From Escherichia coli O157:H7 (GTDB lineage Bacteria; Pseudomonadota; Gammaproteobacteria; Enterobacterales; Enterobacteriaceae): a stretch of DNA of 64,000 nucleotides. Of this stretch, positions 1 through 64,000 are shown piece after piece. Location of the stretch: assembly GCF_013167455.1 (NCBI RefSeq), contig NZ_CP038328.1. The stretch is one strand, 5' to 3'. The notes under the pieces were generated by a model. It saw only the letters and a list, made by a program, of their open reading frames with translations. It was not told the DNA's origin and made no database searches. A program made the position numbers and the translations under genes. How positions within the stretch are numbered: position 1 is the first letter of the stretch; every line of letters begins with the position of its first letter.

Positions 1-226
1 GTTCTGGGGCTTTCTGTTCAGCTTTCGTATTTTTATGATGCTTTTTAGCCGCCTGCGCTTTCTGGGCAGGTGCTGCTTTATGCTGTTTTTTATGATGTGT
101 AGTTTTCGCCGGCGCTGCTTTGGTGGTCGTCGCAGTCGGAGCAGGTGTGGTCGCAGTCTCTGCAGCAAAGGCGGCAGAAGACAGACCCATAGCAGCGGCA
201 ACAACCAGAGCTAATACTTTTTTCAT
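1..226 (-). CDS. asr: Acid shock protein Asr, 5' portion (gene runs off the window start)
   Basis: Reverse-strand translation from ATG at 226 gives [23 protein letters not shown]... then [19 protein letters not shown] repeats typical of Asr. Confidence 0.85.
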
Positions 227-649
227 TGTCATACCCTCAATTTGTTTTTTCATTTAACCCCACTGCGGGGCCGTTGAAAGAACTATATCCCTGGGAATGG
301 CAGACTTCCGTGAGTGGTTGGTTTCAGCGTGTAACGATATGTACAAACGCTGAATAAATTACAGCGTTGATAATAACGTATTGTGACTTAAGGAAAATTT
401 AGCTACCAATAATAGTAGTCTTGATCGGGTTAACTATTTTACTACTTACAAAGCGGTAGAATAACTGCGCATCAGTAATAAATGACACACAGCAAAATGA
501 ATCCGTTTATTTGGGTACTTATAATCCTGATGACGCTAGACGCGCTGCGGGAATTGGCTGGCGCTTCGTCTATTTTAGGATGGCTATTAACGTTGGTTTG
601 AGCAGGCAATAAGTCCGGACGGGTATTTACCGCAGTCCGGACTTATTTT

Positions 650-1903
650 TCAGGCGTGCAGACGACGATGCAAACGCGTCCCGACCAGCAGAGCAATGAC
701 CAGCATCAGAGCAATAAATGCGCCGACGCCGTTCCAGCCATAGTTATGCCAGAAAACACCACCCAGCGTCCCGGCAATACTCGACCCCAGATAGTAACTG
801 AACAGATACAGCGAGGAGGCCTGGCCTTTAGCGCGTTTTGCGCGGGGGCCGATCCAGCTGCTGGCAACTGAGTGGGCTGCGAAGAATCCTGCTGAGAAGA
901 GTAACATTCCGGCAAAGATCAGCCACAGCGAGCTGAATAAGGTCATCAGTAAACCAAACAGCATAACCCCCGTCGAAAACAACATCACTGGACCACGCCC
1001 ATAGCGGGTGGTCATGGTTCCGGCTTTGGGTGAGCTCCATGTACCGGTCAAATAAGCCAGCGATAATAAGCCAACCACGGCCTGACTGACATGCCAGGGG
1101 GAGAGCATCAACCGATAGCCGATGTAATTAAACAGCGTGACGAACGACCCCATCAGCAAAAAGCCTTCTGCGAACAATAACGGTAATCCCCGGTCACGCC
1201 AGTGCAGACGAAAGTTGATAAACAACGACTTAGGTCGCAGCGAAGTCGGGCGAAAATGGCGTGATTCCGGGAGGATTTTCCAGAACATCAACGCCGAGGC
1301 TAGCGCGAAACAACCGATAGCCGCCAGAGCAATTCGCCAGTTGAAAAAGTCCGTGAAGACACCACTAATTAAGCGTCCGCTCATGCCGCCAATTGAGTTG
1401 CCGCTGATATACAACCCCATCGAAAAGGCCACGAAACTGGGGTGGATTTCCTCGCTAAGATAAGTCATGCCAACAGCTGCCACGCCACTTAACGAAAGCC
1501 CAATCAAGGCGCGCATAATCAAAATGCCGTGCCAGCTGGTCATCATTGTCGAAAGTAACGTACAAATGGAGGCCAATAGTAGCGCCGTTACCATCACTGG
1601 TTTGCGACCAATGGCATCGGATAGGGGGCCAGTAAACAGCAAACCAATAGCCAACATCGCCGTGGAAATGGACAGTGAAATACTACTGTTCGCGGGCGTT
1701 AAGCCAAACTCCTGCGAAAGCACCGGAAGGATAGGTTGCACACAATAGAGAAGTGCAAATGTTGCCAGTCCGGCAGAGAACAGCGCCAGGGTGACGCGCA
1801 TAAATTGCGGCGTACCGCGTTTAATAAATTGATTTGGCTGAGAAATGCTTTGCTTGTCAGTGTCGCTTGCCGGAGCGCCATCAACAGTTGTAGTACGGCT
1901 CAC
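650..1903 (-). CDS. ynfM: MFS-family inner membrane transporter YnfM
   Basis: 417-aa ORF, multi-TM hydrophobic profile; synteny asr-ynfM-ynfL-mlc as in E. coli K-12. Confidence 0.85.
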   Translation of the reverse strand: MSRTTTVDGAPASDTDKQSISQPNQFIKRGTPQFMRVTLALFSAGLATFALLYCVQPILPVLSQEFGLTPANSSISLSISTAMLAIGLLFTGPLSDAIGRKPVMVTALLLASICTLLSTMMTSWHGILIMRALIGLSLSGVAAVGMTYLSEEIHPSFVAFSMGLYISGNSIGGMSGRLISGVFTDFFNWRIALAAIGCFALASALMFWKILPESRHFRPTSLRPKSLFINFRLHWRDRGLPLLFAEGFLLMGSFVTLFNYIGYRLMLSPWHVSQAVVGLLSLAYLTGTWSSPKAGTMTTRYGRGPVMLFSTGVMLFGLLMTLFSSLWLIFAGMLLFSAGFFAAHSVASSWIGPRAKRAKGQASSLYLFSYYLGSSIAGTLGGVFWHNYGWNGVGAFIALMLVIALLVGTRLHRRLHA

Positions 1904-2009
1904 TTGAAATCCTTGCTAAATATGCCTGTGGATCAGGCTTATACATAGGTTAGGAAAATCGAATTGTTCTGTCTAATATATTAATAATCTCAAATAAGAT
2001 GTTTTAAAT

Positions 2010-2903
2010 ATGAATATTGAACTTCGTCATCTGCGTTACTTTGTTGCTGTTGCGGAAGAGCTGCATTTCGGGCGCGCCGCTGCCCGCCTGAATATTTCGC
2101 AACCGCCGCTAAGTCAGCAGATTCAGGCGCTGGAGCAACAAATTGGTGCCCGACTGCTGGCACGAACCAATCGCAGTGTATTGCTGACGGCAGCAGGAAA
2201 ACAGTTTCTTGCAGATAGTCGGCAAATCCTGTCTATGGTGGATGACGCTGCCGCTCGCGCTGAAAGACTGCATCAGGGTGAAGCGGGGGAGTTGCGCATT
2301 GGTTTTACTTCGTCGGCTCCTTTTATTCGGGCGGTGTCCGATACGTTATCGCTGTTTCGCCGAGATTATCCCGATGTCCATTTACAAACCCGCGAAATGA
2401 ACACTCGCGAGCAAATCGCTCCGCTCATTGAAGGAACGCTGGATATGGGATTGCTGCGTAACACAGCGTTACCGGAGACGCTTGAACACGCAGTCATCGT
2501 CCATGAACCGCTTATGGCGATGATCCCGCACGATCATCCCCTGGCAAATAACCCGAATGTAACGCTGGCTGAACTGGCGAAAGAACCCTTTGTCTTTTTT
2601 GATCCGCACGTCGGGACAGGGCTGTATGACGATATTCTCGGGCTGATGCGACGTTACCATTTGACGCCCGTCATCACTCAGGAGGTGGGCGAGGCAATGA
2701 CCATCATCGGTCTGGTTTCCGCCGGTCTGGGTGTTTCAATTTTGCCTGCGTCATTTAAACGTGTTCAGCTCAACGAAATGCGCTGGGTGCCGATTGCTGA
2801 AGAGGATGCGGTTTCTGAAATGTGGTTGGTCTGGCCGAAACATCATGAACAAAGTCCAGCTGCGCGTAACTTTCGTATTCATCTGCTGAATGCTCTCAGG
2901 TGA
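2010..2903 (+). CDS. ynfL: LysR-family transcriptional regulator YnfL
   Basis: 297 aa with N-terminal LysR HTH (MNIELRHLRYFVAVAEELHFGRAA...); divergent from ynfM. Confidence 0.85.
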   Translation: MNIELRHLRYFVAVAEELHFGRAAARLNISQPPLSQQIQALEQQIGARLLARTNRSVLLTAAGKQFLADSRQILSMVDDAAARAERLHQGEAGELRIGFTSSAPFIRAVSDTLSLFRRDYPDVHLQTREMNTREQIAPLIEGTLDMGLLRNTALPETLEHAVIVHEPLMAMIPHDHPLANNPNVTLAELAKEPFVFFDPHVGTGLYDDILGLMRRYHLTPVITQEVGEAMTIIGLVSAGLGVSILPASFKRVQLNEMRWVPIAEEDAVSEMWLVWPKHHEQSPAARNFRIHLLNALR

Positions 2904-3037
2904 GGGAAATTTCAGCGAAAAAGCCCGAAAAATGTGCTGTTAATCACATGCCTAAGTAAAAATTTGACGACACGTATTGAAGTGCTTCACCATAGCCTAC
3001 AGATTATTTCGGAGCGCGAAAATATAGGGAGTATGCG

Positions 3038-4258
3038 GTGGTTGCTGAAAACCAGCCTGGGCACATTGATCAAATAAAGCAGACCAACGCGGGCGCGGTT
3101 TATCGCCTGATTGATCAGCTTGGTCCAGTCTCGCGTATCGATCTTTCCCGTCTGGCGCAGCTGGCTCCTGCCAGTATCACTAAAATTGTCCGTGAGATGC
3201 TCGAAGCACACCTGGTGCAAGAGCTGGAAATCAAAGAAGCGGGGAACCGTGGCCGTCCGGCGGTGGGGCTGGTGGTTGAAACTGAAGCCTGGCACTATCT
3301 TTCTCTGCGCATTAGTCGCGGGGAGATTTTCCTTGCTCTGCGCGATCTGAGCAGCAAACTGGTGGTGGAAGAGTCGCAGGAACTGGCGTTAAAAGATGAC
3401 TCGCCATTGCTGGATCGTATCATTTCCCATATCGATCAGTTTTTTATCCGCCACCAGAAAAAACTTGAGCGTCTAACTTCGATTGCCATAACCCTGCCGG
3501 GAATTATTGATACGGAAAATGGCATTGTACATCGCATGCCGTTCTACGAGGATGTAAAAGAGATGCCGCTCGGCGAGGCTCTGGAGCAGCATACCGGCGT
3601 TCCGGTTTATATTCAGCATGATATCAGCGCATGGACGATGGCAGAGGCCTTGTTTGGTGCCTCACGCGGGGCGCGCGATGTGATTCAGGTGGTTATCGAT
3701 CACAACGTGGGGGCGGGCGTCATTACCGATGGTCATCTGCTACACGCAGGCAGCAGTAGCCTCGTGGAAATAGGTCACACACAGGTAGACCCATATGGTA
3801 AACGCTGTTATTGCGGGAACCACGGCTGCCTCGAAACCATCGCCAGTGTGGACAGTATTCTTGAGCTGGCACAGCTGCGTCTCAATCAATCCATGAGCTC
3901 GATGTTACATGGGCAACCGTTAACCGTGGACTCATTGTGTCAGGCGGCATTGCGCGGCGATCTGCTGGCAAAAGACATCATTACCGGGGTGGGCGCGCAT
4001 GTAGGACGCATTCTTGCCATCATGGTGAATTTATTTAACCCACAAAAAATACTGATTGGCTCACCGTTAAGTAAAGCGGCAGATATCCTCTTCCCGGTCA
4101 TCTCAGATAGCATCCGTCAGCAGGCCCTTCCTGCGTATAGTCAGCACATTAGCGTTGAGAGTACTCAGTTTTCTAACCAGGGCACGATGGCAGGGGCTGC
4201 GCTGGTAAAAGACGCGATGTATAACGGTTCTTTGTTGATTCGTCTGTTGCAGGGTTAA
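3038..4258 (+). CDS. mlc: Mlc (DgsA), ROK/NagC-family global repressor of PTS genes
   Basis: 406-aa ORF beginning MVAENQPGHIDQIKQTNAGAVYRLIDQ..., matching recalled Mlc; C-terminal zinc motif CYCGNHGCLE. Confidence 0.9.
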   Translation: MVAENQPGHIDQIKQTNAGAVYRLIDQLGPVSRIDLSRLAQLAPASITKIVREMLEAHLVQELEIKEAGNRGRPAVGLVVETEAWHYLSLRISRGEIFLALRDLSSKLVVEESQELALKDDSPLLDRIISHIDQFFIRHQKKLERLTSIAITLPGIIDTENGIVHRMPFYEDVKEMPLGEALEQHTGVPVYIQHDISAWTMAEALFGASRGARDVIQVVIDHNVGAGVITDGHLLHAGSSSLVEIGHTQVDPYGKRCYCGNHGCLETIASVDSILELAQLRLNQSMSSMLHGQPLTVDSLCQAALRGDLLAKDIITGVGAHVGRILAIMVNLFNPQKILIGSPLSKAADILFPVISDSIRQQALPAYSQHISVESTQFSNQGTMAGAALVKDAMYNGSLLIRLLQG

Positions 4259-4382
4259 CATTTTTTAACTGTTCTACCAAAATTTGCGCTATCTCAATTT
4301 GGGCCAGGAAAGCATAACTTAGACTTTCAAGGTTAATTATTTTCCTGGTTTATATTTGTGAAGCATAACGGTGGAGTTAGTG

Positions 4383-5078
4383 ATGCTGAAGCGTTTCTTT
4401 ATTACCGGTACAGACACTTCTGTAGGGAAAACGGTGGTTTCCCGCGCATTGCTACAAGCGTTAGCCTCCCAGGGAAAAACGGTTGCGGGATATAAACCCG
4501 TAGCGAAGGGGAGCAAAGAGACACCCGAAGGGCTGCGTAATAAAGATGCCCTGGTGTTGCAGAGTGTTTCAACCATCGAACTGCCTTATGAAGCAGTTAA
4601 TCCTATCGCGTTAAGCGAAGAAGAAAGTAGCGTGGCGCACAGTTGCCCAATCAATTACACCCTCATTTCAAACGGCCTGGCAAACCTGACCGAAAAAGTC
4701 GATCATGTCGTGGTAGAAGGGACTGGCGGCTGGCGTAGTCTGATGAATGATTTGCGTCCACTCTCTGAATGGGTGGTGCAGGAACAACTGCCGGTGTTGA
4801 TGGTTGTCGGTATTCAGGAAGGTTGCATTAACCATGCACTGCTAACAGCTCAGGCGATTGCCAACGACGGGCTGCCGCTCATTGGCTGGGTGGCTAACCG
4901 AATCAACCCAGGACTGGCGCATTATGCGGAAATCATTGATGTGCTCGGTAAAAAACTTCCGGCACCGCTCATTGGTGAACTGCCTTATCTGCCGCGCGCC
5001 GAACAGCGTGAACTGGGGCAATACATCCGCTTAGCTATGCTGCGCAGTGTGCTGGCGGTAGATAGAGTCACGGTGTAA
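4383..5078 (+). CDS. ynfK: Dethiobiotin synthetase paralog YnfK (BioD-like)
   Basis: [21 protein letters not shown]-loop N-terminus; position between mlc and clcB. Confidence 0.8.
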
Positions 5079-6287
5079 CGTCCGCGAGATTACCGACGCA
5101 ATTACGCAGGCAATCAATAAACCGGGGAGTAGCTGATACTCCCCGGTCATTTCACATATCATCAACGTCGACATAATCGGCGCGTGCGTGGTTGCCGCCA
5201 ACAGTGTCGCCATCCCGGTCAATCCGAGTAAAAGCGTAATTTCTTCGCCATCAGGGAACCATAATCCCAGACTACGACCATACAACATGCCAATGGCAAG
5301 ACCGATAAATAGCGTCGGTGTAAAGACACCACCGGGTGCGCCGGAACCGCTACTCGCCAGCACGGCACACAGTTTACAAAGGAAGATCCCGGCAATGATC
5401 ATTAACAGTGGCGGGGCGGTTAAAAAGGATTGTACGGTGCTATAGCCGTTGCCCCACACTGCAGGTGTGAACAGGGAAAGCAGACCCACGATCAACCCGC
5501 CTAGTGCCAGTTGCCAGGGCGGCGCAAGTTTGAGACTCACAAATCCACGATGACAGGCGTTCATTAACGTTAACAACAGTGGTCCGCACAGACCTGCCAG
5601 CACACCTGTACTGATAATCAGCGCATAGTCACGAGCCTGAACCGTCACTGAGAGTTGTACGCTGTAGAGTAACGCGTCGCTATGATTAATCAGATTGCTA
5701 ACCAGCAATGCCACGACGGCGGAAATAATCACCGGGCCGAGAGAGGCCAACATCATAGTGCCAAACAGCACTTCGGCTATAAATAAACTGCCAGCAAGCG
5801 GGGCACGATAGGCCGCAGCCATTCCCGCCGCGGCCCCACAGGCGATCCATAATTTCCACTCCTGGCGTGGCGTAAAACGTTGGGCAAAACAGGAGGCGGC
5901 AAGGGCAGCTAAAAGAATCATCGCACCTTCGCGACCAATTGCACTGCCGCTGGTTACTACCAGCAGAGAGGCAAGCGATTTAACCAGGCTTGCTGCGTAA
6001 TCAAACTGACCATCGGTTTGCAACGCTTCCATGTAATCGGTCGGCGCATGAGGGCGTTGCTGGGTAAATTTCTGCCAGCCCATCAACAACAAACCCGCCG
6101 CCAGTCCGCCGAGCGCCGGAGTTAGCAGCCGTCGCCAGGGGGAAAGGTTTGTCGCTGCATTGACCAGACTGCCGGAGTCATTATTGAGGAACAACCACTC
6201 CAGTAGCAGCATCGCATGACGAAACCCGGCAACGGCAAAGGCCGCGAGAATACCGACGACTGTTGCGATAAGCAGACGGCGGAACAT
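5031..6287 (-). CDS. clcB: ClC-type voltage-gated chloride channel ClcB
   Basis: Polytopic membrane protein with GREG/GSGAPGG ClC motifs; likely start [17 protein letters not shown] inside the longer six-frame ORF. Confidence 0.85.
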
Positions 6288-6480
6288 AGTGCGCAGATCC
6301 GGATAGGTGTGTAGATGATGCATGAGCAGAAATGGGCAATGAAACACGGGCGACTATTTTGCGGCAAAAGAGGCCAGCTGCAAAAGCAGTGCGTGCTTTA
6401 AGAGACAAAAAACGTGACACTGTAACGTATTGTTGCCGAATCGCGCGTAATCGTCACCATCCGGCAATATTACGGTGATC

Positions 6481-7095
6481 CTATCGAAAGAGTGGTTTAA
6501 CCGCGACAGGAATTAACAGTTGTGATTGCCATTGCGCCAGCGTTAAGCGAGCCAGTTCACCCAGTGCACGGTAGAAAGGGTGTTCTGCTTTTTCGATAAA
6601 AACGTCAAGAAAACGTGTTGACCAGGGAAAAAGGTGCCATGCCAGCAATTCTTCGCATTCTGTCTGGCGACCATTCTCCGCCAACCACGCAGCCATCAAC
6701 AGCAGTGAACCAAAATGATCTTCCGGTTCGTTTTGCTTCATTTCAAACTGAATGCCTTTCTCGCGCATCCACTGACGAAGTGCCAATGTTGAATCGCCAA
6801 ACAGCACAGATTCGCGATCCAGCCAGACCGACCCCCACGGCGGAGACGGCAGTGCCCACGGGCCGACAAACAAACGCTGCCAGGCCTGGGCGTGAGTCTC
6901 TTCACACTGTGTCTGAAAAGCCGTCACCAGCGGCGCTAATGACGCTTCTGGTAGAGGCCACTGAGTTTCCCAGCCGTCACTGGTGAGTACCGCAACCAGA
7001 GGTGCGGCTTCAGCACTCTCTGGAGCGTAATAAAACAGCGCGCCCAACACGCGCGCCGCGACAGAAAAATTATCTTGCTGTGAAAAATGGGTCAT
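6481..7095 (-). CDS. dmsD: Tat proofreading chaperone DmsD
   Basis: MTHFSQQDNFSVAARVLGALFYYAPESAEA... matches DmsD; sits downstream of the ynfEFGH operon. Confidence 0.85.
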   Translation of the reverse strand: MTHFSQQDNFSVAARVLGALFYYAPESAEAAPLVAVLTSDGWETQWPLPEASLAPLVTAFQTQCEETHAQAWQRLFVGPWALPSPPWGSVWLDRESVLFGDSTLALRQWMREKGIQFEMKQNEPEDHFGSLLLMAAWLAENGRQTECEELLAWHLFPWSTRFLDVFIEKAEHPFYRALGELARLTLAQWQSQLLIPVAVKPLFR

Positions 7096-7137
7096 TCCTA
7101 ACATCCTGAAATGTGCGGGTTGCCCCGCACCAATTTG

Positions 7138-7992
7138 TTAACCTGCAATAGCCATTCCTACCGTCATGTGCAGGCCATAAAAGAGCACACGCCCGATCAT
7201 CTCACCGCCAAGAATGAGGATTAACCCCAGAATAAGTCCGGCAACGTGAGGTTCACGGCGACGTATGAGCGGACAAAGCCAGCATCCTAGACCTGCGCAT
7301 AACAATACCACACGCCAGACCTGTAAGGAGGCGTAATCTGGTACCAGTGCGCTGGCTTGTTGCACGGATGAGTGAATAGACGACAGAGACAAACCTTGCA
7401 GCACAATCACCCCGGCGCAAGCGATCAGCGCCAGAACGCTAATGATGGCAAATGGTGTGGTATTAAATGTAACGCGGGCTGCCCGCAGAATTGCGGCAGC
7501 AAGTATTGGACCACTCAACAATACCGTCACGAAGAAAGCCAGCGTAGTGTAACCGTTATGCCAGGTTGGCACAGTGTCGATTTGATACACGCAGGTCATC
7601 ATCCAGACGAAAATGACGCCGAGCGCCATGCTGACAAGTAACCAGAGTTTCCCCAACGCTTGCGGCATTTTACCGATGACCGCCACCAGCCACCATAGTC
7701 CGCCAACGGCAAAAAATATGGAACCGGCAGCAATCTCGTTACTCAGACCAGAAGCTCCGATTCGATTCAGCGAGTTAAACGCCCGCAGTGGCGATCCCAG
7801 GTGCATGACAGAGGCAATAAACCCGATGCCCATCAACAGCCAGAGGAAAAACATGCCACGAACAATGTGCTGACGGTCTGCGTCAGTTTTGGCGGCGAAC
7901 CAGCCAATTCCGCTAACAATCAGCGCGCCTACTACGCATTGACCCAATACGGTAAAGATAACCAGTGGCCATTCATGCCATCCATTTCCCAT
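7138..7992 (-). CDS. ynfH: DMSO-reductase-type membrane anchor subunit YnfH (DmsC paralog)
   Basis: Hydrophobic about 285-aa protein starting MGNGWHEWPLVIFTVLGQ; start overlaps the ynfG stop. Confidence 0.85.
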   Translation of the reverse strand: MGNGWHEWPLVIFTVLGQCVVGALIVSGIGWFAAKTDADRQHIVRGMFFLWLLMGIGFIASVMHLGSPLRAFNSLNRIGASGLSNEIAAGSIFFAVGGLWWLVAVIGKMPQALGKLWLLVSMALGVIFVWMMTCVYQIDTVPTWHNGYTTLAFFVTVLLSGPILAAAILRAARVTFNTTPFAIISVLALIACAGVIVLQGLSLSSIHSSVQQASALVPDYASLQVWRVVLLCAGLGCWLCPLIRRREPHVAGLILGLILILGGEMIGRVLFYGLHMTVGMAIAG

Positions 7993-7993
7993 T

Positions 7994-8611
7994 TTACACT
8001 TCCTCCGGATTAGCCAGATAACCAGTGGTATCGCCGGTCGGGCGGCTGTTGGCGTTAGGTTTGATAACGATATTGGGTTTTGTGAAATGCGCGCGCGGCA
8101 GTGGCGCGACGGCAGCAAGAGTGCCGTGCTTCTGGCGCAGCTCTTCAATTGGACCGAACTCAAGTGCACGCAGCGGGCAGGATTCGACACATATGGGTTG
8201 TTTCCCCTCGGCGACGCGCGAATAACAACCATCGCACTTCGTCATGTGCCCTTTTTCAGCATTGTACTGTGGCGCGCCGTACGGACAAGCCATGTGGCAG
8301 TAGCGGCAGCCGATACAAACATCTTCATCAACCACCACAAAGCCATCTTCACGCTTATGCATTGCGCCGCTGGGGCAGACTTTTGTACATGCGGGGTCAT
8401 CGCAATGGTTACAGGAGATGGAGAGATAATAAGCGAACACGTTCTGGTGCCAGACGCCATTATCTTCCTGCCAGTCGCCGCCAGCATATTCATAAATACG
8501 GCGGAAACTGACTTCCGGGCCAAGATCTTTAAAATCTTTGCACGCCAGTTCGCAGGTTTTACAGCCAGTACAGCGGCTGGAATCGATAAAAAATCCATAT
8601 TGTGTGGTCAT
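7994..8611 (-). CDS. ynfG: Iron-sulfur (4x[4Fe-4S]) subunit YnfG (DmsB paralog)
   Basis: 205 aa with four CxxCxxCxxxC(P) ferredoxin motifs. Confidence 0.9.
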   Translation of the reverse strand: MTTQYGFFIDSSRCTGCKTCELACKDFKDLGPEVSFRRIYEYAGGDWQEDNGVWHQNVFAYYLSISCNHCDDPACTKVCPSGAMHKREDGFVVVDEDVCIGCRYCHMACPYGAPQYNAEKGHMTKCDGCYSRVAEGKQPICVESCPLRALEFGPIEELRQKHGTLAAVAPLPRAHFTKPNIVIKPNANSRPTGDTTGYLANPEEV

Positions 8612-8621
8612 GGGCTACTCC

Positions 8622-11048
8622 TTAAACCTTTTCGATCTGGACAAGATTGCTGTGCGACGGGTTTCCCTTTGCCAGCGGTGAAGGGCGGTGAGAGGTCAGA
8701 ATATTGATACTGCCGCCGTGATCGACCCGGTCACCAAACATATCCGCTTTAAGCCACGCACCTTGCCCGATGGCGGTAACGCCAGGCAGAATACGCGGAG
8801 TCACTTTTGCGGCAATCAGCATTTCTCCATTATTGTTAAATACCCGCACGGTATCGCCATGACGGATACCGCGAGCCTGAGCATCAATGGGGTTGATCCA
8901 CACCTCTTGTGGGCAGGCCTGCTGTAACACATCAATATTGCCGTAGCTGGAGTGGGTACGCGCTTTGTAGTGGAAGCCCGTTAACTGCAGTGGATAGGTT
9001 TTCCGCAGGGGATCGTCCCAGCCATCAAAACCTGGGGTATACGCAGGAAGGGGATGAATAATTTCATCTTTTTTCAATTCCCAGGTATCTGCAATCTTCG
9101 CCAGTCGTTCAGAATAAATTTCGATTTTCCCCGAAGGTGTTTTCAACGGGTTTGCCTGTGGATCTTCACGGAATGCGCGGAAAGCGACGTAGTGTTCTTC
9201 CGGGCATTTTTTCTTAAAGATCCCGGTCGTTTTCATCTCCTCGTAGTCGGGCATCTCAGGGTTACGTTCCTTCGTTTTCGCATGGAGATATTTGATCCAT
9301 TCATGCTGACTGCGACCTTCAGTAAAGGTTTGATAAACGTCCGGTCCTAAGCGTTTGGCGACTTCACTCAGCATCCAGTAGATGGGTTTGCGTTCAAATT
9401 TTGCTGAGGTTGCGGGTTGGGCGAGGATCACATAGCCCATATTCCCTGCAGATTCATGAGAGATAAGGTCTTCTTGCTCTGTTGGCATCAGGTCGGGCAA
9501 CAGGATATCGCAATACTTAGCCGAGGCCGTCATGAAGTGGTCAATGCCAACAATCATCTCGCACTTGCTGTCATCCTGAAGCACCTCATTGGTGTGATTG
9601 ATGTCGCCATGTTGATTGATCAATGTGTTACTGGCGTAGCACCATAAAAACTTGATGGGGACATCCAGTTTTTCTTTTCCACGAACACCATCACGGGTCG
9701 CGGTCATTTCCGTACCATGGTCGATGGCATCTGTCCATGTAAAGACGGAAATCTGCGTTTTAACAGGATTCTCGAGCATCGGGAACCATTCTACCCCCAG
9801 ATCCCAGCTACCTTCGCGTACACCTGAGTTGCCGCCGTTTATGCCGACGTTACCGGTGAGAACGGAAAGCATGGCAATAGCGCGGGATGTTTGCTCGCCG
9901 TTGGAATGTCGTTGTGGCCCCCAACCCTGACAAATATAAGCAGGTTTTGCTGAACCGATCTCTCGTGCCAACTGGATAATTTTTTCTGCCGGGATGCTGG
10001 TGATTTTTGCTGCCCATTCCGGCGTTTTAGCTATGCCGTCAGGCCCTTCGCCCAGAATATAGGCTTTATAATGCGCGTTACGTGGTGCGTTGGCGGGCAG
10101 CGTTTTTTCATCGTAACCAACACAATATTTGTCGAGAAATGGCTGATCGACCATGTTTTCACTAATCAGTACCCAGGCAATCGCACAGGCCAGTGCGCCA
10201 TCGGTGCCAGGGCGAATGGGCAGCCATTCATCTTCACGCCCGGCAGCTGTGTCGTTATAACGTGGATCGATGACGATCATGCGTGCGTTTGAACGTTCGC
10301 GGGCTTGCTCGACGTAGTAAGTGACACCACCACCGCTCATCCGCGTTTCTGCCGGGTTATTTCCGAACATAACGACCAGTTTCGTATTGGCGATATCATC
10401 CGGGCTGTTGCCATCATTGGCACCGAACATATAACTCATTGCGGCACTGATCTGTGCGGTACTGTAGCTGCCATAGCGACTGAGAAAACCACCGCAAGAG
10501 TTCATCAGACGGTACGGGACGTTTGAGTTGGTGATGTTTCCGCCATCTACGCCTGTTCCGTACAGGACATGTACAGCCTCATTGCCGTAATCTTTCAGGA
10601 TCCGCCGAAGATTATCACTGATGGTATCCAGGGCTTCGTCCCAACTTATCCGTTCAAATTTACCTTCACCGCGCTTGCCGACGCGCTTCATGGGATATTT
10701 CAACCTATCAGGATGATTCATCCGTCGGCGGATAGAGCGCCCGCGTAAACACGCACGAACCTGATGATTACCGTAGACGTCGTCACCTGTCGTATCAGAC
10801 TCCACCCAGTACACGGTGTCATCTTTCACATGCAAACGTAACAGACAGCGGCTCCCGCAGTTAACGGTGCAGGAACTCCAGACCGCTTTCTCTTCTACCG
10901 GTGCCTCTGCCGCTCGGACCATTTGGGAAAATGGCAGAGTGAAAGCACTGCTTGCCAGCGCAAGACTGCCAAGTGCGGAGGTTTTCATCAGACTTCTACG
11001 GCTGATTTCAGCCTTCATGAGCGCCTCTGTGGTATGGATTTTCATCAT
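8622..11048 (-). CDS. ynfF: Tat-dependent molybdopterin oxidoreductase catalytic subunit YnfF (DmsA paralog)
   Basis: 808 aa with twin-arginine signal (SRRSLMKTSALGSLALA) and molybdopterin-enzyme motifs; close paralog of the adjacent ynfE; exact start (first or second Met) uncertain. Confidence 0.9.
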   Translation of the reverse strand: MMKIHTTEALMKAEISRRSLMKTSALGSLALASSAFTLPFSQMVRAAEAPVEEKAVWSSCTVNCGSRCLLRLHVKDDTVYWVESDTTGDDVYGNHQVRACLRGRSIRRRMNHPDRLKYPMKRVGKRGEGKFERISWDEALDTISDNLRRILKDYGNEAVHVLYGTGVDGGNITNSNVPYRLMNSCGGFLSRYGSYSTAQISAAMSYMFGANDGNSPDDIANTKLVVMFGNNPAETRMSGGGVTYYVEQARERSNARMIVIDPRYNDTAAGREDEWLPIRPGTDGALACAIAWVLISENMVDQPFLDKYCVGYDEKTLPANAPRNAHYKAYILGEGPDGIAKTPEWAAKITSIPAEKIIQLAREIGSAKPAYICQGWGPQRHSNGEQTSRAIAMLSVLTGNVGINGGNSGVREGSWDLGVEWFPMLENPVKTQISVFTWTDAIDHGTEMTATRDGVRGKEKLDVPIKFLWCYASNTLINQHGDINHTNEVLQDDSKCEMIVGIDHFMTASAKYCDILLPDLMPTEQEDLISHESAGNMGYVILAQPATSAKFERKPIYWMLSEVAKRLGPDVYQTFTEGRSQHEWIKYLHAKTKERNPEMPDYEEMKTTGIFKKKCPEEHYVAFRAFREDPQANPLKTPSGKIEIYSERLAKIADTWELKKDEIIHPLPAYTPGFDGWDDPLRKTYPLQLTGFHYKARTHSSYGNIDVLQQACPQEVWINPIDAQARGIRHGDTVRVFNNNGEMLIAAKVTPRILPGVTAIGQGAWLKADMFGDRVDHGGSINILTSHRPSPLAKGNPSHSNLVQIEKV

Positions 11049-11105
11049 TACTCACTTATTGCTTTTCAAACAAAATGTCATGCCAGAATTTATGGTTGTA
11101 GTGGG

Positions 11106-21365: not shown

Positions 21366-21722
21366 TTACTCGAGAGGAAATTGGTTATGAATACAATCAA
21401 GTTTTCTTGCCCAGAATGTGGTGGCGAAGTCTTTGACACATCCTTTAAGCCGCAGGGCTCTGACAGTTTCGCGGGAGCCATCTGCAAAAATTGTGGTCAC
21501 CTTGTAACTGAAGATGAGTCCTCGCAGTTCGATGACGAAATCGTTGACAATATCTTCGGTGCACTCACCAGAGACTTTCTGAAGTAAAGGCGCATACCGC
21601 TTAGTTACCGCTCTGATAACTCTTACCTGTCCTGCAATGGCGCTGATGTCAATATAAAGCGCCATTGCTGCTTCTTTGCCGATCCCGGGATGCCTTCCAT
21701 TCTGATGTTTGACTTCGCCCAC
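21366..21722 (-). CDS. Hypothetical protein, first gene of the leftward early operon (conflicts with a convergent ORF at 21387..21587)
   Basis: GTG start with GAGGG RBS just downstream of the operator-like region at 21903-21958; same orientation as dicB. Confidence 0.3.
   Translation of the reverse strand: MGEVKHQNGRHPGIGKEAAMALYIDISAIAGQVRVIRAVTKRYAPLLQKVSGECTEDIVNDFVIELRGLIFSYKVTTIFADGSRETVRALRLKGCVKDFATTFWARKLDCIHNQFPLE
21387..21587 (+). CDS. Alternative overlapping ORF: 66-aa zinc-ribbon-like protein (CPECGG...CKNCGH)
   Basis: ATG at 21387 with AGAGGAAA RBS 6 nt upstream; two CxxC pairs; antisense to the early operon, so only one of the two overlapping ORFs is likely real. Confidence 0.3.
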   Translation: MNTIKFSCPECGGEVFDTSFKPQGSDSFAGAICKNCGHLVTEDESSQFDDEIVDNIFGALTRDFLK

Positions 21723-21902
21723 TGAGAAACCCTCTGTTTCCCCTTAACGCCGGGGTAGCGGAACAAAAAACTGCTGCATAGTTATTAAAGTTGAACCCTG
21801 CCGTCATGTTCATACGCCTCGGGCTGGCTACTTAACCCCTGACCACTGCCGGGTAACTCGAAGTATTTCCCTGCGTTCTGTGGGGCGGGGTGGGTTGGTA
21901 TT

Positions 21903-21958
21903 TTTAGTTTAATAAACATTAAACTTAAGTCAAGTAAAAACTAAACCGCGGGACATAA
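21903..21958. promoter_or_regulatory. Operator-like cluster (TTTAGT / ACTAAAC half-sites) for the leftward dicB-type early promoter
   Basis: Shares half-site motifs with the repressor-cro intergenic region; lies in a 295-bp ORF-free gap. Confidence 0.4.
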
Positions 21959-22017
21959 CAAACACAACGCTTTTGATAAAGTCGTTGCGGTTGTTATGTT
22001 TCTATTGGTAGTGAAAG

Positions 22018-22296
22018 TTAGGGAAACTGGCGTCTTGCGTGGATCACGTTTACTACTTCAACGCTTGATGTTGTTACGCGGTATAGAATTATATAGTTAG
22101 GGTGGGCTACAATCTCACGCAAGCCAGGTACTCTGTCGCTTGGTGGGTATAAATACGGATGTTCGGATAACGGCAGCACACAACCCCTTAATCGCTGCCA
22201 TAAGCGTTCAGCCGCATCTATGTCGAAACGAGCAATATAACTAGTTATATCATCTAGGTCGGTATCTGCGCTTTCAAGCCATAACACGGGTAACAT
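22018..22296 (-). CDS. ParE/RelE-superfamily type II toxin
   Basis: About 93 aa from MLPVLWLESADTD... to ...EIVAHPNYIILYRVTTSSVEVVNVIHARRQFP, a typical ParE/RelE C-terminus; start overlaps the stop of the upstream small ORF. Confidence 0.6.
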   Translation of the reverse strand: MLPVLWLESADTDLDDITSYIARFDIDAAERLWQRLRGCVLPLSEHPYLYPPSDRVPGLREIVAHPNYIILYRVTTSSVEVVNVIHARRQFP

Positions 22297-22297
22297 T

Positions 22298-22489
22298 TTA
22301 CTGCTTGCTCCGTTCCTTGCGCATCTTAGCAAAGCGTTCTGCCATTCTGCGCTCAACTTCGTCATGGGGAATTGCTGGGCGCGGATCTGCAAGGCTCGTT
22401 GCTACTTTCGCACGCAGCCATTCGTTGTAACTGTTTTCTTGTTCAATGGTTTCAAATTCAGAAACCATTGGTGAAAGGGCTCTATTCAT
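22298..22489 (-). CDS. Putative antitoxin (ParD-like) paired with the ParE-like toxin
   Basis: Small acidic/basic protein MNRALSPMVSEFETIEQENSYNEWLRAKVATSLADPRPAIPHDEVERRMAERFAKMRKE; stop is 1-2 nt from the toxin start. Confidence 0.5.
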   Translation of the reverse strand: MNRALSPMVSEFETIEQENSYNEWLRAKVATSLADPRPAIPHDEVERRMAERFAKMRKERSKQ

Positions 22490-22509
22490 GTTTCCTCCGG
22501 TTTTATAAC

Positions 22510-22881
22510 TCAGGCGCGGCGGCATTTTTGCGCCGCAATCCATCTCGCTATGAGATCTTCCATTGATTCTTTTTTCTGCTTTAACTCGCTGATTATCTGG
22601 CGTTGCTCATCCTCAGGGAAGGCTGAAAAAATCTGCAATAATTCCAGTTGATTAGACGTTAACCCTGCATGTGGTGGAGAACCCCCCGGTTGTTCTGCGT
22701 ATTCCGCATCCAGATACCCTTCCGGCATCCCGTATGTTTGCTCTATTCTTCTGGCAGCCTTTTCTCCAAACGAGGCTCTCCCACTCATTAGTTGAGATAG
22801 GTAGCTCTTCTCTTTGGGTGGCAGAGTTTTATCTTTAAACCACTCCTTGAGACGTAAACGGCGAATTTCTTTTTTTTGCAT
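22510..22881 (-). CDS. dicA: DicA-like (P22 C2 / lambda cI analog) prophage repressor with XRE-type HTH
   Basis: Architecture parallels recalled DicA (C-terminal ...LTSNQLELLQIFSAFPEDEQRQII... vs DicA LSPKELELLELFNALPESEQ); divergent from the cro-like gene. Confidence 0.65.
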   Translation of the reverse strand: MQKKEIRRLRLKEWFKDKTLPPKEKSYLSQLMSGRASFGEKAARRIEQTYGMPEGYLDAEYAEQPGGSPPHAGLTSNQLELLQIFSAFPEDEQRQIISELKQKKESMEDLIARWIAAQKCRRA

Positions 22882-22893
22882 GTGGTAATTATC

Positions 22894-22968
22894 TTTAGTA
22901 ATCACTAAACAAGCAAATACTTGACTTAATGGTTTATTAAACACTAAACTCGCAAAAAAACACTAAAC
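22894..22968. promoter_or_regulatory. Repressor/cro intergenic operator-promoter region with three CACTAAAC-containing sites
   Basis: CACTAAAC at 22903-22910, 22942-22949 and 22961-22968; palindromic TTTAGT-N4-ACTAAA at 22894-22909; TTGACT -35-like hexamer at 22921-22926. Confidence 0.5.
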
Positions 22969-22978
22969 CGAGGAAGGT

Positions 22979-23281
22979 ATGACATTAAAAGAGTTTATTA
23001 AATCATTAAGGGTTGGTGATGCTAAGAAATTCGCGGCCAGACTTGGTGTATCGCCATCTTACTTATCGCAAATGGCGTCTGGACGAACAGCTATATCTCC
23101 AACCCGCGCCCTTATGATCGAATCTGCGACGGAAGGCCAAGTAAGTAGGGCGGAGCTACGACCCCATGATTGGGAGCTTATTTGGCCTGAGTATGCGAGC
23201 GGCATTCGTTTGGGGCAAACACATGTAGTTCATGCTGAAGGTGATTGTAGTGCATGCTTATCTGATGGAGTTGATTCATGA
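22979..23281 (+). CDS. Cro-like (DicC/YdaS-like) HTH regulator
   Basis: N-terminal HTH (ARLGVSPSYLSQMASGRTAISPTRALMIESAT); first rightward gene across from the repressor. Confidence 0.6.
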   Translation: MTLKEFIKSLRVGDAKKFAARLGVSPSYLSQMASGRTAISPTRALMIESATEGQVSRAELRPHDWELIWPEYASGIRLGQTHVVHAEGDCSACLSDGVDS

Positions 23282-23703
23282 AAATCAAGCATGAACACAT
23301 CCGCATGGCGATGAATGTCTGGGCGCATCCGGACGGCGAAAAAGTACCGGCTGCGAAAATTACCAAAGCGTATTTCGAGCTGGGAATGACGTTCCCGGAA
23401 CTGTATGACGACAGCCATCCGGAAGCCCTGGCCCGTAATACCCAGAAAATTTTCCGTTGGCTGGATAAAGACACCCCTGATGCTGTTGAAAAAATGCAGG
23501 CTCTGTTACCGGCGATCGAAAAGGCGATGCCGCCTTTGCTGGTGGCCCGTATGCGCAGCCACAGTTCTGAATATTACCGTGAGATCGTCGAACGGAGGGA
23601 TCGGCTGGTGAAGGATGTCGATGATTTTGTTGCGTCAGCGGTTGTTTTGTATGACCAGATGAATCGCGGCGGCCCGGCAGGGAATGCTGTGGTGATGCAC
23701 TAA
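23278..23703 (+). CDS. YdaT-like / CII-like phage regulatory protein
   Basis: 141-aa protein following cro with ATGA overlap; position and size match Rac YdaT; family assignment from memory. Confidence 0.45.
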   Translation: MKIKHEHIRMAMNVWAHPDGEKVPAAKITKAYFELGMTFPELYDDSHPEALARNTQKIFRWLDKDTPDAVEKMQALLPAIEKAMPPLLVARMRSHSSEYYREIVERRDRLVKDVDDFVASAVVLYDQMNRGGPAGNAVVMH

Positions 23704-23710
23704 AAGCACG

Positions 23711-24688
23711 GTGTTCGGGGGTTTTATGAGCAGCAAGCTTCATGGTCTTGTCTGGGAAGGGTGCGCCTTCACCGGCATGATCTTATCCAGGGTGGCGGTT
23801 ATGGCCCGTCTTGCAGACTACAGCAATGACGAGGGCGTGTCATGGCCTGCCATTGAAACTATCCGGCGTCAGATCGGTGCAAGAAGTGAATCCACAGTGA
23901 AATCGGCTATTGCAGAACTGGCGAAAGAGGGCTGGCTGACGAAGGAAGAGCGTAAGGTCGGTGGGCGTAATGTAAGCAATATCTATCGGCTTAATGTGGA
24001 AAAACTCGAAGCAGCTGCTGCGGCGGCGCGTGAGTCATATAAACCGAAAAGAAAAATTAGCCCGGCAAAAAATGACCCGTTAACAGTTGCCCCGTCAAAT
24101 ATTGCCCCCTCAACGGTTGACCCGTCAAATTTTGATGGATCAACTGTTGATAACAAACTGCCGATTAGGGGGGCGATGATTGACCCCGATCCGTCAGTAT
24201 TAAAACCTGATCCGTCAGATAAAAGATCTTCTTGTCCGGACGCTTCGCAACCGGACCCGCAGACGGCTGAACAGAATTTTTTAACCCGACACCCTGACGC
24301 GGTTGTGTTCAGTGCGAAAAAACGCCAGTGGGGAAGTCAGGAAGATTTGGTGTGCGCACAGTGGATCTGGGGACGAATCGTGAGTCTTTACGAGCAGGCG
24401 GCCAGCGATGATGGCGAGATCACGAGACCGAAAGAACCCAACTGGACTGCATGGGCCAATGACGTGCGGACAATGCGGATGCTGGATGGCAGAACTCACA
24501 GACAAATTTGTGAAATGTTTGGGCGTCTCCAGCGGGATTCGTTCTGGGTAAAAAACATCATGAGTCCGGCAAAACTCCGGGAAAAATGGGATGAACTGGT
24601 TATCCGCCTGGGGCGTTCGCCCGCGCAGCGTTGCGTGAATCACATTTCTGAACCGGACACTGAAATACCGCCGGGATTCAGGGGGTGA
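23711..24688 (+). CDS. Phage replication initiator (YdaU / O-like) with N-terminal winged-helix domain
   Basis: N-terminal ...MARLADYSNDEGVSWPAIETIRRQIGARSESTVKSAIAELAKEGWL... then P/S/D-rich linker; sits before the DnaC-like loader. Confidence 0.55.
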   Translation: MFGGFMSSKLHGLVWEGCAFTGMILSRVAVMARLADYSNDEGVSWPAIETIRRQIGARSESTVKSAIAELAKEGWLTKEERKVGGRNVSNIYRLNVEKLEAAAAAARESYKPKRKISPAKNDPLTVAPSNIAPSTVDPSNFDGSTVDNKLPIRGAMIDPDPSVLKPDPSDKRSSCPDASQPDPQTAEQNFLTRHPDAVVFSAKKRQWGSQEDLVCAQWIWGRIVSLYEQAASDDGEITRPKEPNWTAWANDVRTMRMLDGRTHRQICEMFGRLQRDSFWVKNIMSPAKLREKWDELVIRLGRSPAQRCVNHISEPDTEIPPGFRG

Positions 24689-24694
24689 CGTGTC

Positions 24695-25435
24695 ATGAAA
24701 AACATTGCGGCAGTTGGGGTTCTTGAACGTATTCGCAGACTTGCACCACAGGGGGCGGTTCCACCGTACCGGACGGTGGAGGAGTGGCGGGAATGGCAAC
24801 TTGCTGAAGGACGAAAACGCAGCGAGGAGATTAACCGCCTGAATCATCAGGTGCGGGTTGAAAAAATCCTGAACCGTGCGGGCATCCAGCCGCTTCACAG
24901 GAAGTGCTCATTCGGGAACTACCGGGTGCAGAACGACGGTCAGCGCCATGCTCTGAGCCAGGCGAAATCCATTGCCGATGAATTGATGACCGGATGTACA
25001 AACTTCGTGTTCAGCGGTAAACCTGGTACCGGTAAAAATCACCTGGCAGCAGCGATTGGCAATCGGCTGATGGCGAAGGGGAGAAGCGTGATTATCGTCA
25101 CCGTGTCCGATGTCATGAGCGTGTTGCATGACGGCTACGACAACGGCCAGTCCGGGGAAAAATTTTTACAGGAGCTTTGTGGAGTTGACCTTCTGGTCCT
25201 TGATGAAATTGGCATGCAGCGGGATACGCGCAACGAGCAGGTCACGCTGAACCAGATAGTCGACCGCAGAACGGCTTCGATGCGTAGTGTCGGAATGCTG
25301 ACGAACCTGAATCACGCAGCGATGAGCACACTCCTCGGAGATCGGGTGATGGACCGTATGACCATGAATGGTGGTCGTTGGGTGAATTTTAACTGGGAGA
25401 GCTGGCGGTCAAACGTTGGACGTCAGGGTATGTGA
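24695..25435 (+). CDS. DnaC-like helicase loader (IstB-type AAA+ ATPase; lambda P functional analog)
   Basis: Walker A GKPGTGKNHLAAAIG and Walker B LLVLDEIG; 246 aa as for Rac YdaV. Confidence 0.75.
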   Translation: MKNIAAVGVLERIRRLAPQGAVPPYRTVEEWREWQLAEGRKRSEEINRLNHQVRVEKILNRAGIQPLHRKCSFGNYRVQNDGQRHALSQAKSIADELMTGCTNFVFSGKPGTGKNHLAAAIGNRLMAKGRSVIIVTVSDVMSVLHDGYDNGQSGEKFLQELCGVDLLVLDEIGMQRDTRNEQVTLNQIVDRRTASMRSVGMLTNLNHAAMSTLLGDRVMDRMTMNGGRWVNFNWESWRSNVGRQGM

Positions 25436-25460
25436 GAATTTTTGACGAGGTAAATTTTCG

Positions 25461-26230
25461 ATGGAAACTGTATTGCATGCACTGAAAGCGATGGGAAAAG
25501 CCAATTCTGTTGAACTGGCGGCGCGGCTTGATATCAGCCGTGAAGAAGTTCTTAACGAACTGTGGGAACTCAAAAAAATGGCGTTGTTGATAAAACGGGT
25601 CACACCTGGTTTCTGGCTGTCGAAGGTGAAGCCGGGGTAACCGAAGGGCAGGCACTACAACCTGAAGCGCCGGATGTGGTAACCGAAGAGGTCGCTCCAA
25701 AAGTTACCGCAGACATGATGGTTGAGTTTATCGGTCAGGATGGTGCTAAAACGTGTGAGGAACTGGCGGGTAAGTTCGGCGTCAGTACTCGCAAGGTTGC
25801 TTCCACGCTGGCGGTGGTAACCGCAACGGGGCGGCTGGCACGCGTTAATCAGAACGGTAAATTTCGTTACTGCATGTCGGGGGGTAATTTACCAGCAGAT
25901 CCGAAAGCCGCGCCGGTAACGAAAAATGATGGTAAGGCCTTTCCTCAGCCAGCAGGTGCTGCGTTACCAGTCCGGGAAGCCGCAACACAGGAAGAAATTA
26001 AAACAGAAACTGTGGCGGACATTGTGCAGCCGTTGCCATCGTTTACCGAAACGCAAGCAGATGAGCTGATTTTTCCGTCCCTGCGCAGGGCAAACCTGGC
26101 GCTGCGCAGGGCGAAAAGTGATGTTCAGAAGTGGGAGCGAGTCTGCGCCGCGCTGCGGGAGCTGAACAAGCACCGGGATATTGTTCGACAGATTACTGAT
26201 TCTTCCCGCCGTGTTGTATCGGAAAAGTGA
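25461..26230 (+). pseudogene. Hypothetical phage protein interrupted by a frameshift in an A7 run (25573-25579)
   Basis: Frame A (ATG 25461, [39 protein letters not shown]...) stops after 59 codons; frame B continues ...[18 protein letters not shown]... to 26230; one extra A would fuse them. Confidence 0.45.
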
Positions 26231-26245
26231 TAGCCGGAGGCGCTT

Positions 26246-26641
26246 ATGGCGAAACCTTTTACACACGAACAGCGTGAAGAACTGAAGGCCCGAATTATCG
26301 GGCTGGTACGCAAAAATGAACGCATGACGATATCACAACTGGAGAGAGCGACGGGAGCAGGCTGGCATTCAGTCAGACGTTGCCTTGTGGATGTACTGGC
26401 TTGTGGCGATTTATACATGCCCGGTAAATACGGTGTTTTTACATCAGAACAGGTGTATCGCGTATGGCGTAAGGCAGCGGAGAAAGCAACCGACCAGACA
26501 TTGATTCGAAAGTTACCAGACGGAGAAATACGCCGCTACGACAGACAACAGAACATAATCTGTGGCGAGTGCCGGAAGAGTGAAGTTATGCTGCGTGTAC
26601 TGGCGTTCTATCAGGGCAATTTTCAGGAGGCGGTACTGTGA
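26246..26641 (+). CDS. Hypothetical phage protein
   Basis: 131-aa ORF with RBS; no recognisable motif except a CGEC pair. Confidence 0.4.
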   Translation: MAKPFTHEQREELKARIIGLVRKNERMTISQLERATGAGWHSVRRCLVDVLACGDLYMPGKYGVFTSEQVYRVWRKAAEKATDQTLIRKLPDGEIRRYDRQQNIICGECRKSEVMLRVLAFYQGNFQEAVL

Positions 26642-27282
26642 GTGAATTAGCTATCAGGCTTCAATTGTCGCTGGCATTCGCATCAAAGGAGAATGAGATG
26701 ACCACTTTTACAAAAGAGCAGTTAATCAGTCATGTTAGTGAAAATGTAAAGGCGATGAAATTTGCAGTAAAACAGACAGCATTCAAAAATTCTCTCGAGG
26801 CAATTGAGTTGGATTTAGCACTGGCCCTTGTTGCTCAGGCTTCGCTGGAAGCAGAGCCCGTGCTTTATATGAATCGATTTACCGGAAAGACATTCTCACT
26901 GGAAGAGCAACCCGGTGCTGATAAGGAACCGGAAATATACGTGCCGCTATATGCTGCCCCGCCAGACAGCGCCGCCATGCTTCAGGCTGGAAACTTTCGG
27001 GAAAAAAAGGGTTCGTCAACCAATAATTTTCGGGAAATCTCGGAAACGTCAACCAACTATCCGGTAACTCTGGATGATTGGATAAGCTGTAGTGAGCGAA
27101 TGCCGGATGATGGTCAGCACGTAATTATTTTATGTGATGGCGCATTCGTTCTTTATGCGCAATATCGAGACGGTGAGTTTTTTGATGTAGTCCGTAATGG
27201 TGATGAATTTTTCGAAACACAGAGCCGCAATGTAACCGACTGGATGCCGCTACCAGAACCGCCGCAGGAGGTGCGCCAATGA
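26638..27282 (+). CDS. Hypothetical phage protein with DUF551-like C-terminus
   Basis: C-terminal ...WISCSERMPDDGQHVIILCDG...WMPLPEPP resembles the DUF551 signature (from memory). Confidence 0.4.
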   Translation: MSELAIRLQLSLAFASKENEMTTFTKEQLISHVSENVKAMKFAVKQTAFKNSLEAIELDLALALVAQASLEAEPVLYMNRFTGKTFSLEEQPGADKEPEIYVPLYAAPPDSAAMLQAGNFREKKGSSTNNFREISETSTNYPVTLDDWISCSERMPDDGQHVIILCDGAFVLYAQYRDGEFFDVVRNGDEFFETQSRNVTDWMPLPEPPQEVRQ

Positions 27283-27362
27283 TCTGGCCTGAAGCCTTTG
27301 CAATTACAGGCGTTGCTATAGCTATTGATTTTTTAGTATATGTTATTTGTCGGTGGGGGTAA
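27279..27362 (+). CDS. Candidate 27-aa hydrophobic micropeptide
   Basis: ATG overlaps the upstream stop (ATGA); MIWPEAFAITGVAIAIDFLVYVICRWG is one predicted TM helix. Confidence 0.25.
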   Translation: MIWPEAFAITGVAIAIDFLVYVICRWG

Positions 27363-27397
27363 AAACGTTCGCCGGGATTCACACCAAAGGAGGGAAT

Positions 27398-27502
27398 ATG
27401 TCGGATGATATTTCACTGGCAATGGAAGGTGCGCTGGCTGTTATTGCTGTTGTGGGCGTTTACTGCCTGGTTGTGTTTTTGATGGATCGACTAGGGAACT
27501 GA
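27398..27502 (+). CDS. Candidate 34-aa single-TM micropeptide
   Basis: Strong RBS AAAGGAGGGAAT before ATG; MSDDISLAMEGALAVIAVVGVYCLVVFLMDRLGN. Confidence 0.3.
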   Translation: MSDDISLAMEGALAVIAVVGVYCLVVFLMDRLGN

Positions 27503-27510
27503 ATTCATTA

Positions 27511-27532
27511 CGATATGGGAATTCCCATATCG
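27511..27532. repeat. Perfect 22-bp palindrome CGATATGGGAATTCCCATATCG
   Basis: Exact reverse-complement symmetry, seen directly; lies between the micropeptide ORF and the hok locus. Confidence 0.9.
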
Positions 27533-27639
27533 GGTAAAAACGGTTTGCGGTAAAGCGAGAGTTAAGTAGAATTGCTGCGGGTGCTTGAGGCTGTCTGCCT
27601 CGGGCATGCCACCGTAAGGCAGACAGAGAAAAGCCCCAG

Positions 27640-27710
27640 TTAACATTACGCGTCCTGCAAGACGCCTAACATTAATCTGAGGCCAATTTCATGCTAGACA
27701 CATGTAGGTT
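27640..27710 (-). ncRNA. sok: Predicted Sok-like antisense RNA region (position inferred, not mapped)
   Basis: Inferred from hok/sok architecture: antisense to the mok translation-initiation region; boundaries not determined. Confidence 0.25.
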
Positions 27711-27903
27711 AGCCTCTTACGCGCCGAAAGGCAAGGAGAAGCAGGCTATGAAGCAGCAAAAGGCGATGTTAATCGCCCTGATCGTCATCTGTATTACCGT
27801 CATAGTGACGGCACTGGTAACGAGGAAAGACCTCTGCGAGGTACGAATCCGAACCGGCCAGACGGAGGTCGCTGTCTTCACAGCTTACGAACCTGAGGAG
27901 TAA
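27691..27903 (+). CDS. mok: mok (modulator of killing) reading frame overlapping hok
   Basis: ORF MLDTCRLASYAPKGKEKQA... in the hok frame, starting upstream of hok as in hok/sok loci. Confidence 0.55.
   Translation: MLDTCRLASYAPKGKEKQAMKQQKAMLIALIVICITVIVTALVTRKDLCEVRIRTGQTEVAVFTAYEPEE
27748..27903 (+). CDS. hokD: Hok-family type I toxin (HokD/RelF-like)
   Basis: MKQQKAMLIALIVICITVIVTALVTRKDLCEVRIRTGQTEVAVFTAYEPEE, near-identical to recalled HokD. Confidence 0.85.
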   Translation: MKQQKAMLIALIVICITVIVTALVTRKDLCEVRIRTGQTEVAVFTAYEPEE

Positions 27904-27973
27904 GAGACCCGGCGAGGGAGAAATCCCTCGCCACCTCTGATGAATCAGGCATCCTCAACGCACCCGCACTTAA

Positions 27974-27998
27974 CCCGCTTCGGCGGGTTTTGTTTTTT
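27974..27998 (+). terminator. Intrinsic terminator after hok
   Basis: CCCGCTTCGGCGGG hairpin followed by TTTTGTTTTTT. Confidence 0.6.
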
Positions 27999-28070
27999 CC
28001 TGGCATTCTGGTTTACAATTCGCACGCCAGCCTGAACAACTGGCACCTGCTGCGCCAGCAGAGACAACCG

Positions 28071-28349
28071 ATGGCGCACGATACCAAATTATACAATTCT
28101 GATGATTCTGCCGTCTTTGCCAGCAGGCGCGGACGGTGTTTTTACGCATTCAAATCTGACTGGTACCAGCATCCCCCATGCACTGAAGAACAGGCCGAAT
28201 GGCTCATTCAGTGTTACCGCAGGCGCGGATGCGAGGTTAAAAAAGCCCTTAGCCTCGACTACCGTCACTGGATAATCTCCGTCAGGCTCCCTTACTCCGA
28301 ACGGCCACCGCGTCCGTCCCGCACATTCCAGCAACGGATCTGGAGGTAA
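28071..28349 (+). CDS. Hypothetical protein (Rem-like position between hok and ydfU)
   Basis: ORF from MAHDTKLYNSDDSAVF...; weak RBS; identity unverified. Confidence 0.3.
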   Translation: MAHDTKLYNSDDSAVFASRRGRCFYAFKSDWYQHPPCTEEQAEWLIQCYRRRGCEVKKALSLDYRHWIISVRLPYSERPPRPSRTFQQRIWR

Positions 28350-28350
28350 T

Positions 28351-29400
28351 GTGCGGGTATTACTTCGACCTGTTCTGGTACCGGAACTCGGTCTGGTTAT
28401 CGTTAAGCCAGGCCGTGAATCAATGTCAGCATTCCATAACGGCAGAATACTGGTGGAGCCGGAACCAAAAAGCATGCGAGCTCTGCCGTCCGGGGTTGTA
28501 CCTGCCGTTCACCAGCCGCTGGCGGAAGATAAATCACTACTGCCATTTTTCAGCGATGAGCGGGTGATCCGTGCTGCGGGTGGCGCTGGTGCACTGTCTG
28601 ACTGGTTATTACGTCACGTGAAATCCTGCCAGTGGCTACACGGTGATTATCATCACAGCGAAACCGTCATTCACCGTTACGGTACCGGCGCGATGGTGTT
28701 GTGCTGGCACTGCGACAACCAGCTGCGGGAGCAGACATCTGATTCACTGGATCAACTTGCTCAACAGAATCTGGCCGCCTGGATGATTGACATCATCCGT
28801 CACGCAATGAATGGCGCACAGGAGCGTGAATTATCTCTGGCTGAATTATCCTGGTGGGCGGTCCGCAATCAGGTGGCGGACGCGCTACCGGAAGCGGTAT
28901 TACGTCGTTCGCTGGGGTTGCGTGCGGAAAAAATCCGCTCCGTATACCGTGAAAGCGACATCATACCGGGAGAACAGACCGCCACCAGCATACTGAAGCA
29001 GCGCACAAAAAATATTGCGCTACCGCCTCACACCCACCAGCAACAGAACCCACCACAGGAAAAGACGGTGGTCAGCATTGCCGTTGATCTGGAGTCTCCG
29101 GAATCCTTCATGAAACGACCTAAACGTCGCCGCTGGGTAAATGAGAAATACACACGCTGGGTAAAGACACAGCCGTGTGCGTGTTGTGGTAAGCCAGCGG
29201 ACGATCCTCATCATCTGATTGGTCATGGTCAGGGCGGAATGGGAACAAAATCCCACGATATTTTCACGCTACCGCTGTGTCGGGAGCATCACAACGAGCT
29301 TCATGCGGATCCGCTGGCGTTCGAAGAAAAGCATGGTTCCCAGGTTGATTTAATTTTTCGTTTTCTTGATCACGCCTTTGCAACCGGCGTGCTCGGGTAA
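28351..29400 (+). CDS. ydfU: YdfU-like DUF968 protein with C-terminal HNH-like zinc motif
   Basis: GTG start with GGAGG RBS; 349 aa; C-terminal CACCGKPADDPHHLIGHG...LCREHHNELH. Confidence 0.65.
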   Translation: MRVLLRPVLVPELGLVIVKPGRESMSAFHNGRILVEPEPKSMRALPSGVVPAVHQPLAEDKSLLPFFSDERVIRAAGGAGALSDWLLRHVKSCQWLHGDYHHSETVIHRYGTGAMVLCWHCDNQLREQTSDSLDQLAQQNLAAWMIDIIRHAMNGAQERELSLAELSWWAVRNQVADALPEAVLRRSLGLRAEKIRSVYRESDIIPGEQTATSILKQRTKNIALPPHTHQQQNPPQEKTVVSIAVDLESPESFMKRPKRRRWVNEKYTRWVKTQPCACCGKPADDPHHLIGHGQGGMGTKSHDIFTLPLCREHHNELHADPLAFEEKHGSQVDLIFRFLDHAFATGVLG

Positions 29401-29412
29401 AAGAGGTTACTG

Positions 29413-37755: not shown

Positions 37756-37980
37756 TTAAGTAAACCTGTCTGAACAGGTTCTCTGGTCGTGTTTGTCTTT
37801 GTTGGGTACAAATTGAGAATATTTTTCATTAATTAATCTTCTTCTGCAGGCTTCAATAACCCACGCTGAAAAATTTCCTGAACCTTTCAGATCAAGAGCG
37901 ATGTTAATTTGTTCAATCATCTGGTTTGGAAATCGGATGTTGCGGGTTGTTGTTCTGCGGGTTCTGTTCTTTGATGACAT
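37756..37980 (-). CDS. YnfO/YlcI-like small prophage protein with putative ribbon-helix-helix motif
   Basis: MSSKNRTRRTTTRNIRFPNQMIEQINIALDLKGSGNFSAWVIEACRRRL...; position upstream of terminase as in Qin. Confidence 0.45.
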   Translation of the reverse strand: MSSKNRTRRTTTRNIRFPNQMIEQINIALDLKGSGNFSAWVIEACRRRLINEKYSQFVPNKDKHDQRTCSDRFT

Positions 37981-38169
37981 AATGTTGCCCCATATTCAGT
38001 GTTGCTGATTTGTATTATCTGAAGTTGCTTTTACGTTAATTTGATGCAGATCAATTAATACGATACCTGCGTCATAATTGATTATTTGACGTGGTTTGAT
38101 GGCGTAGATGCACGTTGTGACATGTAGATGATAATTATTATCATTTTGCGGGTCCTTTCCGGCGATCCG

Positions 38170-38350
38170 ACCGGTTACGGGGCGGCGACCTCGCGGGTTT
38201 TCGCTATTTATGAAAATTTTCCGGGGAAAATCATGTCGGTACTTCTCGAACATAACTATTTGTTTTTTCTAATATCGAATCCGTAAAGGTCCGACATGAA
38301 AACGCCTGAAAAAGTCATTTTCGGGCACTTTCATGTCGGACCCTGTATTT
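38170..38350. promoter_or_regulatory. cos site: lambda-identical cosN (12-nt end GGGCGGCGACCT at 38180-38191) plus a divergent cosB with three CATGTCGGAC-type sites
   Basis: ACGGGGCGGCGACCTCGCGGGTTTTCGCTATTTATGAAAATTTTCCGG matches recalled lambda cos; downstream sites at about 38236-38246, 38292-38305 (inverted) and 38331-38345. Confidence 0.8.
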
Positions 38351-38366
38351 GTTGTGAGACTGTTTC

Positions 38367-38886
38367 ATGAAGGTTAATAAAAAGAAACTTGCCGAAATTT
38401 TCAACGTGGATCCGCGAACGATTGAACGCTGGCAGTCTCAGGGGCTCCCTTGCGTCTCCGGAGGTGGTAAGGGCGTTGAATCTGTATTTGATACCGCCAC
38501 GGCAATTCAGTGGTATGCGCAGAGGGAAGCTGATATCGAAAATGAAAAACTCCGTAAAGAGGTTGAGGATTACAGGGCTGCCAGCGAGGCAGATCTCCAG
38601 CCTGGGACTATTGAGTACGAACGCCATCGACTTACGCGTGCGCAGGCTGACGCCCAGGAGCTGAAGAATGCCAGAGACTCCGCAGAAGTGGTGGAAACCG
38701 CATTCTGTACTTTCGTGCTGTCACGGATCGCAGGTGAAATTGCCAGTATTCTTGACGGGATCCCTCTCTCAGTACAGCGGCGTTTTCCGGAACTGGAAAA
38801 CCGACATGTTGATTTCCTGAAACGGGATATTATCAAAGCCATGAACAAAGCAGCCGCGCTGGATGAACTGATACCGGGGTTGCTGA

Positions 38887-38912
<26 letters not shown>
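38367..38912 (+). CDS. Nu1: Terminase small subunit Nu1
   Basis: [28 protein letters not shown]...; C-terminal two-thirds near-identical to lambda Nu1. Confidence 0.9.
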
Positions 38913-42593
<3,681 letters not shown>

Positions 42594-42613
<20 letters not shown>

Positions 42614-43913
42614 TCTCCCGCATATTGCCAGCATGGCTTTTAATGAGCCGCTGATGCTTGAACCCGCCTATGCGCGGGTTTTCTTTTGTGCGCTTGCAGG
42701 CCAGCTTGGGATCAGCCGCCTGACGGATGCAGTATCCGGCGACAGCCTGACTGCCGGAGAGGCACCCGCGGCGCTGGCGTTATCCGGTGATGATGACGGA
42801 CCACGACAGGCCCGGAGTTATCAGGTCATGAACGGCATCGCCGTGCTGCCGGTGTCCGGTACGCTGGTCAGCCGGACGCGGGCGCTGCAGCCGTATTCGG
42901 GAATGACCGGTTACAACGGCATTATCGCCCGTCTGCAACAGGCTGCCAGCGATCCGATGGTGGACGGCATTCTGCTCGATATGGACACACCGGGCGGGAT
43001 GGTGGCGGGAGCATTTGACTGTGCTGACATCATCGCCCGTGTGCGAGACATAAAACCGGTATGGGCGCTGGCCAACGACATGAACTGCAGTGCAGGTCAG
43101 CTGCTTGCCAGCGCCGCCTCCCGGCGTCTGGTCACGCAGACCGCCCGGACAGGCTCCATCGGCGTCATGATGGCTCACAGTAATTACGGTGCTGCCCTGG
43201 AGAAACAGGGCGTGGAAATCACGCTGATTTACAGCGGCAGCCATAAGGTGGATGGCAACCCCTACAGCCATCTACCGGGTGATGTCCGGGAAACACTGCA
43301 GTCCCGGATGGATGCAACCCGCCGGATGTTTGCGCAGAAGGTGTCGGCATATACCGGCCTGTCCGTGCAGGCTGTGCTGGATACCGAGGCTGCAGTGTAC
43401 AGCGGTCAGGAGGCCATTGATGCCGGACTGGCTGATGAACTTGTCAACAGCACCGATGCGATCACCGTTATGCGTGATGCACTGGATGCACGTAAATCCC
43501 GTCTCTCAGGAGGGCGAATGACCAAAGAGACTCAATCAACAACTGTTTCAGCCACTGCTTCGCAGGCTGACGTTACTGGCGTGGTGCCAGCGACGGAGGG
43601 CGAAAACGCCAGCGCGGCGCAGCCGGACGTGAACGCGCAGATCACCGCTGCGGTTGCGGCAGAAAACAGCCGCATTATGGGGATCCTCAACTGTGAGGAG
43701 GCTCACGGACGCGAAGAACAGGCCCGCGTGCTGGCAGAAACCCCCGGTATGACCGTGGAAACGGCCCGCCGCATTCTGGCCGCAGCACCACAGAGTGCAC
43801 AGGCGCGCAGTGATACTGCGCTGGATCGTCTGATGCAGGGGGCACCGGCACCGCTGGCTGCAGGTAACCCGGCATCTGATGCCGTTAACGATTTGCTGAA
43901 CACACCAGTGTAA
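42594..43913 (+). CDS. C: Head protease/scaffold gpC (Nu3 scaffold encoded in-frame within its 3' part)
   Basis: GTG start; VTAELRNLPHIASMAFNEPLMLEPAYARVFF..., lambda C. Confidence 0.9.
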
Positions 43914-43922
43914 GGGATGTTT

Positions 43923-44255
43923 ATGACGAGCAAAGAAACCTTTACCCATTACCAGCCGCTGGGCAACAGTGACCCGGCTCATACCGCAACCGCGCCCGGC
44001 GGATTGAGTGCGAAAGCGCCTGCAATGACCCCGCTGATGCTGGACACCTCCAGCCGTAAGCTGGTTGCGTGGGATGGCACCACCGACGGTGCTGCCGTTG
44101 GCATTCTTGCGGTTGCTGCTGACCAGACCAGCACCACGCTGACGTTCTACAAGTCCGGCACGTTCCGTTATGAGGATGTGCTCTGGCCGGAGGCTGCCAG
44201 CGACGAGACGAAAAAACGGACCGCGTTTGCCGGAACGGCAATCAGCATCGTTTAA
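43923..44255 (+). CDS. D: Head decoration protein gpD
   Basis: [27 protein letters not shown]..., lambda D. Confidence 0.9.
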
Positions 44256-44310
44256 CCTGACCCTTCATCACTAAAGGCCGCCTGTGCGGCTTTTTTTACG
44301 GGATTTTTTT

Positions 44311-45336
44311 ATGTCGATGTACACAACCGCCCAACTGCTGGCGGCAAATGAGCAGAAATTTAAGTTTGATCCGCTGTTTCTGCGTCTCTTTTTCCGTGAG
44401 AGCTATCCCTTCACCACGGAGAAAGTCTATCTCTCACAAATTCCGGGACTGGTAAACATGGCGCTGTACGTTTCGCCGATTGTTTCTGGTGAGGTTATCC
44501 GTTCCCGTGGCGGCTCCACCTCTGAATTTACGCCGGGATATGTCAAGCCGAAGCATGAAGTGAATCCGCAGATGACCCTGCGTCGCCTGCCGGATGAAGA
44601 TCCGCAGAATCTGGCGGACCCGGCTTACCGCCGCCGTCGCATCATCATGCAGAACATGCGTGACGAAGAGCTGGCCATTGCTCAGGTCGAAGAGATGCAG
44701 GCAGTTTCTGCCGTGCTCAAGGGCAAATACACCATGACCGGTGAAGCCTTCGATCCGGTTGAGGTGGATATGGGCCGCAGTGCGGCGAACAACATCACGC
44801 AGTCCGGCGGCACGGAGTGGAGCAAGCGTGACAAGTCCACGTATGACCCGACCGACGATATCGAAGCCTACGCGCTGAACGCCAGCGGCGTGGTGAATAT
44901 CATCGTGTTTGACCCGAAAGGCTGGGCGCTGTTCCGTTCCTTCAAAGCCGTCAGGGAGAAGCTGGATACCCGTCGCGGCTCTCATTCCGAACTGGAGACA
45001 GCGGTAAAAGACCTGGGCAAAGCGGTGTCTTATAAGGGAATGTATGGCGATGTGGCCATCGTCGTGTATTCCGGACAGTACGTGGAAAACGGCGTCAAAA
45101 AGAACTTCCTGCCGGACAACACGATGGTGCTGGGGAACACTCAGGCACGCGGTCTGCGCACCTATGGCTGCATTCAGGATGCGGACGCACAGCGCGAAGG
45201 CATTAACGCCTCTGCCCGTTACCCGAAAAACTGGGTGACCACCGGCGATCCGGCGCGTGAGTTCACCATGATTCAGTCAGCACCGCTGATGCTGCTGGCT
45301 GACCCTGATGAGTTCGTGTCCGTACAACTGGCGTAA
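44311..45336 (+). CDS. E: Major capsid protein gpE
   Basis: MSMYTTAQLLAANEQKFKFDPLFLRLFFRESYPF..., lambda E. Confidence 0.95.
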   Translation: MSMYTTAQLLAANEQKFKFDPLFLRLFFRESYPFTTEKVYLSQIPGLVNMALYVSPIVSGEVIRSRGGSTSEFTPGYVKPKHEVNPQMTLRRLPDEDPQNLADPAYRRRRIIMQNMRDEELAIAQVEEMQAVSAVLKGKYTMTGEAFDPVEVDMGRSAANNITQSGGTEWSKRDKSTYDPTDDIEAYALNASGVVNIIVFDPKGWALFRSFKAVREKLDTRRGSHSELETAVKDLGKAVSYKGMYGDVAIVVYSGQYVENGVKKNFLPDNTMVLGNTQARGLRTYGCIQDADAQREGINASARYPKNWVTTGDPAREFTMIQSAPLMLLADPDEFVSVQLA

Positions 45337-45377
45337 TCATGGCCCTTCGGGGCCATTGTTTTTCTGTGGAGGAGTCC

Positions 45378-45776
45378 ATGACGAAAGATGAACTGATTGC
45401 CCGTCTCCGCTCGCTGGGTGAACAACTGAACCGTGATGTCAGCCTGACGGGGACGAAAGAAGAACTGGCGCTCCGTGTGGCAGAGCTGGAAGAGGAGCTT
45501 GATGACACGGATGAAACTGCCGGTCAGGACACCCCTCTCAGCCGGGAAAATGTGCTGACCGGACATGAAAATGAGGTGGGATCAGCGCAGCCGGATACCG
45601 TGATTCTGGATACGTCTGAACTGGTCACGGTCGTGGCACTGGTGAAGCTGCATACTGATGCACTTCACGTCACGCGGGATGAACCTGTGGCATTTGTGCT
45701 GCCGGGAACGGCGTTTCGTGTCTCTGCCGGTGTGGCAGCCGAAATGACAGAGCGCGGCCTGGCCAGAATGCAATAA
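45378..45776 (+). CDS. FI: DNA packaging protein gpFI
   Basis: MTKDELIARLRSLGEQLNRDVSLTGTKEELALRVAELEEE..., lambda FI. Confidence 0.9.
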   Translation: MTKDELIARLRSLGEQLNRDVSLTGTKEELALRVAELEEELDDTDETAGQDTPLSRENVLTGHENEVGSAQPDTVILDTSELVTVVALVKLHTDALHVTRDEPVAFVLPGTAFRVSAGVAAEMTERGLARMQ

Positions 45777-45787
45777 CGGGAGGCGCT

Positions 45788-46141
45788 GTGGCTGATTTCG
45801 ATAACCTGTTCGATGCTGCCATTGCCCGCGCCGATGAAACGATACGGGGGTACATGGGAACGTCAGCCACCATGACATCCGGTGAGCGGTCCGGCGCAGT
45901 AATACGTGGTGTTTTTGATGACCCTGAAAATATCAGCTATGCCGGACAGGGCGTGCGCGTTGAAGGCTCCAGCCCGTCCCTGTTTGTCCGGACTGATGAT
46001 GTGCGGCAACTGCGGCGTGGTGACACGCTGACCATTAACGGCGAGATGTTCTGGGTGGACCGTGTTTCTCCGGATGACGGAGGGAGTTGTTATCTCTGGC
46101 TCAACCGTGGGCAACCACCGGCAGTTAACCGGCGACGATAA
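45788..46141 (+). CDS. FII: Head-tail connector gpFII
   Basis: GTG start; ADFDNLFDAAIARADETIRGYMG..., lambda FII. Confidence 0.9.
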   Translation: MADFDNLFDAAIARADETIRGYMGTSATMTSGERSGAVIRGVFDDPENISYAGQGVRVEGSSPSLFVRTDDVRQLRRGDTLTINGEMFWVDRVSPDDGGSCYLWLNRGQPPAVNRRR

Positions 46142-46155
46142 ACGCAGGGTGAATT

Positions 46156-46689
46156 ATGGCGATAAAAGGGCTTGATCAGGCGATTGAAAATCTGAGCCGG
46201 GTTCGTAAAAACGCCATTCCGGCGGCTTCAGCAATGGCCATTAACCGCGTGGCCACAACGGCGATTAATCAGTCTTCATCACAGGTTGCCCGGGAGACAA
46301 AGGTACGCCGGAAACTGGTAAAGGAACGGTCCAGACTGAAACGGGCCACGGTCAGAAATCCGAATGCCAGAATTATCGTTAAACGCGGTGATCTCCCTGT
46401 GATTAAGCTGGGGATCAGGATGCTGGGCCGTCGTCCGGACAGCATACTTAAAGCTGGTCAGCATCGGTATCAGCGGGCATTTATCCAGCGATTAAAAAAT
46501 GGTCGCTGGCATGTCATGCAGCGTGTGGCCGGGAAAAACCGTTACCCCATTGATGTGGTGAAAATCCCGATGGCGGCCCCACTGAAACAGGCGTTTGATG
46601 AGAATATTGACCGTATCCGGCGTGAACGTCTGCCCGGAGAACTGGCATACGCGCTGAAACAACAACTTAGGATTGCGATAAAACGATGA
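46156..46689 (+). CDS. Z: Tail completion protein gpZ
   Basis: MAIKGLDQAIENLSRVRKNAIPAASAMAINRVA..., lambda Z. Confidence 0.9.
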   Translation: MAIKGLDQAIENLSRVRKNAIPAASAMAINRVATTAINQSSSQVARETKVRRKLVKERSRLKRATVRNPNARIIVKRGDLPVIKLGIRMLGRRPDSILKAGQHRYQRAFIQRLKNGRWHVMQRVAGKNRYPIDVVKIPMAAPLKQAFDENIDRIRRERLPGELAYALKQQLRIAIKR

Positions 46690-47081
46690 AACATACTGAT
46701 ATCCGTGCGGCAGTGCTGGATGCACTGGAGCTGCATGAACACGGGGCGACGCTGTTTGATGGTCGCCCCGTTGTTTTTGACGAAGAGGATTTTCCGGCCG
46801 TCGCGGTTTATCTGACGGATGCAGAGTATACCGGTGAAGAGCTGGATGCAGATACCTGGCGGGCCACACTGCATATTGAGGTGTTTTTACCGGCACAGGT
46901 ACCGGATTCGGAGCTTGATCAGTGGATGGAAAGCCGGATTTATCCGGCGGTGACTGCGATCCCGGCACTGGCAGACCTGATTACGACGATGGTTACGCAG
47001 GGCTATGAGTATCGTCGTGATGACGATATGGCGTTATGGAGTTCTGCGGATCTGACTTATTCCATTACATACGAGATGTGA
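46686..47081 (+). CDS. U: Tail terminator gpU
   Basis: [43 protein letters not shown]..., lambda U. Confidence 0.9.
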
Positions 47082-47088
47082 GGACGAT

Positions 47089-47841
47089 ATGGCAACACCA
47101 AATCCCCTTGAGCCGGTAAAAGGTGCCGGTACCACTCTGTGGGTTTACAACGGCAAGGGTGATGCTTATGCAAACCCGTTGTCAGACGATGACTGGCAGC
47201 GACTGGCTAAGGTGAAGGATCTGACGCCGGGCGAGATGACGGCAGAACCCTACGATGATAACTACCTGGATGATGAAGACGCGGACTGGACCGCGACCGG
47301 GCAGGGGCAGAAGTCTGCAGGAGATACCAGTTTTACGCTGGCCTGGAAACCGGGAGAAGAAGGTCAGAAAGGGCTTATAGGCTGGTTTGAAAGCGGGGAT
47401 GTGCGGGCCTATAAAATCCGTTTCCCAAATGGCACGGTGGATGTGTTCCGTGGCTGGGTCAGCAGTATCGGTAAGGCCGTGACGGCGAAAGAAGTGATCA
47501 CCCGCACGGTGAAAGTCACTAACGTGGGCAAACCTTCCGTGGCGGAAGAACGCAGCGAAATTACGCCGGCCACTGCAATTAAGGTGACACCGACATCCGG
47601 TACGGTGGCAAAAGGGAAAACAACCACCCTGACTGTTTCTTTTGAGCCGGAAAGTGCAACCGACAAGACGTTCAGAGCGGTTTCCGCCGATCCGTCGAAA
47701 GCCACCATTAGTGTGAAAGATATGACAATTACGGTAAACGGCGTGGCGACAGGTAAGGTGCAGATCCCTGTGGTGAGCGGAAATGGTCAGTTCGCCGCAG
47801 TGGCTGAAGTCACCGTTACTGAAGCGGGCGCTGCAGGGTAA
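47089..47841 (+). CDS. V: Major tail tube protein gpV (C-terminal Ig-like domain)
   Basis: 250 aa lambda V-like, ...[32 protein letters not shown].... Confidence 0.9.
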
Positions 47842-47854
47842 ACGGAGGTAATAC

Positions 47855-48277
47855 ATGTTTCTGAAAACAGAACAATTTGAATATAACGGTGTGTCCGTCA
47901 CGCTTTCCGAATTGTCTGCGCTGCAGCGGTTTGATTATATAAAGTTTGTTTCAGACGCAGAACAACAGGAGACAACGAAGCATGATGTCGTGCACATTAA
48001 CCAGCGATATCTGGAAACGGCATCCCTGCTTGTGGCGATGTCGCTATGGCATTCCCATTCCCTCAAAGGCACTCTGGCCTCTCCGGAGACAGAGATGCAG
48101 CAGATCCGCCGTGAAGTGATGCTGGGATGGCCTGCTGATGCACTGAATCAGGCAACGAACCGGGTGCTTTATCTTTCAGGTATGCTGGATAACCGGCACG
48201 ATGCCGATCCTGAACAAACCGGTAAAGCAGAAGCGACTGAGTCGGTAACATCAAAAAAGCATTCGAAGGCGAGCTGA
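47855..48277 (+). CDS. G: Tail assembly chaperone gpG
   Basis: MFLKTEQFEYNGVSVTLSELSALQRF..., lambda G. Confidence 0.9.
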   Translation: MFLKTEQFEYNGVSVTLSELSALQRFDYIKFVSDAEQQETTKHDVVHINQRYLETASLLVAMSLWHSHSLKGTLASPETEMQQIRREVMLGWPADALNQATNRVLYLSGMLDNRHDADPEQTGKAEATESVTSKKHSKAS

Positions 48278-48717
48278 ACTTTGTCCTGAAACTGGCGCGA
48301 GAGATGGGGAGACCCGACTGGCGCGCCATGCTTGCCGGGATGACATCCACCGAATATGCCGACTGGCGACGTTTTTACTGCACGCATTATTTTCAGGATA
48401 CCCAACTGGACGCTCATTTTTCCGGGCTGATGTACGCCGTACTCAGCCTGTTTTTTGGCGATCCGGATATGCATCCGGCGGATTTCAGTCTGCTTGCTCC
48501 AGCGTGTGAGGAAGAGCAGACGGAGATGCCGGACGAGGAAGAAATGCTGATGCAGAAAGCGACAGGAGTTGCCGGAGGCGTCCGGTTCGGAGGGGACGGA
48601 GGGCGCGATATTTCACCTTCTGCGGATGTGGTGGATGTCAGCGAGGATGATGTTGCATTAATGATGGCTTCAGCGGGGATTTCCGGAGGTGTGAGATATG
48701 TCCCAGCCAGCGGGTGA
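48253..48717 (+). CDS. T: gpT segment of the G-T fusion, reached by -1 programmed frameshift at A AAA AAG (48253-48259)
   Basis: Heptamer A_AAA_AAG lies in the G zero frame 6 codons before the G stop; the -1 frame is open from there to 48717 (...MGRPDWRAMLAGMTSTEYADWRRFY...), lambda T-like. Confidence 0.8.
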   Translation, partial: KKAFEGELNFVLKLAREMGRPDWRAMLAGMTSTEYADWRRFYCTHYFQDTQLDAHFSGLMYAVLSLFFGDPDMHPADFSLLAPACEEEQTEMPDEEEMLMQKATGVAGGVRFGGDGGRDISPSADVVDVSEDDVALMMASAGISGGVRYVPASG

Positions 48718-51310
48718 TCTGGTTATTGATTTGAGTCTGGATGCGGCCCGGTTTGATGAACAGATGGCCCGGGTACGCCGTCATTTTTCCAGTCTGGAGG
48801 CGGATGCCAGAAAAACCGCCAGTACTGTTGAACAGGGGCTGAGCCGACAGGCGCTGGCGGCACAAAAAGCCGGGATATCAGTCGGACAGTATAAGGCTGC
48901 CATGCGCACACTGCCCGCACAGTTCACGGATATTGTCACTCAGCTTGCCGGTGGTCAGAATCCCTTCCTTATCATGCTGCAGCAGGGGGGGCAGATCAGC
49001 GATTCATTCGGTGGACCGCTCAGCCTGCTTACCCTGCTGAAGGAGGAACTTCTCGGGATCAGGGATGCCTCTGAATCATCAGAGGAGTCGCTGTCAGATA
49101 CGGCAAATGCACTGGCTGAAAATGCCCGGAATGCCGGTGAGCTGGGACGATTTATGTCGGTGGCCCGTGTGGCGGCAGGTGGCGGGGTTGCCGTACTGGC
49201 CGCGCTTGCTGCCGCCGCCTGGCAGGCAGAGCAGGCTGACCGGGCCTTATTGCGTTCACTGATCCTGACCGGAGGGGCGGCTGCCACCACAACGGCAGAA
49301 TTGTGGAAAATGGCCGGGGTGATCAGCGATGAAGCCGGTGGTGGTATCAGACAGGCGGCAGAAAATCTGGCCCGTCTGGCAGAAAGCGGGAAATATACCG
49401 CCGGGCAGCTACGGATCATGGGGGAAACCTCTCAGAGATGGCTGCAGACGGTGGGGGACGATGCCGGGAAGGTGGAAAAAGCCTTTGAAGGGATTGCAGC
49501 AGATCCGGTGAAGGCGCTGGCCTCCCTGAATCAGCAGTATAACTTCCTGAGCGTTTCCCAGTTACGCCATATTGATGAGCTTGAGCGCACGAAAGGTAAA
49601 CAGGTTGCGGTGACGGAGGCGATGTCCCTGTTTGCGGATGTCATGAATGCACGTCTGGAGCAACTTGATAAAGCGGCCACGCCGGTGGAAAAAATCTGGG
49701 ACGATGTTAAAACCTGGACTTCTGACGCATGGGCATGGATAGGTGATCATACACTGGGGGCACTCAGTCTGATCACTGACGTGGTGGCCGGAACCGTTGA
49801 ACAAGTGAAGCTGCTGCTTGTGCAGGGGGATCTGGCGCTGGCTGAATTTATTCAGTCAGCCTGGGAAACGACAAAGAATGTGCCCGGCGTTGGTGCGTTG
49901 TTTGGTGAACTGGCAGAAGAGAACCGCGTATTTATTGAGAAAACAAAACGCGATGAACTGGCGCTGAGAAAATCCATTGCGGAACGGGATGCGCGTATAC
50001 GCCAGGGGGAAATGGGGTACATCAACCGCTCGCGTGCAACAGGCGTCAGCAAAGGTCCGGGGCAGCAGGAAGCCGTCAGCCGTCTGGCTGAAGAGCTGAC
50101 AGGTAAAAAGCATACATCACCGAAAACGCGCTCTGCCGGGGAGAGGGAAGAGGAGCAGGCAAGAGAGGCTCTGCTTGCCCTTGAAGCTGAGCTCAGGACG
50201 CTGGAAAAACACAGCGGTGCGAATGAGAAAATCAGCCGGCAGCGCCGTGATTTATGGAAGGCGGAAAGTCAGTATGCGGTCCTGAAAGAGGCTGCCACGA
50301 AACGACAGTTATCTGAGCAGGAAAAATCCCTGCTGGCGCATAAAGACGAGACGCTGGAGTACAAACGCCAGCTGGCTGAGCTGGGCGACAAGGTTGAATA
50401 CCAGAAACGCCTGAATGAGCTGGCACAGCAGGCGGTGCGGTTTGAAGAGCAGCAGAGCGCGAAGCAGGCCGCCATCAGCGCAAAAGCCCGCGGTCTCACT
50501 GACCGTCAGGCGCAGCGGGAGTCTGAAGCGCAGCGTCTTCGGGACGTGTACGGTGATAATCCGGCTGCGCTGGCGAAGGCCACATCGGCACTGAAGAACA
50601 CCAGGTCTGCGGAGGAGCAGCTTCGTGGAAGCTGGATGGCCGGGCTGAAGTCCGGCTGGGGCGAGTGGGCGGAAAGTGCGACGGACAGTTTTTCGCAGGT
50701 TAAAAGTGCTGCCACGCAGACCTTTGACGGTATTGCACAGAATATGGCGGCGATGCTGACCGGTGCAGAGGCAGACTGGCGGGGATTCACCCGTTCGGTG
50801 CTGTCCATGATGACAGAAATCCTGCTTAAACAGGCCATGGTGGGCATTGTCGGGCGTATCGGCAGCGCCATTGGCGGTGCTTTCGGTGGTGGTGCATCTG
50901 CTTCCTCGGGGACGGCCATTCAGGCTGCGGCGGCGAACTTCCATTTCGCGACCGGAGGATTTACGGGGACGGGCGGCAAATATGAGCCTGCGGGGATAGT
51001 TCACCGCGGGGAGTTTGTTTTCACGAAAGAGGCAACCAGCCGGATAGGTGTGGGGAATCTTTACCGTCTGATGCGCGGCTATGCGGAAGGTGGTTATGTG
51101 GGTGGTGCCGGAAGTCCGGCGCAGATGCGGCGGGCGGAAGGTATTAATTTTAATCAGAACAATCACGTGGTGATTCAGAACGACGGCACCAACGGACAGG
51201 CGGGGCCGCAGCTGATGAAGGCGGTGTATGACATGGCCCGCAAGGGGGCGCAGGATGAGCTCCGGCTGCAGTTGCGTGATGGCGGTATGTTATCGGGGAG
51301 CGGGCGATGA
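48698..51310 (+). CDS. H: Tape measure protein gpH
   Basis: 870 aa; N- and C-terminal regions near-identical to lambda H, central region divergent. Confidence 0.9.
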   Translation: MSQPAGDLVIDLSLDAARFDEQMARVRRHFSSLEADARKTASTVEQGLSRQALAAQKAGISVGQYKAAMRTLPAQFTDIVTQLAGGQNPFLIMLQQGGQISDSFGGPLSLLTLLKEELLGIRDASESSEESLSDTANALAENARNAGELGRFMSVARVAAGGGVAVLAALAAAAWQAEQADRALLRSLILTGGAAATTTAELWKMAGVISDEAGGGIRQAAENLARLAESGKYTAGQLRIMGETSQRWLQTVGDDAGKVEKAFEGIAADPVKALASLNQQYNFLSVSQLRHIDELERTKGKQVAVTEAMSLFADVMNARLEQLDKAATPVEKIWDDVKTWTSDAWAWIGDHTLGALSLITDVVAGTVEQVKLLLVQGDLALAEFIQSAWETTKNVPGVGALFGELAEENRVFIEKTKRDELALRKSIAERDARIRQGEMGYINRSRATGVSKGPGQQEAVSRLAEELTGKKHTSPKTRSAGEREEEQAREALLALEAELRTLEKHSGANEKISRQRRDLWKAESQYAVLKEAATKRQLSEQEKSLLAHKDETLEYKRQLAELGDKVEYQKRLNELAQQAVRFEEQQSAKQAAISAKARGLTDRQAQRESEAQRLRDVYGDNPAALAKATSALKNTRSAEEQLRGSWMAGLKSGWGEWAESATDSFSQVKSAATQTFDGIAQNMAAMLTGAEADWRGFTRSVLSMMTEILLKQAMVGIVGRIGSAIGGAFGGGASASSGTAIQAAAANFHFATGGFTGTGGKYEPAGIVHRGEFVFTKEATSRIGVGNLYRLMRGYAEGGYVGGAGSPAQMRRAEGINFNQNNHVVIQNDGTNGQAGPQLMKAVYDMARKGAQDELRLQLRDGGMLSGSGR

Positions 51311-51636
51311 AAACCTTTCGCTGGAAAGTGAAGCCGGATATGGAGGTGAACTCGCAGCCATCGGTGCGTGAAGTGCGTTTTGGTGACGGGTACTCACAGC
51401 GTATGGCGGCAGGGCTGAATGCTGACCTGAAAACATACCGTGTGACGCTTTCCGTGACCCGGGAGGAGGCCCGGCATCTGGAAGCGTTCCTGGCAGAGCA
51501 CGGAGGCTGGAAGGCATTTTTGTGGAAGCCACCCTATGCATACCGGCAGATAAAGGTGACCTGTGCCGGGTGGTCTGCGCGGGTCGGGATGTTGCGCGTT
51601 GAGTTCAGCGCGGAGTTTAAGCAGGTGGTGAACTGA
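51307..51636 (+). CDS. M: Tail tip protein gpM
   Basis: MKTFRWKVKPDMEVNSQPSVREVRFGDGYSQR..., lambda M. Confidence 0.9.
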   Translation: MKTFRWKVKPDMEVNSQPSVREVRFGDGYSQRMAAGLNADLKTYRVTLSVTREEARHLEAFLAEHGGWKAFLWKPPYAYRQIKVTCAGWSARVGMLRVEFSAEFKQVVN

Positions 51637-52334
51637 TGCAGGATATTCACGAAGAAAGTCTGAACGAGTCGGTTAAATCAGAGCAGTCACCGCGGGTGGT
51701 ACTCTGGGAAATCGACCTGACGGCGCAGGGCGGTGAGCGGTATTTTTTCTGCAATGAGCTGAATGAAAAAGGGGAGGCGGTTACCTGGCAGGGGCGGCAA
51801 TATCAGGCATACCCGATTGACGGCAGTGGCTTTGAGATGAACGGGAAGGGCAGCAGTGCCAGACCGTCGCTGACGGTGTCGAATCTGTTTGGTCTGGTCA
51901 CCGGGATGGCGGAGGACCTGCAGAGCCTGGTGGGGGCCACGGTGGTCCGCCGCCGGGTGTATGCCCGTTTTCTGGATGCGGTGAATTTTGTGGCAGGCAA
52001 TCCTGAGGCAGACCCTGAGCAGGAGCTGACGGACCGGTGGGTGGTGGAGCAGATGTCATCGCTGACGGCCATGACGGCCTCGTTTGTGCTGGCGACACCG
52101 ACGGAGACGGACGGAGCGCTGTTTCCCGGTCGCATTATGCTGGCGAATACCTGTATGTGGACCTACCGCTCTGATGAGTGTGGTTACACGGGCGGGGCAG
52201 TGGCGGATGAGTTCGACAACCCCACCACGGATATCCGTAAGGACAGATGCAGCAAGTGCATGCGCGGGTGTGAGATGCGCAGCATGGTGGCTAATTTTGG
52301 CGGTTTCCTTTCCATTAATAAACTTTCGCAGTAA
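51636..52334 (+). CDS. L: Tail tip protein gpL
   Basis: 232 aa lambda L-like with C-terminal cysteine cluster. Confidence 0.9.
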   Translation: MQDIHEESLNESVKSEQSPRVVLWEIDLTAQGGERYFFCNELNEKGEAVTWQGRQYQAYPIDGSGFEMNGKGSSARPSLTVSNLFGLVTGMAEDLQSLVGATVVRRRVYARFLDAVNFVAGNPEADPEQELTDRWVVEQMSSLTAMTASFVLATPTETDGALFPGRIMLANTCMWTYRSDECGYTGGAVADEFDNPTTDIRKDRCSKCMRGCEMRSMVANFGGFLSINKLSQ

Positions 52335-52344
52335 ATCCCGGTTT

Positions 52345-64000: not shown

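What the first reader, a model, noticed from the sequence alone, without database searches (positions are those of the whole stretch)
21366..21722. Two convergent, fully overlapping ORFs, each with a plausible RBS
A 118-aa minus-strand ORF and a 66-aa plus-strand zinc-ribbon ORF overlap completely. Position favours the minus-strand gene as first gene of the leftward operon; the plus-strand ORF has the stronger RBS and a tidy CxxC...CxxC motif. Either one is spurious or this is a sense/antisense gene pair.
Basis: seen in the sequence. Interest (0 to 1): 0.35.

Follow-up and report, generated by a model that had tools for sequence, protein, structure and literature searches.

The report
Two prophage genes sharing one DNA stretch
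In this E. coli O157 prophage, the same 200 bases appear to encode two different small proteins, one on each strand, and both have been kept intact by selection across related prophages of several bacterial genera, which is a rare and well-supported case of antisense overlapping genes.

Summary
A minus-strand ORF (21366-21722, 118 aa from GTG; conserved core 99 aa from ATG 21665) fully contains a plus-strand 66-aa CxxC...CxxC ORF (21387-21587). The window matches Sakai prophage Sp12, and the plus ORF is ECs_2282.

In a single sequence this could be a shadow ORF, because the codons coincide (position 1 opposite position 3). Comparative data argue against that. In at least 12 diverged lineages (E. 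coli, Citrobacter, Klebsiella, Enterobacter, Serratia, metagenomes) both ORFs are intact, whichever protein was used to find the locus.

- **Plus frame:** dN/dS is 0.24. The four Cys, the start codon, the Shine-Dalgarno site and an upstream extended -10 motif are all conserved.
- **Minus frame:** the 26 codons outside the overlap have dN/dS 0.32, and there is a conserved start with a Shine-Dalgarno site. AlphaFold2 gives a confident fold (pLDDT 84).
- **Simulations:** selection on the plus frame alone or the minus frame alone each fails (P<=0.003). Selection on both frames reproduces the four substitution-class rates, though less well the conservation of the two proteins.

Neither protein has a known function or fold relative. 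NCBI's pipeline annotates opposite strands in the two copies carried by O157 genomes.

Verdict: very probably a genuine sense/antisense gene pair. Expression was not tested, and the proposed lysogeny/induction toggle is inference.

The parts
21387..21587 (+). Plus gene: a 66-aa acidic protein with a C4 zinc ribbon (C8, C11, C33, C36) and a C-terminal helix. It is Sakai ECs_2282 and a member of NCBIfam NF047912.
   Evidence: (57.3 bits against a cut-off of 37). It is 66 aa in all the lineages compared, except 62 aa in Serratia. Further clusters of 67 and 98 aa were not examined as DNA. dN/dS is 0.24. The four Cys are invariant. The minus-only selection model is rejected.
21366..21665 (-). Minus gene, conserved core: a 99-aa protein starting at ATG 21665. 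It matches phrog_21318 and RefSeq WP_001240336-type proteins. Residues 27-93 are encoded antisense to the plus gene.
   Evidence: (E 3.9e-67). AlphaFold2 gives pLDDT 84. The plus-only selection model is rejected. It is annotated as a CDS in EDL933 and other genomes.
21588..21665 (-). The 26 N-terminal codons of the minus gene that lie outside the overlap.
   Evidence: dN/dS is 0.32 in this frame (bootstrap 0.12-0.58, P(>=1)=0.0003), against 0.67-1.37 in the other frames tested. L099 has a 3-nt in-frame indel at the junction.
21666..21722 (-). Possible N-terminal extension of the minus ORF (19 codons from GTG 21722). It is not conserved and probably not part of the functional protein.
   Evidence: It is highly variable. 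A 1-bp deletion at 21714 occurs in 8 loci with the core ORF intact. The stretch is absent from the Citrobacter, Klebsiella and Enterobacter homologues.
21671..21676 (-). Shine-Dalgarno-like AAGAAG, 5 nt before the minus ATG. Divergent homologues have AGGAG, GGAGG or GAGGTG at the same place.
   Evidence: Read from the sequences.
21372..21378 (+). Shine-Dalgarno site GAGAGGA of the plus gene (AAGGAGG or GAAGGA in other lineages). In several lineages it lies outside the minus ORF.
21326..21353 (+). Putative promoter of the plus gene: -35 TTAACC (21326-21331), a 16-nt spacer, and an extended -10 TGgTATCCT (21345-21353). The TGnTAT..T motif is kept in almost all lineages.
   Evidence: Conservation is seen. 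This is an inferred promoter; the consensus scan did not list it (8 of 12 matches plus TG).
21329..21377 (.). Two conserved hairpins between the minus stop and the plus start. Hairpin 1 is ACCAC(21329-21333)/GTGGT(21344-21348). Hairpin 2 is CCTCTGAG(21351-21358)/CTCGAGAGG(21369-21377); its 3' arm contains the plus Shine-Dalgarno site.
   Evidence: RNAfold on 9 lineages. Hairpin 2 is kept with different sequences (CCTCTGAG/CTC-AGAGG against CTTGGTGT/ACA-CCAAG). The function and the relevant strand are unknown.
21906..21933 (-). pL-like promoter for the leftward early operon (TTGACT-16-TAAACT), upstream of the minus gene.
   Evidence: This is a consensus match only.

Best explanation
Both ORFs are real protein-coding genes: a conserved antisense overlapping pair that travels as one small cassette in lambdoid prophages of Enterobacterales.

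The minus gene (99 aa, predicted alpha/beta fold) is an early-operon gene read from the early promoter. Here that is the leftward promoter. In two relatives the cassette sits directly after cro in the rightward operon.

The plus gene (66 aa, acidic, C4 zinc ribbon) lies entirely inside the minus gene on the other strand. It has its own Shine-Dalgarno site and probably its own extended -10 promoter, so it is transcribed against the early operon.

Shown: purifying selection acts on both reading frames of the shared 198 bases.

Inferred (confidence about 0.4): the convergent, fully complementary arrangement makes expression mutually exclusive. The plus protein would be made in the lysogen, when early promoters are repressed, as with sieB-type prophage genes. 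The minus protein would be made after induction, when early transcription overrides and silences the plus gene.

The biochemical functions of both proteins are unknown.
For: 1. Co-occurrence without ascertainment.
- Loci found only through the plus protein (L002-L010, L104, L105) all have an intact minus ORF.
- Loci found only through the minus protein (L011-L014, L098-L101, L093, L095-L097) all have an intact plus ORF with the four Cys.

2. Plus frame.
- Pooled dN/dS is 0.24.
- Plus-synonymous changes dominate both deep divergence (60 changes at plus position 3, 43 at position 1, 19 at position 2) and E. coli polymorphism (20:8:3).
- The ATG, the Shine-Dalgarno site and an upstream motif are conserved even where they lie beyond the minus stop.

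3. Minus frame.
- The 26 codons outside the overlap have dN/dS 0.32, with P(>=1)=0.0003.
- Strong Shine-Dalgarno sites precede the conserved ATG.
- Inside the overlap, dNN/dNS is 0.40 (CI 0.27-0.56).
- Rare codons ATA, GTA and CCA are fixed exactly where the minus protein has Tyr, Tyr and Trp. CCG<->CCT and TCG<->TCT swaps keep the minus Arg.

4. Simulations on the tree.
- Plus-only selection leaves the minus frame open in 2.5-4 of 10 tips. P(all 10 open) is <=0.003, and the minus BLOSUM score is 118-154 against 194 observed (P=0).
- Minus-only selection never keeps the four Cys (P=0) and gives pNN/pSN of 0.7 against 0.31 observed (P=0).
- A model with selection on both frames reproduces pNN, pNS, pSN and pSS.

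5. Structure prediction. AlphaFold2 gives the minus protein mean pLDDT 84, and 86-91 across the overlapped part, from only 17 sequences.

6. Context.
- The minus gene is always co-oriented with the early operon.
- In L008 a SieB-family gene lies just upstream of the plus gene on the same strand.
Against: - There are no expression data for either ORF. I found no TSS, Ribo-seq or proteomic record.
- The sample is small: 10 representative sequences, a UPGMA tree and a simple mutation-selection model. The P values are therefore rough.
- The reduction of plus-synonymous divergence inside the overlap, relative to the neighbouring minus-only synonymous sites (dS 0.76 against 1.17), is not significant on its own (P about 0.11).
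- The dual-selection simulation reproduces the four substitution-class rates but not the proteins' conservation. Observed plus identity and both BLOSUM scores exceed it (P 0.000-0.012), so the fit is partial.
- The plus gene is dispensable in some prophages. A nonsense allele (E14*) is present in 16 of 98 loci, plus the EDL933 copy fetched separately. The same base change also alters the invariant minus residue F99.
- The plus protein's AlphaFold2 model is only moderate (pLDDT 65).
- The promoter assignment and the toggle are inference.
Confidence: 0.8

Rival explanations
1. Only the plus zinc-ribbon gene is real (the current PGAP annotation of this allele). The minus ORF would be a shadow ORF in the stop-poor antisense frame.
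For: - The frame relation is the classic shadow frame.
- A single recoding leaves the antisense frame open with P of about 0.1-0.4.
- The apparent dN/dS of the minus frame inside the overlap is high: 0.55 pooled, and about 1 or more between close E. coli variants.
- The plus protein matches a curated NCBIfam model.
Against: - The minus frame is under purifying selection in the 26 codons outside the plus gene (dN/dS 0.32). It has a conserved ATG and Shine-Dalgarno site.
- The minus frame is open in every intact lineage, with simulation P<=0.003.
- Minus replacements are more conservative than the null predicts (BLOSUM 194 against 118-154, P=0).
- pNN/pNS is 0.47 against 0.73-0.79 under the null (P=0).
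- The AlphaFold2 model is confident.
- The minus ORF always has the orientation of the surrounding operon.
Confidence: 0.08
2. Only the minus gene is real (as PGAP annotates the second O157 copy and as most phage records do). The plus ORF would be a chance shadow ORF with a fortuitous CxxC...CxxC.
For: - Operon position and orientation favour the minus gene.
- Phage records and phrog_21318 annotate the minus ORF.
- Natural nonsense alleles hit only the plus ORF (E14*, E44*), leaving the minus ORF open.
- The minus protein has the better AlphaFold2 model.
Against: - Substitutions concentrate at plus third positions, which are minus first positions. This is the opposite of what minus-only coding predicts.
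- Plus dN/dS is 0.24.
- The four Cys, G37 and H38 are invariant. The ORF is 66 aa in every lineage compared except Serratia (62 aa).
- The ATG, the Shine-Dalgarno site and the upstream motif are conserved outside the minus ORF.
- Minus-only simulations give P(4 Cys kept)=0, P(pNN/pSN<=observed)=0 and P(all plus frames open)=0.00-0.06.
Confidence: 0.05
3. One protein gene, plus an RNA- or DNA-level constraint. The extra conservation in the second frame would come from an antisense regulatory RNA, mRNA structure or a protein-binding site rather than from translation of a second protein.
For: - Blocks of the overlap are nearly invariant at the DNA level (for example TGTGGTCAC.TTGTAACTGAAGA).
- Conserved hairpins flank the overlap.
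- Antisense RNAs are common in lambdoid immunity regions (established knowledge: oop, sar, and sas of P22).
Against: - An RNA-level constraint does not explain stop-codon avoidance in both frames.
- It does not explain codon-periodic substitution patterns in each frame, or amino-acid-conservative replacements.
- It does not explain in-frame indels only (3 nt in L099, 12 nt in Serratia).
- It does not explain start codons with Shine-Dalgarno sites for both ORFs.
Confidence: 0.05

Closest known systems
Phage Fc02 (Pseudomonas aeruginosa) olg1 / gene 10 antisense pair at the lysis-lysogeny switch (Ramirez-Sanchez et al. 2023, PMC9936078)
   Same: - It is in a temperate phage.
- One gene is on the lysogen-transcribed strand and the other lies in the early lytic operon on the opposite strand, overlapping it next to the repressor/cro-type switch.
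- Both products are small.
- In Fc02 both were shown to be expressed from constructs, and both to exclude superinfecting phages.
   Different: - There is no sequence relationship, and the phage type differs (Mu/B3-like against lambdoid).
- Here the evidence is evolutionary (selection on both frames across genera), not experimental.
- No exclusion function was tested or implied by homology. PADLOC gives only two weak matches for the plus protein, best E 0.0019, and none for the minus protein.
Antisense overlapping genes described in E. coli O157:H7 (nog1/citC, laoB, ano, asa, pop/ompA and others; Zehentner et al. bioRxiv 2020.11.18.388249; PMC9927249; PMC5960689; PMC6294744)
   Same: - They are embedded antisense protein-coding ORFs in the same organism.
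- The EDL933 copy of this very ORF appears in a bulk table (Table S12) as an embedded antisense ORF with RefSeq hits to ECs_2282.
   Different: - From my knowledge of this literature, those cases are mostly young, taxonomically restricted ORFs inside older 'mother' genes, supported by Ribo-seq or phenotypes.
- Here both partners are co-conserved over genus- and family-level divergence, and neither exists without the other in the databases searched.
- This pair has not been singled out or characterised in the papers I could search.
sieB-type genes of lambdoid phages (lambda, P22, Rac): lysogen-expressed genes oriented against the pL operon
   Same: - The plus gene sits within the early-left region and points against early transcription.
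- In Enterobacter locus L008 a Pfam SieB gene lies immediately upstream on the same strand.
- The orientation of sieB in lambda and Rac, and the antisense control of P22 sieB, are recalled from established knowledge and were not tested here.
   Different: - The plus protein is not a SieB homologue (no Pfam hit). It is a soluble-looking zinc ribbon rather than a membrane protein.
- To my knowledge sieB does not share its DNA with a protein-coding gene on the other strand.
Shadow ORFs (non-coding antisense ORFs in the frame where codons coincide)
   Same: The frame relation is the same, and so is the single-sequence probability of about 0.2-0.3.
   Different: A shadow ORF has no selection of its own. 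Here each frame shows its own constraint, start signals and persistence.

Membership tests
NCBIfam NF047912, ECs_2282 family putative zinc-binding protein (plus ORF) | HMM score above the curated cut-off (37 bits). | tested here: met
   57.3 bits, E 1e-15, covering profile positions 1-56 of 60. The ORF is identical to Sakai ECs_2282.
NCBIfam NF047912, ECs_2282 family putative zinc-binding protein (plus ORF) | Two CxxC pairs forming a zinc ribbon. | tested here: met
   C8, C11, C33 and C36 are invariant in 13 sequences. Zinc binding itself is not testable here.
PHROG phrog_21318 (minus ORF) | Full-length HMM match. | tested here: met
   E 3.9e-67; residues 20-118 match profile positions 1-99 of 99.
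Antisense overlapping protein-coding gene pair | Two ORFs on opposite strands sharing a long stretch of DNA. | tested here: met
   201 nt are shared, and the plus ORF is fully embedded.
Antisense overlapping protein-coding gene pair | Purifying selection on both reading frames that selection on the other frame cannot explain. | tested here: met
   dNN/dSN is 0.21 and dNN/dNS is 0.40, with bootstrap CIs below 1. Single-frame selection models are rejected, and the dual model fits the four substitution-class rates. The models are simple and the sample is small.
Antisense overlapping protein-coding gene pair | Both ORFs transcribed and translated. | not testable with these tools
   No expression data were found. 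Only sequence signals are available: Shine-Dalgarno sites and promoter-like motifs.
Shadow ORF (non-coding) | No conservation beyond that imposed by the real gene, with frequent interruption in relatives. | tested here: not met
   Neither frame is interrupted in at least 12 diverged lineages. Each frame has its own start signals.
Lar/Ral-type restriction-alleviation zinc-ribbon proteins (TIGR03655) | HMM score above the cut-off (39.6 bits). | tested here: not met
   15.7 bits, E 0.014. The phrog_6422 match has E 0.0098. This is a generic zinc-ribbon resemblance only.
Lambda N-type antiterminator (first gene of pL operon) | Sequence-family match, with an arginine-rich N-terminal motif in a largely disordered ~100-aa protein. 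| tested here: not met
   The minus protein has no Pfam, NCBIfam or PHROG N-family hit. It is predicted to be well folded.
SieB superinfection-exclusion family (PF14163) | Pfam match. | tested here: not met
   Neither protein has a SieB hit. Only the orientation, and a SieB neighbour in L008, resemble it.

The most novel reading that the evidence does not exclude
The locus could be an old, self-contained, mobile 'two-proteins-from-one-duplex' cassette. Its two products would be made in opposite states of the prophage: the zinc-ribbon protein in the lysogen and the alpha/beta protein after induction. Their functions would be coupled, for example an exclusion or host-modifying factor and its lytic-phase counterpart or antagonist. 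The complete antisense overlap would itself be the switch that keeps them mutually exclusive.
Probability: 0.3. Interest if true: 0.8.

Novelty: new member of a known kind. Interest (0 to 1): 0.6.

Why it matters
Long antisense overlaps between two protein-coding genes in bacteria and phages are still disputed, and annotation pipelines remove them by rule. At this locus the comparative signal for selection on both frames is unusually clean: the alignment is gapless, at least 12 lineages are available, and each protein was ascertained independently of the other.

The practical consequence is visible. NCBI's pipeline annotates the plus strand in one copy and the minus strand in the other copy in O157 genomes (seen in Sakai/TR01 for one copy and in EDL933 for the other), so one real gene is probably missing from every record.

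The pair sits at the first position of early operons in prophages of pathogenic E. coli. It therefore offers a small, easily mutated system for two questions: how two proteins co-evolve on one duplex, and whether convergent overlap is used as a lysogeny/lysis expression switch. Stops can be introduced that are silent in the other frame.

Tried and rejected
- **GTDB representative genomes.** A scan with the minus-protein profile found no confirmed locus. The family is rare and absent from species representatives.
- **afdb50 fold library.** It was unavailable.
- **PADLOC.** Only two weak matches for the plus protein (best E 0.0019), none for the minus protein.
- **Rfam.** Across 19500-24000 it finds only DicF and a sub-threshold STnc100 match, and nothing at the locus.
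- **Literature.** No paper mentions ECs2282, NP_310309 or the WP accessions, apart from one bulk supplementary table. A search of a Cappable-seq TSS supplement for EDL933 coordinates found nothing.
- **First null model.** Restricting replacements to the amino acids seen in each column could not reach the observed protein divergence, so I replaced it. One simulation run timed out.
- **Synonymous-rate comparison.** The test comparing overlap with flank is suggestive only (P about 0.11). I do not rely on it.
- **Minus gene as an N-type antiterminator, plus gene as a Lar/Ral homologue.** Rejected on HMM scores and predicted structure.
- **GTG 21722 as the true minus start.** Judged unlikely.
Full report
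**What is there.**
One search confirms both ORFs. The minus ORF spans 21366-21722 (118 aa from GTG). The plus ORF ends at 21587, and its ATG at 21387 gives a 66-aa protein with two CxxC pairs. The plus ORF lies completely inside the minus ORF.

The two sets of codons coincide: plus position 1 faces minus position 3, and position 2 faces position 2. This is the antisense frame that is naturally poor in stop codons. With the window's own codon usage, a random synonymous recoding of either protein leaves the other frame open with probability about 0.24-0.27.

**Where it is.**
The region is 100% identical to E. coli O157:H7 chromosomes. In strain Sakai it is the early-left region of lambda-like prophage Sp12, and the plus ORF is ECs_2282. 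The gene order on the minus strand is:
- a CI-like repressor (22510-22944);
- RelB and ParE (22018-22543; Pfam ParE E 5e-16);
- a promoter-like site TTGACT-16-TAAACT at 21933-21906;
- the minus ORF;
- ydfC;
- DicF RNA (20682-20733; Rfam 76.7 bits);
- dicB, ydfD and the exonuclease gene.

**What the databases call it.**
The plus protein passes the curated NCBIfam model NF047912, 'ECs_2282 family putative zinc-binding protein' (57.3 bits against a cut-off of 37). The minus protein matches phrog_21318 over its last 99 residues (E 4e-67). It has no Pfam or NCBIfam match.

NCBI's pipeline annotates the plus ORF in this allele. It annotates the minus ORF (99 aa, WP_001240336.1) in a second copy carried by O157 genomes, for example EDL933 at 1848502-1848801. 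Most phage records also annotate the minus ORF.

**Relatives.**
Searches of 5.8 billion proteins with each protein found small families down to 60-70% identity in Citrobacter, Klebsiella and Enterobacter, on the same contigs. A full HMMER scan of 1.84 billion representatives with the minus profile found only seven proteins, including two much more divergent ones. A profile search with the plus family added five more clusters (one of them the L099 lineage already held), including one from Serratia.

I fetched the DNA of these loci and of 80 viral contigs.
- In every diverged lineage both ORFs are intact. These are E. coli variants L011 and L013, then L002/3, L004-7, L008/9, L010, L093, L095-97, L098, L099-101, L104 and L105.
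- The plus ORF is 66 aa in all of them except Serratia, where it is 62 aa. The overlap aligns without gaps.
- Ascertainment does not explain this. Loci found through the plus protein were not selected for an open minus frame, and loci found through the minus protein were not selected for an open plus frame.
- One metagenomic copy (L102) and a few E. coli alleles carry frameshifts that break both ORFs.

**The minus gene is coding.**
- The 26 minus codons upstream of the overlap (21588-21665) have dN/dS 0.32 in the minus frame (bootstrap 0.12-0.58; 0.03% of replicates reach 1). The other three frames tested give 0.67-1.37.
- The ATG at 21665 aligns with the start of the divergent homologues, which carry AGGAG, GGAGG or GAGGTG at the right distance.
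- The only length changes are in frame: 3 nt in L099 and 12 nt in Serratia.
- The 19 codons between GTG 21722 and ATG 21665 are not conserved, and a 1-bp deletion frameshifts them in 8 loci. I therefore take the 99-aa form as the conserved protein.
- AlphaFold2, given only 17 sequences, predicts a compact fold (short strand, three helices, a beta-hairpin and a long C-terminal helix). Mean pLDDT is 84, and 86-91 across the part encoded antisense to the plus gene.

**The plus gene is coding.**
- Within the overlap, substitutions concentrate at plus third positions. Among 10 diverged sequences the counts are 60 changes at position 3, 43 at position 1 and 19 at position 2. Among E. coli polymorphisms the counts are 20:8:3. 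This is the opposite of what coding on the minus strand alone predicts.
- Pooled dN/dS is 0.24 for the plus frame and 0.55 for the minus frame.
- C8, C11, C33, C36, G37 and H38 are invariant.
- The ATG and a strong Shine-Dalgarno site are conserved, along with a roughly 45-nt upstream element. That element contains TGnTAT..T (an extended -10-like motif, with TTAACC/TTCACC 16 nt upstream).
- In several lineages these start signals and the upstream element lie beyond the minus stop codon, so the minus protein cannot account for their conservation.

**Both frames are constrained in the shared DNA.**
I classified changes by their effect on both proteins, following the logic of OLGenie. The mean pairwise distances are:

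| Effect on plus / minus protein | Distance |
|---|---|
| Nonsynonymous / nonsynonymous (NN) | 0.18 |
| Nonsynonymous / synonymous (NS) | 0.45 |
| Synonymous / nonsynonymous (SN) | 0.87 |
| Synonymous / synonymous (SS) | saturated (few sites) |

The ratios are dNN/dSN 0.21 (CI 0.12-0.33) and dNN/dNS 0.40 (CI 0.27-0.56).

Individual codons show the same thing:
- The rare codons ATA (Ile21), GTA (Val40) and CCA (Pro9) are fixed exactly where the minus protein has Tyr, Tyr and Trp.
- TGT-GGT-CAC (Cys-Gly-His) never varies at its third positions, opposite the minus Val-Thr-Thr.
- CCG/CCT and TCG/TCT alternate only in ways that keep the minus Arg.
- Conversely, Cys, Phe and Asp codons of the plus protein vary synonymously while the minus residues flip between Ala/Thr, Lys/Glu and Val/Ile.

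Pos-2 changes are harsher than pos-1 changes, so ratios of this kind can be biased. To check, I simulated evolution along the tree with site-specific rates, BLOSUM-dependent acceptance and, in a second set, the window's codon bias.

| Model | Result |
|---|---|
| Selection on the plus frame only | Minus frame stays open in 2.5-4 of 10 tips. All ten open in 0-0.3% of runs. Minus BLOSUM score 118-154 against 194 observed (0 of 500-1000 runs reach it). pNN/pNS 0.73-0.79 against 0.47 observed (0 runs). |
| Selection on the minus frame only | The four Cys are never kept in all tips. pNN/pSN about 0.7 against 0.31 observed (0 runs). All plus frames open in 0-6% of runs. |
| Selection on both frames | Reproduces all four class frequencies: 0.18/0.35/0.52/0.8 against 0.16/0.34/0.51/0.81 observed. 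The observed proteins are still more conserved than it predicts (P 0.000-0.012). |

These models are simple and the sample is small, so the P values are approximate. Both single-gene readings nevertheless fail by a wide margin. One weaker test, comparing plus-synonymous divergence in the overlap (dS 0.76) with synonymous divergence in the adjacent minus-only stretch (1.17), points the same way but is not significant (P about 0.11).

**Natural knock-outs.**
Counts come from 107 loci (the regular expressions misclassified a few, which I checked by eye).
- About 85 loci have both ORFs intact.
- 18 carry a nonsense mutation in the plus frame only: 17 with E14* (21426 G>T, on at least two haplotype backgrounds, including the EDL933 copy) and one with E44*.
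- About four have indels that break both frames.
- None has a stop in the minus frame only.

The plus gene is therefore dispensable in some, possibly decaying, prophages. E14* also changes the otherwise invariant minus residue F99.

**Context and a model.**
The cassette occurs in three kinds of place: directly after the repressor on the left arm; after intervening accessory genes there (a ParE toxin pair, a restriction-like gene, a lipoprotein); and, in L002/L003, directly after cro/YdaS at the head of the rightward operon.

In every case the minus gene runs with the early operon and the plus gene runs against it. In L008 a SieB-family gene lies just upstream of the plus gene on the same strand.

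From this anatomy I infer, but have not shown, the following. The plus gene would be expressed from its own promoter while the early promoters are repressed, that is, in the lysogen. Early transcription after induction would express the minus protein and shut off the plus gene, through transcriptional interference and duplex RNA.

Two hairpins lie between the minus stop and the plus start. The second keeps its pairing with different sequences in different lineages, and its 3' arm includes the plus Shine-Dalgarno site. Their role, and the strand on which they act, are open.

**Function.**
Neither protein has a recognisable relative.
- Pfam and PHROGs give only generic zinc-ribbon similarities for the plus protein. 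The Lar family scores far below its cut-off. The phrog_4852 match (E 1e-9) is to the N-terminal part of a longer family of unknown function.
- PADLOC gives only weak matches for the plus protein (best E 0.0019) and none for the minus protein, and PDB sequence searches give nothing.
- The minus protein is not an N-type antiterminator by any test available.

**Comparison with what is known.**
- Antisense overlapping genes have been reported in this very organism by the Scherer/Neuhaus group. The EDL933 copy of the plus ORF is listed in a bulk table of embedded ORFs with RefSeq hits (bioRxiv 2020.11.18.388249, Table S12). I found no paper that discusses this pair.
- The closest functional analogue is phage Fc02 of Pseudomonas. 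There, a lysogen-transcribed small gene (olg1) and gene 10 of the early lytic operon overlap on opposite strands next to the switch, and both exclude superinfecting phages (PMC9936078).
- This locus differs in being lambdoid and unrelated in sequence. It is supported by cross-genus selection on both frames rather than by experiments.

**Verdict.**
This is very probably a conserved sense/antisense pair of protein-coding genes (confidence about 0.8). I class it as a new member of a known but rare and contested kind. Expression and function remain to be shown.

Noticed in passing
window 20682-20733 (-) and 20475-20684 (-): DicF sRNA (Rfam RF00039, 76.7 bits) lies between ydfC and dicB, as in the K-12 Qin prophage. 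A sub-threshold STnc100 match (39.7 bits against a gathering score of 47) overlaps dicB.
   Followed up: partly
window 22018-22543 (-): A RelB/ParE-type toxin-antitoxin pair sits between the CI-like repressor gene and the leftward early promoter, in the position of rexAB in lambda. Related prophages carry other accessory genes at that spot: an HSDR_N restriction-like gene, a YedD-like lipoprotein, or nothing.
   Followed up: partly
window 21321-21386: A non-coding element of about 45 nt upstream of the plus ORF is almost invariant across lineages whose coding sequence has diverged by 40-50%. It contains an inverted repeat ACCAC-N10-GTGGT overlapping the spacer of the putative promoter. The immunity repressors of these prophages differ, so the repeat is unlikely to be their operator.
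   Followed up: partly
window 21953-22000: A long inverted repeat (AACATAACAACCGCAACG ... CGTTGTGTTTGTTATGT) lies just downstream of parE and upstream of the pL-like promoter. It could be a terminator or an operator.
   Followed up: no
window 21740-21760 (-): The 5' leader of the minus gene contains CGCTACCCCGGCGTTAAGGGG, a small GC hairpin preceded by a boxA-like CGCTAC. It is conserved in the E. coli-type variants. I did not test whether it is nut-like.
   Followed up: no
window 20908-21072 (+): PGAP annotates a 54-aa plus-strand 'hypothetical protein' (WP_001331716.1, ECs_5735) abutting the end of ydfC, against the direction of the operon. It has no Pfam match.
   Followed up: partly
L106 (EDL933 1848502-1848801), L016: O157 genomes carry a second copy of the cassette in another prophage. 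It is 97.9% identical, with the plus ORF stopped at codon 14. There the pipeline annotates the opposite strand, so the two copies of one locus are annotated on different strands.
   Followed up: yes
L008 3323-3823 (+); L099 4516-5022 (-) and L005 3077-3520 (+): Genes co-oriented with the plus ORF lie immediately upstream of it in several relatives. The one in L008 is a Pfam SieB protein. The 147-aa and 168-aa ones have no Pfam match.
   Followed up: partly
L004/L005 3995-4519 (-), L009 4094-4474 (-): In some relatives gene callers extend the minus ORF far upstream (174 or 126 aa). The extensions are not conserved between lineages, so the common start remains the ATG equivalent to 21665.
   Followed up: partly

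What the first reader, a model, noticed from the sequence alone, without database searches (positions are those of the whole stretch)
21903..22968. Two operator clusters sharing TTTAGT / ACTAAAC half-sites bracket the repressor-TA block
The same half-site motif occurs three times in the repressor-cro intergenic region and again about 1 kb leftward in an ORF-free gap. This fits a DicA-like repressor controlling both the cro promoter and the leftward dicB-type operon, and places the TA pair inside the repressed unit.
Basis: partly seen in the sequence, partly recalled or inferred. Interest (0 to 1): 0.4.

Follow-up and report, generated by a model that had tools for sequence, protein, structure and literature searches.

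The report
Known prophage operators OL and OR
The two motif clusters are the left and right operator sets of the E. coli O157:H7 prophage CP-933P/Sp12 immunity switch, which was tested experimentally on this same DNA in 2021, so the finding is correct but already known.

Summary
Four of the five exact ACTAAAC copies in 64 kb lie in two gaps without genes. Three are in the 97-bp paaR2–ydaS gap and one, with an inverted TTTAGT, lies about 1 kb to the left. Each cluster overlaps a promoter with identical hexamers (TTGACT/TAAACT): PR faces right and PL faces left. The window is 100% identical to O157:H7 Sakai. Jurenas et al. 2021 (mBio, PMC8630535) ran gel shifts and footprints with PaaR2 and YdaS on exactly 22882–22978. 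They also showed about 100-fold repression of a PL reporter carrying exactly 21900–22017. PaaR2 resembles DicA only in its C-terminal 48 residues. The toxin-antitoxin pair is co-transcribed with the repressor and is expressed in both switch states; it is regulated, not silenced. A paralogous locus with a different DNA-binding domain carries a different motif (AAGTGT) at both clusters. Novelty: already known.

Side result: the "ORF-free gap" also encodes a conserved, structured RNA at the 5' end of the PL transcript (21785–21902, minus strand). It is supported by compensatory base changes, has no credible Rfam match, and occurs in about 69% of complete E. coli genomes. Its function is unknown.

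The parts
22893..22968 (.). OR operator cluster. Four 18-bp sites spaced 19-20 bp apart: IR1 22893-22910 CTTTAGTAATCACTAAAC (near-perfect palindrome), IR2 22912-22929 (degenerate), IR3 22932-22949 GTTTATTAAACACTAAAC, IR4 22951-22968 (right half only).
   Evidence: [quoted passage not shown] The published gel-shift fragment (primers FL1/FL2) is exactly 22882-22978.
22921..22950 (+). PR933P promoter: -35 TTGACT (22921-22926), 18-bp spacer, -10 TAAACT (22945-22950). It drives ydaS-ydaT. IR3 overlaps the -10 and IR4 covers the start region.
   Evidence: Promoter scan; coordinates checked; published 5' RACE and gfp reporters.
22888..22916 (-). PRM933P promoter: -35 TTGCTT (22916-22911), 17-bp spacer that lies within IR1 (bases 22894-22910), -10 GATAAT (22893-22888). 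The transcript starts at the A of the paaR2 ATG (22881), so the mRNA is leaderless.
   Evidence: Read from the sequence. Published 5' RACE, N-terminal sequencing (MQKKE) and mass spectrometry.
22510..22881 (-). paaR2, the CI-analogue repressor (123 aa).
   Evidence: Residues 1-66 are identical to PDB 7NKV/8C3K/8C3L. The C-terminal residues 72-119 resemble DicA.
22018..22489 (-). paaA2 antitoxin (22298-22489) and parE2 toxin (22018-22296), co-transcribed with paaR2.
   Evidence: RelB-family antitoxin, 84 bits against a cutoff of 50. RefSeq names the toxin RelE/ParE; its NCBIfam RelE/StbE match is below the cutoff (21.3 bits against 27.9). Published as the paaR2-paaA2-parE2 operon.
21953..21999 (-). 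Strong imperfect hairpin just after the parE2 stop codon. It is probably the 3' end or terminator of the paaR2-paaA2-parE2 transcript and would insulate PL. It is not a canonical terminator, because the U-rich tract starts 7 nt after the stem.
   Evidence: Inverted repeat I2. Fold energy -25.1 kcal/mol, z = -4.1, 0 of 200 shuffles as stable. The role is inferred.
21900..21946 (.). OL operator cluster: 21929-21946 GTCAAGTAAAAACTAAAC (overlaps the -35), 21907-21924 GTTTAATAAACATTAAAC (spacer and -10), 21900-21917 (-10 to +1).
   Evidence: Matrix trained on OR only; inverted repeats I1 and I6. The published PL933P-gfp fragment is exactly 21900-22017 and is repressed about 100-fold by PaaR2 and YdaS.
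21906..21933 (-). PL933P promoter: -35 TTGACT (21933-21928), 16-bp spacer, -10 TAAACT (21911-21906). The hexamers are identical to those of PR.
   Evidence: The paper states the identical -35/-10 elements.
21785..21902 (-). Conserved structured RNA core at the 5' end of the PL transcript; not part of the published work. With nt 1 = 21902, helices are P0 (nt 7-11 with 105-109), P2 outer (12-16 with 64-68), P2 inner (20-23 with 57-60) and P1 (29-34 with 50-55). A near-invariant 15-nt loop reads AAAUACUUCGAGUUA. A near-invariant stretch reads UAAGUAGCCAGCCYGAGGCRUANGAACAUGAMGGCA.
   Evidence: Conservation. Covariance model R1 finds one hit per locus. Pair counts: 19 of 20 and then 20 of 20 pairs show changes on both sides; at most 1 of 500 shuffles reaches any observed measure; slid controls give at most 51% paired. 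No credible Rfam match.
21737..21784 (-). The rest of the conserved leader: a variable linker and a possible small hairpin, CCCC-GGCGUUAA-GGGG (21740-21755), just before the first downstream ribosome-binding site.
   Evidence: Alignments. The hairpin was judged by eye only (CCCC/GGGG against CCGC/GCGG) and was not tested formally.
20319..20733 (-). dicF small RNA (20682-20733) and dicB (20319-20507), on the same strand as PL and about 1.2 kb downstream of it.
   Evidence: Rfam DicF, 76.7 bits against a gathering score of 48. NCBIfam DicB, 132.7 bits against a cutoff of 100. RefSeq annotation.
22979..23703 (+). ydaS (Cro analogue, 22979-23281) and ydaT (CII analogue, 23278-23703). The published YdaT box TTGATTN6AATCAA lies at 23271-23288.
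   Evidence: Published roles (PMC9986795).

Best explanation
The two clusters are OR and OL of the lambda-type immunity switch of prophage CP-933P/Sp12 in E. coli O157:H7.

Operator layout. The operators are 18-bp sites built from GTTTAGTNA-type half-sites. At OR they overlap the divergent promoters PRM (paaR2-paaA2-parE2, leaderless mRNA) and PR (ydaS-ydaT). At OL they overlap PL, which has the same -35 and -10 hexamers as PR and points left towards ydfC, dicF and dicB.

How the switch works. PaaR2 (CI analogue) and YdaS (Cro analogue) compete for these sites. Both repress PR and PL. Low PaaR2 stimulates PRM and high PaaR2 represses it. YdaS shuts PRM first. The result is a bistable switch. 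The toxin-antitoxin pair sits where lambda has rexAB and is made together with the repressor.

Shown elsewhere, on this DNA: binding at OR, repression of PR, PRM and PL, the leaderless mRNA, and bistability.

Inferred: direct occupancy of the individual OL sites, OL-OR looping by the PaaR2 octamer, and that the PL transcript reaches dicF/dicB.
For: The sequence is 100% identical to O157:H7 Sakai (hit H2; annotation). The motif is clustered and locally enriched. The matrix trained on OR alone recovers OL as the best outside site in the window. The promoter hexamers are identical and the sites overlap them.

The published gel-shift fragment equals 22882-22978 and the published PL reporter fragment equals 21900-22017.

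There is also a natural specificity swap. Locus L127 keeps the leader, the toxin-antitoxin genes and the repressor C-terminal domain (53% identity), but it has an unrelated N-terminal domain. There the TTTAGT/ACTAAA motif is absent from both clusters. AAGTGT appears instead, three times at OR and once at OL.
Against: ACTAAAC is not enriched over the window as a whole. The left patch alone is only modestly significant, about 2%. IR2 and the left halves of IR4 and of the OL sites are degenerate.

The paper itself says the exact recognition sequences of PaaR2 and YdaS are not determined, and that a second, overlapping set of pseudosymmetric repeats exists. In the text I read, binding at OL was shown only through a reporter, not by gel shift or footprint.
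Confidence: 0.95

Rival explanations
1. The repeated hexamers are chance recurrences in AT-rich non-coding DNA and have no operator function.
For: The window-wide count equals expectation: 5 against 5.12 for ACTAAAC and 19 against 20.8 for ACTAAA. The gaps have only 24-31% G+C.
Against: Local-composition shuffles give 3 of 20000 for OR and 418 of 20000 for OL. Clustering has P about 1e-4 to 1e-5. OL is the top outside hit of a matrix trained on OR only. Binding and repression were published for this same DNA. The motif changes together with the repressor's DNA-binding domain in L127.
Confidence: 0.01
2. The recognition unit is not the 18-bp inverted repeat. It is instead the same-orientation (direct) repeat ACACTAAAC, or the overlapping pseudosymmetric 'operators' described in the paper. 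One protein might read one register and the other protein the other register.
For: All four exact ACTAAAC copies are on the + strand. Only IR1 and IR3 have a good left half. The authors report two overlapping repeat systems and leave the recognition sequence open.
Against: IR1 is a near-perfect palindrome, and the best OL site (21907-21924) is palindromic without any exact ACTAAAC. PL is inverted relative to PR, which only symmetric sites tolerate naturally. Helix-turn-helix repressors of this kind usually bind as dimers (general knowledge).
Confidence: 0.2
3. The left cluster is a non-functional relic of an inverted duplication of the PR region, not a working PL/OL.
For: The two regions share a 24-nt inverted repeat at 79% and a perfect 12-mer. 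The prophage is cryptic.
Against: The 21900-22017 fragment drives gfp and is repressed about 100-fold (mapping). The same layout, repressor then promoter then conserved leader, recurs with five unrelated repressor types.
Confidence: 0.03

Closest known systems
CP-933P / Sp12 immunity region (PaaR2-YdaS-YdaT; PR933P, PRM933P, PL933P), Jurenas et al. 2021, mBio, PMC8630535
   Same: It is the same DNA. The window is 100% identical to Sakai. The published primers map exactly onto both clusters. The 97-bp gap, the four 18-bp repeats and the identical PL/PR hexamers all match.
   Different: Nothing differs for the operators. The paper does not mention the conserved RNA leader downstream of PL. Its PL reporter stops at 21900 and so excludes the leader.
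Phage lambda OL/OR with the CI-Cro switch and rexAB
   Same: The shared features are divergent PR/PRM promoters with several operators, a second operator set at PL, a leaderless repressor mRNA, accessory genes co-transcribed with the repressor, and repressor octamers.
   Different: This locus has four 18-bp sites instead of three 17-bp sites, and an unrelated operator sequence. PaaR2 has no S24 self-cleavage domain, so it is not inducible by the SOS response. The accessory genes are a ParE-type toxin-antitoxin pair.
Qin prophage DicA/DicC control of the dicF-dicB operon
   Same: The repressor sits in the same position, and ydfC, dicF and dicB lie downstream on the repressor's strand. The C-terminal domain of PaaR2 resembles that of DicA.
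   Different: PaaR2 fails the DicA family cutoff, and its DNA-binding domain is different. The Qin layout is recalled from my own knowledge and was not checked here.
HK022 putL antiterminator RNA (compared with the side finding only)
   Same: The position is the same: the first nucleotides of the PL transcript. HK022 and phages 666R9/Tritos share the PL/OL region as far as the -10. After that, HK022 has putL and the other two have this leader.
   Different: There is no sequence or model similarity: R1 finds nothing in HK022. The core is about 110 nt with four helices, against about 70 nt with two stems. There is no second copy downstream of PR. In Arsenophonus the core sits next to a lambda-type nutL and an N-like protein.

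Membership tests
Lambdoid immunity switch (OL/OR operators with a CI-type and a Cro-type regulator) | Divergent promoters between the repressor gene and the cro-type gene, overlapped by three or more repeated, roughly palindromic sites | tested here: met
Lambdoid immunity switch (OL/OR operators with a CI-type and a Cro-type regulator) | A second cluster of the same sites overlapping a promoter that reads away from the far end of the repressor operon (PL) | tested here: met
   The left sites rank 1st, 4th and 6th among sites outside the OR training set.
Lambdoid immunity switch (OL/OR operators with a CI-type and a Cro-type regulator) | The repressor and the Cro-type protein physically bind the sites and repress the promoters | not testable with these tools
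   Published for this exact DNA: gel shift and DNase I footprint at OR, and gfp reporters for PR, PRM and PL. Direct binding at OL was not reported in the text I read.
Lambdoid immunity switch (OL/OR operators with a CI-type and a Cro-type regulator) | The operator sequence changes together with the repressor's DNA-binding domain (immunity specificity) | tested here: met
   L127 has a different N-terminal domain and carries AAGTGT at both clusters, with no ACTAAA there.
Lambda CI / LexA-type (S24) repressors | A C-terminal S24 peptidase domain for RecA-stimulated self-cleavage | tested here: not met
   No Pfam domain has E <= 0.001. The paper states that the domain is absent.
DicA (NCBIfam NF007257) | A full-length match above the curated cutoff of 101 bits | tested here: not met
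   28.1 bits, covering residues 72-119 only.
DicA (NCBIfam NF007257) | An N-terminal Xre-type helix-turn-helix domain detectable from sequence | tested here: inconclusive
   Pfam HTH_31 has i-E = 0.14. A solved N-terminal domain structure exists (7NKV), and the paper predicts a helix-turn-helix by HHpred.
PaaR2-PaaA2-ParE2 three-component toxin-antitoxin system | A regulator, a RelB-like antitoxin without a DNA-binding domain, and a ParE toxin, in one operon | tested here: met
   together with 100% identity to the type locus.
HK022 put RNA (side finding) | Sequence and structure homology to putL/putR | tested here: not met
   R1 finds no hit in HK022 at E <= 1. The alignment shows divergence from the -10 onward.
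HK022 put RNA (side finding) | Paired copies downstream of both PL and PR | tested here: not met
   One hit per immunity region, always on the PL side.
HK022 put RNA (side finding) | Suppresses termination in cis by binding RNA polymerase, with no phage protein needed | not testable with these tools
   This needs terminator read-through assays.

The most novel reading that the evidence does not exclude
The operators themselves leave no room for novelty. The novel reading concerns the gap next to OL. The first 110 nt or so of the PL transcript (21902 to 21785, minus strand) would be an undescribed class of phage cis-acting RNA.

It has four helices that change in a compensatory way, a near-invariant 15-nt loop and a near-invariant 36-nt stretch. 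It is found after the PL-type promoter of prophages with at least five unrelated repressor types. Hosts include E. coli, Pectobacterium, Prodigiosinella, Superficieibacter, Arsenophonus and Actinobacillus.

Candidate roles are an element that binds RNA polymerase or Nus factors, a self-cleaving or 5'-end-protecting element, or a ligand sensor for the early-left operon (kil, dicB, recET).
Probability: 0.35. Interest if true: 0.65.

Novelty: already known. Interest (0 to 1): 0.15.

Why it matters
For the finding itself there is little at stake. It shows that a reader working from raw sequence can recover a real OL/OR pair, and it gives a clean comparative control (the L127 motif swap) that the paper did not report.

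The by-product matters more. It is a widespread RNA, well supported by compensatory base changes, at the very start of the early-left transcript of Rac-like prophages. It has no credible Rfam match, and I found it in none of the papers I could search. It sits upstream of genes that kill or arrest the host (kilR, dicB, dicF). It could therefore explain how these operons are kept silent or switched on.

Tried and rejected
- Window-wide enrichment of ACTAAAC or ACTAAA: none found. Only clustering and local-composition tests are informative.
- The test 'any 7-mer repeated three or more times in shuffles of the gap' was uninformative at 8.5%, because the A-runs inflate it.
- Pfam on PaaR2 gave nothing significant.
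- A single-sequence fold of the leader was not significant (z = +1.1). RNAalifold on a plain MAFFT alignment recovered only part of the structure. The structure became clear only after alignment guided by the covariance model.
- The idea that the leader is a relative of HK022 put was rejected on sequence and model grounds.
- The idea that it replaces N/nut antitermination in phages lacking N is weakened, because Arsenophonus prophages carry the core together with boxA, boxB and an N-like protein.
- Literature searches by sequence strings, by Rac/kilR/Rho terms, by nutL terms and for the Pas small RNAs found no description of the leader.
- The Rho-dependent terminator 'trac' of Rac lies inside racR, not in the leader.
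- Terminator scans found no convincing intrinsic terminator on the minus strand between PL and dicB.

Full report
**What is in the sequence.** The region 21588–22978 has the layout of a lambdoid immunity region. On the minus strand lie a 123-aa regulator (22510–22881), a 63-aa antitoxin (22298–22489) and a ParE-type toxin (22018–22296). A 97-bp gap follows (22882–22978). On the plus strand come a Cro-like gene (22979–23281) and a YdaT-type gene (23278–23703). To the left of the toxin gene is a 430-bp stretch without annotated genes.

**The motif.** Exact ACTAAAC occurs at 21940, 22904, 22943 and 22962, and only once more in 64 kb. TTTAGT occurs at 21903 and 22894.

**Is it more than chance?** Over the whole window it is not: 5 copies against 5.12 expected. 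The placement, however, is far from random.
- Four of five copies within 1022 bp has P of about 7.5e-5, and three within 58 bp has P of about 5e-6.
- Shuffles that keep the local dinucleotide content give three or more copies in the 97-bp gap in 3 of 20000 trials. They give two or more hexamer hits in the 55-bp left patch in 418 of 20000 trials.
- A half-site matrix built from the right cluster only ranks 21907–21924 as the best 18-mer in the window outside its training region. Sites 21929–21946 and 21900–21917 rank 6th and 8th.

**Anatomy.**
- The right cluster holds four 18-bp sites spaced 19–20 bp apart (22893–22910, 22912–22929, 22932–22949, 22951–22968).
- PR is TTGACT, 18 bp, TAAACT (22921–22950). 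IR3 lies over its -10 and IR4 over its start region.
- PRM is TTGCTT, 17 bp, GATAAT on the minus strand. Its spacer lies entirely within IR1, and the ATG of the regulator sits 7 nt after the -10, so the mRNA is leaderless.
- The left cluster overlaps a leftward promoter with the same hexamers: TTGACT, 16 bp, TAAACT (21933–21906). The two promoter regions share a perfect 12-bp inverted repeat.
- A stable hairpin (21953–21999; -25.1 kcal/mol; z = -4.1) lies between the toxin stop codon and the left cluster. It probably ends the repressor operon. That role is inferred.

**Identity and prior work.** The stretch is 100% identical to E. coli O157:H7 Sakai. It is the paaR2–paaA2–parE2 / ydaS–ydaT region of prophage CP-933P (Sp12). 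Jurenas et al. 2021 (mBio, PMC8630535) reported the following:
- 5' RACE for both promoters and proof that paaR2 mRNA is leaderless.
- Gel shifts and DNase I footprints of PaaR2 and YdaS on the 97-bp gap.
- Cross-repression of PR933P and PRM933P.
[quoted passage not shown] It is repressed about 100-fold by PaaR2 and by YdaS.
- Bistability of the switch.

Their primers map exactly. The gel-shift fragment is 22882–22978 and the PL reporter fragment is 21900–22017. The N-terminal domain of PaaR2 is a solved structure (7NKV, 8C3K, 8C3L). The YdaT box TTGATTN6AATCAA (PMC9986795) lies at 23271–23288. The finding is therefore already known.

**An independent comparative check.** In E. coli OkiPb01692 (locus L127), the leader, the toxin-antitoxin genes and the C-terminal domain of the repressor are conserved (53% identity over 55 residues). 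The N-terminal domain is unrelated. There ACTAAA is absent from both clusters. AAGTGT appears instead, three times in the repressor–cro gap and once in the left cluster. The motif changes at both places together with the DNA-binding domain, as expected for operators.

The main claim is supported, with three nuances.
- 'DicA-like': only residues 72–119 match the DicA model, at 28 bits against a cutoff of 101. Pfam finds nothing significant. PaaR2 sits where DicA sits and shares its C-terminal domain, but it is not a DicA family member.
- 'dicB-type operon': DicF (76.7 bits) and DicB (132.7 bits) do lie downstream on the PL strand. An oppositely oriented gene (21387–21587) and 1.2 kb separate them from PL. 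Nobody has shown that the transcript gets that far.
- 'TA pair inside the repressed unit': the pair is bracketed by the operators. It is transcribed with the repressor from PRM, and from PRE when YdaT is present. It is expressed in both switch states. It is regulated, not silenced.

**The rest of the gap.** Bases 21737–21901 match unannotated DNA in 3736 of 5426 complete E. coli genomes. One of these matches is in the K-12 Rac prophage, between racR and ydaG. They also match several phages, including one from Actinobacillus at 75% identity. The conserved part always begins right after a PL-type promoter whose operators differ with the repressor type: PaaR2, RacR, a DicA-like protein, an HK022-CI-like protein and an S24-type CI.

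**Evidence that this is a structured RNA.** A scan of viral contigs gave 120 loci. A scan of species-representative genomes added Superficieibacter, Pectobacterium, Prodigiosinella and many Arsenophonus copies. I derived a four-helix structure by eye from divergent copies and built a covariance model from the E. coli-type copies.
- The model finds one hit per immunity region. It finds none in HK022 and no second copy in the window.
- On the model-guided alignments, 19 of 20 pairs (71 distinct sequences) and then 20 of 20 pairs (34 distinct, more diverse sequences) show changes on both sides.
- 85.6% and 87.6% of cells are paired, against 77% and 62% in shuffles. At most 1 of 500 shuffles reaches any observed measure. 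Sliding the partner columns gives at most 51% paired.
- These alignments are fitted to the structure, which favours it. However, the divergent copies show perfect alternative helices even without gaps. P1 reads GCAAAG/CUUUGC or CACUGAG/CUCAGUG, and P0 reads AACAAC/GUUGUU or CAGCAAC/GUUGCUG.
- G-U pairs point to the PL-direction strand as the RNA.
- Rfam 15 has no credible match, even in a 261-nt search at E <= 10.

**What the leader might do.** It occupies the position of putL. HK022 and phages 666R9/Tritos share the PL/OL region up to the -10 and then diverge into putL or this leader. Three things argue against a simple put-like role. The RNA is unrelated in sequence, there is no copy on the PR side, and in Arsenophonus the core is followed by a lambda-type boxA (CGCTCTTTAAC), a boxB hairpin (TCGCTGAAAAAGCGA), a lambda-like N-leader hairpin and an N-like protein (phrog_271, E = 3.6e-13). 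The function is open. The long invariant stretches suggest tertiary structure or a specific partner. The published PL reporter ends at 21900 and so never included this RNA. The published immunity-region clone starts at 21723 and did include it.

**Verdict.** The mechanism is a known lambda-type switch and the novelty is nil for the operators. The leader RNA is recorded as a side observation that deserves its own follow-up.

Noticed in passing
window 21737-21902, minus strand (core 21785-21902): A conserved, structured RNA lies at the 5' end of the PL transcript. It has four helices supported by compensatory base changes and two near-invariant stretches. It has no credible Rfam match and no annotation. 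It occurs in 3736 of 5426 complete E. coli genomes, in the K-12 Rac prophage between racR and ydaG, and in Pectobacterium, Prodigiosinella, Superficieibacter, Arsenophonus and an Actinobacillus phage. Its function is unknown.
   Followed up: yes
L131 2908-2945 and 226-290; ORFs 417-737 and 3116-3436 (Arsenophonus endosymbiont): In Arsenophonus prophages the same RNA core is followed by a lambda-like boxA and boxB (nutL), an N-leader-like hairpin (GGGGTGTGTGA...CACACACCACC) and an N-like antiterminator protein. The core therefore co-exists with N antitermination.
   Followed up: partly
window 22993-23010: A further operator-like 18-mer, GTTTATTAAATCATTAAG, lies inside the first codons of ydaS. 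It ranks 7th in the window with the matrix trained on OR, and it forms a 21-nt inverted repeat with 22925-22945. It lies outside the 97-bp gel-shift fragment; I did not check it against the footprint fragment.
   Followed up: no
window 21953-21999, minus strand: A very stable imperfect hairpin (-25 kcal/mol, z = -4.1) lies right after the parE2 stop codon and just upstream of OL. It is likely the 3' end of the paaR2-paaA2-parE2 transcript. It has no canonical U-tract.
   Followed up: partly
L127 (E. coli OkiPb01692) 2660-2720 and 3670-3785: A paralogous three-gene repressor-antitoxin-toxin locus has a different repressor N-terminal domain and a different operator motif (AAGTGT/ACACTT) at both OL and OR. 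This is a natural swap of immunity specificity.
   Followed up: yes
window 21366-21722 (minus strand) and 21387-21587 (plus strand): Two overlapping antisense ORFs both match protein families. The 118-aa minus-strand ORF follows the leader with a GAGGG ribosome-binding site and matches phrog_21318 (E = 4e-67). The plus-strand ECs_2282 zinc-binding protein is the one annotated by RefSeq (NCBIfam 57 bits). Which of them is expressed is unclear.
   Followed up: no
window 20475-20684, minus strand: A sub-threshold Rfam match to the small RNA STnc100 (39.7 bits against a gathering score of 47) lies between dicF and dicB.
   Followed up: no
window 23271-23288: A perfect copy of the published YdaT box, TTGATTCATGAAAATCAA, spans the ydaS stop codon and the ydaT start codon (the PRE region). 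It is the only copy in the window.
   Followed up: partly

What the first reader, a model, noticed from the sequence alone, without database searches (positions are those of the whole stretch)
22018..22944. ParE/ParD-like toxin-antitoxin pair inside the prophage immunity operon
A ParE/RelE-fold toxin with a tightly coupled upstream antitoxin lies directly downstream of, and co-oriented with, the DicA-like repressor. A second operator-like cluster follows it. This is the position rexAB occupies in lambda, which suggests expression in the lysogen and a possible role in superinfection exclusion or abortive infection as well as prophage stabilisation.
Basis: partly seen in the sequence, partly recalled or inferred. 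Interest (0 to 1): 0.55.

Follow-up and report, generated by a model that had tools for sequence, protein, structure and literature searches.

The report
Known paaR2-paaA2-parE2 prophage toxin-antitoxin

Summary
Window 22018-22296(-), 22298-22489(-) and 22510-22881(-) encode proteins 100% identical to crystallised ParE2 (5CW7) and PaaA2 (3ZBE), and to the solved N-terminal domain of PaaR2 (7NKV/8C3K). The window is E. coli O157:H7 chromosome carrying the defective lambdoid prophage CP-933P/Sp12.

Published work (Hallez 2010, as cited; Jurenas 2021; Prolic-Kalinsek 2023) already shows:
- PaaR2 is a leaderless CI analogue.
- YdaS and YdaT (22979-23703, +) are the Cro and CII analogues.
- The 97-bp OR region carries divergent PRM and PR promoters.
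- paaA2-parE2 replace lambda rexA/rexB.
- The operon is transcribed in both immunity states.
- The locus is addictive: it stabilises plasmids.

Corrections:
- The toxin is 92 aa, not 93.
- paaR2 starts at 22881, not 22944.
- The antitoxin belongs to the PaaA2 family, which has no DNA-binding domain. It is not ParD or Phd.

Still open are a rex-like phage-exclusion role, for which I found no test, and the target of ParE2, which is reported not to bind gyrase.

My own additions are minor: the boundaries of the mosaic immunity cassette, its presence in the isolated coliphage Evi, and a hairpin in the tIMM position. Verdict: already known, low interest.

The parts
22018..22296 (-). parE2: 92-aa ParE-family toxin
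   Evidence: 100% identical to PDB 5cw7_B/5cze. Matches Pfam PF05016 ParE_toxin at E 2e-16. RefSeq annotates it as a RelE/ParE family toxin, WP_001303511.1.
22298..22489 (-). paaA2: 63-aa antitoxin of the PaaA2 family (no DNA-binding domain); its stop codon lies 1 nt from the parE2 ATG
   Evidence: Residues 2-63 are identical to PDB 3zbe/5cw7 PaaA2. Matches Pfam PF21217 PaaA2 at E 1e-19 and NCBIfam NF050103 at 84 bits, above the cutoff of 50. The sequence was read.
22510..22881 (-). paaR2: 123-aa CI-analogue repressor translated from a leaderless mRNA; first gene of the operon
   Evidence: Residues 1-66 are identical to PDB 7nkv/8c3k 'Phage repressor protein CI', after which the construct's tag begins. 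Matches phrog_5736 transcriptional regulator at E 7e-39. Its C-terminus matches the DicA model at 28 bits. The MQKKE N-terminus and leaderless start are reported in PMC8630535.
22882..22978 (.). 97-bp OR region with divergent promoters. PRM933P (-) has -35 TTGCTT at 22916..22911 and -10 GATAAT at 22893..22888, with +1 at the A of the paaR2 ATG (22881). PR933P (+) has -35 TTGACT at 22921-22926 and -10 TAAACT at 22945-22950. Operator repeats lie at 22893-22910, 22932-22949 and 22951-22968.
   Evidence: The 97-bp length equals that given in PMC8630535, which also reports the EMSA and DNase I footprints. PR was found by the promoter scan. The PRM hexamers are my own reading of the sequence.
21899..21950 (-). 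OL-like operator cluster with the leftward promoter PL933P (-35 TTGACT at 21933..21928, -10 TAAACT at 21911..21906).
   Evidence: Found by the promoter scan. Repeats D1, I1 and I4 link it to OR, and the motif is enriched. PMC8630535 reports that PL933P has the same -35/-10 as PR933P, carries OL1-3, and is repressed about 100-fold by PaaR2 and YdaS.
21953..21999 (-). Long imperfect hairpin 19 nt past the parE2 stop codon and before PL. It is a candidate operon terminator in the position of lambda tIMM (inference).
   Evidence: Inverted repeat I2 has 22-nt arms at 82% complementarity. The RNA fold gives -25.1 kcal/mol with z -4.35. There is no clean U-tract directly after the stem. PMC8630535 does not contain the word 'terminator'.
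22979..23281 (+). ydaS: Cro analogue (100 aa), transcribed divergently from PR933P
   Evidence: Aligns over its full length (residues 1-100, E 1.5e-63) to PDB 8c7k 'Phage antirepressor protein Cro'. Matches phrog_35. Function is described in PMC8630535.
23278..23703 (+). ydaT: CII analogue (141 aa). Its operator OM, TTGATTN6AATCAA, lies at 23271-23288.
   Evidence: Matches PDB 8bt1/3c4r and phrog_163 'CII-like transcriptional activator' at E 3e-47. The operator has a single exact match in the window against 0.01 expected, as described in PMC9986795.

Best explanation
The finding is the three-component type II toxin-antitoxin operon paaR2-paaA2-parE2. [quoted passage not shown]

Shown by others on these exact sequences:
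- PaaR2 is translated from a leaderless PRM-type transcript. It binds repeated operators in the 97-bp OR region and represses PR933P (ydaS-ydaT) and the distal PL933P/OL. At low level it stimulates its own promoter.
- YdaS (Cro analogue) competes for the same sites, which makes the locus bistable.
- YdaT (CII analogue) activates a PRE-type promoter that also reads into the operon.
- PaaA2, an intrinsically disordered 63-aa protein with no DNA-binding domain, wraps around ParE2 and neutralises it in a large hetero-oligomer. PaaA2 is degraded by ClpAP and ClpXP.
- If the locus is lost, PaaA2 decays and the stable ParE2 kills or arrests the cell (SOS induction, nucleoid association). The cassette is therefore addictive.

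Inferred: the biological role is to stabilise the immunity region or prophage against loss or recombinational replacement. The molecular target of ParE2 remains unidentified.
For: Identity of the proteins:
- ParE2, PaaA2, the PaaR2 N-terminal domain, YdaS and YdaT match PDB entries 5cw7, 3zbe, 7nkv/8c3k, 8c7k and 8bt1 at or near identity.

Identity of the window:
- The 24 kb around the locus aligns end to end at 100.0% reported identity, with one indel, to E. coli O157:H7 chromosomes. The prophage lies next to ynfA and has a frameshifted integrase, a frameshifted portal and other pseudogenes.

Family assignments:
- ParE_toxin and PaaA2 in Pfam.
- NCBIfam and PHROGs results agree.

DNA anatomy in the window:
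- A 97-bp OR region, TTGACT/TAAACT promoters at both OR and OL, and an operator motif enriched and confined to those two clusters.
- The YdaT operator at 23271-23288.

Published experiments:
- PMC8630535 reports 5' RACE, N-terminal sequencing, EMSA and footprinting, GFP reporters for PRM, PR, PL and PRE, bistability, absence of SOS in either state, and mini-F stabilisation.
- PMC9986795 states that parE2 and paaA2 replace rexB and rexA.

Cassette behaviour:
- The whole OL-to-ydaS block (about 21896-23272) is swapped as a unit in phage vB_EcoS-640R1 for a different cI plus dicC with no TA.
- It is present intact in the isolated coliphage Evi.
Against: Nothing contradicts the identification.

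Open points about mechanism:
- ParE2 is reported not to bind GyrA59 and not to inhibit gyrase or translation, so 'ParE = gyrase poison' does not simply transfer.
- Single-cell work detected no ParE2 activity in either transcriptional state.
- Addiction has been shown on plasmids, not for the prophage in situ.
- The stabilising role for the immunity region is the published authors' proposal, not a demonstrated fact.
Confidence: 0.95

Rival explanations
1. Rex-like defence. The main selected function of paaA2-parE2 in the lysogen is abortive infection or exclusion of superinfecting phages. Infection shuts off host transcription or otherwise depletes the labile PaaA2, which frees ParE2 to stop the infected cell. 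This is compatible with the addiction role, not exclusive of it.
For: - The pair occupies the rexA/rexB slot, downstream of the repressor and upstream of OL/PL.
- It is transcribed in both immunity states.
- PaaA2 is a ClpAP/ClpXP substrate.
- The cassette occurs in an isolated temperate coliphage, Evi, and in 685 of 5426 complete E. coli genomes.
- From general knowledge, many type II TA modules and genes adjacent to lambdoid repressors act as anti-phage systems.
Against: - I found no experimental test.
- None of the three proteins matches PADLOC-DB.
- 'Exclusion' and 'abortive' are absent from PMC8630535.
- No listed PaaA2 paper from 2021 onwards appears, from its title and abstract start, to report anti-phage activity.
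- No ParE2 activation was seen under the conditions tested.
Confidence: 0.15
2. ParE2 works like the classical RK2 or Vibrio ParE toxins, by poisoning DNA gyrase.
For: - It has the ParE fold and matches the Pfam family.
- Overexpression induces SOS and the protein colocalises with the nucleoid.
- VcParE2 binds gyrase only in a DNA-dependent manner, so a negative GyrA59 binding assay may not be decisive (abstract).
Against: [quoted passage not shown]
- A review states that it neither binds gyrase nor inhibits protein synthesis, which suggests a third activity.
Confidence: 0.3
3. A canonical two-gene parDE module, autoregulated by its own antitoxin, that merely happens to lie beside a phage repressor.
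For: The toxin belongs to the ParE family, and the antitoxin gene sits immediately upstream with a 1-nt spacer.
Against: - The antitoxin has no ParD, RHH or Phd domain. Its only matches are to the PaaA2 family and to NCBIfam's short RelB-family antitoxin model.
- The literature reports that it lacks DNA-binding motifs.
- I saw no promoter-like site between paaR2 and paaA2 (20-nt gap).
- Regulation by PaaR2, YdaS and YdaT has been shown experimentally.
Confidence: 0.02

Closest known systems
paaR2-paaA2-parE2 of E. coli O157:H7 EDL933 prophage CP-933P, also called Sakai Sp12 (Hallez et al. 2010 as cited in PMC8630535; Jurenas et al. 2021, PMC8630535)
   Same: Everything matches:
- Protein sequences are identical over the solved chains.
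- The DNA matches O157:H7 chromosomes at 100.0% reported identity.
- The OR/OL architecture and the 97-bp intergenic region are the same.
   Different: Nothing substantive differs. In this window, as in strain ECP19-598, the exonuclease gene is intact. Some O157 strains carry IS1203 in that gene or between paaR2 and ydaS.
Lambda immunity region: OL/PL - rexB - rexA - cI - OR - cro - cII
   Same: - The order, orientation and logic are the same: a leaderless repressor, divergent PRM and PR promoters, a distal OL/PL, a Cro analogue, a CII analogue with PRE, and two accessory genes co-transcribed with the repressor.
- A hairpin lies in the tIMM position.
   Different: - The proteins share no sequence relationship with the lambda proteins.
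- PaaR2 lacks the S24 autocleavage domain. There is no Pfam hit, and the literature reports that it does not respond to mitomycin C.
- OR is described as having four equally spaced 18-bp repeats rather than three operators.
- The accessory genes are a TA pair, not RexAB.
Classical ParDE modules (RK2 parDE, Caulobacter ParDE1 3KXE, Vibrio cholerae ParDE2)
   Same: The toxin has the same fold and Pfam family, with weak sequence hits to 3kxe and 6x0a at E about 1e-5. Like them, it stabilises plasmids by post-segregational killing.
   Different: - The antitoxin is from the PaaA2 family and has no DNA-binding domain.
- Regulation is delegated to a third protein, which is the phage repressor.
- Gyrase inhibition is reported to be absent.
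- The complex is a hetero-hexadecamer.
paaR1-paaA1-parE1 of prophage CP-933M, same strain
   Same: It is a homologous three-component module in another lambdoid prophage. O157 genomes show two places for the paaA2-parE2 query.
   Different: It is a different locus and is not in this window. tblastn finds no second copy here.

Membership tests
ParE toxin family (RelE/ParE superfamily) | Sequence match to the ParE profile | tested here: met
   Matches Pfam PF05016 at E 2.1e-16 over the full length, positions 1-89 of 89. The NCBIfam RelE_StbE hit is only 21 bits, below its cutoff.
ParE toxin family (RelE/ParE superfamily) | RelE/ParE fold (two N-terminal helices plus an antiparallel sheet) | tested here: met
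   The sequence is identical to that of the solved structure 5cw7/5cze. The fold is described in PMC5086665.
ParE toxin family (RelE/ParE superfamily) | Poisoning of DNA gyrase | not testable with these tools
   The literature reports no binding to GyrA59 and describes the protein as 'published as not inhibiting gyrase'. SOS induction and nucleoid localisation are reported.
ParD / Phd-YefM antitoxins | N-terminal RHH or Phd/YefM DNA-binding and dimerisation domain | tested here: not met
   The only Pfam hit is PaaA2 PF21217, over residues 16-45. The protein is only 63 aa. The literature reports no DNA-binding motif and intrinsic disorder.
PaaA2 antitoxin family | Profile match and identity to the type member | tested here: met
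   Matches PF21217 at E 1.2e-19 and is identical to PDB 3zbe. NCBIfam NF050103 scores 84.1 bits, above the cutoff of 50.
Three-component paaR-paaA-parE module | Gene order regulator-antitoxin-toxin on one strand with short spacers, and regulation by the first gene | tested here: met
   The order and the spacers of 20 nt and 1 nt come. Regulation is taken from the literature.
Lambda CI-type prophage repressor (functional class) | Leftward gene next to divergent PRM/PR promoters, with repeated operators at OR and a second set at OL | tested here: met
   The operators and promoters were located. Binding and repression are reported in PMC8630535.
Lambda CI-type prophage repressor (functional class) | C-terminal S24/LexA-like autocleavage domain (SOS inducibility) | tested here: not met
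   No Peptidase_S24 or any other significant Pfam domain was found. The literature says the peptidase motif is lacking and that the protein does not respond to mitomycin C.
DicA family repressor | Score above the curated DicA model cutoff | tested here: not met
   NF007257 scores 28.1 bits against a cutoff of 101, and only residues 72-119 match the C-terminal part of the DicA model. A review assigns the DNA-binding domain to the DicA family.
RexAB-like abortive infection / known anti-phage systems | Sequence membership of a known defence family | tested here: not met
   PADLOC-DB gave no match for ParE2, PaaA2 or PaaR2.
RexAB-like abortive infection / known anti-phage systems | Protection of the lysogen from superinfecting phage | not testable with these tools
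   I found no published test.

The most novel reading that the evidence does not exclude
The paaA2-parE2 pair is not only an addiction module. It is also the functional successor of rexAB: a repressor-co-transcribed abortive-infection or exclusion system that protects lysogens of this immunity type, including lysogens of live phages such as Evi, against other phages. It would act through a ParE-fold toxin whose target is not gyrase.
Probability: 0.15. Interest if true: 0.5.

Novelty: already known. Interest (0 to 1): 0.1.

Why it matters
As a discovery it does not matter. The locus has been characterised genetically, biochemically and structurally since 2010, and the rexAB analogy and the OL/PL cluster are both in print.

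Its residual value is as a pointer to two open questions:
- What does ParE2 target? It is reported not to bind gyrase.
- Does a toxin-antitoxin pair co-transcribed with a prophage repressor confer phage exclusion, in addition to locking the immunity cassette in place?

The result also shows that the first-stage reader can recognise an immunity-region architecture from raw sequence.

Tried and rejected
- PADLOC search of all five immunity-region proteins: the only hit was a marginal HTH match for YdaS. There is therefore no sequence-based support for a defence-system assignment.
- Pfam search on PaaR2: nothing was significant, and HTH_31 scored E 0.14. 'DicA-like' rests on a sub-threshold NCBIfam match and on the literature.
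- Search for a second copy of the module (paaR1-paaA1-parE1) in the window by tblastn: none found.
- Python blastn of the window against the phage loci failed because L002 and L003 were not exported to /data. I replaced it with MAFFT alignments of the two junctions.
- Literature searches for an anti-phage test of this module: none found. The mention of PaaA2 in PMC10440598 is only a reference-list entry.
- The promoter scan did not report PRM933P, because its -35 (TTGCTT) matches only 3 of 6 positions. I placed it by hand from the sequence and from the published transcription start.
- The terminator scan did not flag the 21953-21999 hairpin, which is AT-rich and has no adjacent U-tract. It is therefore only a candidate.
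- I considered and rejected three readings: a canonical two-gene parDE module, a decayed remnant, and YdaS/YdaT as a second toxin-antitoxin pair. The remnant reading fails because the proteins are identical to the characterised functional ones and the best match is at least 99% identical in 585 chromosome records. The third was refuted in PMC8630535.

Full report
**1. What is in the sequence**

The minus strand of window 22018-22944 carries three co-oriented ORFs.

- The most downstream ORF, 22018-22296, encodes 92 aa.
- The middle ORF, 22298-22489, encodes 63 aa. Its TAA stop (22300-22298) is separated from the toxin ATG (22296-22294) by a single base.
The biologically used start is the ATG at 22881 (MQKKE..., 123 aa).
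- The upstream ORF ends at 22510, 20 nt before the antitoxin ATG. A GGAGG Shine-Dalgarno sequence precedes that ATG.

**2. Identity**

The three products were compared with PDB chains.

- The toxin is 100% identical to ParE2 (5cw7/5cze).
- Residues 2-63 of the antitoxin are identical to PaaA2 (3zbe/5cw7).
- The repressor is identical over the solved N-terminal domain to the PaaR2 entries deposited as 'Phage repressor protein CI' (7nkv, 8c3k, 8c3l).

The divergent genes to the right, 22979-23281 and 23278-23703, match the solved 'Cro' (8c7k) and YdaT (8bt1, 3c4r) of the same prophage.

The 2-kb region and the 24 kb around it match many E. coli O157:H7 chromosomes at 100.0% reported identity. 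The annotated context shows host genes asr through ynfA, followed by a lambdoid prophage. That prophage has a frameshifted integrase and portal and other pseudogenes. This is the defective prophage called CP-933P in EDL933 and Sp12 in Sakai (PMC8630535).

**3.

- Toxin: Pfam ParE_toxin PF05016, E 2e-16, full length.
- Antitoxin: Pfam PaaA2 PF21217, E 1e-19, and NCBIfam NF050103 'RelB family antitoxin', 84 bits against a cutoff of 50. It is not ParD or Phd/YefM.
- Repressor: no significant Pfam domain. Residues 72-119 match the C-terminal part of the NCBIfam DicA model at 28 bits against a cutoff of 101. It also matches PHROG 5736 'transcriptional regulator'.
- YdaT: falls in the PHROG 'CII-like transcriptional activator' family.
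- PADLOC: recognises none of the three operon proteins.

**4. The DNA signals**

*OR region.* The paaR2 and ydaS start codons are 97 bp apart (22882-22978). This is the length given in PMC8630535.

*Operator repeats.* A 14-mer of the form ANTAANNACTAAAC, allowing one mismatch, occurs 7 times in the 64-kb window against 0.54 expected. Five of the seven hits lie in two clusters, 22897-22968 (OR) and 21911-21946. It lies 72-107 bp beyond the parE2 stop codon. Inverted repeats I1 and I4 link it to OR.

*PR and PL.* Each cluster contains the same promoter-like pair, TTGACT and TAAACT. It points rightward at 22921-22950 (PR) and leftward at 21933-21906 (PL). [quoted passage not shown]

*PRM.* Reading the sequence myself, a weak PRM lies on the minus strand. 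Its -35 is TTGCTT at 22916..22911, followed by a 17-nt spacer and a -10 GATAAT at 22893..22888. This places +1 on the A of the paaR2 ATG, consistent with the published leaderless transcript.

*YdaT operator.* TTGATTN6AATCAA has a single exact match in the window, at 23271-23288 at the ydaS/ydaT junction, as described in PMC9986795.

**5. How it works**

The steps below were shown by others on these exact sequences (PMC8630535).

- *Regulators.* PaaR2 is a CI analogue. It footprints about 78 bp of OR and represses PR933P and PL933P. At low level it stimulates PRM933P. YdaS is the Cro analogue and competes for the same sites. YdaT is the CII analogue and activates a PRE-type promoter that reads into the operon.
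- *State of the locus.* The locus is bistable, and the state is inherited. The TA genes are transcribed in both states without detectable ParE2 activity.
- *Antitoxin.* PaaA2 lacks a DNA-binding domain, is degraded by ClpAP and ClpXP, and neutralises ParE2 in a cooperative hetero-hexadecamer.
- *Stabilisation.* Both the operon alone and the whole ydaST-RAE2 region stabilise an unstable mini-F plasmid as well as ccdAB does.

The authors propose that the TA pair locks the immunity region against loss or recombinational replacement. That step is inference.

The target of ParE2 is unresolved. Overexpression induces SOS and the protein colocalises with the nucleoid. However, it is reported not to bind GyrA59 and not to inhibit gyrase or translation.

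**6.

That includes the statement that parE2 and paaA2 'replace rexB and rexA' (PMC9986795).

Three details need correction:
- the length of the toxin;
- the start of paaR2;
- the family of the antitoxin.

The proposed superinfection-exclusion or abortive-infection role is the one element I could not find tested:
- 'exclusion' and 'abortive' do not occur in PMC8630535;
- none of the listed papers from 2021 onwards that mention PaaA2 appears, from its title and abstract start, to be an anti-phage study of this locus;
- there is no PADLOC match.

That role remains possible but unsupported.

(a) *Cassette boundaries.* Phage vB_EcoS-640R1 shares the left flank up to about window 21895 and the right flank from about 23273, which is the ydaT start. 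Between them it carries a 199-aa cI plus dicC and no TA pair. The exchangeable immunity cassette is therefore about 21896-23272. It runs OL/PL, hairpin, parE2, paaA2, paaR2, OR, ydaS, so the TA pair travels inside it. This is the recombination scenario that the published hypothesis invokes.

(b) *Presence in a live phage.* The same cassette, at 95.6% identity, is present in Escherichia phage Evi (LR597642). Evi is a coliphage isolated from infant faeces. Its parE2 is intact and identical in protein sequence, but the record leaves it unannotated. The module is therefore not confined to dead prophages.

(c) *Distribution.* The paaA2-parE2 segment is present at 80% coverage or more in 685 of 5426 complete E. 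coli genomes. These include an ST131 strain and a canine isolate.

(d) *Hairpin.* A long imperfect hairpin at 21953-21999 lies between the parE2 stop codon and PL. It folds at -25.1 kcal/mol with z -4.35. It is in the position of lambda's tIMM terminator. It lacks an adjacent U-tract, and the paper does not mention it.

**8. Verdict**

The novelty class is 'already known', and interest is low.

The most novel reading still open is a rex-like anti-phage function, exerted through a ParE-fold toxin whose target is not gyrase. I give it a probability of about 0.15.

Noticed in passing
window 21366-21722 (-) and 21387-21587 (+): Two ORFs overlap completely on opposite strands just downstream of PL933P, in the position of lambda N. 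One is a 118-aa minus-strand ORF (phrog_21318, E 4e-67) that is annotated in phages Evi and vB_EcoS-640R1. The other is a 66-aa CxxC plus-strand ORF (NCBIfam ECs_2282 family, 57 bits against a cutoff of 37) that is annotated in RefSeq O157 genomes. The two sets of annotations disagree, and I could not decide which ORF is expressed.
   Followed up: partly
window 21953-21999: A 22-bp-arm imperfect hairpin lies between the parE2 stop codon and the PL/OL cluster (-25.1 kcal/mol, z -4.35). It is a possible tIMM-like terminator, or a bidirectional terminator. The simple terminator scan did not flag it, and the 2021 paper does not mention it.
   Followed up: partly
L005 (E. coli strain 472) 1383-2810, corresponding to window about 22882-22995: In strains 472, AUSMDU00002545 and PNUSAE151637, an IS1203 element sits between paaR2 and ydaS, and the ydaS CDS is shortened to 285 nt. 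The insertion separates ydaS-ydaT from OR/PR and leaves paaR2-paaA2-parE2 intact. In strain TR01 the same IS disrupts the exonuclease gene, which is intact in this window.
   Followed up: partly
window about 21896-23272, compared with L003 (phage vB_EcoS-640R1) and L002 (phage Evi): The boundaries of the mosaic immunity cassette are sharp. Homology with vB_EcoS-640R1 stops just left of OL and resumes at the ydaT start codon. That phage has a 199-aa cI plus dicC and no TA pair in between. Phage Evi has the whole TA-bearing cassette, but parE2 is unannotated in its record.
   Followed up: yes
window about 16526-17208, 25461-26230 and 42623-45207: The integrase, a DUF1627 gene and the portal gene of this prophage are annotated as frameshifted in the near-identical O157:H7 record. 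This fits a defective prophage. The same prophage also carries dicB, ydfD, hokD, rusA, Q, three tRNA genes (Ile, Arg, Arg, about 30669-30918) and a terB-family gene.
   Followed up: no
window 22510-22881 (PaaR2 residues 72-119): The C-terminal segment of PaaR2, which is not in the solved N-terminal-domain structures, is the only part that matches the NCBIfam DicA model (28 bits, model positions 83-130 of 135). This hints that the shared element between PaaR2 and DicA is the C-terminal region, possibly an oligomerisation region, rather than the HTH.
   Followed up: no

Follow-up and report, generated by a model that had tools for sequence, protein, structure and literature searches.

A probable frameshift pseudogene of the DUF1627/YdaW family in prophage CP-933P/Sp12 of Escherichia coli O157:H7

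In the 64,000-nucleotide stretch of the Escherichia coli O157:H7 contig NZ_CP038328.1 analyzed here (the window), two reading frames of prophage CP-933P/Sp12 meet at a run of seven A's. With a probability of roughly 93%, they are the two parts of an ordinary frameshift pseudogene, in which the run was shortened from A8 to A7. The frameshift is already known: the gene is an annotated pseudogene of the DUF1627 family, and the identical stretch in EDL933 carries the PGAP (RefSeq) label 'DUF1627 domain-containing protein, frameshifted'. The intact gene would have encoded a 256-residue DUF1627/YdaW protein, composed of two winged helices and C-terminal helices, just downstream of the O-like and DnaC-like replication genes of lambdoid phages of the Rac/CP-933P type. 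In an ancestor of typical O157:H7, one A would have been lost from an A8-then-T run, most likely through strand slippage during DNA replication, and the A7 allele would then have become fixed in the O157:H7 lineage. Translation from the normal start would now run out of frame after codon 39 and reach a stop 20 codons further on; the downstream 217 codons, which have no ribosome-binding site of their own, would be translated only through rare slippage. Slippage on A7 may still yield a low level of full-length protein, since the exact wild-type sequence is restored by a ribosomal slip of -1 or by an additional A in the transcript.

The coordinates of the gene, its parts and its neighbors are listed in Table 1. 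The earlier note had placed the A7 run at 25573-25579, one base too high; the run itself is present, and the seven A's are read at 25572-25578. The first frame is 59 codons in length, and its native part ends with ELKK. The -1 frame is open from 25562 to 26230, giving a 222-codon ORF with a mechanical GTG start at 25562. The run is read as CTC AAA AAA ATG in the first frame and as CAA AAA AAT GGC in the second. Upon addition of one A to the run, the two frames become a single ORF of 771 nt and 256 aa, reading ...ELWELKKNGVVDK..., and the joined product across the repaired run is ...E L W E L K K N G V V D K.... The GTG at 25562 lacks a preceding Shine-Dalgarno sequence, and no internal promoter or terminator for separate expression of the 3′ part was found in 25300-26400.

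Table 1. Positions of the DUF1627/YdaW pseudogene, its parts and the surrounding prophage features in the window
Feature	Position	Strand	Remarks
Integrase remnant	~16517-17223	-	G5-to-G4 on the gene strand at ~17119-17122, compared with the intact integrase of phage mEp460
DicF sRNA	20682-20733	-	Rfam, above gathering score; adjoins dicB
paaR2-paaA2-parE2 operon	~22018-22881	-	Immunity region, opposite ydaS/ydaT-like genes; approximate, mapped from EDL933
DnaC-like ATP-binding replication gene	24695..25435	+	Directly upstream of the pseudogene
Shine-Dalgarno-like GAGG	25447..25450	+	10 nt upstream of ATG 25461; read from the sequence, function putative
Whole pseudogene, DUF1627/YdaW family, prophage CP-933P/Sp12	25461..26230	+	770 nt here, 771 nt when intact
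5′ fragment ORF	25461..25640	+	39 native codons (helices 1-3 of first winged helix), 20 out-of-frame codons, stop
A7 run, site of the one-base deletion	25572..25578	+	Ancestral state A8, K38 K39 N40 written AAAAAAAAT
Rest of gene, -1 frame	25577..26230	+	Codons 40-256 and stop: wing of winged helix 1, winged helix 2, disordered linker, C-terminal helices
DUF977 gene	26246..26641	+	Directly downstream; own GGAGG Shine-Dalgarno
sok antisense RNA	27579-27753	+	Rfam, above gathering score; with hokD
STnc100 sRNA	31692-31864	+	Rfam, above gathering score; downstream of TerB-family gene

The proposal of the earlier note that the two frames are one phage gene, fusible by one extra A, is borne out by the O55:H7 DEC5B orthologue, by the DUF1627 match and by the phage records. 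The repaired protein scored 331.6 bits against Pfam DUF1627 (PF07789), the cut-off being 28.1, and ORF2 alone scored 332 bits; weak HTH matches cover residues 3-52 and 87-134. PHROG 630 matches the repaired protein end to end (residues 1-252 of 253, E=1.6e-131). The architecture of the family, one chain of ~220-260 aa with two winged helices and C-terminal helices, is absent from the window as it stands and appears after one A is added. The same note had named comparison with orthologues as the check that could refute it; two separate genes were not seen, and all 24 phage records with a homologue, which include Stx phages, Shigella phages POCJ13 and 75/02 and Rac-type phages, have one frame, each giving a single uninterrupted tblastn piece that covers at least 96% of the repaired protein. 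Intact 771-nt orthologues are present in O55:H7 DEC5B, PV15-279, F3113 and phage PhiR5_2; the phage gene is located at the same position and has A8 where the window has A7.

The wider family is similar in length and layout. Homologues fall into 2240 protein clusters (90% identity) at E <= 0.001; among the best 120 of them, most measure 253-256 aa, with matches to at least 93% of the repaired protein. When representatives at 50% identity were searched exhaustively with HMMER, a small family of 173 clusters was obtained. Many relatives of 220-260 aa, with identities of 27-50%, align over residues 1 to ~246. In an alignment of 43 diverse homologues, L34 and W50 are invariant, and L8, K13, A14, A20, G95, A103, G124 and R216 are nearly so. 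The 58 unique intact IMG/VR alleles contain 24 synonymous versus 20 non-synonymous variant codons in the N-terminal 56 codons, compared to 7 versus 24 in the linker; thus, the N-terminal part evolves under constraint, as coding sequence belonging to the same gene. Codons 38-40 are written AAAAAAAAT in 58/58 of these alleles.

The closest relatives are the genes encoding WP_000450876.1 (O55:H7 DEC5B, PV15-279; PF07789, PHROG 630), which are identical to the window gene after the one-base repair. They share its domain order and its place after the DnaC-like gene (ydaV) in replication modules of the Rac/CP-933P type. Like other members of the family, the window gene lies directly downstream of a DnaC-like loader gene in a lambdoid early-right operon. 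Different from them, its frame is broken after codon 39, so standard decoding gives no full-length member; on its sequence, we would file it as a pseudogene of the DUF1627/YdaW family and not as a functional member. In records of Rac-type phages, the homologue is named ydaW or 'YdaW family' and shows 60.7-67.6% protein identity, and the gene order ydaT, replication gene, ydaV, DUF1627 recurs in the Rac-type prophage of strain 493/89. The Rac-type ydaW copies examined are intact, unlike the window gene. The ydaW gene of K-12 itself is annotated as a truncated pseudogene, which would represent a different lesion.

The window gene also occupies the position of lambda ren, after the replication genes. 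The Ren-like family PHROG 142 ('Ren-like exclusion protein') gave a weak profile match to residues 86-137 (E=4.6e-6), which covers one winged helix and contains no stretch that passes alone, and Ren was not found in the Pfam search of the repaired protein. The PHROG 142 match would thus be a lead, not evidence of membership.

To locate the lesion within the fold, we modeled the repaired protein by AlphaFold2 from the 43-sequence alignment; the mean pLDDT is 79.7, and the folded parts score >90. The first predicted winged helix contains three helices (residues 4-11, 16-23 and 27-39) and one β-hairpin (residues 43-52). The second is predicted at residues 84-139, preceded by a disordered linker; it is followed in the model by a long disordered segment, acidic and proline-rich in nature, and then by C-terminal helices (residues 208-254). 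In the model, the frameshift after residue 39 coincides with the end of helix 3, ahead of the wing. The 59-residue product retains helices 1-3, but lacks the wing with W50, the second winged helix and the C-terminal helices. Judged from structure and conservation, it is almost certainly non-functional.

A PDB sequence search with the intact protein returned nothing significant. Foldseek against the PDB identified only generic tandem winged-helix proteins (e.g. ScpB, the SelB C-terminus, ESCRT-II, MarR/ArsR and Z-alpha), with E ~1e-3 to 1e-2, and NCBIfam gave only HTH regulators, all of them sub-threshold. From the predicted fold and the ren-like position, our best guess, held at somewhat short of even odds, is that the intact protein acts in the early-right operon as a DNA-binding accessory or regulatory factor.

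We searched 5,426 complete E. coli genomes for the site, using an 81-mer for A7 and an 82-mer for A8. The exact A7 81-mer was the best match in 286 of them, and the exact A8 version was present in 164; among the genomes listed, the A7 carriers either belong to O157:H7 or bear no label. In 40/40 top matches, many of them E. coli O157:H7 chromosomes, the 801 bases surrounding the gene are identical (801/801). In O55:H7 DEC5B, the orthologue occupies the same prophage and the same ynfA-side locus, and its only difference from the window gene is the extra A; the two frames were thus not brought side by side by chance. The repaired allele matched 802/802 in six complete genomes (O55:H7 DEC5B and DEC5E; O157:H7 LSU61, PV15-279 and F3113; JNE132847); the prophage context of the intact allele was checked for DEC5B, PV15-279 and F3113. 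At the CP-933P locus, A8 was found in O55:H7 and in atypical or unclassified strains only, and no typical O157:H7 carrier was found.

This distribution can be read against the published phylogeny. PV15-279 is a beta-glucuronidase-positive O157:H7 strain of clonal complex A5, the source of typical O157:H7 (A6) (PMC6256406), and LSU-61 is regarded as intermediate between the O55:H7 and O157 branches (PMC7175801). O55:H7, LSU-61 and beta-glucuronidase-positive O157:H7 all branch before typical O157:H7 (PMC6256406, PMC7175801). F3113 shares prophage markers with PV15-279, including the terB internal stop, a frameshifted DUF6645 gene and the same lysozyme allele. The simplest history suggested by these sequences would be one A8-to-A7 deletion on the branch to typical O157:H7, followed by fixation; reversion was not seen. 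Intact DUF1627 paralogues occur in further prophages of O157:H7 genomes, such as the one of TW14359 at 1.745 Mb, which has A8.

We also analyzed the variation of the tract outside O157:H7. In IMG/VR, 110 contigs have A8 and 17 have A7 at the site; the A9 and A6 versions number 0 each. When grouped by 311 nt of flanks, the IMG/VR sequences form 48 haplotypes and are dominated by A8. Thirteen of the A7 contigs belong to the O157 haplotype, and the others are singletons spread over four further haplotypes; A8 members occur as well in three of these four. Among the complete genomes, one of these other haplotypes has A7 in one genome, compared to A8 in ~147. The singletons may reflect true sporadic deletions, or the homopolymer may have been under-called in draft or long-read assemblies; the O157:H7 allele is the sole demonstrably real and fixed A7 allele. 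As the singletons are inseparable from miscalls, we make no claim that A7 recurs independently as a hot spot. One bolder reading is that the conserved A8 tract acts as a mutational switch which repeatedly turns ydaW/DUF1627 off in lysogens, with inactivation favored in prophage domestication; the allele fixed in O157:H7 would then reflect selection for loss, and slippage would still make a trace of wild-type protein. We consider this improbable. If it were true, the tandem winged-helix protein might be costly, for example, or might interfere with the host or with co-resident lambdoid prophages.

Still less probable is recoding, either programmed or tolerated, in which the full-length protein would be produced through -1 ribosomal frameshifting or RNA polymerase slippage. 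The zero-frame CUC AAA AAA AUG does hold A_AA.A in phase, and a -1 slip or one extra A gives exactly ...KKNG...; slippage of Lys-tRNA on A runs is well known. However, the ancestral and overwhelmingly common state is the in-frame A8, and therefore there was no selection for recoding. The two-frame arrangement expected of a programmed -1 site is not conserved either, as 24/24 phage records are in frame and IMG/VR holds 110 A8 versus 17 A7. Compared to the slippery heptamer X_XXZ_ZZN, the motif present is C_AA.A_AA.A; its first position is mismatched, and it amounts to the tetramer A_AA.A. Without a stimulator, Z_ZZ.N tetramers direct ~0.15% frameshifting, which is background-like, and A_AA.A is the weakest responsive tetramer even with a pseudoknot (PMC4066793). 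No downstream stimulatory structure was apparent in 25579-25660: these 82 nt fold at -23.2 kcal/mol, with z = -0.17 relative to 200 shuffles. Bacterial transcriptional slippage, as described in one review, occurs on runs of nine A or T (PMC5009743); the run in the window is 7 nt, below that length. The site resembles the -1 sites of dnaX (A_AA.A_AA.G) and IS3/IS911 in its A-rich slippery sequence, Lys-tRNA decoding and meaningful -1 product. Different from them, it has no full in-phase heptamer, stimulatory hairpin or pseudoknot, or conserved shifted arrangement, and its orthologues are in frame. With a fold no better than shuffles, and on the motif phase and the published efficiencies, programmed frameshifting was rejected; there is no sign that a trace of full-length protein, if made, would be used.

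The A run could also belong to a phase-variable contingency locus, maintained for switching between A8 (ON) and A7 (OFF). Consistent with this, the homopolymer falls within the 5′ portion of the coding sequence, its spelling is kept in all 58 intact alleles though synonymous AAG and AAC are available, and A7 recurs in five allele backgrounds. However, A7 and A8 were not found segregating among close strains: typical O157:H7 has A7, no A8 was found in it at the CP-933P locus, and A8 is confined to earlier-branching lineages, all six exact intact alleles being from O55:H7, atypical or unclassified strains. Moreover, A9 and A6 are absent from IMG/VR, an A run of 8 nt is short for high-rate switching, and the A7 singletons are compatible with miscalls. 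We regard phase variation as highly unlikely.

Sequencing or assembly error, with a true sequence of A8 and an intact gene, is hardly credible, and for the lineage allele it is excluded. The earlier note had offered 'sequencing error or ongoing decay', and of the two, decay is retained. Homopolymers are the classic site of indel miscalls, and isolated A7 singletons, like those in four IMG/VR draft contigs and in one complete genome against ~147 with A8, could be errors. However, 286 independently assembled complete genomes, produced in many laboratories, carry the exact A7 allele, the 40/40 top matches are identical at 801/801 positions, and PGAP calls the gene frameshifted. The distribution also tracks phylogeny, with A8 in the early O55:H7, LSU61 and beta-glucuronidase-positive O157:H7 and A7 in typical O157:H7. 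The least tenable reading, two separate genes for a small N-terminal HTH protein and a DUF1627 protein, matches the short N-terminal pieces emitted by gene callers (e.g. clusters of 47-105 aa matching residues 1 to ~60), but the orthologues refute it: the phage orthologues, without exception, and hundreds of clusters are full-length proteins in one piece, and distant homologues of 27-50% identity keep the two parts in a single chain. In addition, the ORFs overlap out of frame, and the second has no Shine-Dalgarno sequence.

The EDL933 counterpart of the pseudogene lies in a prophage beside ynfA. This prophage contains dicB, ydfC, one three-gene RelE/ParE toxin-antitoxin operon, a cro-like regulator and ydaT, and its genes are arranged in the order O-like gene, DnaC-like gene, DUF1627 gene, DUF977, DUF551, hokD, DUF968, rusA, Q, three tRNAs and terB. 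The paaR2-paaA2-parE2 operon and ydaS/ydaT mark the cryptic prophage CP-933P, which is Sp12 of Sakai (PMC8630535). The RusA, TerB and DUF1627 genes are listed as the conserved neighborhood of the prophage sRNAs PasA and PasC (2026 preprint, 10.64898/2026.05.13.724894). The window is 99.7% identical to EDL933 over 1-36886 and then continues into a different late-region mosaic; past that point, a block of head and tail genes is duplicated in EDL933 and carries many 'frameshifted' calls. For 34000-58000, the best match among complete genomes is 99.4% (O157:H7 ECP19-598 and G5295, at another position). Between the tRNA-Ile/Arg/Arg cluster (30669-30915) and the TerB-family gene, an intergenic G10 at 30999-31008 is the longest mononucleotide run of the window.

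The frameshift in the DUF1627 gene is not the only lesion in this prophage. The earlier note had counted two homopolymer frameshifts; a second one is indeed present and supports decay, but it is located in the G run of the integrase, not in an A7 run, and it is the only further frameshift confirmed in the early region of the prophage. Apart from the DUF1627 site, no A7/T7 run in the window convincingly separates ORFs. The T7 at 16854-16860 lies in frame inside the integrase remnant and is not its lesion. Another A7 run, at 31109-31115, is located at the start of the TerB-family gene, where removal of one A would lengthen the open frame across it from 163 to 213 codons; it may be what the earlier note took for the first A7-run frameshift, or it may be due to chance. 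The terB gene is intact in EDL933 and has an internal stop in O55:H7 DEC5B, PV15-279 and F3113.

The integrase is flagged as frameshifted by PGAP in O55:H7 DEC5B, PV15-279 and F3113, and in DEC5B the frame breaks at the site seen in the window. In the window and EDL933, the 3′ end of the integrase gene is lost along with rspA and rspB, both of which DEC5B retains; the deletion is ~3 kb in size, and its junction lies near 16544/16545. Like the DUF1627 lesion (A8-to-A7), the integrase lesion (G5-to-G4) is a single-base deletion in a mononucleotide run; the integrase lesion is the older of the two, whereas the DUF1627 lesion is specific to typical O157:H7. The prophage would thus have been defective, through the integrase deletion it has in common with O55:H7, before the A was lost. 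Since the integrase was already frameshifted, loss of the DUF1627 gene adds a further step to the decay of a cryptic prophage, and CP-933P has been described as cryptic (PMC8630535). The DEC5B copy of the prophage (NZ_CP038389.1 2600598-2628679) has lesions of its own, with internal stops in the DnaC-like gene, Q and terB; its DUF1627 gene is intact. Compared to the window, it shows 222 substitutions in 20 kb, none of them inside the DUF1627 gene. CP-933P fits the usual picture of a cryptic prophage under independent, progressive erosion.

With an ordinary pseudogene as the preferred reading, the A7 frameshift is not to be read as an assembly error or as a recoding signal. What the widespread DUF1627/YdaW tandem winged-helix protein does in lambdoid phages is a question that the pseudogene cannot answer. 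For E. coli O157:H7, the deletion represents one dated step in the decay of CP-933P/Sp12, falling between beta-glucuronidase-positive and typical O157:H7, and the A7 allele could serve as a marker of the lineage.

Follow-up and report, generated by a model that had tools for sequence, protein, structure and literature searches.

The window (the whole 64,000-nt stretch of Escherichia coli O157:H7 DNA analyzed here) is 100% identical to an E. coli O157:H7 lambdoid prophage. Its interval 27279–27532 is part of the nin region, where it forms a mosaic junction that holds three separate things: two short open reading frames (ORF1 and ORF2) and a palindrome (Table 1). A DUF551-domain gene, whose open frame reaches back to a GTG at 26638, upstream of the RefSeq start, precedes the interval, and a hok/sok locus follows it. 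The hok promoter was not listed by the promoter scan and was inferred from the sequence and from where the Rfam hok/sok model begins (27579); relative to this promoter, the palindrome spans about −68 to −47.

Table 1. Features of the ORF1–hok interval and its surroundings, in window coordinates.
Feature	Position	Strand	Basis or remark
DUF551-domain gene	26698..27282	+	RefSeq start; TGA overlaps ORF1 start
ORF1, predicted 27-aa single-TM micropeptide gene	27279..27362	+	ATG at 27279; unannotated in RefSeq here
11-bp direct repeat GGGTAAAAACG, left copy	27357..27367	+	overlaps ORF1 end
ORF2 Shine-Dalgarno AAGGAGG	27387..27393	+	sequence; 4 nt before ATG
ORF2, predicted 34-aa single-TM micropeptide gene	27398..27502	+	WP_001278450.1, hypothetical protein
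45-nt KilA-N/BstA-C-homologous segment	27497..27541	− (antisense)	nhmmer; includes ORF2 last codon and stop
Perfect 22-bp palindrome CGATATGGGAATTCCCATATCG	27511..27532	.	apparent orphan copy of KilA-N-gene element
11-bp direct repeat GGGTAAAAACG, right copy	27532..27542	+	homology to most chromosomal hok loci starts here
Inferred hok promoter	27544..27572	+	−35 TTTGCG/TTGCGG 27544–27550; −10 TAGAAT 27567–27572
hok/sok locus	27579..27903	+	Rfam sok model 27579–27753; 116.9 bits
mok-like ORF	27691..27903	+	ORF list
hok CDS	27748..27903	+	RefSeq
Terminator past hok	27972–27999		terminator scan

The original prediction described a 27-aa and a 34-aa frame with one transmembrane (TM) helix each. 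Both are present, and their best 19-aa stretches have mean Kyte–Doolittle values of 2.31 (ORF1) and 2.72 (ORF2). The ORF1 product is MIWPEAFAITGVAIAIDFLVYVICRWG, and its stop codon ends at 27362. Its ATG shares the ATGA at 27279–27282 with the TGA of the preceding DUF551 gene, and a GGAGGTG lies 5–11 nt 5′ of the ATG. Both features are present in all homologs, and ORF1 would be translated via coupling to the DUF551 gene. Full-length 27-codon homologs were found by tblastn in 92 phage records. The upstream partner is a DUF551/Ea22-like gene and the overlap is always ATGA, identical in all six loci that were fetched (933W, BP-4795, ArgO145, WGPS2, PhiR12_4, and the lytic phage Av-05); ORF1 is annotated in none of the six. 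Indeed, gene finders rarely call it, yielding 18 small clusters, every one of them “hypothetical”. The length, the start overlap, and a C-terminal CRWG are kept across phages that differ at 46% of synonymous sites, the start codon changes only to other start codons (GTG in locus L050), and pN/pS over 20 unique sequences is 0.32 in frame versus 0.79 and 1.60 in the other frames. In other phages, the downstream neighbors are xis/int, a toxin–antitoxin pair, or unrelated genes, mostly away from hok. Judged by this conservation, ORF1 is a genuine gene for a predicted membrane micropeptide, under purifying selection and belonging to a conserved, essentially unannotated phage family with no special tie to hok.

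The limits of ORF2 were inferred from a 51-aa TTG ORF (27347–27502) and the RefSeq CDS WP_001278450.1. Its product is MSDDISLAMEGALAVIAVVGVYCLVVFLMDRLGN (34 aa), its start lies one base off the position given earlier, and the strong ribosome-binding site claimed for it is confirmed by the AAGGAGG. The family comprises three sequence subtypes (A, T, and S) of 29–34 aa, and AGGAGG and the open frame are kept in all of them, including T and S, whose start codons are ATG/GTG. None of the 30 unique ORF2 sequences contains an in-frame stop. For subtype A, pN/pS is 0.19 in frame versus 0.82 and 2.30 in the other frames; the in-frame value for S versus T is 0.27, and the A versus T comparison fails to separate frame 0 from frame 1. 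Every ORF2 copy found directly precedes either a hok promoter or a remnant of hok: the promoter follows in 69 of 69 distinct contexts retrieved with an intact 3′ flank, subtypes T and S are likewise hok-adjacent, and on Shigella pINV ORF2 is retained beside a decayed hok remnant. ORF2 is likewise a genuine micropeptide gene, with a predicted membrane product and its own Shine-Dalgarno sequence, and its family always lies directly 5′ of the hok promoter.

Both peptides are most likely small membrane accessory proteins from the early-right operon. They have no family match in the Pfam-derived, NCBIfam, and PADLOC libraries and only marginal ones in PHROGs, and literature searches for both peptide sequences, WP_001278450, and the palindrome string found nothing. 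The supplementary data of a Ribo-seq study of O157:H7 Sakai contain no matching peptide strings either, which does not argue against translation.

The palindrome predicted to follow the ORFs upstream of hok is indeed there, perfect, without a spacer, and unique in the window even when three mismatches are allowed. By our own arithmetic, about 0.015 perfect 22-bp palindromes are expected in 64 kb, and none of 100 shuffles gave a match to it. ORF2 and the palindrome together form a 175-bp cassette between the ORF1 stop and the hok promoter, bounded by the 11-bp direct repeat, of which the window holds only these two copies (27357 and 27532; 0.02 expected). No terminal inverted repeats, which a miniature transposable element (MITE/IS-derived) would have in addition to a target-site duplication, were seen on reading the cassette sequence. 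In 933W and in locus L002, a single copy of the repeat is fused to the hok promoter, i.e., an empty site, which is explained equally well by deletion between the 11-bp repeats as by insertion of such an element.

Several observations bear on the relation of the palindrome to hok. In 933W, hokW follows ORF1 directly, without ORF2 and the palindrome; most of 4047 E. coli genomes are homologous only from 27532–27536 onward; and the distance from the palindrome to the hok promoter is 12 nt, 34 nt, or about 500 nt, depending on the locus. Both ORF2 and the palindrome lie outside the conserved hok mRNA/sok unit spanned by the Rfam model. The palindrome is not needed by hok. Of the roles considered for it, that of a strong hairpin or dyad holds, but that of a hok-specific operator does not, given the varying spacing, the hok loci without it, and its copies in KilA-N genes.

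When the palindrome was searched for elsewhere, as the original prediction had advised, the same sequence was found inside KilA-N genes of unrelated phyla. The host genes carry the Pfam KilA-N domain (1.4e-26) and the PADLOC BstA C-terminal domain (6e-21); KilA-N genes whose C-terminal domains are of other kinds contain the palindrome as well. Among GTDB species genomes, the exact 20-mer occurs 45 times in many phyla, versus about 0.3 expected by our own arithmetic. In 39 unique KilA-N/BstA-C genes chosen by protein similarity, the 7-codon window at the palindrome has a synonymous difference of 0.134, the lowest of 253 windows (median 0.52). When IMG/VR was scanned completely with degenerate codons, 16 representatives sharing less than 80% amino acid identity were obtained, with a local GC of 31–60%. 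At the motif, CCC and ATA are used in 16/16 (19% and 15% elsewhere in the same genes), GGA in 12/16 (18% elsewhere), and TCG in 14/16. The only synonymous variants at the palindrome are GGA/GGG and ATT/ATC, both on loop nucleotides. The KilA-N genes of Bacteroidota (Pfam 1.2e-18), whose product shares 35% identity with the E. coli protein, carry the palindrome at the homologous position, in a frame that reads it as RYGNSHI, unlike the other KilA-N genes.

In 22 of 45 context classes, versus 0.7 expected, palindromy continues for at least 3 bp past the 18-nt core, with different bases used, and the flank covariation score exceeds those of 500/500 shuffles and all slid controls, extending the stem. 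Template-switch correction of quasi-palindromes could lengthen palindromy without selection. The same sequence is kept across phyla and in two reading frames and therefore functions at the nucleic-acid level, whether by forming a hairpin or by serving as a dyad site. These data point to a nucleic-acid-level element, an undescribed signal rather than a hok regulator, which is absent from Rfam 15 (E ≤ 1) and from the literature searched. Neither later work on aba (see below) or KilA-N binding sites nor support for a lead from HK022 Roi was found there. The Okeania copies were considered as clean operators 5′ of a Bro-N/KilA-N gene and rejected, as the ORF that follows them encodes no more than a 36-aa piece of KilA-N. 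When the palindrome flank in the window is read in +1 (DMGIPISGKNGL), 12 aa match a KilA-N protein from Calothrix, probably by coincidence (11/15 nt).

In the window itself, an nhmmer search with a DNA profile of the 39 genes aligned 27497–27541 (45 nt, antisense) with profile positions 165–209 (E = 2.5e-7, with a small target set), and in the left flank of the palindrome, 10 of 15 positions agree with enterobacterial KilA-N genes. The window contains no KilA-N gene; one spurious match lies in tail genes. By this homology, the window palindrome is an apparent orphan, a 45-bp piece of a KilA-N-domain gene lying antisense to hok. Such a gene was present within the sampled locus in only 1 of 99 hok-type orphan loci. 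Over E. coli genomes, megablast found the full KilA-N/BstA-C gene in 137 and the orphan in 632. The E. coli orphan copies are nearly identical to each other, so that selection on orphans is not measurable from them. Orphans occur in eight independent contexts, each keeping only 26–50 nt around the palindrome.

Taken together, we favor a mosaic junction that carries genuine ORF1 and ORF2 genes and an orphan KilA-N palindrome working as nucleic acid, an explanation to which we assign a probability of roughly one half. Our preferred guess, drawn by analogy, is that the palindrome is an aba-like site recognized by KilA-N proteins. KilA-N-type DNA-binding proteins may recognize it as their cognate cis-site, among them the KilA-N + BstA-C abortive-infection proteins whose genes carry it, and a free copy in a phage without such a gene could serve as a tag or decoy, much like the BstA self-immunity element, and not as a hok regulator. 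BstA has a DNA-based self-immunity element, aba, inside its own locus; aba works at the DNA level, in cis or in trans, and protects the phage carrying it (Owen et al. 2021, PMC8585504). In BTP1, aba is 63 bp long, includes the start codon, and is delimited by CCCGCC direct repeats (PMC8585504). Whereas aba is a short DNA element within the gene of a prophage abortive-infection protein with a KilA-N(-like) DNA-binding domain, relatives of the palindrome lie in KilA-N + BstA-C genes and are likewise constrained at the DNA level. However, the two sequences are not similar, BTP1 bstA has no such palindrome, the palindrome spans many phyla, and the window copy is an orphan with no bstA-family gene nearby. 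Identity with BTP1 aba is thus ruled out, sequence and architecture both being different.

The parS site offers a second comparison. This short DNA palindrome is likewise shared by many phyla and is sometimes located within parB/spo0J, the gene of its binding protein. For parS, the binder and function are established, whereas the partner of the palindrome is only proposed here; furthermore, the outer positions of the palindrome covary in a stem-like manner, which parS does not need.

A serious rival, possible although on balance doubtful, is that the orphan is a functionless scar: an antisense KilA-N/BstA-C gene once lay between ORF1 and hok, as it does today in relatives such as locus L005/phage vB_EcoS-673R7, with a 257-aa product, and palindrome-stimulated illegitimate recombination cut it on both sides, leaving about 45 bp. 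The element would then matter inside KilA-N genes and do nothing here. Indeed, 22 loci have ORF1, an antisense KilA-N/BstA-C gene with the palindrome inside, and hok at the same position, and for orphans linked to hok, the better match to the gene profile is likewise the antisense one. The palindrome lies exactly at module boundaries, adjoining a direct repeat, and some copies are degrading (a 1-nt deletion in L264, CG>TG in L219). Against this, all eight independent contexts are trimmed to the same short range and no longer gene remnants were seen, orphans with different flanks recur beside hok (types A/C and D), and orphans are found in distant phyla too. Quasi-palindrome or cruciform recombination hot spots are normally not conserved base for base across phyla or reading frames. 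The palindrome resembles them in being perfect, AT-centered, and located at mosaic junctions, next to an indel bounded by direct repeats.

A bolder version of the preferred reading, which we regard as unlikely when taken as a whole, treats the palindrome as a universal “KilA-N box”, a hairpin- or dyad-forming element overprinted on KilA-N coding sequence, which would be invariant across bacterial phyla and at least two reading frames because the KilA-N domain binds it as its cognate nucleic-acid ligand; free copies would be portable decoys or immunity tags. On the same joint reading, the invariant DMGIPIS peptide would be largely a by-product of DNA-level constraint, and the orphan upstream of hok would be an aba analogue through which the phage escapes KilA-N-type abortive-infection proteins.

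Another reading, which we consider quite improbable, takes ORF1, ORF2, or both as additional type I toxins or Hok-immunity peptides, with the palindrome as an operator of the hok promoter. Both peptides are short with one TM helix, ORF2 always adjoins a prophage or plasmid hok promoter, hok/sok (compare hokW/sokW of 933W and R1 hok/sok) lies immediately downstream, and Hok is itself a small single-TM peptide. Relative to the inferred hok promoter, the palindrome is centered near −57, where class I activators act. The peptides also share with Hok, Ldr, Ibs, and TisB a length of 27–34 aa and a prophage location. Unlike those toxins, they have a net negative or neutral charge, no basic tail, no similarity to a library family, and translation signals of the operon type and not of the repressed-toxin type. 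The Rfam hok/sok model begins past all three features, and no match to any Rfam model at E ≤ 1, hence no known antisense RNA or RNA family, was found over 27279–27532; minus-strand promoter-like sites number three, all weak, versus 1.5 ± 1.3 in shuffles. No repression by mRNA structure or a leader ORF and no fold-back control was found: ORF1 is coupled and the consensus Shine-Dalgarno of ORF2 is strong and unmasked. Moreover, ORF1 occurs mostly away from hok, 933W hokW and most chromosomal hok loci lack ORF2 and the palindrome, the palindrome–promoter spacing is not constant, and ORF2 persists near the decayed hok on pINV. Beyond small size and hydrophobicity, no feature speaks for the toxin assignment.

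As RNA, the palindrome forms a hairpin whose 9-bp stem is capped by AAUU (−14.5 kcal/mol, z = −3.3). This hairpin might mark the 3′ end of the upstream early-operon message, either shielding ORF1/ORF2 mRNA from 3′ exonucleases or splitting read-through from hok mRNA, whose folding depends on the hok 5′ end. The stability of the hairpin, its position 9 nt past the ORF2 stop and before the hok promoter, and several orphans elsewhere that lie just past a gene and before a terminator (L035, L059) agree with such a role. Nevertheless, it is very improbable: the same element lies mid-coding-sequence elsewhere, where termination would harm, and ORF2 subtype T loci do without the palindrome. The hairpin lacks a U-tract, its tail being GGGUAAAAACGG, and it is therefore not an intrinsic terminator; the terminator scan did not list it either.

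Finally, that ORF1 and ORF2 are chance open frames in a non-coding spacer is barely credible: although both are very short, ORF1 is hardly ever called, and family matches are missing or marginal, the lowest pN/pS falls in the proposed frames, the ORF1 length, start overlap, and CRWG terminus withstand the synonymous divergence, ORF2 stays free of stops, and start codons are exchanged only for other start codons in both (L050 for ORF1; subtypes T and S for ORF2).

These findings identify two conserved phage micropeptide genes that thousands of E. coli, Shigella, and phage records either omit or label only “hypothetical”. Of the two, ORF2 is a constant neighbor of prophage hok and survives on Shigella virulence plasmids. 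They also describe a 22-base sequence in KilA-N genes of Enterobacteria, Cyanobacteria, Chloroflexi, Bacillota, and Bacteroidota that is conserved as DNA and not as protein, a warning for motif analysis that strong conservation of a protein motif can merely reflect a constraint on the nucleic acid. The palindrome is a testable candidate for the DNA or hairpin that the KilA-N domain targets, also in KilA-N/BstA-type abortive-infection proteins. If free copies protect phages, they would represent a new class of DNA-only anti-defense element, easily found by sequence.

ORF1, ORF2, and the palindrome lie just upstream of hok in an E. coli O157:H7 lambdoid prophage, and the stretch 27200-27700 is 100% identical to NZ_AP018488. 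The RefSeq gene order, all on the + strand, is replication genes, DUF1627, DUF977, DUF551, a 34-aa hypothetical protein, hokD, a hypothetical protein, DUF968, RusA, and Q, which places these features within the early-right operon, in its nin region. The DUF551 open frame opens at a GTG at 26638, where it overlaps the stop codon of the gene before it; the RefSeq start is 26698. Three consecutive tRNA genes (30669-30915) follow the Q antiterminator gene, a layout known from Stx-type lambdoid phages. Sub-threshold matches to isrK, a Salmonella prophage sRNA family with a gathering score of 50, occur at 27912-27993 (27.7 bits), spanning the hok 3' end and terminator region, and at 30475-30547 (22.7 bits). 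Of these features, the hok locus is already known and ORF2 carries an annotation as a hypothetical protein; ORF1 has in effect none.

Features of the region upstream of and including hok
Feature	Coordinates	Strand	Description
ORF1	27279-27362	+	27 aa; ATG overlaps DUF551 stop (ATGA)
ORF2	27398-27502	+	34 aa; AAGGAGG at 27387-27393
Palindrome	27511-27532		perfect 22-mer without a spacer
hok/sok Rfam model	27579-27753		116.9 bits
hok CDS	27748-27903		

Each peptide has one strongly hydrophobic segment. For ORF1, a tblastn search of phage genomes gave full-length relatives in 92 records (50-63% identity). At the six loci fetched (Stx2a_WGPS2, ArgO145, 933W, the lytic Vequintavirinae phage Av-05, PhiR12_4, and BP-4795), the homolog is always exactly 27 codons long, its ATG shares bases with the stop codon of the DUF551/Ea22-like gene before it, and a C-terminal (C/F)RW(G/R) is common to all; it is annotated in none of the six records. 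Gene calls for ORF1 are sporadic and always labeled "hypothetical". A GGAGGTG or GGAT motif is located 5-11 nt upstream of the start. Among 20 unique sequences, pS is 0.46 and pN 0.145, and pN/pS is 0.32 in frame versus 0.79 and 1.60 out of frame. On this comparative pattern, we conclude that ORF1 is a real micropeptide gene, conserved and translationally coupled. Its downstream neighbors vary (xis/int-side genes, a toxin-antitoxin pair, other genes, or hokW); it is therefore linked to the DUF551-type gene, not to hok. Both ORFs occasionally decay: ORF1 has a premature TAG at codon 3 in phage phiSTEC1589-Stx1c (L002 2040-2125), and one subtype-T copy of ORF2 (L261) is frameshifted in its N-terminal half.

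The exact ORF2 peptide is WP_001278450.1, of which several point variants exist. Subtype A (MSDDISLAMEGALAVIAVVGVYCLVVFLMDRLGN), found in this window and related O157-type prophages, has AAGGAGG and ATG and is followed by the palindrome and then the hok promoter. Subtype T ((M)VLVLKCALAIAAVMAIYCLAVVLMDRLSD), carried by phages Tritos, Evi, mEp460_ev081, and HannyBb and by many prophages, shares 44-50% identity with subtype A; it uses AGGAGG and GTG (ATG in some variants), and its stop lies ~10 nt before the hok -35, without a palindrome. Subtype S (MLVLKGTLAIAAVMTIYCLIVVLMERFSD), with AGGAGG and ATG, is present on 143 Shigella pINV / EIEC plasmids, next to a decayed hok promoter/5' remnant ~300 bp upstream of the virulence gene icsP. 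On the Shigella flexneri pINV plasmid NZ_CP026794.1 (L437 917-1006), as on the 142 others, this homolog is intact and unannotated, and no hok/sok Rfam match is left beside it in L437. The linkage between ORF2 and hok is real: the hok promoter lies directly 3' of ORF2 in 69 of 69 distinct contexts with an intact 3' flank.

No in-frame stop occurs among 30 unique ORF2 sequences. The pN/pS values for frames 0 (ORF2), 1, and 2 are 0.19, 0.82, and 2.30 within subtype A, 0.47, 0.72, and 0.67 within subtype T, and 0.27, 0.42, and 4.36 for S versus T. The A versus T (Tritos) comparison (0.56, 0.47, and 1.21) leaves frames 0 and 1 undistinguished, although a stop closes frame 1 in subtype T. On these grounds, ORF2 is very probably a real gene. 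A terminator-like hairpin and T-run within it (27453-27479) is probably due to chance, with 2 such sites in the region versus 1.3 +/- 1.2 in shuffles.

The window has no second copy of the palindrome, and 0 of 100 shuffles gave a match. Its predicted fold, a 9-bp stem with an AAUU loop (-14.5 kcal/mol), bears out the strong hairpin that had been suggested; a role as a terminator is excluded by the lack of a U-tract. The palindrome also recurs in related prophages: an exact IMG/VR scan with its 18-nt core gave >120 loci, ~86 of them hok contexts. Most of the others lie within genes encoding ...ELS.DMGIPIS.LIQ.FKGG...QGTWVHP. These genes contain a Pfam KilA-N domain (1.4e-26) and a C-terminal domain that matches the PADLOC BstA model (6e-21) and the C-terminal domain of phage BTP1 BstA (32% identity, E 4e-16). 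BstA is a prophage abortive-infection protein whose locus holds a DNA-based self-immunity element, aba (PMC8585504).

Within the KilA-N genes, the palindrome is conserved beyond its coding content. Among 39 unique genes (48-100% aa identity) picked by protein patterns with degenerate codons, synonymous difference over the palindrome (7-codon window) is the lowest of 253 windows, 0.134 versus a median of 0.52. A complete IMG/VR degenerate-codon scan for M-G-I-P-I-S...G-T-W gave 97 stretches, represented by 16 at <80% aa identity with a local GC of 31-60%. CCC and ATA are used in 16/16 (background elsewhere in the same genes 19% and 15%), TCG, ATT, and GAT in 14/16 each, and GGA in 12/16 (background 18%). 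Synonymous variants are limited to GGA/GGG and ATT/ATC, which alter the two outermost nucleotides of the AATT loop.

The exact 20-mer is present at 45 loci in GTDB species genomes versus ~0.3 expected by our own arithmetic, about half inside KilA-N genes and half elsewhere, in phyla including Cyanobacteria, Chloroflexi, Bacillota, Bacteroidota, Spirochaetes, Alpha-/Beta-/Gammaproteobacteria, and one CPR genome. In four Bacteroidota KilA-N genes (L331, L342, L353, and L355; Saprospiraceae/Lewinella), it occupies the homologous position in another frame, reading LLWE-RYGNSHI-APVREVL versus ELS-DMGIPIS-ELI, and is lengthened to a perfect 30-32 bp (GGAGCG...CGCTCC). The L353 protein matches Pfam KilA-N (1.2e-18) and the E. 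coli protein (35% identity, E 3e-18). Across 45 context classes, the symmetry continues past the 18-nt core by at least 2 bp in 39 (2.8 expected), at least 3 bp in 22 (0.7), and at least 6 bp in 6 (0.01); the added bases differ between contexts, and the covariation score of the flanks is above 500/500 shuffles and every slid control. Template-switch correction could lengthen palindromes without selection. Collectively, codon bias, cross-phylum identity, the second frame, and covarying extensions show, at the level of sequence, that selection acts on the palindrome as nucleic acid and keeps its base pairing or dyad symmetry.

In Tolypothrix campylonemoides (L320 548-590), a degenerate second copy, GATACGGGAATTCCCGCATC, abuts a perfect palindrome extended to 36 bp. 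Okeania sp. KiyG1 has three copies (L333, L334, and L335), each followed 20 nt later by a Shine-Dalgarno and ATG; the ORF that these open is only a 36-aa fragment resembling the KilA-N protein N-terminus.

No KilA-N gene was found in the window. The antisense 45 nt at 27497-27541, which take in the last codon and stop of ORF2, match the gene-family DNA profile (nhmmer), oriented relative to hok as is the full antisense KilA-N/BstA-C gene between ORF1 and hok in L005. These comparisons show that a deeply conserved element lies within KilA-N genes and that the window palindrome is an orphan copy of it. Orphans occur in 632 of 5426 complete E. coli genomes, at up to four places, and the L005-type gene in 137 of 5426 (megablast); in the sampled DNA, a KilA-N gene accompanies 1 of 99 hok-type orphan loci.

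The sequence GGGTAAAAACG has only two copies in the window (0.02 expected), at the ORF1 end (27357-27367) and just after the palindrome (27532-27542), and a single copy fuses the ORF1 stop to the hok promoter in 933W and phiSTEC1589-Stx1c. ORF2 and the palindrome therefore form a 175-bp insertion/deletion with an 11-bp direct repeat at both ends. In other prophages the slot is empty or holds either an antisense KilA-N gene with the palindrome inside or an ORF6N-like gene followed by the palindrome. In a fourth context, downstream of paa/adfO, only the palindrome and the 17 nt on its left side are shared. In the IMG/VR prophage contigs L011 (9720-10268) and L052, the slot gene, ORF6N-like as read from sequence, gives weak PADLOC PDC-S05 matches (5.8e-8); the palindrome lies directly 3' of it, 22 nt farther from the hok promoter than in the window. 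An inserted element in L052 (~8660-9460), with a minus-strand ORF resembling by eye an IS5-family transposase, truncates the hok region after the sok/hok 5' part.

In 8 of 8 independent orphan contexts, just 26-50 nt around the palindrome are kept. An orphan may serve as a site for KilA-N-type proteins or, alternatively, be the scar of palindrome-stimulated recombination; the E. coli orphans are almost identical to one another, leaving no measure of selection on the orphans themselves. The earlier suggestion of a regulator site fares poorly with respect to hok. As judged by where the Rfam model begins, the hok promoter would comprise a -10 TAGAAT (27567-27572) and a -35 at ~27544-27550, putting the palindrome at about -68 to -47. 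Control of hok by it is unlikely, because hok loci work without it and the palindrome-promoter spacing ranges from 12 nt to ~500 nt.

No Rfam entry matches the palindrome, and our literature search found neither a paper containing its sequence nor a description of its cross-phylum, frame-independent conservation. The nearest concept is aba of BstA, although the single mapped aba resembles the palindrome neither in sequence nor in position. We infer that the palindrome would be the cognate site of KilA-N-type proteins; from this, a free copy may act as an aba-like tag or decoy.

What the first reader, a model, noticed from the sequence alone, without database searches (positions are those of the whole stretch)
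27640..27998. Apparently intact hok/mok type I toxin locus
The Hok sequence is full length with the overlapping mok frame and a downstream terminator. I did not map the antisense Sok RNA, so whether the locus is an active post-segregational killer is open.
Basis: partly seen in the sequence, partly recalled or inferred. Interest (0 to 1): 0.35.

Follow-up and report, generated by a model that had tools for sequence, protein, structure and literature searches.

The report
Intact prophage hok/mok/sok toxin-antitoxin locus
This is a complete copy of the well-known hok/sok "killer peptide plus antisense RNA" module in an E. coli O157:H7 prophage; it is ordinary, and is the un-truncated form of the K-12 gene hokD.

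Summary
A 51-aa Hok ORF (27748-27903; Pfam HOK_GEF E=1e-23), an in-frame 70-codon mok ORF (27691-27903) and an intrinsic terminator (27972-27998) are all present. The locus starts earlier than reported, with the promoter at 27544-27572 and mRNA +1 at 27579. Rfam RF01794 matches 27579-27753 (116.9 bits), but on the hok-sense strand, so that hit is evidence for the leader and not for Sok.

I mapped Sok to 27699->27629 on the minus strand, by homology to the annotated sokW of phage 933W. Its -35 TTGCCT and -10 TAACCT hexamers, 17 nt apart, are identical to those of the experimentally validated sokW promoter. The tac, ucb, fbi and 3' stem-loop elements are all present, and I found no disruptive change.

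The DNA is 100% identical to many O157:H7 chromosomes, where it is annotated hokD. K-12 hokD matches only from 27734 onward, so K-12 lost the leader and this copy keeps it.

Activity as a killer remains untested for this copy.

Side finding: the Sok 5' tail and its target block (27684-27699) are about 28-fold more diverged between paralogues than adjacent synonymous sites, while the hairpin is preserved. This may be a specificity cassette, but that is unproven.

The parts
27544..27572 (+). hok promoter: -35 TTTGCG (27544-27549), 17-nt spacer, -10 TAGAAT (27567-27572); +1 falls 7 nt downstream at 27579
   Evidence: Read from the sequence. The TAGAAT box and a TTGNCN-like -35 at fixed spacing persist in loci whose upstream flanks are otherwise unrelated. 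It falls below the consensus scanner's threshold, as expected for a weak promoter.
27579..27997 (+). full-length hok mRNA, about 419 nt
   Evidence: The 5' end coincides with the start of Rfam RF01794 and with the conserved GGGTGCTTGAGG. The 3' end is the intrinsic terminator. MFE is -176.7 kcal/mol, z = -7.1 against shuffles.
27579..27592 (+). tac (translational activator element), GGGUGCUUGAGGCU
   Evidence: It pairs with fbi in the MFE fold and in the consensus fold of 61 of 62 relatives. It is also complementary to ucb, -18.5 kcal/mol.
27591..27627 (+). 5' stem-loop next to tac
   Evidence: MFE fold. Alignment pair 15/63 shows A-U in 49 sequences, G-C in 10 and U-A in 1, which is compensatory.
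27629..27699 (-). Sok antisense RNA, 71 nt: a 15-nt single-stranded 5' tail (GUCUAGCAUGAAAUU), a long hairpin, then a U-run
   Evidence: Coordinates transferred from the annotated sokW of phage 933W, whose 5' end is mok ATG+8 and whose 3' end is ATG-62, with no indels between the two loci. The fold is -31.3 kcal/mol; a slightly longer stretch gave z = -5.1. Expression was not tested.
27706..27734 (-). sok promoter: -35 TTGCCT (27734..27729), 17-nt spacer, -10 TAACCT (27711..27706)
   Evidence: The hexamers are identical to sokW (primer YO-597), whose -10 mutation abolished antitoxin activity. The 17-nt spacer holds in all but one of 25 promoter variants, a variant with a 1-nt deletion beside the -10 box.
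27679..27716 (+). mok translation-initiation hairpin, which is the Sok target: the mok SD GAGGC (27679-27683) pairs with the anti-SD GCCUC (27712-27716), with the mok AUG inside the stem
   Evidence: Structure line of the Rfam alignment. Per-allele folds give -11.5 to -15.9 kcal/mol, and the hairpin is kept in all 20 alleles.
27684..27699 (.). hypervariable block: the Sok 5' tail and its complementary target
   Evidence: Entropy 0.94 bits against a locus mean of 0.17. Pairwise difference 0.36 per site against 0.013 at hok four-fold degenerate sites.
27691..27903 (+). mok ORF, 70 codons, in frame with hok
   Evidence: The same layout is annotated as mokW/hokW in 933W.
27711..27725 (+). ucb (upstream complementary box, the mok anti-SD), AGCCUCUUACGCGCC
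   Evidence: Complementary both to the mok SD and to tac. Element definitions taken from PMC9841398.
27733..27738 (+). hok Shine-Dalgarno AAGGAG, 9 nt before the hok ATG
27748..27903 (+). hok CDS, 51 aa
   Evidence: Pfam HOK_GEF E=9.7e-24. Identical to K-12 HokD at 50 of 51 residues, to HokW at 46 of 51, and to R1-type Hok at 22 of 52. Annotated hokD in RefSeq.
27911..27932 (+). 3' UTR stem-loop GGCGAGGGA-GAAA-UCCCUCGCC, the likely protective 3' end of the processed (truncated) mRNA
   Evidence: MFE and consensus folds; alignment pair 363/376 shows AU 28, GU 27, GC 6, CG 1. The role is inferred from R1.
27953..27965 (+). fbi (fold-back inhibitory element), CCUCAACGCACCC
   Evidence: Twelve base pairs with tac and one bulged C, -21.5 kcal/mol; 12 of 1000 shuffled 3' UTRs do as well. 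The element is retained in K-12 hokD.
27972..27998 (+). rho-independent terminator of the hok mRNA

Best explanation
The locus 27544-27998 is a sequence-intact hok/mok/sok type I toxin-antitoxin module of the hokD/hokW subfamily. It lies between the replication genes and the Q antiterminator gene of the lambdoid prophage at the ynfA (Qin) site of E. coli O157:H7.

Likely mechanism, inferred from plasmid R1 hok/sok and from hokW-sokW:
- A weak promoter produces a roughly 419-nt hok mRNA that is locked shut by 5'-3' pairing (tac/fbi), with the mok Shine-Dalgarno held by the anti-SD (ucb).
- Slow 3' trimming back to the 27911-27932 stem-loop removes fbi. tac can then pair with ucb and free the mok SD.
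- A 71-nt Sok RNA, transcribed from the minus strand (27699->27629), uses its 15-nt single-stranded 5' tail to bind the mok start hairpin. This blocks mok translation and, by coupling, hok translation, and marks the duplex for RNase III.
- When Sok synthesis stops (loss of the element, transcription shut-off, prophage induction), the stable mRNA is translated and the 51-aa Hok peptide depolarises the inner membrane.

Shown here: every sequence element and its conservation. Inferred: transcription, processing, toxicity and biological role. The role is most likely tied to the prophage, either lysis assistance on induction, as shown for hokW, or prophage addiction.
For: - Protein and RNA family matches: Pfam HOK_GEF at E=1e-23, PHROG 251 and Rfam RF01794 at 116.9 bits over the whole model.
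- Identity: 100% identical to O157:H7 chromosomes, where it is annotated hokD.
- Relation to the characterised paralogue: 91% nucleotide identity to the 933W/Sp5 hokW-sokW locus, which carries annotated mokW, hokW and sokW and was shown experimentally to be a type I TA system with a mapped sok promoter. The sok -35 and -10 hexamers and the spacer length here are identical to it.
- mRNA fold: the tac/fbi end-pairing appears in the MFE fold (z=-7.1) and in the consensus of 61 of 62 relatives; tac/ucb is -18.5 kcal/mol.
- Conservation: the mok SD/anti-SD hairpin is kept in all 20 alleles through compensating changes. Both promoters are conserved across diverged flanks.
- Toxin: Hok is identical to K-12 HokD at 50 of 51 residues.
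- Transcription of sister copies: RNA-seq reads cover the equivalent leaders of other copies in EDL933.
Against: - There are no expression or toxicity data for this copy. Its sequence is absent from the EDL933 transcript table.
- The consensus promoter scan finds neither promoter.
- The MFE fold of the 3'-truncated mRNA pairs tac with 27630-27637 rather than with ucb, so the refolding step is not reproduced by thermodynamic prediction alone.
- Chromosomal hokA, hokB and hokC loci that look intact failed to mediate post-segregational killing (reported in the preprint read).
- The integrase of the near-identical prophage in strain PA20 is a frameshifted pseudogene, so 'loss of the element' may be rare.
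Confidence: 0.88

Rival explanations
1. It is a silent relic. The module is intact in sequence but physiologically inert: it gives no post-segregational killing and no effect on induction, and is carried passively in a defective prophage, like the chromosomal hok loci of K-12 and ECOR strains.
For: [quoted passage not shown] The integrase of the near-identical PA20 prophage is frameshifted. There is no transcript evidence for this copy.
Against: All regulatory elements are conserved and compensated across 150 phage-borne loci, which implies purifying selection on the whole device. The 91%-identical hokW-sokW is functional.
Confidence: 0.2
2. Its main role is abortive infection or phage exclusion. 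An infecting lytic phage shuts off host transcription, Sok decays, Hok kills the cell early, and the superinfecting phage's yield falls.
For: [quoted passage not shown]
Against: hok genes are not enriched next to defence systems. The one prophage copy that has been studied helped its own phage's release rather than blocking phages. Nothing was tested here.
Confidence: 0.15
3. The Rfam 'sok' hit on the plus strand marks a plus-strand sRNA called Sok, so the antitoxin lies at 27579-27753 (+) rather than on the minus strand.
For: Rfam names RF01794 'sok antitoxin', and the hit is on the plus strand.
Against: The model starts with the tac sequence and ends at the hok AUG, so it describes the hok mRNA leader. 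The 933W record annotates sokW on the strand opposite to mokW/hokW. The sokW probe and promoter primers in PMC8621323 agree with that orientation.
Confidence: 0.01

Closest known systems
hokW-sokW (with mokW) of Stx2 prophage Sp5 / phage 933W, E. coli O157:H7
   Same: The architecture is the same from tac to fbi. Nucleotide identity is 91% over 437 nt and Hok identity is 46 of 51 residues. The mok ORF is in frame and 70 codons long. The sok -35 and -10 hexamers and the 17-nt spacer are identical. The Sok hairpin is the same length.
   Different: The Sok tail and target block differs (CAATTTCATGCTAGAC here, TCAATCCATGCTGAAC in hokW); the cross duplex is -9.7/-12.5 kcal/mol against -23/-26 for cognate pairs. 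There are five Hok substitutions, four of them within the last seven residues. The sequence after fbi is different in 933W. In the 933W record hokW lies near the right end of the genome (58.4 of 61.7 kb), whereas this copy lies between the replication genes and Q. Only hokW has experimental data.
hokD (relF) of the cryptic prophage Qin, E. coli K-12
   Same: Both lie in a prophage at the same chromosomal site, with ynfA, dicB, DicF and ydfC nearby. Hok identity is 50 of 51 residues, and DNA identity is 97% from the hok SD to the terminator, including fbi. RefSeq gives this locus the same gene name.
   Different: K-12 homology begins only at window position 27734. K-12 has the relB-relE genes directly upstream and lacks the hok promoter, tac, the 5' hairpin, the mok start, the Sok target, ucb and both sok promoter hexamers. 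The window therefore holds the un-rearranged form. The downstream ORF here is unrelated to K-12 rem.
hok/sok (parB) of plasmid R1, represented here by an R1-type IncFII plasmid copy (L002)
   Same: All named elements are present in the same order: tac, 5' hairpin, Sok hairpin, mok SD/anti-SD hairpin, sok promoter with a 17-nt spacer, hok SD, 3' stem-loop, fbi and terminator. The tac/fbi pairs differ in a matched way: each tac binds its own fbi better than the other's (-21.5 and -17.0 kcal/mol for cognate pairs, -15.6 and -13.4 for crossed pairs).
   Different: Hok shares only 22 of 52 residues. The Sok hairpin here carries an extra 18-nt GC-rich tip (27649-27666) relative to the Rfam consensus. 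The R1 locus is plasmid-borne with proven post-segregational killing; this one is prophage-borne and untested.
Ibs/Sib type I toxin-antitoxin paralogues of E. coli (precedent for the side finding only)
   Same: Several near-identical cis-antisense TA copies sit in one genome, and their target-recognition domains lie in hypervariable regions that confer cognate-only repression (PMC2943612). Here the Sok recognition tail is the hypervariable part.
   Different: It is a different toxin family and a different RNA layout. Discrimination was shown by experiment for Sib and only inferred for Sok here. In addition, two EDL933 copies share one tail allele.

Membership tests
[quoted passage not shown] | Small hydrophobic Hok/Gef toxin ORF of about 50 aa | tested here: met
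   51-aa ORF at 27748-27903; Pfam PF01848 at E=9.7e-24 over the full profile; PHROG 251 at E=2.8e-33.
[quoted passage not shown] | Leader ORF mok with its own SD, overlapping the hok start so that hok translation is coupled to it | tested here: met
   ATG at 27691 with GAGG 8 nt upstream; the ORF stays open through the hok start and is in frame. Coupling itself was not tested.
[quoted passage not shown] | cis-encoded antisense Sok gene opposite the mok initiation region, with a promoter and a terminator hairpin | tested here: met
   Minus-strand -35 TTGCCT, 17-nt spacer, -10 TAACCT, identical to the validated sokW promoter. The 71-nt RNA has a 15-nt tail, a hairpin of -31.3 kcal/mol and a U-run. 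Coordinates are homologous to the annotated sokW.
[quoted passage not shown] | Long-range 5'-3' pairing (tac/fbi) that closes the full-length mRNA | tested here: met
   Twelve base pairs, -21.5 kcal/mol, present in the MFE and consensus folds. Both strands are near-invariant within the subfamily, with no double-sided change, so there is no covariation there. The comparison with R1 shows matched differences.
[quoted passage not shown] | ucb/anti-SD that can pair either with the mok SD or with tac (the refolding switch) | tested here: inconclusive
   Both complementarities exist: the SD/anti-SD hairpin is kept in all alleles and tac/ucb is -18.5 kcal/mol. However, the MFE fold of the 3'-truncated RNA does not adopt tac/ucb. 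Kinetic or experimental probing is needed.
[quoted passage not shown] | Match to the curated RNA model of the hok leader (Rfam RF01794) | tested here: met
   116.9 bits against a gathering score of 59, covering model positions 1-157.
[quoted passage not shown] | Sok RNA is expressed, Hok is toxic, and Sok neutralises it | not testable with these tools
   This has been shown only for the paralogue hokW-sokW. This copy is not in the EDL933 transcript table.
Post-segregational killing system (plasmid R1 parB sense) | Killing of cells that lose the element: stable mRNA, unstable Sok, 3' processing | not testable with these tools
   No data exist for this copy. Other chromosomal hok loci failed this test.
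K-12-type hokD (relBE-hokD operon arrangement) | hok preceded directly by relE, with no leader, mok or sok | tested here: not met
   The window keeps the full leader. K-12 homology starts only at 27734. The RefSeq name 'hokD' therefore reflects protein identity, not the K-12 arrangement.

The most novel reading that the evidence does not exclude
The 16-nt Sok 5' tail and its target (27684-27699, with the matching hairpin arm to 27705) may be a fast-evolving specificity cassette. Among phage-borne hokD/hokW loci that are otherwise at least 87% identical (most over 91%), it differs at 0.36 per site, against 0.013 at adjacent synonymous sites. The hairpin is always preserved, at least 20 alleles exist, and non-cognate tail duplexes are weak (mean -8.8 against -24.6 kcal/mol). 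That pattern would fit diversifying or frequency-dependent selection that stops one prophage's Sok from disarming another prophage's Hok, as with the Sib/Ibs recognition domains. It would make each of the 12-14 hok modules of an O157:H7 genome largely private. The recent Hok survey states that it did not analyse Sok, Mok or mRNA elements.
Probability: 0.3. Interest if true: 0.45.

Novelty: already known. Interest (0 to 1): 0.2.

Why it matters
For annotation, RefSeq marks only a 'hokD' CDS here. The mok ORF, the Sok RNA and the mRNA fold elements are unannotated. The Rfam 'sok' hit lies on the hok-sense strand, so it is easy to misread.

For biology, O157:H7 carries 12-14 hok genes, mostly in prophages. 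One of them, hokW, halves Stx2 phage release when it is deleted. Knowing that the Qin-site copy is complete, unlike the K-12 hokD used as the reference, identifies it as a candidate contributor to prophage stability, lysis timing or phage exclusion in EHEC.

The variable Sok tail, if it really sets specificity, would explain how so many near-identical killer modules coexist in one cell.

Tried and rejected
1. The consensus sigma-70 scan of 27400-28150 found no promoter. Both promoters score only 7-8 of 12 against consensus, so I located them by homology and conservation instead.
2. Folding 3'-truncated mRNAs (3' ends 27951 to 27905) to see the tac/ucb switch did not work. The MFE fold pairs tac with 27630-27637, which resembles the reported metastable 5' hairpin, and not with ucb. 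I left this as inconclusive.
3. RNAalifold on the 62-sequence alignment did not recover the mok-start hairpin, because indels in the variable block disturb the alignment. Folding each allele separately did recover it.
4. Covariation support for tac/fbi cannot be obtained within this subfamily, because both strands are near-invariant with no double-sided change. Only the comparison with R1 is informative.
5. Co-occurrence test of the insulation idea: none of 10 same-genome locus pairs share a tail allele, but the chance probability of that outcome is 0.39, so it is not significant. In addition, sok_6 and sok_10 of EDL933 share one allele, which counts against strict insulation.
6. I tried to fetch all EDL933 copies using the coordinates published by Neuhaus 2017. 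Those refer to NC_002655, which is not in the collection, and the newer assembly has different coordinates.
7. I looked for this copy's leader in the EDL933 RNA-seq table and it is absent.
8. I tested whether the downstream 92-aa ORF is K-12 rem. There is no similarity, so I make no gene-by-gene synteny claim downstream.
9. A YUNR U-turn motif is present in the window's target loop (CUAG), but by eye it is not present in all alleles, so I did not use it as evidence.

Full report
**Observation**

The window holds a 51-aa ORF at 27748-27903 that matches Pfam HOK_GEF (E=9.7e-24, whole profile) and PHROG 251 'MokW-like host killing' (E=2.8e-33). An upstream ATG at 27691 opens a 70-codon ORF in the same frame, with a GAGG Shine-Dalgarno 8 nt upstream. 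A 7-bp GC-rich hairpin followed by a T-run lies at 27972-27998. Rfam RF01794 matches 27579-27753 at 116.9 bits (gathering score 59, E=5.9e-26).

One correction is needed. The locus begins upstream of the reported start: the mRNA 5' end is at 27579 and its promoter lies at 27544-27572. The interval 27640-27998 cuts through the Sok hairpin and omits the tac element.

**Origin and context**

The 451 nt around the locus are 100% identical to many E. coli O157:H7 chromosomes, where the CDS is annotated hokD. A 12-kb stretch (22000-34000) is also 100% identical to O157:H7 strains such as OK1 and ATCC 43888.

In the 99%-identical region of strain PA20, the locus lies in a lambdoid prophage next to ynfA. 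The gene order is:
- integrase (a pseudogene in PA20), excisionase, exonuclease, dicB, ydfC;
- a RelE/ParE toxin, regulator and YdaT genes, replication genes;
- DUF1627, DUF977, DUF551 and a 34-aa ORF;
- hokD;
- a 92-aa ORF, DUF968, RusA, Q, tRNAs and the lysis genes.

This is the site of the cryptic prophage Qin in K-12. The window holds only this one hok copy.

**Relation to K-12 hokD**

Hok here is identical to K-12 HokD at 50 of 51 residues. However, the DNA homology with K-12 starts only at 27734, which is the hok Shine-Dalgarno, and runs to the terminator (97% identity).

Upstream of that point K-12 has relE. K-12 therefore keeps fbi and the terminator but lacks the hok promoter, tac, the mok start, the Sok target, ucb and the sok promoter. 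The window holds the un-rearranged form of this gene. Five loci from the viral collection have the K-12-type truncation.

**Mapping Sok**

The Rfam hit is on the plus strand. Its model begins with the tac sequence and ends at the hok AUG, so it describes the hok mRNA leader and is not direct evidence for the antisense RNA.

The record for phage 933W annotates sokW on the strand opposite to mokW/hokW, from mok ATG+8 to ATG-62. The window and 933W have no indels in that stretch, so Sok maps to 27699->27629 on the minus strand.

Upstream on that strand lie -35 TTGCCT (27734..27729), a 17-nt spacer and -10 TAACCT (27711..27706). Both hexamers are identical to the sokW promoter as given by primer YO-597 in PMC8621323; the spacer differs at one base. 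In that paper, mutating the -10 box abolished protection against HokW, and sokW RNA was seen on northern blots. The hexamers and the 17-nt spacer are conserved across all but one of the 25 promoter variants I examined.

The predicted 71-nt RNA has a 15-nt single-stranded 5' tail, a long hairpin (-31.3 kcal/mol) and a U-run. Relative to the Rfam consensus, the hairpin carries an extra 18-nt GC-rich tip at 27649-27666.

**mRNA fold elements**

I used the definitions in PMC9841398.
- tac (27579-27592) pairs with fbi (27953-27965) through 12 base pairs with one bulge (-21.5 kcal/mol). Only 12 of 1000 shuffled 3' UTRs do as well.
- This end-pairing appears in the MFE fold of the 419-nt RNA (-176.7 kcal/mol, z=-7.1) and in the consensus fold of 61 of 62 relatives.
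- Both strands are near-invariant in this subfamily, so there is no covariation. In the R1-type plasmid copy, however, tac and fbi differ together: each tac binds its own fbi better than the other's.
- The mok SD (GAGGC) pairs with the anti-SD/ucb (GCCUC, 27712-27716) in a hairpin that is kept in all 20 alleles. tac is also complementary to ucb (-18.5 kcal/mol).
- A 9-bp stem-loop at 27911-27932, which shows compensatory changes, is the likely 3' end of the processed mRNA.
- The refolding step itself is not reproduced by MFE prediction: the truncated RNA pairs tac with 27630-27637 instead. I rate that feature inconclusive.
- The hok promoter (-35 TTTGCG, 17-nt spacer, -10 TAGAAT, +1 at 27579) is conserved even where the upstream flanks are unrelated.

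I found no disruptive change.

**How it most likely works**

It most likely works as in R1 and hokW:
1. The full-length mRNA is closed and inert.
2. 3' trimming removes fbi and the leader opens.
3. Sok binds the mok start hairpin through its 5' tail. This blocks mok translation and, through coupling, hok translation.
4. When Sok synthesis stops, Hok is made and depolarises the membrane.

These steps are inferred; only the sequence elements are shown here. For the biological role, the only data on a prophage copy are for hokW. There, sokW disappears and HokW appears after mitomycin C in a RecA-dependent way, and deleting the locus halves phage release. Chromosomal hokA, hokB and hokC failed post-segregational killing tests, so an inert state cannot be excluded. 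R1 hok/sok can also exclude T4.

This copy points the same way as the early genes and Q. Read-through transcription during induction could therefore interfere with the convergent sok promoter. That is speculation.

**Side finding: a hypervariable Sok tail**

In 62 aligned mRNAs (window, 57 loci from IMG/VR, Rac, 933W, P1 and an R1-type plasmid), nearly every column is at least 90% conserved, with one exception: 27684-27699. That block is the Sok 5' tail and its target.
- Its entropy is 0.94 bits against a mean of 0.17.
- Its mean pairwise difference is 0.36 per site. The comparison values are 0.013 at hok four-fold degenerate sites and 0.03-0.14 in other non-coding parts.
- There are 20 distinct blocks, and each keeps the hairpin.
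- Cognate tail/target duplexes average -24.6 kcal/mol, and non-cognate ones average -8.8.
- The mok ORF also varies between alleles: 70 aa in frame, 68 aa out of frame, or 19 aa ending in an ATGA overlap with the hok start. This fits the view that what matters is translation of mok rather than the Mok peptide.

The pattern resembles the Sib/Ibs recognition domains, which lie in hypervariable regions and give cognate-only repression.

The evidence for selection is weak, however. None of 10 same-genome pairs share an allele, but the chance probability of that outcome is 0.39. In addition, two EDL933 copies (sok_6 and sok_10) share one allele. The loci were chosen by Hok protein identity, and synonymous sites in hok may themselves be constrained by mRNA structure. 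The recent Hok survey did not analyse Sok, Mok or mRNA elements.

**Novelty and verdict**

The kind of system is textbook. This exact sequence is already annotated (as hokD) in hundreds of genomes. O157:H7 is known to carry 12-14 hok genes, and a 91%-identical paralogue has been characterised. I rate it 'already known' with low interest.

This analysis adds five things:
- the full extent of the locus (27544-27998);
- the Sok coordinates and promoter;
- the point that this copy is the intact counterpart of the truncated K-12 hokD;
- a caution about the strand of the Rfam hit;
- the hypervariable Sok tail as a lead.

There is no direct transcript evidence for this copy, so whether it is active remains open.

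Noticed in passing
window 27579-27753 (+): The Rfam RF01794 'sok antitoxin' model matches the hok-sense strand. It runs from the tac sequence to the hok AUG, so it models the hok mRNA leader rather than the roughly 70-nt Sok RNA. Annotating Sok from this hit would put it on the wrong strand and make it too long.
   Followed up: yes
window 27684-27705; alignment A1: The Sok 5' tail / mok-start hairpin block is hypervariable among otherwise at least 87% identical (mostly over 91%) phage-borne hok loci: 0.36 differences per site against 0.013 at adjacent four-fold degenerate sites. There are at least 20 alleles and the hairpin is always preserved. It is a possible specificity cassette, but the within-genome co-occurrence test was not significant, and two EDL933 copies share an allele.
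   Followed up: partly
loci L017, L050, L085, L086 compared with window 27691-27903: The mok ORF architecture differs between alleles: 70 aa in frame with hok (the window, 933W), 68 aa out of frame (Rac, P1), or a 19-aa ORF whose TGA stop overlaps the hok ATG (ATGA; 11 loci). All three forms still drive ribosomes into the hok start region.
   Followed up: partly
window 27734 onward, compared with K-12 L003: K-12 hokD is homologous only from the hok SD to the terminator and still retains an orphan fbi element. Five loci in the viral collection (L005, L025, L057, L062, L082) share this truncated, relE-linked arrangement.
   Followed up: yes
window 27886-27889 (Tyr47 codon TAC followed by G); also 27842-27845: A TACG motif falls at the Tyr47 codon of hok. 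[quoted passage not shown] A second TACG spans Val32/Arg33, where editing would be synonymous. Editing was not assessed here.
   Followed up: no
window 27398-27502 and 27511-27532: A 34-aa ORF with a hydrophobic C-terminal half (MSDDISLAMEGALAVIAVVGVYCLVVFLMDRLGN; no Pfam or PHROG match; annotated as hypothetical in PA20) sits just upstream of the hok promoter. It is followed by a perfect 22-nt palindrome, CGATATGGGAATTCCCATATCG. The function of both is unknown.
   Followed up: no
window 27649-27666: There is an 18-nt insertion relative to the Rfam consensus and R1. It adds a GC-rich tip (GCGUCU-UGCA-GGACGC on the Sok strand) to the Sok terminator hairpin. Loci L050 and L076 lack it.
   Followed up: partly
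window 20682-20733 (-), about 20319-20507, about 22018-22296 (-): The same prophage carries DicF sRNA (76.7 bits), dicB, a RelE/ParE-family toxin gene and a YdaT-family gene. It therefore holds several growth-inhibiting modules besides hok. The last three coordinates are transferred from the PA20 annotation and are approximate.
   Followed up: no
window 30669-30918 and 31692-31864: Downstream of Q lie three tRNA genes (anticodons CAT, TCG, TCT) and an STnc100 sRNA match (101.8 bits). PGAP annotates only two of the tRNAs in PA20, calling the CAT one tRNA-Ile. This is the arrangement typical of O157 lambdoid prophages.
   Followed up: no
EDL933 sok_6, sok_10, sok_14 (supplement of PMC5331693): Published RNA-seq shows 934 to 3663 reads with low ribosome coverage over the hok leaders of sister copies. 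sok_14 has the window's 5' hairpin joined to a different tail allele, which suggests that recombination shuffles the tail block between backgrounds.
   Followed up: partly

What the first reader, a model, noticed from the sequence alone, without database searches (positions are those of the whole stretch)
38170..38912. Lambda-identical cosN with re-tooled cosB and a divergent Nu1 DNA-binding N-terminus
The nicking site and flanking 45 bp match lambda, but the downstream terminase-binding sites are replaced by three CATGTCGGAC-type sites, two of them forming a 14-bp inverted repeat. The Nu1 N-terminal domain differs from lambda while the rest is near-identical, consistent with co-evolved packaging specificity.
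Basis: partly seen in the sequence, partly recalled or inferred. Interest (0 to 1): 0.4.

Follow-up and report, generated by a model that had tools for sequence, protein, structure and literature searches.

The report
Phage-21-type packaging site in lambda-like prophage
This is the DNA-packaging start site and small terminase gene of an E. coli O157:H7 prophage, which carries the long-known phage 21 recognition cassette spliced into an otherwise lambda-type packaging region, so it is ordinary.

Summary
cosN and its flanks are identical to lambda (exact run 38173-38224). Three CATGTCGG sites follow, at 38232, 38291 (inverted) and 38332. The small terminase (38367-38912) is unlike lambda Nu1 in residues 1-71 (59%) and 98% identical after that.

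The sites are not newly re-tooled. They are the R3, R2 and R1 boxes of phage 21 cosB, as annotated in the phage 21 GenBank record M81255, with the IHF site I1 between R3 and R2. A three-way comparison shows a sharp mosaic. The window is lambda-type up to 38223, 21-type from 38225 to 38578 (cosB plus the DNA-binding domain), and lambda-type from 38582 through A, W and B.

The recognition helix ([11 protein letters not shown]20, S24) and the R3 specificity bases (G at bp 56 and 59) are those of phage 21. The large terminase is 98% lambda gpA. The architecture matches the laboratory hybrid lambda-21 hy51.

The 561 bp across both junctions are 100% identical in many O157:H7 and O121 genomes, and at least 99% identical in 369 records.

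One small curiosity: the 27-bp R2-R1 spacer is inverted relative to phage 21 and lambda.

Verdict: already known, low interest.

The parts
38149..38160 (+). R4 box containing cosQ (GGGTCCT, 38150-38156), the site needed to end packaging
   Evidence: Identical to the R4 element annotated in phage 21 record M81255 and to lambda. Placing cosQ at lambda bp 48473-48479 rests on my own knowledge of the lambda sequence.
38173..38224 (+). Lambda-identical block holding cosN (12-nt cohesive end GGGCGGCGACCT, 38180-38191) and the I2 IHF-like element (38209-38223)
   Evidence: 52-bp exact run with lambda. cosN is unique in the window. The informative sites at 38197, 38203, 38221 and 38223 are lambda-type, not 21-type. 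I2 was mapped from the M81255 annotation.
38229..38244 (+). R3, 21-type small-terminase binding site (AATCATGTCGGTACTT)
   Evidence: 15/16 identical to the annotated R3 of phage 21 and 10/16 to lambda R3. G at bp 56 (38235) and G at bp 59 (38238) are the 21-type specificity bases (PMC4669245).
38251..38265 (+). I1, IHF bending site between R3 and R2
   Evidence: 13/15 identical to the annotated I1 of phage 21. The minus strand reads AAACAAATAGTTA, one mismatch from WATCAANNNNTTR. That pattern is not enriched in the window, so the support comes from position and homology only.
38286..38301 (-). R2, 21-type binding site in inverted orientation (AAGGTCCGACATGAAA on the + strand)
   Evidence: 16/16 identical to the annotated R2 of phage 21. 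The core GTCCGACATGAAA is invariant in both natural sub-lineages.
38302..38328 (.). 27-bp R2-R1 spacer, inverted relative to phage 21 and lambda
   Evidence: 24/27 identical to the phage 21 spacer as reverse complement and 17/27 in direct orientation. 8 of 9 informative discriminating positions favour the flipped orientation (p=0.02). The lambda spacer aligns with the phage 21 orientation.
38329..38344 (+). R1, 21-type binding site (TTTCATGTCGGACCCT)
   Evidence: 14/16 identical to the annotated R1 of phage 21. The core TTTCATGTCGG is invariant in both sub-lineages.
38367..38578 (+). 5' part of the small terminase gene (codons 1-71): 21-type winged helix-turn-helix DNA-binding domain
   Evidence: Residues 1-64 are 89% identical to phage 21 gp1 and 59% to lambda Nu1. 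Residues 17-26 ([10 protein letters not shown]) are identical to phage 21, including E20 and S24. PDB chain 7lwr (a 54-aa chain that differs from phage 21 gp1 residues 1-54 at no position shown) matches at 1.5e-27 and 1j9i (lambda, 68 aa) at 1.2e-23.
38582..38912 (+). 3' part of the small terminase gene (codons 73-181): lambda-type oligomerisation and TerL-binding part
   Evidence: The DNA is 95.2% identical to lambda and 58.5% to phage 21. Protein residues 72-181 are 98% lambda and 50% phage 21. The whole protein matches Pfam PF07471 Phage_Nu1 at 5e-91.
38887..40812 (+). Large terminase gene (lambda A type), overlapping the end of the small subunit gene by 26 nt
   Evidence: 629/641 residues identical to lambda gpA and 67% to phage 21 gp2. 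Informative sites are lambda-type through to 43000.

Best explanation
The region is the cohesive-end packaging site (cos) and small terminase gene of a lambdoid prophage of E. coli O157:H7. It is a natural mosaic. A 354-bp phage-21-type specificity cassette sits between a lambda-type cosQ-cosN-I2 segment on the left and a lambda-type remainder of the packaging and head operon on the right. The cassette holds cosB with R3-I1-R2-R1 plus codons 1-71 of the small terminase, which encode its winged helix-turn-helix DNA-binding domain. The lambda-type right flank includes the oligomerisation and TerL-binding part of TerS, then TerL, W and the portal gene.

Inferred mechanism, carried over from work on lambda and phage 21: IHF bends the DNA at I1. 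A dimer of 21-type DNA-binding domains docks on R3 and the inverted R2 across the bend, with R1 as a further site. The lambda-type C-terminal part of TerS recruits the lambda-type TerL. TerL nicks cosN with a 12-nt stagger and then translocates the DNA into the prohead. cosQ is used at termination. The phage therefore packages DNA that carries the 21-type cosB and should discriminate against lambda-cosB DNA, although its motor and head are lambda-like.

Shown here: the sequence anatomy, the mosaic boundaries, identity of the specificity-determining residues and bases with phage 21, and the prevalence of the arrangement. Inferred: binding, cleavage and discrimination.
For: - Site homology: the phage 21 record M81255 annotates R4, cosN, I2, R3, I1, R2, R1 and gene 1. 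In alignment these fall on window 38149-38160, 38163-38209, 38209-38223, 38229-38244, 38251-38265, 38286-38301, 38329-38344 and 38367 onward. R-site identities to phage 21 are 15/16, 16/16 and 14/16.
- Mosaic boundaries: three-way informative sites switch from lambda-type to 21-type between 38223 and 38225, and back between 38578 and 38582. They stay lambda-type to 43000.
- Block identities: 97.4% lambda / 90.8% phage 21 for 38149-38224; 59.0% / 85.9% for 38225-38578; 95.2% / 58.5% for 38582-38912.
- Specificity determinants: the recognition helix is identical to phage 21 (E20, S24), and R3 bp 56 and bp 59 are both G as in phage 21. PMC4669245 names these positions as the specificity determinants.
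- Matching partners: TerL is 98% identical to lambda gpA. The protein matches Pfam Phage_Nu1 at 5e-91.
- Laboratory precedent: the hybrid lambda-21 hy51 has cosB-21 and a TerS whose 5' half comes from gene 1 and 3' half from Nu1. It is viable and has 21 specificity (PMC4669245, PMC9026076).
- Conservation: the R-site cores are invariant across two natural sub-lineages while the spacers vary.
- Occurrence: the same cos and TerS, at 98.9% DNA identity, are in the deposited phage genome IdasGreatGrand PP925829. The region is 100% identical in many O157:H7 and O121 genomes.
- Origin of the left junction: cos is a recombination hotspot in lambda x prophage crosses (PMC3945230). That fits a left junction only 45 bp from the nick.
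Against: - No binding, cleavage or packaging data exist for this particular variant.
- The cassette is only about 86-88% identical to phage 21 at the DNA level. The wing region (residues 27-41) is 73% identical to phage 21 and partly lambda-like (GGGKG). R3 has A instead of G at bp 54. The R2-R1 spacer is inverted. Fine specificity could therefore differ.
- The host prophage has a truncated, frameshifted integrase (annotation of the identical sequence). The element as a whole may not be able to excise, so cos may not be in current use in this strain.
Confidence: 0.93

Rival explanations
1. One reading: a lambda lineage re-tooled its own cosB, and the Nu1 N-terminus co-evolved with it in place, giving a new private packaging specificity.
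For: cosN and the C-terminal two thirds of Nu1 are lambda-like, while the sites and the N-terminus differ from lambda.
Against: The divergent block is not unique. It is 86% identical to phage 21, with R sites at 15/16, 16/16 and 14/16 and an identical recognition helix. It ends at sharp junctions (38224/38225 and 38578/38582), which is the signature of recombination rather than gradual divergence.
Confidence: 0.03
2. A third, subtly different specificity: the O157-type sub-lineage of the 21 cassette discriminates against authentic phage 21 DNA, or has a broadened range. The candidate differences are wing residues 27-41, A at R3 bp 54, the altered outer part of R1 and the flipped R2-R1 spacer.
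For: There are two distinct sub-lineages in E. coli genomes: 567 records at 95% identity or more to the window and 806 records at 80-90%. The wing is 73% identical to phage 21. The spacer is inverted.
Against: The recognition helix is identical to phage 21. The R-site cores are invariant between the sub-lineages. The bases known to discriminate lambda from phage 21 (bp 56 and 59) are the same.
Confidence: 0.07
3. A decaying remnant with no function: the cos and terminase genes of a cryptic prophage, comparable to the Nu1-homologue remnants of K-12 cryptic prophages.
For: The prophage integrase is annotated as truncated and frameshifted in the identical sequence of strain ECP19-598. The prophage is a recombinant between two prophage loci.
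Against: The TerS (181 aa), TerL (641 aa) and portal (533 aa) reading frames are full length, and TerL is 98% identical to lambda gpA. All cos subsites are present. A deposited phage genome carries the same module at 98.9% identity.
Confidence: 0.1

Closest known systems
Phage 21 cos and gene 1 (GenBank M81255; phage 21 packaging specificity)
   Same: The order of subsites is the same: R4/cosQ, cosN, I2, R3, I1, inverted R2, R1. The R sites are 15/16, 16/16 and 14/16 identical. The recognition helix is identical (E20, S24). R3 bp 56 and bp 59 are both G.
   Different: The 3' 60% of the small-subunit gene and the whole large subunit are lambda-type, not 21-type (50% and 67% protein identity to phage 21). 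The cosN-I2 flank is lambda-type. The R2-R1 spacer is inverted. The wing region differs at 4 of 15 residues.
Laboratory hybrid lambda-21 hy51 (Frackman, Siegele and Feiss 1985, as described in PMC4669245 and PMC9026076)
   Same: It has cosB-21 plus a chimeric small terminase with the phage 21 DNA-binding N-terminal part and the lambda TerL-binding C-terminal part, working with lambda TerL. It is viable and has 21 specificity.
   Different: hy51 replaces the whole left chromosome end, about 600 bp. Here the cosN-I2 segment is lambda-type and the right junction lies about 400 bp from the left end (38578-38582, codon 71-73). The window's version is natural and diverged about 12-14% from phage 21. 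The exact hy51 crossover could not be checked because the original paper is not held.
Lambda cos and Nu1
   Same: cosQ, cosN and I2 are identical. cosB has the same architecture. TerS residues 72-181 are 98% identical and TerL is 98% identical.
   Different: The R-site sequences differ (lambda CGTTTCC-type against CATGTCGG-type, 10/16 or fewer matches). The DNA-binding domain is 59% identical. The recognition helix has E20/S24 instead of lambda's Q20/E24.
N15 / Monarch-type cosB (a third lambdoid packaging specificity)
   Same: It belongs to the lambda-like cos family, with a TerS N-terminal helix-turn-helix domain reading an R3-like site (PMC4669245).
   Different: N15 has a single R3 and a different recognition helix. 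The window has the complex tripartite cosB with 21-type sequences. No comparison with N15 sequence was run here.

Membership tests
Lambda-like cos site (cosQ-cosN-cosB) | 12-nt cohesive-end sequence at cosN identical or near-identical to GGGCGGCGACCT | tested here: met
   One exact match, at 38180-38191. There is a 52-bp exact run with lambda around it.
Lambda-like cos site (cosQ-cosN-cosB) | cosQ upstream of cosN | tested here: met
   CGGGTCCTTTCC at 38149-38160 is identical to the element in lambda and phage 21.
Lambda-like cos site (cosQ-cosN-cosB) | Complex cosB: three R sequences, with R2 inverted relative to R3 and R1 | tested here: met
   The sites lie at 38229-38244 (+), 38286-38301 (inverted) and 38329-38344 (+).
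Lambda-like cos site (cosQ-cosN-cosB) | IHF site I1 between R3 and R2 | tested here: inconclusive
   The element is 13/15 identical to phage 21's annotated I1 and one mismatch from the IHF consensus. That consensus occurs at chance frequency in the window (52 found, 53 expected), so only position and homology support it.
Lambda-like cos site (cosQ-cosN-cosB) | Terminase nicks here and virion DNA ends here | not testable with these tools
   This needs sequencing of virion DNA ends or an in vitro cos-cleavage assay.
Phage 21 packaging specificity | R3 carries the 21-type bases at bp 56 and bp 59 | tested here: met
   bp 56 (38235) is G and bp 59 (38238) is G, as in phage 21. Lambda has T and C. 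The positions are named in PMC4669245.
Phage 21 packaging specificity | TerS recognition helix carries the 21-type residues 20 and 24 | tested here: met
   E20 and S24 are present, and residues 17-26 are identical to phage 21 gp1. Lambda has Q20 and E24.
Phage 21 packaging specificity | Packages 21-cosB DNA and discriminates against lambda-cosB DNA by more than 1000-fold | not testable with these tools
   This is a functional assay (helper packaging as in PMC4669245).
Small terminase of the Nu1 family (Pfam PF07471) | Full-length match to the family profile | tested here: met
   Phage_Nu1 matches at E = 5e-91, covering residues 1-164 against model positions 1-164 of 164.
Small terminase of the Nu1 family (Pfam PF07471) | [quoted passage not shown] | tested here: met
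   Sequence matches to PDB chains 6hn7_B (4e-42, residues 1-98), 7lwr_A (1.5e-27, residues 1-54) and 1j9i_A (1.2e-23, residues 1-68). No structure prediction was run.
hy51-like chimeric TerS (phage 21 DNA-binding domain + lambda TerL-binding domain) | A crossover inside the gene, with the N-terminal part 21-type, the C-terminal part lambda-type, and a lambda-type TerL downstream | tested here: met
   The switch lies at 38578-38582. Residues 1-64 are 89% phage 21, residues 72-181 are 98% lambda, and TerL is 98% lambda.

The most novel reading that the evidence does not exclude
The O157-type sub-lineage of the phage 21 cassette may be a functionally distinct packaging variant. It is 86-88% identical to phage 21, has a partly lambda-like wing, and has its R2-R1 spacer flipped by recombination between the inverted R2 and R1 repeats. 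Two outcomes would be informative. If the variant has altered or broadened specificity relative to authentic phage 21, it is a new specificity. If it packages equally well, the flip is a natural experiment showing that the orientation of the R2-R1 segment does not matter for terminase assembly.
Probability: 0.07. Interest if true: 0.3.

Novelty: already known. Interest (0 to 1): 0.12.

Why it matters
It matters little beyond annotation. It is a clean natural example of a principle the Feiss laboratory established with lambda-21 hybrids. Packaging specificity in lambda-like phages sits in a small swappable module, cosB plus the N-terminal DNA-binding domain of the small terminase. That module can be recombined onto a different terminase motor as long as the C-terminal part of TerS matches TerL.

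In practice, this O157:H7 prophage should be labelled as having phage 21 packaging specificity. It would respond to 21-specific helpers, and to satellites that exploit 21-type TerS, rather than to lambda-specific ones. The inverted R2-R1 spacer is a minor curiosity that could be used to test whether the orientation of that segment matters.

Tried and rejected
- IHF consensus scan: the I1 position matches with one mismatch. The pattern occurs at chance frequency in the window (52 found, 53 expected), so it adds no independent support.
- Promoter and terminator scan of 36900-38500: it returned only consensus-level hits, fewer or no more than in shuffles. The 'terminator-like' hairpin at 38304-38326 is simply the R2-R1 spacer palindrome.
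- Papers with the primary genetics could not be read because they are not held: Sippy et al. 2015 (PMC5006951), Feiss et al. 2010 (PMC2815929) and Feiss et al. 2015 (PMC4461450). The positions of the specificity contacts are therefore taken from the summary in PMC4669245, and the exact hy51 crossover was not checked.
- A text search for PDB code 7LWR found only unrelated papers, so the identity of that chain rests on its sequence alone.
- Using O157:H7 strain TR01 as an annotation proxy for the whole window failed. There the same cos module sits in a different prophage, next to ompW. Strains ECP19-598 and ERL05-0623 were used instead.
- In-place co-evolution, a non-functional remnant and a third specificity were considered as alternatives. 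See the rival explanations.
- No structure prediction or large protein database search was run, because the sequence-level answer was unambiguous.

Full report
**1. What is in the sequence**

Window 38140-38920 reads as a complete lambda-type cohesive-end site followed by a 181-codon gene (38367-38912) and an overlapping 641-codon gene (38887-40812).

- GGGCGGCGACCT, the lambda cohesive end, occurs once in the 64 kb, at 38180-38191.
- The longest exact run shared with lambda around it is 38173-38224.
- Downstream, CATGTCGG occurs at 38232 (+), 38291 (-) and 38332 (+).
- The 12-mer TCATGTCGGWMC matches exactly only at these three places in the window.
- The last two sites lie in a 25-nt inverted repeat, 88% complementary, whose outer 14 bp pair perfectly.

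**2. What the sites are**

A megablast of 38100-38950 against the phage collection returned the phage 21 head-operon record M81255. Its depositors annotated R4, the terminase cutting region, I2, R3, I1, R2, R1, I0 and gene 1. I aligned the window with phage 21 and with lambda (as phage DE3). The phage 21 features map to the window as follows:

| Feature | Window coordinates | Identity to phage 21 |
|---|---|---|
| R4 | 38149-38160 | identical in all three phages |
| cosN region | 38163-38209 | - |
| I2 | 38209-38223 | - |
| R3 | 38229-38244 | 15/16 |
| I1 | 38251-38265 | 13/15 |
| R2 | 38286-38301 | 16/16 |
| R1 | 38329-38344 | 14/16 |
| gene 1 start | 38367 | - |

The 'CATGTCGGAC-type' sites are thus the standard R boxes of phage 21 cosB. 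They are neither lambda R sites nor new sites.

**3. The mosaic**

I aligned window 38100-43000 with lambda and phage 21 and classed every site where the two references differ. The window is lambda-type up to 38223, 21-type from 38225 to 38578, and lambda-type from 38582 onward. It stays lambda-type through A, W and B, with typically 40-70 lambda-only sites against 0-3 21-only sites per 150 bp.

| Block | Identity to lambda | Identity to phage 21 |
|---|---|---|
| 38149-38224 | 97.4% | 90.8% |
| 38225-38578 | 59.0% | 85.9% |
| 38582-38912 | 95.2% | 58.5% |

At the protein level:

- Residues 1-64 are 89% identical to phage 21 gp1 and 59% to lambda Nu1.
- Residues 72-181 are 98% identical to lambda Nu1 and 50% to phage 21 gp1.

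The large subunit is 629/641 identical to lambda gpA and 67% identical to phage 21 gp2. The 21-type block is exactly cosB plus the DNA-binding domain. For comparison, the solved lambda DNA-binding domain 1j9i spans residues 1-68.

**4. Specificity determinants**

PMC4669245 states three relevant points. [quoted passage not shown] The difference lies in the recognition helix and the R sites. Residues 20 and 24 of TerS, and bp 56 and 59 of R3, are the key contacts and clashes.

In the window, residues 17-26 read [10 protein letters not shown], identical to phage 21 (E20, S24; lambda has Q20, E24). Counting from 38180 as bp 1, bp 56 (38235) and bp 59 (38238) are both G, as in phage 21. Lambda has T and C. 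The whole protein is a full-length Phage_Nu1 family member (5e-91). Its N-terminus also matches PDB chain 7lwr, a 54-residue chain with the phage 21 sequence.

**5. Mechanism**

This is inferred from lambda and phage 21 work summarised in PMC9026076 and PMC4669245.

1. IHF bends the DNA at I1.
2. A dimer of DNA-binding domains docks on R3 and the inverted R2 across the bend.
3. The C-terminal part of TerS binds TerL.
4. TerL nicks cosN.

Here the C-terminal part of TerS and TerL are both lambda-type, so they match each other. The N-terminal domain and cosB are both 21-type, so they also match each other.

This is the architecture of the laboratory hybrid lambda-21 hy51. [quoted passage not shown] Both junctions lie in stretches that are conserved between lambda and phage 21: the cosN-I2 segment and the coiled-coil region of the gene. 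That is what homologous recombination would produce. In addition, cos is a recombination hotspot in lambda x prophage crosses (PMC3945230).

**6. How common it is**

The 561 bp from 38140 to 38700, which span both junctions, are 100% identical in many O157:H7 and O121 genomes. They are at least 99% identical in 369 records, and 1,204 of 5,426 complete E. coli genomes hold at least 80% of the query.

The 21-type cassette alone is present in 1,376 genomes and falls into two sub-lineages:

- 567 records at 95% identity or more to the window.
- 806 records at 80-90% identity (the phage 21 / CFT073 type).

Among deposited phage genomes, only IdasGreatGrand (PP925829) carries the same chimera, at 98.9% DNA identity with a 99% identical TerS. 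Across both sub-lineages the R-site cores are invariant while the spacers and the leader vary. That pattern is consistent with selection on the sites.

**7. A small oddity**

Most of the apparent divergence from phage 21 between R2 and R1 is not due to substitutions. The 27-bp spacer (38302-38328) is the reverse complement of the phage 21 spacer.

- It matches 24/27 as reverse complement and 17/27 in direct orientation.
- 8 of 9 informative discriminating positions favour the flipped orientation (p = 0.02).
- The lambda spacer has the phage 21 orientation.

The segment between the inverted R2 and R1 repeats was evidently flipped in the window's sub-lineage. Both orientations exist in deposited phage genomes.

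**8. Context**

The window is E. coli O157:H7 chromosome. The ynfM-ynfA flank lies on the left, a lambdoid prophage spans about 16.4 to 62.3 kb, and uspF and ompN lie on the right.

In strain ECP19-598, the part of the window compared (12000-36340) matches, nearly base for base, a prophage at ynfA whose late genes are HK97-like. The window's right end lies about 400 kb away in that strain, in inverted orientation, at uspF/ompN. The two strains therefore differ by a prophage-mediated inversion, with the exchange point upstream of 36341. The cos module belongs to the lambda-like late region. None of this changes the reading of the finding.

**9. Verdict**

The idea of a matched site-and-domain pair is correct. 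The module, however, is the textbook phage 21 packaging specificity, acquired by recombination, in an arrangement reproduced in the laboratory decades ago and present unchanged in hundreds of sequenced genomes. Novelty: already known. Interest: low. The only residual novelty is the flipped spacer and the untested possibility that the O157 sub-lineage differs subtly from phage 21 in specificity.

Noticed in passing
window 38302-38328: The 27-bp spacer between the inverted R2 and R1 boxes is the reverse complement of the spacer in phage 21 (24/27 as reverse complement, 17/27 direct). Lambda has the phage 21 orientation. The segment seems to have been flipped by recombination between the inverted repeats in the O157-type sub-lineage.
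   Followed up: yes
window 12000-36340 versus 57000-64000: Relative to O157:H7 strain ECP19-598, the window joins the early and lysis half of the ynfA-site prophage to the lambda-like late half of a prophage at uspF/ompN. That second prophage lies about 400 kb away and inverted in that strain. This implies a prophage-mediated chromosomal inversion, with the exchange point upstream of 36341. In ECP19-598 the ynfA prophage has HK97-like late genes (HNH endonuclease plus terminase).
   Followed up: partly
window 37360-37674 (+): A 104-aa ORF lies immediately upstream of cos. The identical region of strain TR01 annotates it as a PerC family transcriptional regulator. It resembles the Pch regulators of EHEC (from memory) and had no NCBIfam hit.
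   Followed up: partly
window 37756-37980 (-): A YlcI/YnfO family small protein gene lies between the lysis genes and cos (NCBIfam NF041551, E = 1.4e-08).
   Followed up: partly
window 38801-38808 (-): A fourth CATGTCGG octamer, in inverted orientation, lies inside the lambda-derived 3' part of the small terminase gene (AACATGTCGGTT on the minus strand). The same bases are present in lambda Nu1, so it is probably chance. In this chimera, though, it would resemble a 21-type R core about 620 bp from cosN.
   Followed up: partly
window 38908-38928: Residues 8-14 of the large terminase (QIDILRRD) differ from lambda gpA (QVNRLRHF), and the last residue of TerS is D instead of G. This is a short divergent patch in the gene overlap, shared with phage IdasGreatGrand.
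   Followed up: no
window 20682-20733 (-), 27579-27753 (+), 31692-31864 (+), 30669-30918 (+): Rfam hits above gathering score to DicF sRNA, the sok antitoxin RNA (next to hokD) and STnc100. There are also three prophage tRNA genes: CAT anticodon (annotated tRNA-Ile in the reference genomes), Arg-TCG and Arg-TCT.
   Followed up: no
window about 31000-31010: A poly-G tract, G10 in the window and G11 in strain ECP19-598, lies just upstream of a TerB-family ORF (31096-31523). It is a length polymorphism between otherwise identical prophages.
   Followed up: no
window 16526-17208 (-) and 59764-61815 (+): The prophage integrase is a truncated, frameshifted remnant in the annotation of the identical sequence. 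Three DUF1076 / NleG-family type III effector genes sit at the right end of the prophage, before uspF. A relBE toxin-antitoxin pair lies at 22018-22489.
   Followed up: no

Follow-up and report, generated by a model that had tools for sequence, protein, structure and literature searches.

A probable lambda-type G/GT programmed −1 frameshift site with the heptamer A AAA AAG in a lambdoid prophage of Escherichia coli O157:H7

Results

Tail module at the locus

The stretch of DNA analysed here (the window, 64 kb) belongs to the chromosome of E. coli O157:H7 in the ynfE/ynfF region, and a lambdoid prophage spans approximately 17 kb to 62 kb of it. The tail module of this prophage follows the lambda order V-G-T-H, then M, L, K, I, and J, every gene of which is open in the window. 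Between the genes for the major tail and tape measure proteins are located two overlapping ORFs, the second of them in the −1 frame. The features considered below are as follows.

47089..47841, + strand, major tail protein V homologue (250-aa ORF, upstream neighbour of G)
47855..48277, + strand, gene G, tail assembly chaperone, 0 frame, 140 aa (ORF and translation)
48238..48240, + strand, last −1-frame stop codon (TGA) 5′ of the slip site (−1-frame translation compared with the sequence)
48253..48259, + strand, slippery heptamer A AAA AAG (sequence and phase; homology to GGGAAAG of lambda and GGAAAAG of N15)
48259..48717, + strand, T segment, −1 frame, 152 codons (GCA at 48259–48261 to GGG at 48712–48714, then TGA)
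48268..48336, + strand, predicted two-tier stimulatory structure (MFE −34.4 kcal/mol, z = −2.9, for RNA from 48260)
48275..48277, + strand, stop codon (TGA) of G, which shifted ribosomes would bypass (sequence and translation)
48304..48306, + strand, internal ATG, annotated as the "start" of a separate T (PGAP, VT1-Sakai, and ASU11 records)
48698..51310, + strand, tape measure protein H homologue (870-aa ORF annotated "phage tail tape measure protein")

In the identical region of E. coli O157:H7 PV15-279, the V counterpart carries the label "phage tail protein" and lies just before gpG; G itself is labelled "phage tail assembly chaperone G" in RefSeq, and the last 20 nt of T are shared with the start of H. 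Many O157:H7 genomes contain the 863-nt G-T stretch at 100% identity, and Stx1a-converting phages match it at 99.5–99.7% (four Stx1a records, which bear no annotation under the match). Read individually, the heptamer is A AAA AAG both in VT1-Sakai and in ASU11, a phage induced with mitomycin.

Position and phase of the slippery heptamer

As proposed from the sequence alone and now confirmed by sequence and translation, A AAA AAG at 48253–48259 stands in the slippery phase of G: (48253 − 47855) mod 3 is 2, so that the G frame reads TC-A AAA AAG, corresponding to X_XXY_YYZ, with AAA as the P-site and AAG as the A-site codon, both decoded by tRNA-Lys(mnm5s2UUU). The AAG is codon 135 of 140 in G and is followed by five sense codons and the stop (CAT TCG AAG GCG AGC TGA), the 0-frame translation ending in ...VTSKKHSKAS*; the earlier description of the heptamer as lying six codons before the stop is correct when AAG itself is counted. 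The claim that its spelling is of the dnaX type also holds, the dnaX heptamer being the same.

Beyond the TGA at 48238–48240, the −1 frame is open over 48241–48717, reading ...VGNIKKAFEGELNFVLKLAREMGRPDW...VPASG* up to its stop at 48715–48717, and re-translation of this interval revealed no stop codon interrupting the path from the heptamer through T. A −1 shift would be productive anywhere within 48241–48274, a stretch of 34 nt in which A AAA AAG is the sole canonical slippery motif. The predicted GT fusion, composed of G residues 1–135 and 152 T residues, has 287 aa. Its G half is recognized by Pfam family PF06894 (Phage_TAC_2; residues 1–123, E = 4e-34) and its T half by PF06223 (Phage_tail_T; fusion residues 164–236, E = 3e-11), and the presence of these two families on the two halves, together with the V-G-T-H order, bears out the assignment of the site to the G-T −1 frameshift of a tail module of the lambda type.

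By its spelling alone, AAAAAAG is no rarity in the window, where 25 copies occur on both strands as compared with 12.75 ± 3.44 in shuffles. Only the copy at 48253 joins a slippery phase within a long ORF (141 codons), a nearby stop, and an open −1 frame, the 0-frame stop being five codons on and the −1 frame remaining open for 154 codons. Because of this unique geometry, and because the copy is located precisely where lambda and N15 have their homologous sites, it is no chance match.

Relatives and distribution of the allele

AAAAAAG occupies the very position of the proven G GGA AAG in lambda and of G GAA AAG in N15, the latter heptamer being found at the homologous position also in phi80, mEp213, and a Klebsiella phage; in lambda, N15, phi80, mEp213, and the Klebsiella phage alike, AAG is the sixth codon before TGA. 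The N15 record annotates a "slippery sequence for -1 translational frameshift", and a lambda record also annotates the frameshift explicitly. The −1 frameshift of lambda G/GT at G GGA AAG was reportedly described by Levin, Hendrix, and Casjens in 1993 and by Xu, Hendrix, and Duda in 2004, 2013, and 2014.

Our first two scans for related loci returned mostly near-identical E. coli prophages and so over-counted AAAAAAG; fairer counts came from a simple scan for the pattern and from an alignment started with N15. Among 101 unique contexts drawn from IMG/VR and GenBank phages, the heptamer is GGAAAAG in 47, GGGAAAG in 42, AAAAAAG in 11, and AGAAAAG in one; A_AAG is constant throughout, whereas the P-site codon is AAA, GGA, or GAA. 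Within its own allele class, AAAAAAG is invariant (11/11 unique contexts). The less biased pattern scan of IMG/VR gave GGGAAAG 99 times, AAAAAAG 20 times, and CACAAAG once. One IMG/VR relative has lost the slip site through a 31-nt deletion; all other unique contexts surveyed retain both the heptamer and the arrangement of the frames. Another relative (L078) has GGGAAAG joined to downstream sequence of the A type, a hybrid which places the slip site at a mosaic junction, with the divergent C-terminus of G on one side and the highly conserved N-terminus of T on the other.

Of 5426 complete E. coli genomes, 632 contain the A-type 60-nt context, with 1370 occurrences in total and as many as five in a single genome. 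A AAA AAG at G-T is thus a common allele, not an unusual one. No Rfam family covers the slip site, and no paper naming the A AAA AAG allele of G-T was found in the openly accessible literature.

Downstream and upstream elements

In the RNA downstream of the heptamer, a two-tier structure is predicted. Its outer stem pairs 48268–48274 (GGCGAGC) with 48330–48336 (GCUUGCC), giving 7 bp after an 8-nt spacer, and its inner stem pairs 48293–48300 with 48321–48328, capped by an apical hairpin. The same fold is predicted independently for lambda, an L157-type relative, N15, and phi80 (z from −2.2 to −4.2), and the RNAalifold consensus has the same two-tier architecture. Over 19 representative sequences, pairing is retained in 97% of the cells of the stem, as against 25–40% when the 3′ partner is slid by one to three columns. 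One compensatory pair, G-C to A-U, is seen in 16/84 sequences, its 5′ change being non-synonymous and its 3′ change synonymous; the covariation amounts effectively to one or two events, namely this change and a 3-bp extension in the N15 class. Since the region codes for a peptide that hardly varies and the covariation comprises only these one or two events, the conserved stem is regarded as a likely but unproven stimulator at the slip site. Synonymous-site conservation around the stem carried no information either way, divergence being low overall and the peptide highly conserved.

The outer stem differs among the allele classes: it has 7 bp and an 8-nt spacer in the AAAAAAG class, mostly 8 bp in the GGGAAAG class (35/42 unique contexts), and up to 10 bp with a 5-nt spacer in the N15 (GGAAAAG) class, the mean predicted MFE being −33.8, −36.4, and −41.0 kcal/mol, respectively. 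Upstream of the heptamer, no convincing Shine–Dalgarno (SD)-like element was detected, the best anti-SD duplex within 23 nt having −4.5 kcal/mol with an internal loop; a dnaX-like control gave −7.4 kcal/mol. The fold of 48225–48320, combining upstream and downstream sequence, was no better than shuffles (z = +1.1). A predicted conserved hairpin, with SD scored "N", has been listed for both tail-chaperone clusters by Sharma et al. 2014 (PMC4066793).

Discussion

Predicted mechanism

The geometry of the site, its homology to those of lambda and N15, the open −1 frame, the conservation, and the domain content of the two halves lead us to conclude, with a probability of about 0.9, that 48253–48259 is a programmed −1 ribosomal frameshift site of the lambda-type G/GT chaperone pair in an O157:H7 lambdoid prophage. 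In the predicted course of events, most ribosomes would read TCA AAA AAG CAT TCG AAG GCG AGC TGA and release the 140-aa gpG, whereas a few per cent of them would slip back by one base, probably at translocation, when one tRNA-Lys is on AAA in the P site and another is on AAG in the A site. Both would re-pair with AAA AAA, and decoding would go on as GCA TTC GAA..., yielding the 287-aa GT fusion. By analogy with lambda, the G part of GT may bind the tape measure protein, while the T part may recruit the major tail protein.

The driving force of the slip is presumably the pairing of mnm5s2U34, weaker with the G of AAG than with AAA, and this weak pairing with AAG would also explain why A_AAG is invariant across the family. 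According to two reviews (PMC5009743; PMC6787027), tRNA-Lys pairs worse with AAG than with AAA, making A_AAG the shifty core. A stimulator is to be expected, since the bare AAAAAAG heptamer gives only about 0.3% in reporters, and the two-tier stem, positioned 8 nt downstream, probably lifts the rate from about 0.3% into the per-cent range. The per-cent rate suggested for this site would accordingly depend on a stimulator that is itself predicted.

Comparison with known systems

In lambda, approximately 4% of ribosomes shift, giving a G:GT ratio of 30:1, which matters for tail assembly (PMC5009743), and the frameshift depends on thiolation of U34 in tRNA-Lys, the loss of which raises the rate. 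The module in the window resembles that of lambda in its V-G-T-H order, in the Pfam families of its products, in a G of 140 aa, in the slip site at the identical codon (AAG sixth before TGA, with A_AAG read by tRNA-Lys), in the same predicted downstream two-tier stem, and in the overlap of T with the start of H. It differs in having AAA (Lys) instead of GGA (Gly) as the P-site codon, C instead of U on the 3′ side of the heptamer, a predicted outer stem of 7 bp instead of 8 bp, a divergent C-terminal third of G, and a GT of 287 aa instead of 279 aa, with an overall identity of 57%. The site shows every testable defining feature of a lambda-type G/GT frameshift.

The gp14/gp15 pair of N15, together with its counterparts in phi80 and mEp213, shares the homologous position, A_AAG, the N-terminus of T, and the inner stem. 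However, its heptamer is non-canonical, the re-pairing of the P-site tRNA from GAA to GGA requiring a middle G·U pair, and the outer stem predicted for it exceeds that of the AAAAAAG class, both in length (up to 10 bp, with a 5-nt spacer) and in stability (mean MFE −41.0 versus −33.8 kcal/mol); in addition, N15 has no ATG where the annotation of T starts in the window.

An A AAA AAG site has been documented in the same host, in a gene likewise located between those for the major tail and tape measure proteins. Cluster A_AAA_AAG_25, represented by ECs1801, is catalogued as "tail assembly chaperone, true" frameshift (Sharma et al. 2014, PMC4066793) and corresponds in the cross-table of those authors to GeneTack cluster #10 (Antonov et al. 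2013), two genes of which showed 6–7% frameshifting in E. coli, the same order as the approximately 4% of lambda. We considered whether ECs1801 is the G gene described here and rejected the identification: it encodes an unrelated 124-aa HK97-like chaperone of Sakai Sp9, with the heptamer directly at the stop codon (AAA AAG TAG) and not five codons before it. ECs1801 thus documents the kind of site, not this allele.

The site in dnaX has the identical A AAA AAG, tRNA-Lys as both slipping tRNAs, and a predicted stem 5–8 nt downstream. In contrast to G-T, where no convincing SD-like element is seen, dnaX possesses an SD-like stimulator about 10 nt upstream, and it shifts at 50–80% to give a shorter product at approximately 1:1, whereas the G-T shift would produce a longer one (287 versus 140 aa). 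Of the features of the dnaX cassette, only the heptamer is clearly present here, the upstream SD and the shorter product being absent and the downstream stem being at the level of a prediction; the frequency anticipated at the G-T site is a few per cent.

Effect of the heptamer on the G:GT ratio

The sequence-only reading had further suggested that the dnaX-type heptamer may set a different G:GT ratio. This suggestion finds no support in isogenic E. coli lacZ reporters carrying AAAAAAG or GGGAAAG (Sharma et al. 2014, PMC4066793, Table S3), in which the two are nearly equal, and the dnaX-like SD is lacking at G-T. The frameshifting values with AAAAAAG and GGGAAAG were 0.291% and 0.277% with no stimulator, 4.26% and 3.80% with the IS911 stimulators, and 39.0% and 43.0% with the IS3 pseudoknot (PMC4066793); the two heptamers hence differ by at most about 12% over three contexts, with the sign switching. 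Swaps at position 1 in the dnaX context (A1G and A1U) also stay efficient (PMC6787027). Taken together with the reporters, these data indicate that the heptamer alone should shift the ratio little.

A ratio substantially unlike that of lambda might nevertheless be imagined on several grounds. The P-site tRNA is that for Lys instead of Gly, so that both slipping tRNAs depend on U34 thiolation; the base on the 3′ side of the heptamer is C, generally more shift-prone, instead of the U of lambda (PMC5009743); the outer stem of 7 bp with its 8-nt spacer departs from the mostly 8 bp of the lambda class and the up to 10 bp of the N15 class; and the 6–7% of the two genes from the unrelated chaperone cluster exceeds the approximately 4% of lambda. 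These context differences, however, act in opposite directions, the 3′ C being reported as more shift-prone and the stem being slightly shorter and more distant, and as lambda tail assembly needs a balanced ratio, selection should hold the set-point. We therefore consider a substantial change of the ratio unlikely.

Present use of the site

It could also be supposed that the site has been inherited as a remnant by a prophage that has stopped forming tails, and has no function at present. Prophages of this type occur several times in O157 genomes, and many are defective; in that of PV15-279, which is near-identical to the one described here, IS1203 elements have inserted and J and I are frameshifted, and the 31-nt deletion mentioned above has removed the slip site from one relative. 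All genes from V to J are nevertheless open in the window, and heptamer and frames have been kept intact in all the other unique contexts surveyed, which make this supposition decidedly improbable; it concerns, moreover, the current use of the site and not its nature.

Transcriptional slippage

Another route to GT that does not require ribosomal slipping is transcriptional slippage, in which RNA polymerase adds one A to the A6 run. A-runs are known as slippage sites, and an A7 transcript would read S-K-K-A..., encoding a protein identical to the frameshift product; since the +1A transcript encodes an identical GT, mass spectrometry cannot separate the ribosomal route from the transcriptional one. 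Exact 287-aa and 252-aa fusions do exist in the protein collection, deriving from three A7 loci in two assemblies, one of which has many broken neighbouring genes. The 287-aa entry was examined as a possible prior annotation of the frameshift and discarded, because the contigs encoding it carry A7 and the entry thus reflects an indel; the A7 loci show that the A6 run is to some extent prone to indels, arising either during sequencing or during replication.

Several observations speak against slippage as the main source of GT. Documented bacterial cases need runs of A > 7 or T > 8 (PMC3711429), the run in Thermus dnaX being A9, whereas the run here is A6. With A3 in lambda and A4 in N15, the homologous sites are unfit for slippage, yet the same frame arrangement is kept. 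Finally, E. coli genes avoid AAAAAAG most strongly in the slippery phase (z = −10.1, versus −3.2 and −0.65 for the other two phases; PMC4066793), a phase specificity that speaks for the ribosome. We judge it highly improbable that GT arises mainly in this way; transcriptional slippage is at most a minor contribution beside the ribosomal frameshift.

T as part of the fusion

In public annotation, G and T are listed as two ordinary CDSs (PGAP and phage records), as is also the case in PhiR12_2_star, a phage of the GGGAAAG class. The 15 −1-frame codons between the slip site and the ATG at 48304 (codons 3–17) are conserved as protein, with the variation mostly at third positions, and encode F-E/D-G-E-L-x-F-V/A-L-K/R-L-A-R-E, in which F, E, L, F, L, L, A, R, and E are nearly invariant. 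The counterpart of the ATG itself is TTC in 48 of the 101 unique relatives. That T is an independent gene starting at this ATG, the heptamer being incidental, is barely credible: PGAP and several phage records do give a 137-aa "tail assembly protein T" from ATG 48304, but a purine-rich GAGAG directly abuts this codon with zero spacer and there is no spaced Shine–Dalgarno sequence, the preceding −1-frame codons are conserved as just described, N15, phi80, and mEp213 have Phe (TTC) in place of Met and hence no start there, and the frameshift is annotated explicitly in N15 and in a lambda record. The codon at 48304 probably does no more than supply Met-18 within the T segment, and the separate-gene annotation of T is a convention, not evidence.

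Significance

The G-T site of this prophage is a real, ordinary member of a textbook system that is already known, as are the heptamer, A AAA AAG being the best-known bacterial slippery heptamer, and its use in prophage tail-chaperone genes of the same organism. For annotation, the consequence is that RefSeq/PGAP and several phage records omit the GT fusion and list a truncated T, which a join at 48259 would correct; this gap touches hundreds of E. coli genomes as well as the Stx-phage record VT1-Sakai. The A6 run deserves attention in this respect also, as long-read assemblies gain an extra A there, resulting in an artificial in-frame GT gene.

For the family, AAAAAAG, GGGAAAG, and GGAAAAG constitute a natural series at one position, offering a test bed for a trade-off between P-site codon and stem length; such an allele series would refine the known rules, not change them. 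One mildly new lead alone emerges: over three allele classes from three lineages, stem length seems to vary inversely with heptamer canonicity, canonical heptamers going with a short stem and non-canonical ones with a long stem. We may speculate that slip-site strength and downstream structure are co-tuned family-wide to hold one G:GT set-point, and that this co-tuning, the thiolation sensitivity of the A6 allele, and a minor +1A route together amount to a control of tail formation by the state of the host in O157 prophages, a proposal that we regard as quite unlikely. If it were true, the A6 allele, both of whose slipping tRNAs are tRNA-Lys, would be more sensitive to tRNA-Lys thiolation, and O157 prophages would have a host-state-dependent control of tail assembly that is absent from lambda.

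Slip-site variants among related loci

Another spelling of the slip site is G GAA AAG, found in the N15/phi80 class of the G–T family (47 unique contexts) at positions homologous to window 48253-48259 (loci L002, phage N15, L083, L084, L085 and L290-L368) and departing from the canonical X_XXY_YYZ heptamer pattern; a single relative, L358, has A GAA AAG. The predicted downstream outer stem is longer in this class, reaching up to 10 bp with a 5-nt spacer, and the mean fold energy is stronger, at -41.0 kcal/mol versus -33.8 kcal/mol in the AAAAAAG class.

At three loci the slip site reads A7, AAAAAAAG (position 1890 in each of L370, L371 and L372, from assemblies GCA_003742765.3 and GCA_008711395.1), so that G and T share one frame and form a single fused ORF. 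The A7 run probably stems from a homopolymer error in long-read assembly, given that one of the two assemblies has broken genes next to the site; a genuine +1A mutant is the less likely origin. In L114 / L044 (IMGVR_UViG_2869970738_000006), the stretch homologous to window ~48250-48280 has lost 31 nt between short AAC(T) repeats, and with them both the heptamer and the G stop. G thereafter enters the third frame, so that this locus looks like a decayed prophage copy. Among loci L170-L289, which came from a pattern scan, one contig carries CACAAAG at the slip position (context GAGTCCCGG-CACAAAG-AT), where the A_AAG tetramer is the sole part of the site retained.

The heptamer A AAA AAG is also present, in the same species, in ECs1801 of the E. 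coli Sakai prophage Sp9 (L166 15367-15373), an HK97-like tail chaperone unrelated to the G–T pair of the window, where it lies immediately 5' of the gene's own TAG stop; RefSeq splits this chaperone locus into two genes, ECs_1801 and ECs_1802.

Other features of the window

Within the window, AAAAAAG occurs in slippery phase at a second position, inside a long ORF (26638-27282) whose product, 214 aa in length, belongs to the DUF551 family (Pfam E=2e-20). As the -1 frame is shut there after 7 codons, slippage would merely truncate the DUF551 protein, and this occurrence is probably incidental. The site and the other features are as follows.

20682-20733, - strand, DicF sRNA (Rfam, 76.7 bits)
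27003-27009, + strand, second AAAAAAG
27579-27753, + strand, sok antitoxin RNA (Rfam, 116.9 bits)
30669-30918, + strand, three tRNA genes (anticodons CAT, TCG, TCT)
31692-31864, + strand, STnc100 sRNA (Rfam, 101.8 bits)
32002-33852, + strand, 616-aa protein with DUF1737, SASA esterase domain and DUF6645
59764-60390, + strand, NleG-family type III secretion effector gene (PF06416)
60463-61092, + strand, NleG-family type III secretion effector gene (PF06416)
61174-61815, + strand, NleG-family type III secretion effector gene (PF06416)

The three small RNA matches each exceed the Rfam gathering score and lie within the prophage. The tRNA cluster followed by the DUF1737/SASA/DUF6645 protein matches the arrangement around the stx position in Stx phages, with no stx-sized ORF between the cluster and the 616-aa gene. 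The three tRNA genes do not include tRNA-Lys, and the slipping tRNA is therefore not supplied by the phage. The NleG-family genes (59764-61815; PF06416 E about 1e-44 to 1e-47), tandem paralogues closely 3' of the tail fibre genes, are prophage cargo.

The near-identical prophage of strain PV15-279 (L369) occupies the same chromosomal site as that of the window. It carries two IS1203 copies, whose programmed frameshift PGAP does annotate, and its J, I and tail fibre genes are frameshifted or truncated; the integrity of this prophage thus varies from strain to strain.
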